Positions 1-15,776 of a stretch of 15,776 nucleotides of DNA are shown here, one piece after another. The stretch spans positions 1 through 15,776 of the forward strand of contig JBBQRQ010000115.1 of NCBI GenBank assembly GCA_038214755.1, written 5' to 3'. Position numbers and translations under genes: made by a program. The notes beneath the pieces are model-generated. The model did not search any database. It was not told where the DNA came from and was given only the letters and a program-made list of their open reading frames with translations. Within the stretch, counting starts at the first letter, position 1; the number at the start of each line of letters is the position of its first letter. Source of the DNA: Verrucomicrobiota bacterium (GTDB taxonomy: Bacteria; Verrucomicrobiota; Verrucomicrobiia; Limisphaerales; CANJXF01).

Positions 1-150
1 CGCCGCTGCGTTTGTCCGCGCCGCACCGCCAACACCATCGCCTGCCGATCTTTTTCAGAGAGTTTTTCATGCTCAAAACTGTAGCAGACTGACCTAGATC
101 AGATGACACTTCCCTGACCAACATCAGATGACACTTGCCCGATCAATTCA
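1..150 (-). mobile_element. Probable IS end (family unresolved, IS481-like?) with the 5' start of an HTH-type transposase on the minus strand
   Basis: Two tandem 25-bp imperfect repeats (89-113 CTGACCTAGATCAGATGACACTTCC, 114-138 CTGACCAACATCAGATGACACTTGC) plus a partial third (139-150). The minus strand reads ...KLSEKDRQAMVLAVRRGQTQR into the window edge, resembling a transposase N-terminal HTH. ALDH homology stops abruptly here; the junction is uncertain (138-150). Confidence 0.5.
89..138. repeat. Tandem 25-bp direct repeats (core ATCAGATGACACTT), likely transposase-binding sites
   Basis: Seen directly: an identical 14-bp core at 98-111 and 123-136. Confidence 0.8.
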
Positions 151-766
151 AGCTGATCTGACGAATCGTTTGCTCGCCGCTTACCAACAAGTTCAAATTG
201 GCAATCCGCTTGATCCAAAAACTTTGATGGGGCCGCTGATTGATTCCGGCGCGGTTGAACAAATGCAAATCGCGCTCAAACAACTTCAGCGCGAGGGCGG
301 AAAAATTTTATACGGCGGCGAAAAATTGCGCGGCGCGAATTTTCCTGGCGGCGGCTATGTCAGACCGTGCATCGCGACGGCCAAAGCAAAATTCAAAATC
401 GTTCACGAAGAAACCTTCGCGCCCATTTTGTATCTGATTCCCTATCGCAAATTGGAAGACGCGATTGCCGAACATAATTCCGTCCCGCAAGGACTGAGTT
501 CCGCGATTTTTACGAACGAACTTCGCGAAGTAGAATTATTTTTGTCGAGTCGCGGCAGCGATTGCGGCATCGCCAATGTGAACATCGGAACAAGCGGCGC
601 GGAGATCGGCGGCGCGTTCGGCGGTGAAAAGGAAACGGGCGGCGGTCGGGAAAGCGGCAGTGATTCGTGGAAAAATTACATGCGCCGCCAGACCGTCACG
701 ATCAATTATTCGAATGAGTTGCCGCTCGCGCAGGGAATTAAATTCGGCGGCAGCGCGACGGCATAA
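140..766 (+). pseudogene. Aldehyde dehydrogenase family 7 (antiquitin / piperideine-6-carboxylate dehydrogenase-like), C-terminal part only, 5'-truncated
   Basis: [55 protein letters not shown] and LPLAQGIKF are ALDH7 signatures. The catalytic Cys region (GQRCT) and the N-terminal half are missing, and the ATG at 128 lies inside the repeat/IS sequence. Confidence 0.85.
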
Positions 767-774
767 CTCTCCCA

Positions 775-803
775 TTTTTTGGCCTTGACAACGGCCAATA
801 AAA
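775..803 (+). promoter_or_regulatory. Inverted repeat enclosing a TTGACA hexamer upstream of the PEP-CTERM operon (possible operator/promoter or weak terminator)
   Basis: TTTTTTGGCC-TTGACAAC-GGCCAATAAAA, with TTGACA at 785-790. No good -10 at 17-bp spacing. Confidence 0.3.
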
Positions 804-948
804 GCATTGTCTCGTCACATTGCCATGAGCTTTCGTCACTCCACGCTGGCCGCTGGATTTTCGATGTCCGTTTTAAAACTTATTCAACGAGGCCCCTCGT
901 CGGCAGGATTTTCTCACCAACTATTAGCTTAAGAAAGGAACCGCTCCA

Positions 949-1536
949 ATGAAAACGGTAATTAAGCGTCTGCTCGTCCTCGCTCTCCTGGTCCTTGGTT
1001 CGGCAACAACCTTCGGCCAACAAATTCACGTGGATGAATTTGGCGGCATCACGACCAATGGCGTCCGGGCTTTGTCGGGTGAGAGAATGCCGGATCCGTC
1101 TGGCGGACTGCTGGGATGGAATGTCCTCGTTTATAATTTGCCGTTTGTTGGGATGCAGGGGGACGTGCTTATTCAGGATCCATTTGAGTCGGGCAGTCCA
1201 ATTCTTGACGTGCTCCGTTTCGACGGACAATCCCACCTGATCTTTTATTCGGATAGCATCCACGGAATTAGCGCTCCAGCCGACACGCCGGGACCGCCGA
1301 ATCCTTTGTACGCAAATATCATTTTCATTAATGAGCAGGTGACAAACAACTTTAGCTTTGCCGACTACACGCCACTGGCAGGGCAACCGGGTTGGGACGC
1401 AGTGAATCCAACTTACCGTTTTATCAGCGAAGGCGTGGTGCCGGAACCGCGGAGCACCCTCCTCATCCTGGGCGGCCTGGGAGTCTTCGCACTGGCGCAG
1501 GTTCGCAGGAAATTCGTTGCGGGCGCGAAAAAATGA
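949..1536 (+). CDS. PEP-CTERM sorting domain-containing secreted protein
   Basis: Signal peptide MKTVIKRLLVLALLVLGSATTFG; C-terminal VPEP + hydrophobic helix + RRK basic tail; AAGGA RBS upstream. Confidence 0.9.
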   Translation: MKTVIKRLLVLALLVLGSATTFGQQIHVDEFGGITTNGVRALSGERMPDPSGGLLGWNVLVYNLPFVGMQGDVLIQDPFESGSPILDVLRFDGQSHLIFYSDSIHGISAPADTPGPPNPLYANIIFINEQVTNNFSFADYTPLAGQPGWDAVNPTYRFISEGVVPEPRSTLLILGGLGVFALAQVRRKFVAGAKK

Positions 1537-1562
1537 TCGGCGCCCTCTCCGTAAAAAGTAGA

Positions 1563-2156
1563 ATGAAAATGAAACACCTCGTCCGTATTTGCGTCGTGAC
1601 AGCCGCGCTGATGTCGATCGCCGTGGCTGCGCCCAAAGAAGAACCTGCGGAAGAGACGGAACTCCCCGTTGGGCAACAAGCGCCTGGCTTCACGTTGCAA
1701 GACCAAGCTGGCCGAGAAGTTTCGTTGGAGACGCTCCTCAGAAAAGGCCCGGTCGCGGTGGTTTTTTTTCGTTCGGCGGACTGGTGTCTCTACTGCAAGT
1801 TGCAGTTGGTCCAACTGCAACGAAATCTGAAAGAGATCAAGGCCTCCGGCGGCCAGGTCGTTTGCATCAGCTATGATCCGGTCGAGAAACTAAAAAGCTT
1901 TGCTGACCGGCAAAAAATTTCCTTCCCGCTTCTCTCAGACATCGGCAGCAAGACGATCGATGCCTACGGCATGCGCGCGCCGGATGGAACCGCCCAGTAC
2001 GCCGGCGTTTCCCGTCACGCCACGTTTGTCTTGGATCAGAAGGGCGTGATCCGCGAAAAGTTTTCCGTTTTGAGCTATGAGGATCGTCCGGCTATCAGCG
2101 CCTTGGTCAAAGCGCTGAAGCAGGCGCAAACTGTGAAGGGAGGAATCGAACCATGA
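1563..2156 (+). CDS. Exported AhpC/TSA (redoxin, peroxiredoxin-like) family protein
   Basis: VGQQAPGFTLQDQAG...VVFFRSADWCLYCKLQL (CxxC), ISYD, FPLLSD, ATFVLDQKGVIR; signal peptide MKMKHLVRICVVTAALMSIAVAA. An alternative start at 1533 overlaps the upstream stop (ATGA). Confidence 0.85.
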   Translation: MKMKHLVRICVVTAALMSIAVAAPKEEPAEETELPVGQQAPGFTLQDQAGREVSLETLLRKGPVAVVFFRSADWCLYCKLQLVQLQRNLKEIKASGGQVVCISYDPVEKLKSFADRQKISFPLLSDIGSKTIDAYGMRAPDGTAQYAGVSRHATFVLDQKGVIREKFSVLSYEDRPAISALVKALKQAQTVKGGIEP

Positions 2157-4981
2157 ACACATTCAATCCGCCAAAGAAACACCAGAACGCTACTCCGCGT
2201 CGCCGCTGGGGGCGCGAACGGACGCGCGAACCGATAAAAAGACGTGGTTATAATTTTATCGGCACGTTCGCCATTTTGATCACCACTTTCTTCGAGTGTT
2301 CTACTTCGGCCAAAACAAATTTCGTGGTAAACACCAGCAGCGATCCGGCCAATGTTTTTGAATGTTCCCTCACCGCGACTCCCATGGATGTGACGATCGC
2401 CGGCAAAACTGTCCATGCGATGACCTATAAAGACGACGCTCCCGTTGCGGTCGCGCCTTGCCCGTGCGATGGCATCCCCATTCTGGTGATGAATTTGAAG
2501 GTGGGGCAGATGGTCATTTGCCATTTCAAAAACTCCCTTCCCATCGCCACAACGCCCGAGGGTGCCAGTATTCATTGGCACGGGATCGAACTCGACAACG
2601 AGAGCGACGGCACGGCGGTGACGCAGGATGCTCTTCAGGAAGGCCAAACCTATACCTACCGTTTCAAAGTGACGCGGCCCGGTCTGTTCTGGTTCCACTC
2701 CCACATGACGCCTGGCAACACGACCTTTGCCGGGATGTATGGAGTGATTCTGATTCCAAACAATATCGAGCCAACTCTCGTCACAGCCAACAAACTGCCG
2801 CCTTCAAATTTCACTTACACGATGGCCTTGAGCGATATCGAATTCAATCCAACCAACTCCGCTCCCGACTACGGCAAAGTCGGCAAGCTCCTCGACGGTG
2901 TCTGGACGGATATTAACGATCTGGTCAACAAGTGTCACCAAAATCCCGGCAATGGCAATGACGCCTGCAACGCGGCTGGAACCCCGGGCAAGACTGTCCT
3001 CTTAAATGGTGAAAACCCCAACACCACTCCGACCACCAATGATGTGCCATCCGGACAACGCGTCCGCCTCCACCTCCTCAACGAAGCTCTCTCCAGACAT
3101 TTCAGACTTAAACTTCTCAACGCAGCGAGCAATCAGATCTCTCTTTACCGCATCGGTGGGCAGGGTGGGCTGTTGAACAACCCTCGACTCGAAGGAGGAG
3201 TGCAAGGGACACGGGACACAGGATTCGACCCGGGCGAAGTCGCGATCGGTTCTGGTGATCGGGTGGACACGATTGCTCTTTTGTCCGGCAACGAGGGAGA
3301 CATCATCCGGTTGGTCGGCAATCCTCTCAAGAAGCCGCCCGGTTCGACGTTGCCACCTACTTTTGCGTTGGATAAGGGTCTCCCCGTAAATTATCCCGTT
3401 GCCTTCTTTAGAATTCGCGGGGTCAAACCAACCCCGGATCCCGTGCCATGTACTTGCGATACTATTCTGGAAGGCACGTCCGAACAGGTTCCCAGGCTCA
3501 CCGGCCCGACCAACTCCCTGACCGATGGCCGTCCGTGTCCGGGGACTAATAACCACGTCATCCGTCTGACCAACGCGCAGACGGTCAACGGCCAGAACAA
3601 AACGGAACCTGCCATCGACTTGTCCGAAGGCGCTCTCGAAGGGAATGCGGGTAATGGTGATTTTTTAACTTTGCCGCACCCGACTACCGCTCGTTACGCG
3701 CGTGTGGGAGATTTACTCGAACTTTCCGTCAGAAACGAAACTGAAACCGTTCACCCCTTTCATCTGCATGGCTTCTCGTTGCAGCCGATGCGCGTTTTGG
3801 ATAACGCGTCGGGAAATACAATTTATACTTACAATTACAATGAATTCGTAGACACGATCGACGTGTATGGCGGTGGGCTGGACGCGGCCACCAACAAAAC
3901 CCCGGGACAGACTCTCGTCTTTCGAGTGCGGCTGGAGGATCGCTCAAAGATTTGTGATCAGGCGACAGGTCCAGTTCTCTTGCCCTGTGGTGACGGACCT
4001 CTCGGTGGGGCGGTTGGCCGATGGTTATTCCATTGCCACATTTTCAGCCATGCCGGTCTTGGCATGATGAGCGAATTGGTCGTGCTGGATAACTCCCAGG
4101 AAACCAAATGGCGCCAGCGGCCAGACCTGACGCCAACCGGGGTGGACGTGATGGCTACAGCCAGCGCCGGATCGAAAACGGTGGCGGAGGATTTCCTGTG
4201 CAGCAGCAATGGCTGGATCACCGGCGTTCGTATTTGGGGCTCGTGGATAAATGATGTCGTGGATGCCAACGCCACCTTCGAATTAAAATTCTGGACGGAT
4301 GTTCCAGCTTTCGGCGGAACCCCGAGCCGTCCCGGCTGGCAGATTTGGCGGAGGTTATATCCAGCGGGCACTTACACCAGCAGCCTCGAGGCCTTTGTCT
4401 TTCCTAACGAGGCTTTTTATGATCCCAGTCAGAACAATATAATTGGCTTCGACACGCAAGTGCATCGCTATGGCTTCGCCATTCCACAGTGCCGGGAGAC
4501 ATTCGACCGATTGCTTCCCAACACCGCGAGCGGGTTTTATCAACATTCAGGAAATATTTATTGGTTGAGTGTTACGGCCTACACAACCAACGGAACGTTC
4601 GGGTGGAAAACTTGCGTGCTCAACGACCGTTACAACGATGACGGCTCCTGGAGTCCAACCCTCATCGGTCCTCAATGGCGCGAATTGCGATATCCATCCA
4701 GCCACTCGTTCGCTCAACAAAGCATGGGACTCGCGTTCGAACTCGACAACCCGGCAACCATCGCGATGCCGACGAACTCACCGGTGCCGCCGATCATGTC
4801 CGCGCCTCCACTTTCCGTCGGGTTGTCCGGCAATCAAATTATTATCTCCTGGGAAGTGGGAGGGATTCTGCAATACGCCGACAACATCACTGGACCCTGG
4901 ACCGATTTGGATGGCGCGGCGCGGCCCTACCTGACGCCGGCGGACGCGCCTCGTCGCTTCTACCGCGTCCGGATGCCGTAG
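2153..4981 (+). CDS. Secreted multicopper oxidase (laccase/CueO-like) with extra C-terminal domains
   Basis: All four Cu motifs are intact: IHWHG, WFHSH, HPFHLHG, HCHIFSHAGLGMM (axial Met). They are followed by a ~220-aa Trp-rich domain (KWRQRPDL...AEDFLC...IWGSW...YWLSV...FGWKT), a Pro-rich linker and a terminal ISW..GILQ...GPW...RRFYRVR module. ATGA overlap with the upstream gene. Confidence 0.92.
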   Translation: MNTFNPPKKHQNATPRRRWGRERTREPIKRRGYNFIGTFAILITTFFECSTSAKTNFVVNTSSDPANVFECSLTATPMDVTIAGKTVHAMTYKDDAPVAVAPCPCDGIPILVMNLKVGQMVICHFKNSLPIATTPEGASIHWHGIELDNESDGTAVTQDALQEGQTYTYRFKVTRPGLFWFHSHMTPGNTTFAGMYGVILIPNNIEPTLVTANKLPPSNFTYTMALSDIEFNPTNSAPDYGKVGKLLDGVWTDINDLVNKCHQNPGNGNDACNAAGTPGKTVLLNGENPNTTPTTNDVPSGQRVRLHLLNEALSRHFRLKLLNAASNQISLYRIGGQGGLLNNPRLEGGVQGTRDTGFDPGEVAIGSGDRVDTIALLSGNEGDIIRLVGNPLKKPPGSTLPPTFALDKGLPVNYPVAFFRIRGVKPTPDPVPCTCDTILEGTSEQVPRLTGPTNSLTDGRPCPGTNNHVIRLTNAQTVNGQNKTEPAIDLSEGALEGNAGNGDFLTLPHPTTARYARVGDLLELSVRNETETVHPFHLHGFSLQPMRVLDNASGNTIYTYNYNEFVDTIDVYGGGLDAATNKTPGQTLVFRVRLEDRSKICDQATGPVLLPCGDGPLGGAVGRWLFHCHIFSHAGLGMMSELVVLDNSQETKWRQRPDLTPTGVDVMATASAGSKTVAEDFLCSSNGWITGVRIWGSWINDVVDANATFELKFWTDVPAFGGTPSRPGWQIWRRLYPAGTYTSSLEAFVFPNEAFYDPSQNNIIGFDTQVHRYGFAIPQCRETFDRLLPNTASGFYQHSGNIYWLSVTAYTTNGTFGWKTCVLNDRYNDDGSWSPTLIGPQWRELRYPSSHSFAQQSMGLAFELDNPATIAMPTNSPVPPIMSAPPLSVGLSGNQIIISWEVGGILQYADNITGPWTDLDGAARPYLTPADAPRRFYRVRMP

Positions 4982-5044
4982 CGAGTGCCGAGTCTGCGGC
5001 AATCCTGTTGATTCTGCGCGCTTTTTCCTTAATTTGGGAAGGAC

Positions 5045-6466
5045 ATGAGCGCTCCACTTGCTGAAACGTCTCTCGATGAGACGACCAATCCTCAAGGAAA
5101 TTACGACCCGACGAAGTTCGATTGGCCGCTCGCTTTCGACGCGGAAAATTTTCTTCGCGAACGAATCCAAACTTTTTTGGGCAATAACCAGTTCGCCGCG
5201 CAACTCGCTGCTCGGATGCAAAATGAAACCGGCACCGATTTTTTCGAGTGGATCGATCATCTCGTCCTTTCGCCCGACGACGAAACCGGTTTGCGCAAAG
5301 TTGGCTTCGTGACTCAAAAACTTGAAACACCCAACGGCGAAGTCGTGTTGCATCATCCGCGCGCGACGCTGCCCCGCGCGCTTTTGCGCTCAAATGGAAA
5401 AAAAAATCCCACTGCCATCGCATTGCGGCCCGAATTCATCGCCGATTTTCTGCGCGCAAATAATTTGACGGCGACACCGGAAGGCGAGCCATTTTCCCGT
5501 TACCGCCGCCTGTTGGTTTCTTCGGAAAATGGAACGCGACTCGAAGCGGTCGAGCGCCATGCTTATCTCGGATTTATTCCCGCTCCTCTGAAAAACGATG
5601 AGTTGAAAAACAGGATCAAAGCCAGGGAACTTTGGCGCACCCGCAAACGCCAGTTCGCCGATGCCGCCGAGGGTTTCGCGCATGCCAATGAAATTCTCGA
5701 TGAATCACTGAAACTGGTTGGCCGCGATTTGTCCTGCGAATTTTATTTCGCCGAAGAACGCGCTTACTGGGAAAGCCGCAATCGCGCCGCGCGCATTCAG
5801 AAACGCCGGCAAGACACGCTCGGCCTGGGCTGGGGCAATCACGATCACCACACCTTCCGCAGTTCACGCAAACATTTCGTTGACCTCATGGCCTTTCTCA
5901 CGCGACTCGGCATGGAGAAACGCGAACGCTACTACGCTGGAGCAGAAGCTGGGTGGGGCGCGCAAATCTCCGAGCAAGCGGTCGTGGGCATCGTCGTTTT
6001 TGCCGACGTCGATCTGATGCCGGACGAAACGCAGATTGATTTTTCAGCCATTCGCCTCGCGCCCGCGCCCAATCTCGGCACCGTTGGACTTTGGATTGGT
6101 TTGCATGGCGAAAGTTTTCTCGACGCGGGAATGCATCATCTGGAAGCGCGCTTCGATTTTGATTTGCTGCGCGATCAGTTGAAGGAACAAGGCGTGAACA
6201 CGATGAATCCCTTTTCGAATTTTGAATTTCTGCGCCAGGCTTTTACGGAAGGCGAACGCTGGAAAGTTTCAAGCGCACGCGCCGAAAAACTTCTGGCAGC
6301 GAAACTGATTACGCCTGAGCAATCAGAAAAATTCCTGCGTGAAGGGGCCATCGGCAGCCATTTGGAAAACCTGCAACGTCGCGGCGGCTTCAAAGGTTTC
6401 AATCAAAAATCCGTCAGCGTGATCATCGCCGGAACCGATCCGCGCAAGCAGCATTTTGCGGCGTGA
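5045..6466 (+). CDS. Conserved hypothetical protein, probable VOC/HglS (DUF1338)-like metalloenzyme
   Basis: Long clean ORF with a GGAAGG RBS; motifs NHDHHTFRS, GMHHLEA, LRQAFT, HLENLQRRGGFKGF. The function is inferred. Confidence 0.8.
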   Translation: MSAPLAETSLDETTNPQGNYDPTKFDWPLAFDAENFLRERIQTFLGNNQFAAQLAARMQNETGTDFFEWIDHLVLSPDDETGLRKVGFVTQKLETPNGEVVLHHPRATLPRALLRSNGKKNPTAIALRPEFIADFLRANNLTATPEGEPFSRYRRLLVSSENGTRLEAVERHAYLGFIPAPLKNDELKNRIKARELWRTRKRQFADAAEGFAHANEILDESLKLVGRDLSCEFYFAEERAYWESRNRAARIQKRRQDTLGLGWGNHDHHTFRSSRKHFVDLMAFLTRLGMEKRERYYAGAEAGWGAQISEQAVVGIVVFADVDLMPDETQIDFSAIRLAPAPNLGTVGLWIGLHGESFLDAGMHHLEARFDFDLLRDQLKEQGVNTMNPFSNFEFLRQAFTEGERWKVSSARAEKLLAAKLITPEQSEKFLREGAIGSHLENLQRRGGFKGFNQKSVSVIIAGTDPRKQHFAA

Positions 6467-6525
6467 ATTTTGAGCGGCTTCAAAGAATGCCCGCCCCGGG
6501 TGTGATTTCAACTGACGGTCAGGAC

Positions 6526-6628
6526 AAAAGCGCCAGAGGACTGGCGCACTCCAAGACGCTTCGCGCCGTTCATGTGCCATCGAAGTTCGCGTGAGCGTCT
6601 TGGAGTGCGGCGGTCCTCCGCCGCTTTT
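6526..6628. repeat. REP-like inverted doublet (GGAG-type); each arm has its own hairpin
   Basis: AAAAGCGCCAGAGGACTGGCGCACTCCAAGACGCT ... AGCGTCTTGGAGTGCGGCGGTCCTCCGCCGCTTTT. Confidence 0.85.
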
Positions 6629-6678
6629 AACAGCACCGGTAATGACCGCCACTTGGAATCACGCCCGCCCGCGTCTCC

Positions 6679-6713
6679 TTGACCACTCTTAATTCGGCGG
6701 GCATTGTCTTCAC
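6679..6713 (+). promoter_or_regulatory. Putative sigma70 promoter for a leaderless transcript
   Basis: TTGACC-17 nt-CATTGT-6 nt-ATG(6714); no Shine-Dalgarno. Confidence 0.5.
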
Positions 6714-7145
6714 ATGAACAGAGCTCCTGAACTTTTTCCGATTGACAGCATCACTCCGCTGGAATGGGCGTGGGTGCAGGATTTGATCCAGGAGGTTCAG
6801 CGACAGGAACTGGGCGATGCCTTCGCGAGAAATTTGGGTGAATGGGATTTGGCCGTCCGCCAGTTCCGCAAAGTGGAATATCGTCGCATCATTCTCGGCT
6901 CGCCGACGGAAGATGACTTTCTTCATCACGCGGCTTGCCTTCACGCATTGCTCGCGTTGGGAAATATTTTATTGATGGAAACGCGCAAGTTTTCCGATTC
7001 CGATCTGACCGCCCTTGGCATTGCACGACAAACAGTGGCTGCTTATGTCGCCGAACTGGAACAAAGTTTTCGCGAATGGCATCACGGTATTTCTGAAACA
7101 GAATTGAACGCCGTAAGGGAAAAAATTTTCGGTGGCACGCCCTGA
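6714..7145 (+). CDS. Hypothetical protein (predicted all-alpha), first gene of a two-gene cassette
   Basis: 143-aa ORF with a promoter-like sequence directly upstream; overlaps the next ORF. Confidence 0.7.
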   Translation: MNRAPELFPIDSITPLEWAWVQDLIQEVQRQELGDAFARNLGEWDLAVRQFRKVEYRRIILGSPTEDDFLHHAACLHALLALGNILLMETRKFSDSDLTALGIARQTVAAYVAELEQSFREWHHGISETELNAVREKIFGGTP

Positions 7146-7356
7146 CTACATCGCGCAGCTTCACGCCGCTAAATACGATTTGAGATTTTGCAGCGGCGAA
7201 GAAAAATTAGGTATGCTTCGTCGATACCGCGCGGCTCTACAGGAAGCAGCTCGGAAGGCCGGCATCACGGAGTATCTTTTGGAAGCGGCTGTAGCGCGTG
7301 ATTTCGGTGAATGGGTGAAACAGGAGAAACTTCCCAAACCGCCCAAATCTTCGTGA
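7132..7356 (+). CDS. Small basic hypothetical protein, second gene of the cassette
   Basis: GTG start overlapping the upstream ORF by 14 nt; 74 aa, amphipathic-helix-like composition. Confidence 0.6.
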   Translation: MARPDYIAQLHAAKYDLRFCSGEEKLGMLRRYRAALQEAARKAGITEYLLEAAVARDFGEWVKQEKLPKPPKSS

Positions 7357-7514
7357 CCAAAAAACAACTTTGCTTTCGTTTGATTTACGATACGTGTTAC
7401 CAATGAGGACTGCGCGATAATGGCGCCAATTCTCCCCCGATTTTTGCCATTCAATTATTGCGGCCCACTCAAGAATTTCAAAAGTAAGAAGACGCAGCCG
7501 CCCGGCGAACGACG

Positions 7515-7549
7515 TTGCGGGCGGCGAGTAGTTCATTAAGATTAAATCC
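7515..7549 (+). promoter_or_regulatory. Putative leaderless promoter of the Uma2 gene
   Basis: TTGCGG-16 nt-TAAGAT-7 nt-ATG(7550). Confidence 0.5.
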
Positions 7550-8128
7550 ATGAGCGCGATTCTAAAAACGGACGGAGTGATTTCGCCGGAGGAATATATC
7601 GAAGGCGAATTGTTATCGGAGATTCGGCATGAATACGTGGAAGGCCGCGTTTACGCAATGGCAGGTGCGAGCGCCGATCATAACCGAATTGCGGGAAATA
7701 TTTTTGGGGAACTTCGGGAACGATTGCGTAGAAGCAAATGCGAGGCCTTCATCAATGACATGAAAGCCAGAATTCCGCCGCATTTTGCCGATGCTTTTTA
7801 TTATCCCGATGTCATGGTGACTTGCGACCCAGCGGATGACGCGAAGTATTTTCGCGAACGCCCCTCCTTTATTTTCGAAGTGCTCTCGCCCGACACGGAA
7901 CGGACCGACCGCCGGGAAAAAGCGATCTCTTACCGACAGATTTCTGGTATCAAAGCCTATGTCATTTTTGAGCAGGATCGCATCGCGGCCACCGTTTTGC
8001 GGACTGCGGAAGTCGGCTGGGCCAGCGAAACTCTCGAAGGGAAAAGTGCGCTGCTAAAACTGCCGGAAATCGGCATTGAGATTCCATTGGAAAAATTTTA
8101 TGAGCGCACTACAGCCGGCAAAAAATGA
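7550..8128 (+). CDS. Uma2 family (DUF820) PD-(D/E)xK endonuclease
   Basis: EEY...E..SEIRHEYVEG.VYAMAGAS..HNRI, YYPDVMVTCD, P.FIFEVLSP.T...DR.EK...Y. Confidence 0.93.
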   Translation: MSAILKTDGVISPEEYIEGELLSEIRHEYVEGRVYAMAGASADHNRIAGNIFGELRERLRRSKCEAFINDMKARIPPHFADAFYYPDVMVTCDPADDAKYFRERPSFIFEVLSPDTERTDRREKAISYRQISGIKAYVIFEQDRIAATVLRTAEVGWASETLEGKSALLKLPEIGIEIPLEKFYERTTAGKK

Positions 8129-8372
8129 AGAAGGGATGGAAGACTCAAAGCGCGAAACTCCTGCCCTCCCTGATTTAAATCCCGAATCATAGCTTTGCAG
8201 GATTGTCGCTCGACCATTCAAGTTGTGCGGAAAGTTTTTTCCACGTGGCGGGCTGCTACACTCTGCTAAAAAACAAGACACTCAGCCACGTTGGAGAAGC
8301 ATGAACGAGAGGAGAGTGCTGAGGCACACGGTTTGCTCAGACGCGCGGACGAGGGAGACCGTTCTTTTGTTT

Positions 8373-8942
8373 ATGCACTCGCCATCAATTTACTCGCATC
8401 AAGCGCGGCTGGCTTCCTCGCTTGGGAAACGTCCAGCGACCCTCGCCGGGCAAAGAAGGCCGACCTTTCAAAAAGGAGTCCTGCTCGTGGAGGATCACGC
8501 GGCGGTCCGGACTTTTTTGCGGGGCGCTTTGAATTCCCACGGTTACCACGTTTTTGAAGCAGACGGCGAAGCTCAAGCGTTCAAGATTTGGCATAAACAT
8601 TTCCATCAAATCGATTTATTGCTGACGGATATTTGCATTCCTTACCTGACGACCGGCGTGGAACTAGCCAAAAAATTCCGAAAAGAAAAACCGTGGCTTC
8701 AGGTCATTTATATGACTGGTTTCAGTTCGGAAATTGTGGCGACAGAAGAAATTGTGCTGGTGGAAAATGTGAACTTCTTCCGGAAACCATTTGAGGCGGA
8801 CAAGTTGTTGGACGCGGTTCGAAAATCTTTTGTCAGTCGATCCCCTGCGCTGGCCAGCGAAAAAACGGCCGACACCCGGCGCATTTTCAAAATAAAAAGG
8901 CGGGCAGACAGCCTGATGCACGCGAATGCGGAAGAGTCATAA
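8373..8942 (+). CDS. Stand-alone response regulator receiver domain protein (start uncertain: 8223, 8301 or 8373)
   Basis: VLLVEDH, IDLLLTD (phosphoacceptor Asp), GVELAK, VIYMTGFS, FRKPF. Confidence 0.85.
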   Translation: MHSPSIYSHQARLASSLGKRPATLAGQRRPTFQKGVLLVEDHAAVRTFLRGALNSHGYHVFEADGEAQAFKIWHKHFHQIDLLLTDICIPYLTTGVELAKKFRKEKPWLQVIYMTGFSSEIVATEEIVLVENVNFFRKPFEADKLLDAVRKSFVSRSPALASEKTADTRRIFKIKRRADSLMHANAEES

Positions 8943-9025
8943 CCCGTCAGTTTTTCTCGATTTCGAAACATTAAAGGCTGCCCCCTCTCTCTCCTGGGTT
9001 AAGCAACACGCCATCCAGATCATTC

Positions 9026-10585
9026 CTATTTCACTCGCGAAAAACTCTCCGCCATCGCCACGGCTTTCAACATCGCCCTGGCTTTATTGACCGTTTCCTG
9101 GAATTCGGATTCCGGTTCCGAATCATTCACCCAACCGCCTCCCGCCTGCACATACGCTTTGCCCTCTTTGATCAGTGCCGTGCGAATGGTGATGCAGCAA
9201 TCCAGGTTGCCGTTGAACGAAAAATAGCCGACGCATCCGCCATACGGCCCGCGCGTAGTTTGTTCCAGTTCAGAAATAATTTGCATCGCGCGAATCTTCG
9301 GCGCGCCGCTGAGAGTGCCGGCCGGAAATGTGGCGCGCATCAAGTCGTAGGGCGTTTTGTCGCCGGAAAGTTTTCCTTCGACCTGCGAAACGATGTGCAT
9401 CACGTGGCTGTAACGCTCGGTGGTCATCAAGTCCTTCACTTGCACGGAACCATACTCGCAGACGCGGCCCAAATCATTTCGCGCGAGGTCCACCAGCATG
9501 ACGTGTTCGGCTCGCTCTTTCGGGTCGGCCAGCAATTCTTTTTCGAGGGCCGAATCTTCTTCGACGTTTTTTCCACGACGACGTGTCCCGGCAATGGGAC
9601 GAATCTCCACCTTGCGATCTTCGCAGCGAATGTGAATTTCCGGCGACGCGCCCACCAGAGAAAATCCATCCAGCTCCAGCAAAAACATGTAGGGCGACGG
9701 ATTGATTGTGCGGGCGGCGCGATAAATATCCAGCGGCGACGCCTTCACTGGCACGGAAAAACGTTGCGAGCCGACGACCTGAATAATGTCCCCGTCCGTG
9801 ATGTATTTTTTGGCTTTGAGAACATTCTCGAAAAACTTTTCCTTCGTGACGTTCGAGGCGAATGGAGGTTCAGGAATTTCTCTCGGCGGCGTGACGGGAA
9901 TGTGTTCGGTCGGTTGTTCGAGGAGCGCGATCAATCTTTCGATTTCGCCGAGTGCGTCTTCGTAGGCCTCTTCCGGTTTGGTGTTTTCTTCCAAAATGGC
10001 GTTGACCAAAACCGTCAGCGTTTGTTTGACGCGATCAAAAATAAGCAACTCGTCCGCGATTAAAAAATACATCGTGGGCGTTTTCAATTCGTCGTGCGGC
10101 GGACGCGGCACGACGGGTTCAACATCGTGAATAAATTCGTACCCGATAAAACCAACCGCGCCGCCAGTGAAGCGCGGCAGTTCCGGCAGCGATACCGCTT
10201 TGTATTTTTTCAGAACGCCTTCGATGACTTCCAAGCCGTCACTGACGCGGTAGGGCGCGTCACTCCGTGCGCGCCGCTCGTCGGGTAAAGGACTGCCCGC
10301 CCTGCCTTTGGTTTCAAAACTTTCAACGACTTTTCCATCTTCAATCACCTCGACGCGACTGCCCGTTTGTTTGATGACGGCGCGCGGATGGCAACCGACA
10401 AACGAGTAACGCCCGATGTGTTCACCACCTTCAACCGATTCAAAAAGAAACGATTCGCCTTGCCCTCGAATTTTTCGATACGCGGAAAGCGGCGTTTCGA
10501 AATCAGCGAGAATCGTGCGAGTGACGGGAATTAAATTTCCCCGTTTCGCGAGATTTAGAAATTCAGATTGCGTCGGATGATACAT
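9026..10585 (-). CDS. trpE: Anthranilate synthase component I
   Basis: [115 protein letters not shown]. Confidence 0.95.
10249..10306. repeat. GTAG-type REP doublet inserted in-frame inside trpE
   Basis: GGTAGGGCGCGTCACTCCGTGCGCGCCG (10249-10276) is identical to intergenic 12048-12075 and is followed by a degenerate opposite-facing unit (revcomp GGCAGGGCGGGCAGTCCTTTACCCGACG). Confidence 0.85.
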
Positions 10586-10592
10586 GCAAAAA

Positions 10593-10895
10593 CTATTTCA
10601 TATCGCGCAGGCGGGATTTCCAATAGCCGGGTTTTCGTTTCAAATGCATGACCGCCAGAATAAAGATTCGCTCGTCGTCCACGACATAAATGATTCCGTA
10701 CGGAAAATGGTGCGTGAGACAGCGGCGGGTTTTGCGGGAAAGTTGTCCCCAAGTAAGCGGATTCTGACAGACCCTGGAAATTCCATCCTCAATCTCGGCC
10801 ACAAATCTGTCTCCCAATCCCTCAGCTTGCTGGTCGTAATAATGGGCCGCGTCGGAGTATTCCTGTTCTGCTGCTGGATGAAACTTATAGTTCAT
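10593..10895 (-). CDS. Type II TA toxin, RelE/ParE family
   Basis: MNYKFHPAAEQEYSDAAHYY...GLGDRF...RRCLTHHFPYGIIY...ILAVMHLKRKPGYWKSR; likely start is the ATG at 10895. Confidence 0.9.
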   Translation of the reverse strand: MNYKFHPAAEQEYSDAAHYYDQQAEGLGDRFVAEIEDGISRVCQNPLTWGQLSRKTRRCLTHHFPYGIIYVVDDERIFILAVMHLKRKPGYWKSRLRDMK

Positions 10896-10952
10896 GAAAC
10901 CGGCAGAACGTAGTTCGACAATCCCGTCAAGAATTTTATATGCAACCAAACC

Positions 10953-11189
10953 CTACTTTTTGCGATTGCGAACCCGTTGAAGAACCTGAGGCCCTGGGAT
11001 CGCCTGCACTTTGCCGGATTTAATTTCTTCATAACGTCGATCTGCTTCCTCGGCCCAAAGAGCGTCCAATTTCTCATTCTCCAACTCAAGGCTTTCTAAA
11101 AGTTCCTGCGCCAAACGCGCCCGTGTTGAATGCGGCAAAGAAAGCGCCTGCTCGCGAAGTTCTTGTAAATTTTGAGTGGCCAGAGTCAT
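10953..11189 (-). CDS. Putative addiction module antitoxin (TIGR02574-like)
   Basis: ALSLP...RARLAQELLESL...LDALWAEEADRRYEEIKSGKVQAIPG; lies upstream of a ParE-like toxin; TTGACC-17-TAAGTG-6-ATG upstream. Confidence 0.88.
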   Translation of the reverse strand: MTLATQNLQELREQALSLPHSTRARLAQELLESLELENEKLDALWAEEADRRYEEIKSGKVQAIPGPQVLQRVRNRKK

Positions 11190-11273
11190 TGGAAACACTT
11201 AACAGACGCAGAATTGTCGGTCAAGAATTCAGCCTTTCCGCCACGGCTAACGCATCTAAATTTACATTTCTCA

Positions 11274-11335
11274 TTAACACCGTGGCTTTAGCCCGGTGTA
11301 GGGCGCGCGACGAGGGTTTAGCCGTTTCAACGGCT
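11274..11335. repeat. Palindromic REP/MITE-like element with two hairpins
   Basis: TTAACACCGTGGCTTTAGCCCGGTGTA ... AGCCGTTTCAACGGCT; the CTTTAG-loop hairpin resembles IS200/IS605/RAYT-type ends. Confidence 0.55.
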
Positions 11336-11498
11336 TGTCGAACGTTCGAATACAATCGATTTAGAAACCGAGAATGACTTTGATCAACTTGCAGAAAAAA
11401 TTTGAGGTTGGTGCGTTCAGGAAATGAGAAAGAAAAGTTTTCGAAACGCGGTTGACGGTATCGCAAAGCTTTTACCCGGCCTAAAGGCTTAAAAGATT

Positions 11499-12017
11499 CT
11501 AGCCTCTCTTCCGTATTCGCCACACCGAAAGCAACGTGTAGAAAAGCACGGTGATGGCGTAAGCGACGATTCCCAAACCGATGGCGAGCGGAATGGCGTA
11601 ACGGCTGAAATAAATCAGCGCGCCGCCGACCAAAACGAACAGAGCGGTTTGCGCGACGAGACAAAATAAATAAAGACCGAGATGCGTTTCAATGAGACGC
11701 GCCACGAACCAATCGCGATAACCTTCTTCGCCCAGCGTGCGCATGAGCCAGGCCTGTTGGAAATTTCGCGCTGCCACCAGAATACTCGTCGTGGAAATGA
11801 TGATCGACATCATTGGATAAAAAGAAAACGTGACGCAGAGGGCGACGTTTACCAACAGGCCGAGTTTCCAACCGAGTTTTTTCGCGAGCGGATTTCCTTC
11901 GAGGACCAGATTGGGCGTCGCGATCCACGTGCTCAGAAAATCCGCGCCGCGTGAAAACAAAAGCAGCGCGAGCAAAATAAAATATTCCCGACTCGCAAAT
12001 AGAACGGCGTCTTCCAT
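11499..12017 (-). CDS. Conserved hypothetical integral membrane protein
   Basis: Several hydrophobic segments and a DFLSTWIATPNLVLEGNPLA motif; lies between hisI and trpE. Confidence 0.8.
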   Translation of the reverse strand: MEDAVLFASREYFILLALLLFSRGADFLSTWIATPNLVLEGNPLAKKLGWKLGLLVNVALCVTFSFYPMMSIIISTTSILVAARNFQQAWLMRTLGEEGYRDWFVARLIETHLGLYLFCLVAQTALFVLVGGALIYFSRYAIPLAIGLGIVAYAITVLFYTLLSVWRIRKRG

Positions 12018-12047
12018 GAAAAAATCTCAGCCGCCCACGTGTAATGA

Positions 12048-12075
12048 GGTAGGGCGCGTCACTCCGTGCGCGCCG
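12048..12075 (+). repeat. Intergenic GTAG-type REP, identical to the copy in trpE
   Basis: GGTAGGGCGCGTCACTCCGTGCGCGCCG; stem GGCGCG...CGCGCC. Confidence 0.85.
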
Positions 12076-12115
12076 TTCGGTATTTGAGCTTGCGGCGCCA
12101 ATGTTATTCTCCAGT

Positions 12116-12502
12116 TCATTTCTTGCCGTAAATTTGTTCCGGAGTTTCGAGTTGCGCCTCGGTTATTTTGAAATCGTTTTTATTTTCCACCGAGCGAAAA
12201 AAACAGGATTGATAACCTTCATGGCAAGCCGCACCGGTTTGTTCGACTTGAATAAGCAGCGTGTCGCCGTCGCAATCGAACGAAATATCTTTCACGGTTT
12301 GGGTGTGGCCGCTCTGTTCGCCTTTCCTCCAAAACTTTTGGCGCGACCGACTCCAAAAATGCGTTTGGCCCGTCTCGATGGTTTTCTCCAGGGCCGCGCG
12401 GTTCATCCACGCCATCATCAACACGCGGCCAGTTTTTTGTTCCTGCACGATTGCGGGAATCAGACCATCCACAGTGAAGTTCAATTCTTCAAAAAAGCTC
12501 AT
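12116..12502 (-). CDS. hisI: Phosphoribosyl-AMP cyclohydrolase
   Basis: GLIPAIVQ...[46 protein letters not shown]. Confidence 0.96.
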
Positions 12503-12508
12503 TCGCAA

Positions 12509-12908
12509 TTAGTGATCGCTGATGTCGGTTAGTGATTTGGGAGCCGCGAGTGGCTTTTCCGGGGGGAAAGTAAACGCCACCGCCGCCAAAATGCAAACGA
12601 ACGCCGCGCGATGATTCCATTTAATTTTTTCGCCCAAATAAAAAGTAGCGAAGCCGCCAACCACAACTAGCGTGATAACTTCCTGGATGATTTTCAGTTG
12701 TGTCGCCGAATAAAAACTATTTCCCCAGCGATTGGCCGGAACCATCAAACAATATTCAAAAAACGCGATGCCCCAACTCACAAGGATCGCCAGCACGAGC
12801 GGCTTGCTCTTGAATTTCAAATGGCCGTACCAAGCAACGGTCATGAAGATGTTGGAAAAGGTTAACAGCACAATCGGCAGCGAGCGGGATTGGGAATAAT
12901 GAGTTCAT
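12509..12908 (-). CDS. DMT family membrane protein (DUF486-like); the natural ATG at 12908 is 1 nt out of frame, with an in-frame GTG at 12871
   Basis: SNIFMTVAWYGHLKF, SWGIAFFEYCLMVPANRWG, QLKIIQEVITL. Removing one C at 12892-12894 gives MNSLFQSRSLPIVLL..., coupled (ATGA) to the toxin stop. Confidence 0.85.
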
Positions 12909-13234
12909 AAATCTTCAGGAGCGATCTCGCCCAGGGCCAGACGCGCGCCGTGGCGGACATGCAGGATGTGGACGTCGCCTTCGCTCACAGTGAAAAGGAT
13001 TCGATACTTGTGCTGACGGCGACCGTGGAAAATCTCGCGAATTTCAGCGTTGAGAAACTTGCTTTCAGGCGCGAACGGGCAACGTTCGGGAAAAATCTCC
13101 AGCGACCCGATCGTGTCGTAGATGCTGTCGAACCAGCGGTCAGCGGCGTCTGGATCGCGCTCCGCCAGCCACGCGTGGGCTTCCGCGATGTCCTGCTGTG
13201 CGGGAAGTTCAACGATGACGTTCCACCGCTTCAT
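12905..13234 (-). CDS. Type II TA toxin, RelE/ParE family
   Basis: A.QDIAEA..W...DPDAADRWF, SLEIFPERCPFAPES, YRILFTV, VHILHVRHGAR; ATGA overlap with the antitoxin. Confidence 0.9.
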   Translation of the reverse strand: MKRWNVIVELPAQQDIAEAHAWLAERDPDAADRWFDSIYDTIGSLEIFPERCPFAPESKFLNAEIREIFHGRRQHKYRILFTVSEGDVHILHVRHGARLALGEIAPEDL

Positions 13235-13509
13235 TTTTTGCGGCGGGGAATCTTGTGCTTGGCGCGGATTTCATCAAGCGCTTGGCGGAATGGCTTGCCT
13301 GTGCCGGTTTTCATCGCATCCAAACCGCGTTGGATGCCACGGATGGCGTCCAACATTTCCTCAAATGCGGCGGCATCCTGCACGATCAATTCCGCCTTGC
13401 CGTTGACGGTCAAAACTTCGGGTCGCCCGGTGACTTTGAGACGGCGCAAATGGCTTTTGGTGTTCCGCTGAAAATCGGTGAGCGAGCGAATGTCTTCTAA
13501 AGCAATCAT
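13231..13509 (-). CDS. Type II TA antitoxin, Phd/YefM family
   Basis: DIRSLTDFQRNT...LK.TGRPEVLTVNGKAELIVQDAAAFEEM; alternative start 13542; palindrome TTGAATTCAA at 13514-13523 may be an operator. Confidence 0.9.
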   Translation of the reverse strand: MIALEDIRSLTDFQRNTKSHLRRLKVTGRPEVLTVNGKAELIVQDAAAFEEMLDAIRGIQRGLDAMKTGTGKPFRQALDEIRAKHKIPRRKK

Positions 13510-13541
13510 AGCGTTGAATTCAATGTTTTTTCCATGCTGCA

Positions 13542-13640
13542 TTAAGACGAAGTGGGAAGCAAGTCTGCGAACATCTTGAAAATGTTCGAGCAGATGAGCA
13601 GCACAATCGGCAGCCAGCGGGATTGAGTGCGTTCGTTCAT
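13542..13640 (-). pseudogene. Duplicated, truncated 5' end of the DMT gene (32-aa mini-ORF)
   Basis: Reads MNERTQSRWLPIVLLICSNIFKMFADLLPTSS*; 13599-13625 matches 12866-12892 at 26/27 nt. Confidence 0.85.
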
Positions 13641-13700
13641 TTTTTTTTGGAAATTTAATTTTGCGTGGGTCTCCTCAAAAGCGACCGTGACGGACGTGTG

Positions 13701-14015
13701 TTACGATTCCATTTCTAAAGCAGGCAGGTCCATATTGCCAGGCCGCACCCGCAATAGAATTATCTGCTTATCCTCCTGCACAGAGTAGAAGATCAGCCAG
13801 CGAGGAAATTGTTTGATTCGCCACGAACGAATGCCCCCGGTCTTCAGGTCGGCTCGTTCCCTGCCGACCTGCGGATGTTGCTGGAGAAAGCGGATCGTTT
13901 CCTTCAACGACTGATACCAACGTTCAGCGACTTCCGGCCCGGCGTTCTGATTCAGCCAGGTCAATTCCTCGGCCAAATCCAGCAGAAAGCGGGGACGTTT
14001 TCTGACCGCGATCAT
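13701..14015 (-). CDS. Type II TA toxin, RelE/ParE family
   Basis: RPRFLLDL.E...WL..NAGPEVAERW, HPQVGRER, IRSWRIKQFPRWLIFY, ILLRV; ATGA overlap with the upstream gene. Confidence 0.88.
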   Translation of the reverse strand: MIAVRKRPRFLLDLAEELTWLNQNAGPEVAERWYQSLKETIRFLQQHPQVGRERADLKTGGIRSWRIKQFPRWLIFYSVQEDKQIILLRVRPGNMDLPALEMES

Positions 14016-14266
14016 GCCTTGCGTTTCAAGACCCGGTCACGAATTGCGTCCATCTCCGCTTCGGTCAACGGCGATTCCGGCCCGCTCGCCAACGCCTCGT
14101 CCACCCACCGTTGATCTCGTTTGGTGTTTAGCGCCGCGTCTATCTCGAACGTCCGCTCAAGCCGCGCCAACGCTTCCTGAGTCAACGAACGGAAATTGGC
14201 GGCGGCCTCATTTTCCAACTGCGCGCGCAAATCTTGGGGAACATCTTTCAAGGTGATGTCGGACAT
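14012..14266 (-). CDS. Antitoxin with an Arc/ribbon-helix-helix N-terminus and ParD-like C-terminus
   Basis: ITLKDVPQDLRAQL...AAANFRSLTQEAL; VDEALASGP...MDAIRDR; coupled to the toxin. Confidence 0.82.
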   Translation of the reverse strand: MSDITLKDVPQDLRAQLENEAAANFRSLTQEALARLERTFEIDAALNTKRDQRWVDEALASGPESPLTEAEMDAIRDRVLKRKA

Positions 14267-14300
14267 GGGAGAACGATAACAACATTGGAATGGTTTTCAA
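14267..14300 (-). promoter_or_regulatory. Putative leaderless promoter of the TA module
   Basis: TTGAAA-16 nt-TATCGT (preceded by TGn)-6 nt-ATG(14266). Confidence 0.55.
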
Positions 14301-14353
14301 GCTCGCGCCAATGTTGCGTCCAGCCGAATGCAGACCGATGACCCGAACGAATT

Positions 14354-14500
14354 TCAACGGGGTGAACGCGAGATTTTATATTTGGCCCGAATGCGATCCA
14401 AAACTTTGCGTGCCGGTTTGCCTTTTCCCTCCTTCATCGAATCCAATCCACGTTGGATTCCGCGAATAGCGTTGACCATTTCTTCGTAGGCAGCGGCGTT
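14354..14500 (-). pseudogene. C-terminal half of a second Phd/YefM antitoxin (paralog of 13231-13509)
   Basis: Translates NAAAYEEMVNAIRGIQRGLDSMKEGKGKPARKVLDRIRAKYKISRSPR* versus DAAAFEEMLDAIRGIQRGLDAMKTGTGKPFRQALDEIRAKHKIPRRKK. Not in the ORF track. Confidence 0.85.
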
Positions 14501-14880
14501 CTTTTCCAATCGTGACTTTCCAGCACAGCACGAAGTTGAGGAATCGCTGAACGTGCGGCGGGACCGATCTCACCGAGAAATCCGGCCGCTTCGGGTTGTT
14601 GATAAAAGTGAAGCTCTGTATTCAACAAGCTGGCAACTTGCGCCACAACTTCCGGGATGTGTTCGGGTGAACTGAGGTTGAGCGCCTTGGCGGCGGCAAA
14701 CCTCATCGTTCCCGAAGATGATGTCGTCATGATGTCGCGCAGGACGGCCACACCCTCTGGCTTTCGCGCGGGCGCAAGCTTCATCAGAGTCTCCGCAGCC
14801 GCAATCCGTACCGGCTCTTCTTTATGAGCGAGTAACTTCGTCAACTCTACCAGCACCGGGGCTGCGCAAGCCGCCGGACT
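14501..14880 (-). pseudogene. HEAT-repeat protein fragment
   Basis: VRIAAAETL, MRFAAAKAL, AAGFLGEIGPAARSAIPQLRAVL. No convincing start; the 3' end runs out of frame into the antitoxin remnant. Confidence 0.65.
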
Positions 14881-14892
14881 TCAAATCGGAAC

Positions 14893-14960
14893 GTAGCAGC
14901 CGACGTAAGGAGGCTCTGACTTTTCCGAATTAGAATGAGCCTCCTCACGTCGGCTGCTAC
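14893..14960. repeat. GTAG-type REP inverted doublet
   Basis: GTAGCAGCCGACGTAAGGAGGCTC (14893-14916) and GAGCCTCCTCACGTCGGCTGCTAC (14937-14960), 23/24 nt complementary. Confidence 0.9.
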
Positions 14961-15082
14961 AACCGCACCGGAATATTTCTCTCCGCCAAAAATTTCTTCA
15001 CGTCGCCAACGGTGTAATCCCCGAAATGAAAAATGCTCGCGGCCAAGACGGCGTCGGCTTTGCTGTTTTCGTAACCGGGCAT
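14957..15082 (-). pseudogene. hisF: Orphan 3' end of imidazole glycerol phosphate synthase cyclase subunit
   Basis: Translates [52 protein letters not shown]...IPVR is the HisF C-terminus. Not in the ORF track. Confidence 0.88.
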
Positions 15083-15411
15083 CAGGCTGGTTGCAGCGGG
15101 GAACCGGAAGTTTTTTCCAAAGCCGTTTTCGCCAATCGCCCCAGGCGGACGGCGCGTTCGACGGCTTTGCGCGCGTAATGGTGATGCTCCCGCGCGCCGG
15201 TCAGCAATCCTTCGACACCGATATCGGCGTCAAGCTCCGGCCAATAGACTGACGAACCATTGATCTCGAACCGACCGCGCTCCTGCGGAGTTGCCAAAGG
15301 GAGCGTTGGATAAAATGCAATTGGCACGCTGATGAACCGACCGTCTTCGAGATGGAAGCCAAGCAGTTCGTCGGTCACGACCACTTCAGTTACGGTTGGG
15401 GGCATTTGCAT
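15082..15411 (-). CDS. DUF2442 domain protein (partner of DUF4160, TA-like)
   Basis: [26 protein letters not shown]...[17 protein letters not shown]; start 15411 or 15405. Confidence 0.88.
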
Positions 15412-15424
15412 ACGCAGGCAGAGT

Positions 15425-15637
15425 CTAATTCTCGTGGCGCCCGTGTTCAAGCCAGCGTTCAACTATTTCCGCGCGGCGTTCCGAAATCACTCGGCGAATT
15501 TCGGCGGTTTCGCTCGGTTTGAATCCTCGATTAAACCCGACCGAAAGATCGTCCAGCCAAACCTTGCATTCGTGGCCGGCCTTGAAGACGTGAACATGCA
15601 TCCGTTCAGCCAAATCATAGCTGTGTAAGCTGACCCG
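15425..15637 (-). pseudogene. DUF4160 domain protein, 5' end cut off by the IS630 insertion
   Basis: RVSLHSYDLAERMHVHVFKAGHECKVWL...NRGFKPSE...IVERWLEH; the frame runs directly into the CTAG junction. Confidence 0.8.
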
Positions 15638-15776
15638 CTAGTCTAGTGTCCCATAAATGACTATACTTATTTTCTTCGCTTTTTCCGCTTTTTCTTTTGC
15701 GACCAGCCCGGCTTGATCGTTTCCAAGGCGGCTCGCCCCCGCGCGACCTTGTCCATGATTTTTTGAACCGTCGCGG
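15638..15776 (-). mobile_element. IS630-family insertion sequence, downstream end
   Basis: Terminal CTAGTCTAGTGTCCCATAAAT with a CTAG/TA target typical of IS630; contains the transposase C-terminus. Confidence 0.8.
15667..15776 (-). CDS. IS630-family transposase, C-terminal fragment (continues beyond the window)
   Basis: ATVQKIMDKVARGRAALETIKPGWSQKKKRKKRRK* resembles the tail that follows the IS630 'PFVWTA' motif. Confidence 0.75.
   Translation of the reverse strand, partial: ATVQKIMDKVARGRAALETIKPGWSQKKKRKKRRK

Follow-up and report, generated by a model that had tools for sequence, protein, structure and literature searches.

Islands are known to enter the 3' ends of protein genes and to bring a spare end that restores the target, and the element e14 integrates in icd. 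Integron arrays comprise stacked cassettes that are rich in TA modules. HFIR is recognised by homology that anchors one flank of the foreign DNA, by microhomology where the illegitimate joint forms and by DNA uptake, and it is reported to delete target DNA in most cases. Insertion of RM genes with long target duplication is said to have been reported by Nobusato in 2000.

Furuta, Abe and Kobayashi 2010 (PMC2853133) describe RM genes that sit, with no mobility gene among them, between long direct repeats of variable length; a start or stop site is frequently included in these target duplications, which occur mostly in competent species. The criteria given there are an insert of <20 kb, no mobility gene, a variable direct repeat of >30 bp, the presence of R and M genes, and near-identity of both repeats to the one target copy at an empty site of the same species. 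A HFIR displacement model for T6SS/Rhs arrays has been proposed in Kirchberger 2017, which reports HFIR as rare (PMC5361080). Minimal mobile elements are alternative whole-gene cassettes between conserved genes, incorporated solely by replacement (PMC3898611), and MGE-free hotspots that are integrase-free and exchanged by flanking homology are described in Oliveira 2017 (PMC5635113). The kind of event considered below is already known from single cases; its scale of about 80 sites in one genome is not. A literature search on TA cargo or Verrucomicrobia, covering mostly open-access main texts, found no paper describing this pattern.

Organisation of the locus

The window analysed is the whole 15,776-nt contig C115 of an uncultured sediment bacterium of the Verrucomicrobiota. 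The four TA-type modules proposed in a first-pass annotation are all present between hisI, DMT, a 172-aa membrane gene and trpE (Table 1). Pfam families ParE (three times), Unstab_antitox (TIGR02574), DUF2442 and DUF4160 have been matched, all on the minus strand; the Phd match is weak and falls below the Pfam cut-off, and the RHH-like match is also weak. The DMT 5' stub, the hisF 3' stub, the half antitoxin and the REPs pointed out in the same annotation are likewise found. The half antitoxin (14502-14306) matches the Phd of the window over its C-terminal half at 65% identity and continues into the start of a ParE. The IS end at 15638-15776 had been overlooked; a family search with it gave no match and, judged by its CTAG ends, we take it to be IS630-like. 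Rfam and tRNA scans of the window gave no matches. No duplicated host gene end was detected around module 1 (TIGR02574-ParE), which lies between the membrane gene and trpE.

Table 1. Features of the window with their positions, strand and supporting evidence
Feature	Position	Strand	Evidence and remarks
trpE, host gene	9026..10585	-	Pfam; in-frame REP copy at 10249-10280
ParE toxin, module 1	10593..10895	-	PF05016
TIGR02574 antitoxin, module 1	10953..11189	-	Pfam Unstab_antitox, TIGR02574
REP-type dispersed palindrome	about 11245..11344		Genome BLAST and k-mer scan
172-aa membrane gene, conserved host backbone	11499..12017	-	Adjoins hisI in 31 loci
REP-type repeat	12046..12079		Repeat and k-mer scan
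hisI, host gene	12116..12502	-	PF01502
DMT_6 gene	12509..12908	-	Pfam; ATG at 12908 out of frame by one base, open from GTG 12871
ParE toxin, module 2	12905..13234	-	Pfam; contiguous with DMT in G001 and G253
Phd-like antitoxin, module 2	13231..13510	-	Below Pfam cut-off; 84% DNA identity over 614 nt to G034
DMT 5' stub, 25 codons, in-frame ATG	13566..13640	-	83% DNA identity over 52 nt to live DMT
ParE toxin, module 3	13701..14015	-	Pfam
RHH antitoxin, module 3	14012..14266	-	Weak Pfam match
3' half of Phd gene and ParE start	14306..14502	-	Remnant of a further module
HEAT-repeat gene remnant	14434..14856	-	PF13646
REP palindrome, overlaps hisF stop codon	14893..14960		Repeat search
hisF 3' stub, 34 codons and stop	14957..15063	-	34 codons at 15061-14960; 91% to HisF of a relative
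DUF2442 gene, module 4	15082..15411	-	Pfam
DUF4160 gene, module 4	15425..15637	-	Pfam; truncated near 5' end by IS
Right end of multicopy IS, breaks contig	15638..15776		100% identical at 5 other contig ends

Duplicated host gene ends had been claimed for both DMT and hisF. The claim stands for DMT, the live copy of which is in the window; for hisF the stub alone is seen. Full-length hisF is absent from the assembly by tblastn and Pfam searches, hisA, hisD and hisI being intact, and none of the IS left ends checked carries a flank matching the missing gene. The reading of the hisF stub as a duplicate of a live hisF is therefore drawn from relatives. Restoration of the host gene, as initially suggested, does not fit the downstream DMT, which is not cleanly restored: its own ATG is off frame and the in-frame start lies on the stub. 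The DMT 5' stub is likely to be a displaced earlier start, the live DMT 5' end having likely arrived together with Phd-ParE, and the hisF 3' stub is likely a displaced earlier end.

The genome is a MAG of 175 contigs, and a chimeric assembly of strains or species could be suspected on that account. In a separate assembly of the run, however, a single unitig covers 12050-14961 and takes in both DMT starts, its depth being even (18-30 across the unique pieces), the same anatomy is seen in G059 (2 contigs) and G051 (4 contigs), and chimeras would lack the polarity reported below; such an origin is extremely improbable. No circles or empty sites at the window and at serS were found in the contigs of run X1, probably the source run, though contigs cannot show absence; a search for a conspecific genome or a second run yielded none.

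Earlier states in relatives

The cargo of the hisF-DMT-hisI-trpE operon is variable, as had been supposed: of 23 relatives whose locus includes hisF, 9 have >400 nt inserted behind it. Varied cassettes between the same conserved genes, with no integrase, are shared with the minimal mobile elements and the MGE-free hotspots. Those systems replace by double crossover and leave no stub, whereas here addition is accompanied by stubs, found in the window, G005, G042 and G088.

By sequence comparison, the window superimposes single-cassette states of relatives. It corresponds to the state of G002 (RHH-ParE-intact DMT; 79% match over 500 nt, running through ParE into the intact DMT) together with that of G001 and G253 (Phd-ParE-DMT). 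Its unit of hisF end and REP recurs in G042, where it terminates the live hisF, and in G005, where it forms the first stub. Stacks of several stubs have been identified in relatives at thrS, purB, lysS and hisF. The length of the hisF stub varies by genome (34, 84, 52, 21 and 16 codons) and aldehyde dehydrogenase stubs measure 43, 20, 38, 32 and 35; erosion after insertion could be another cause of this variation.

General site fidelity of the modules was considered and rejected. RHH-ParE precedes DMT in only 1 of the 11 other genomes holding it, and DUF4160-DUF2442 lies beside hisF in none of 19 other loci, 9 of which have it behind an aldehyde dehydrogenase gene. In the 8 genomes that carry one particular module behind hisF, the hisF ends are not significantly more similar (permutation p 0.15), giving no sign of their co-transfer.

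Duplicated gene ends across the genome

TA packets with leftover ends of housekeeping genes occur at about 80 places in the genome (81 sites at unrelated genes). In a DNA scan, 3' ends recur downstream in 51 cases and upstream in 2, and 5' ends upstream in 20 and downstream in 2. A protein scan gave the same polarity (48:4 and 17:5); its 62 sites probably include some PEP-CTERM tails, a paralogue and cargo-free gaps, which were retained in the counts. Because of this polarity the pattern in the window is taken to be more than chance. The stub lies on the far side of the cargo, away from the live gene, and terminates at a stop codon or starts at a start codon; of the 27 3' cases with a sharp boundary, 20 lose homology <=4 nt from the stop codon. 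The duplicates are 30-621 nt long (median 93). Their host genes have a strong NCBIfam match in 33 of 61 cases; for genes drawn at random from a congener the figure is 19 of 61 (p 0.017).

Mismatches between the copies are distributed over codon positions as 229:176:678 in the 71 DNA-found sites, 63% being third positions, and as 126:87:405 in the 24 longest duplicates; dN/dS is about 0.2 and internal stops are few. This excess at third codon positions points to a diverged orthologue as the likely source of the anchor.

These observations bear on a true long target duplication, in which a break, made for instance by a cargo-encoded nuclease, would be repaired with resident sequence copied on both sides, the copies then diverging or partly converting. 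Such duplications, often spanning start or stop sites, have been described for RM genes in the 2010 survey (PMC2853133), and a few pairs here are near-identical (serS 125/126 nt), in keeping with this explanation; serS and tkt (96%) are regarded as recent sites. A dead copy would nevertheless be expected to change evenly over the three codon positions, and the old and new junctions match different relatives; we regard this origin as quite unlikely. Compared with that survey, the genome agrees in the insert of <20 kb, the variable repeat of >30 bp and the lack of mobility genes, the last with reference to tyrosine integrase and Y1_Tnp; module 4 of the window is cut by an IS. It differs in that the cargo comprises TA, other defence and miscellaneous genes in place of RM genes, the repeats are diverged like orthologues where those are near-identical, tandem stacks are present, and about 80 sites lie in a single genome, where all the genomes available at that time had together given tens.

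No site was found in 385 kb of G001 and one in 400 kb of G055; a matched 385 kb of the present genome holds only one, so that these samples are too small to tell whether it is unusual. The genome encodes ComEC, DprA and a PilB-type ATPase, and the cell may be able to take up DNA.

Cargo of the intervals

TA modules had been proposed as favoured cargo, and enrichment between the duplicates is indeed observed: 18 of 105 TA genes lie inside, whereas of the remaining small genes 106 of 1678 do so (p 2e-4), and 16 of 75 intervals hold TA genes where 2.4 are expected. Cargo length ranges from 129 to 5818 nt (median 863). Much of the cargo is not TA; a scan of 137 cargo proteins revealed TA and other genes and no RM pair, and several long cargoes start with an HTH gene. 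The cargo of relatives includes Wadjet, AbiTii, TOTE, Schlafen, HEPN/MNT and many unnamed pairs. Outside such sites, 87 of the 105 TA genes and all 20 Uma2 genes have no detected duplicate.

Mobility genes, REPs and junctions

Tyrosine integrase and Y1_Tnp families were searched genome-wide, giving 5 tyrosine recombinases and 17 Y1_Tnp matches; about 2086 dispersed repeats are also present. None of the 75 intervals lies within 2 kb of a match to either family, in agreement with the initial view that no integrase is involved. The commonest 4-mer at the junctions is found in 9 of 27 (null mean 9.2), and no motif exceeds chance.

Eroded integrase-driven islands of the prophage, ICE or satellite type, having brought a spare end to the gene and retained only TA or defence genes, with an integrase possibly acting in trans, would share their anatomy with e14 in icd. 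Foreign spare ends would likewise differ at third positions, and the tyrosine recombinases and the HTH genes at the start of long cargoes are in line with such an origin. It is made unlikely by the number and unrelatedness of the target genes, the occurrence of both 5' and 3' types, the lack of integrase near any interval, the small median cargo, junctions without a common motif and stubs of different length at one gene. Gene-end islands and integrons do resemble the present sites in the spare gene end at the target and in stacked TA-rich cassettes. Here, in contrast, no integrase is nearby, as would characterise an integron or CALIN, no fixed crossover core or attC-like junction motif is seen, and 5'-anchored cases occur; the varying stub lengths at hisF and aldehyde dehydrogenase, which erosion may have altered, also disagree with a fixed att core per target gene.

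A RAYT/HUH enzyme nicking REPs, and so mobilising the modules or triggering their integration, had been put forward as the trigger. The Y1_Tnp matches and the abundant repeats would suit it, as would the REP that overlaps the hisF stop in three genomes and the RAYT gene that is the first cargo of the thrS array in G005. REPs are, on the other hand, depleted in the intervals (7 of 47 3'-type and 3 of 15 others, against 21.9 and 7.6 expected) and at cassette edges, where a RAYT/REP-mobilised element would be expected to have them: a REP adjoins the outer end of the stub in 7 of 47 cases, against 34% of gene ends. As the junctions also share no motif and the intervals have no Y1_Tnp within 2 kb, this trigger is very improbable.

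Proposed route of insertion

We consider it probable that the cassettes entered by homology-anchored additive insertion using the recombination of the cell itself, a variant of insertion with long target duplication and of HFIR. Incoming DNA from a related species would carry cargo and one gene end as homology anchor. The anchor would recombine with the resident gene and become its new live end, and the other end of the incoming DNA would join inside the resident gene, either by a HFIR-like joint or by circularisation followed by one crossover, pushing the old gene end and old cargo outward. Survivors would be only those events that leave a whole gene, hence the polarity. Repeated events would give stacked cassettes, and double crossovers in flanking genes would then likely spread them between lineages. 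TA genes are likely over-represented because, as we hypothesise, cells that lost them when the repeats recombined would pay a penalty.

Gene-end anchors, orthologue-like divergence, variable cargo, lack of integrase and TA enrichment thus stand from the original interpretation, and the REP/RAYT trigger does not. Several points count against additive insertion: the missing live hisF, the TA and Uma2 genes without duplicates, the non-TA cargo, the hisF ends that give no sign of co-transfer, the single other genome with RHH-ParE before DMT, erosion as another cause of the stub lengths, and the reported rarity and target deletion of HFIR. No donor sequence was seen in the analysis, nor any circle or same-species empty site in the contigs of the one run. 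A homologous anchor on one side, as in HFIR, is present. The proposed route has in common with the T6SS arrays a single homologous anchor, a single illegitimate joint, the displacement of older parts downstream and arrays formed by repetition. There the anchor is the conserved part of the toxin, and an orphan immunity gene or toxin end is displaced; here dozens of housekeeping genes serve as anchors, at either end, with the encoded protein unchanged.

Implications

Double-crossover models explain the swapping of cargo in integrase-free hotspots and do not explain its first addition or stacking. Here addition has left polarised scars that can be counted, at about 80 loci, and earlier states can be reconstructed from relatives, so that the question can be put to the test with a simple scan and with transformation experiments. 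Candidate defence genes may also be picked out by the stubs beside them. In marker genes such as thrS, terminal segments may be foreign, which is of relevance for gene trees.

A bolder reading, which we offer tentatively and hold to be doubtful, is that the core-gene ends of Limisphaerales and Pedosphaerales act as a distributed enzyme-free integron. Cassettes of cargo and gene end would move among genera and families, target the orthologue, swap its terminus for a foreign allele each time and stack by order of arrival, TA addiction retaining them. If true, this would be a main way in which operons gain TA and antiphage genes and in which integrase-free hotspots arise.

Duplicated gene ends in the genome

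A pattern of gene-end-anchored cassettes, in which cargo lies between a live gene and a leftover copy of its end (a stub), is real, frequent and well polarised in this genome (G000). The ends of 5109 genes from our own gene caller were sought 6 kb to either side, with gene middles and the other strand as controls; after removal of tandem paralogues about 3000 genes contribute. In the protein windows, 3' ends recurred 48 times downstream as against 4 upstream, and 5' ends 17 times upstream as against 5 downstream, with gene middles giving 0-5 per class. A codon-blind DNA scan gave 51 versus 2 and 20 versus 2, respectively. The united scans comprise 81 sites (a gene end with its duplicate) and 75 intervals (stretches bracketed by both copies), covering 2.0% of the genome. 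The host genes include purB, thrS, lysS, serS, pheT, gatA, accC, pyc, ilvD, glyA, mutS, lipA, nadA and purC, and an NCBIfam match at 1e-60 has been obtained for 33/61 of them compared with 19/61 random genes of the related genome G001.

A family of toxin-antitoxin (TA) type occurs in 26 of the 60 distinct protein-found intervals, by reading of the Pfam table. With four TA families listed independently, 18/105 TA genes lie inside intervals as against 106/1678 other small genes, and 16 of the 75 intervals hold a TA gene where 2.4 are expected (maximum 9 in 2000 draws). Since TA genes are enriched inside intervals, duplicates are commoner beside TA modules than elsewhere, in keeping with the first-pass annotation, which had proposed that such modules may travel with a host gene end. 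The genome-wide scan detected no bracketing duplicate for 87 of the 105 TA genes, nor for any of 20 Uma2 genes.

Origin of the second copy

Mismatches between the copies are distributed over the codon positions as 229:176:678 in 71 DNA-found pairs and as 126:87:405 in the 24 pairs of 150 nt or more. For the protein-found set dN/dS is close to 0.2, a value biased downward by the way in which that set was obtained. In 20 of 27 sharp cases a stop codon lies within 4 nt of the homology end. Pseudogene decay of a locally made copy would give neither third-position-heavy mismatches nor homology ending at the stop codon. Both would be expected of two ends that had functioned in intact genes of separate lineages. 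When the carriers of one module were tested for joint transfer of their hisF ends, the result was not significant (p 0.15).

The window and the same operon in relatives

The window is contig C115 in its entirety, one of the 175 contigs of a 5.1 Mb genome. The nearest named relatives of its HisI belong to Verrucomicrobiota, and several of them carry the label Limisphaerales or Pedosphaera. On the minus strand it comprises an IS end, DUF4160', DUF2442, a hisF 3' stub, REP, a HEAT remnant, a Phd 3' half with a ParE start, RHH-ParE, a DMT 5' stub, Phd-ParE, DMT, hisI, REP, a membrane gene, REP, TIGR02574-ParE and trpE. The contig breaks at the IS end because five other contig ends carry an identical copy. 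Full-length hisF is absent from the assembly though hisA, hisD and hisI are intact, so the live hisF is probably located in an assembly gap; synteny upstream of hisF is broken, since a TA-like pair and another gene replace it on contig C11. In the live DMT the ATG is shifted out of frame by a single base; it is the DMT stub that carries the in-frame start.

Features located in the window, in G000 and in loci fetched from it and its relatives
Location	Feature	Remarks
Window 1-145	Opposite contig end, likewise the end of a multicopy repeat	99-100% at three contig ends
Window 142-762	Aldehyde dehydrogenase 3' part beside repeat end	86% to copy on contig C43
Window 6494-6667	Long REP doublet	Many genomic loci (over 100 BLAST matches)
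Window 6714-7356, 7550-8128	Unannotated pair of small genes of TA size (143 and 74 aa), plus Uma2 gene	Downstream of 473-aa gene
Window 10249-10280	In-frame REP copy within trpE	97% to intergenic copy at 12048-12079
Window 12050-14961	Both DMT starts included	Covered by one unitig (separate assembly of matching run)
G000 C11:55726-56180	Small TA-like pair and different gene	Congeners place hisF here beside lipoprotein cluster
L304:1491-2286 (G000 C20), L291-L320	209-aa and 58-aa gene pair	Widespread in order, often behind hisF
L251:2678-3505	RAYT gene (NF047646)	First cargo behind live thrS, G005
L260:1678-8218	Complete Wadjet-type operon	Between G005 purB and its first 3' stub
L094:895-6031, L268 (G000 C42:18394-39300)	thrS region with many thrS pieces	Two sequence types
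L093:2191-4223	serS near-identical 5' stub	125/126 nt

The usual backbone in 40 fetched loci is hisF-(DMT)-hisI-membrane gene-trpE; the unpublished genome G009 is not relied on for any conclusion. The variable cargo anticipated at this operon is indeed seen in relatives: in 9 of the 23 loci that include hisF, an insertion exceeding 400 nt follows it. In the relative G005 the live hisF is followed by an AbrB-like/PIN pair, a hisF stub, REP with a small gene, a second stub and AbiTii. A single hisF stub occurs in G042, whereas the stubs of G001 derive from two other genes, that for the membrane protein and trpE. In G002, RHH-ParE immediately precedes an intact DMT, and the window matches it at 79% over 500 nt, through ParE into the DMT stub; in G001 and G253 it is Phd-ParE that immediately precedes DMT. 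Because of these two arrangements the DMT stub is likely to be the older DMT start, and Phd-ParE is likely to have brought its own as an addition, not a swap. The hisF stub with REP resembles the live hisF end with REP of G042 (83%, 205 nt) and also matches the first hisF stub of G005. On such sequence comparisons, the window can be rebuilt from simpler, single-cassette states in relatives.

All four close DNA homologues of Phd-ParE (78% or more; 251 genomes searched) occupy this interval, and they come from three families. Such site fidelity is not general: DUF4160-DUF2442 is beside hisF in 0/19 other loci. In 9 of these it follows an aldehyde dehydrogenase gene, with a 3' stub present in 5, and in 1 it follows a different gene, again with a stub. 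RHH-ParE precedes DMT in only 1 of the 11 other genomes holding it. A pair of genes (209+58 aa) with neither Pfam nor NCBIfam match is found at hisF in 10/30 loci and resembles a TA module that has no name so far, with a nucleotidyltransferase-like appearance on visual inspection. Its larger gene is reduced to the last 37 codons, behind REP, in G005 and G042.

Stacked cassettes

In 10/61 genomes the contig that carries thrS holds additional thrS pieces downstream of it, and purB 3' stubs have been identified in 5/41. Five stub clusters follow thrS and three stubs follow purB in G005; three pieces follow thrS in G059 and two follow lysS in G024. The stack cargo in relatives includes Wadjet, MazEF, HEPN/MNT, Schlafen, methylase, RAYT and non-defence genes. 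Random samples of G001 and G055 are too small for a rate comparison with G000. Among the thrS pieces of G000 are an inverted copy of 300 codons and internal pieces that resemble the G005 type at 90-94%; thrS C-terminal types vary among congeners (63% in G005 versus 85-91% in G001, G002, G006 and G007). At serS there is an apparent second short stub, and the stubs bracket two small gene pairs; this locus is the best candidate found for a recent event.

Possible route of acquisition

Of the 17 Y1_Tnp and 5 tyrosine-recombinase matches in the genome, none comes within 2 kb of any of the 75 intervals. The cassettes therefore appear integrase-free, as the first-pass annotation held, while the REP/RAYT trigger that it also envisaged is not supported: besides the lack of nearby Y1_Tnp, dispersed repeats (behind 34% of gene ends) are under-represented at sites and no junction 4-mer is common above chance. 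Stub lengths at one gene vary between genomes, and ComEC and DprA are encoded. The simplest reading is host recombination acting on incoming DNA. The second joint may form in the chromosome, as in homology-facilitated illegitimate recombination (one homologous anchor, one illegitimate joint), or circularisation may precede one crossover. The contigs of a single run, which cannot show absence, contained neither a circle nor an empty site for the window or for serS. Transformation-driven tandem duplication in pneumococcus is an experimental precedent (PMC3784515).

Relation to known systems

Furuta et al. 2010 (PMC2853133) report insertions of RM genes, free of mobile genes and mostly in competent species, that are accompanied by target duplications; these are long, variable in length and often span start or stop sites. 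The word "toxin" is absent from that text. Kirchberger et al. 2017 (PMC5361080) proposed anchor-plus-illegitimate displacement for T6SS arrays. The present cassettes work like both, but their cargo is not RM. Replacement by double crossover is described for minimal mobile elements (PMC3898611) and by Oliveira et al. 2017 (PMC5635113); unlike the former, stubs remain here. PMC2884548 added nothing to the comparison. The cassettes fit neither integrons nor integrase islands, and literature listings gave no paper describing the pattern with TA cargo or in Verrucomicrobia. New here are cargo of TA and defence type, evidence that the anchors are foreign, the occurrence of both 5' and 3' forms, stacked cassettes, and a window that has been reconstructed out of single-cassette states.
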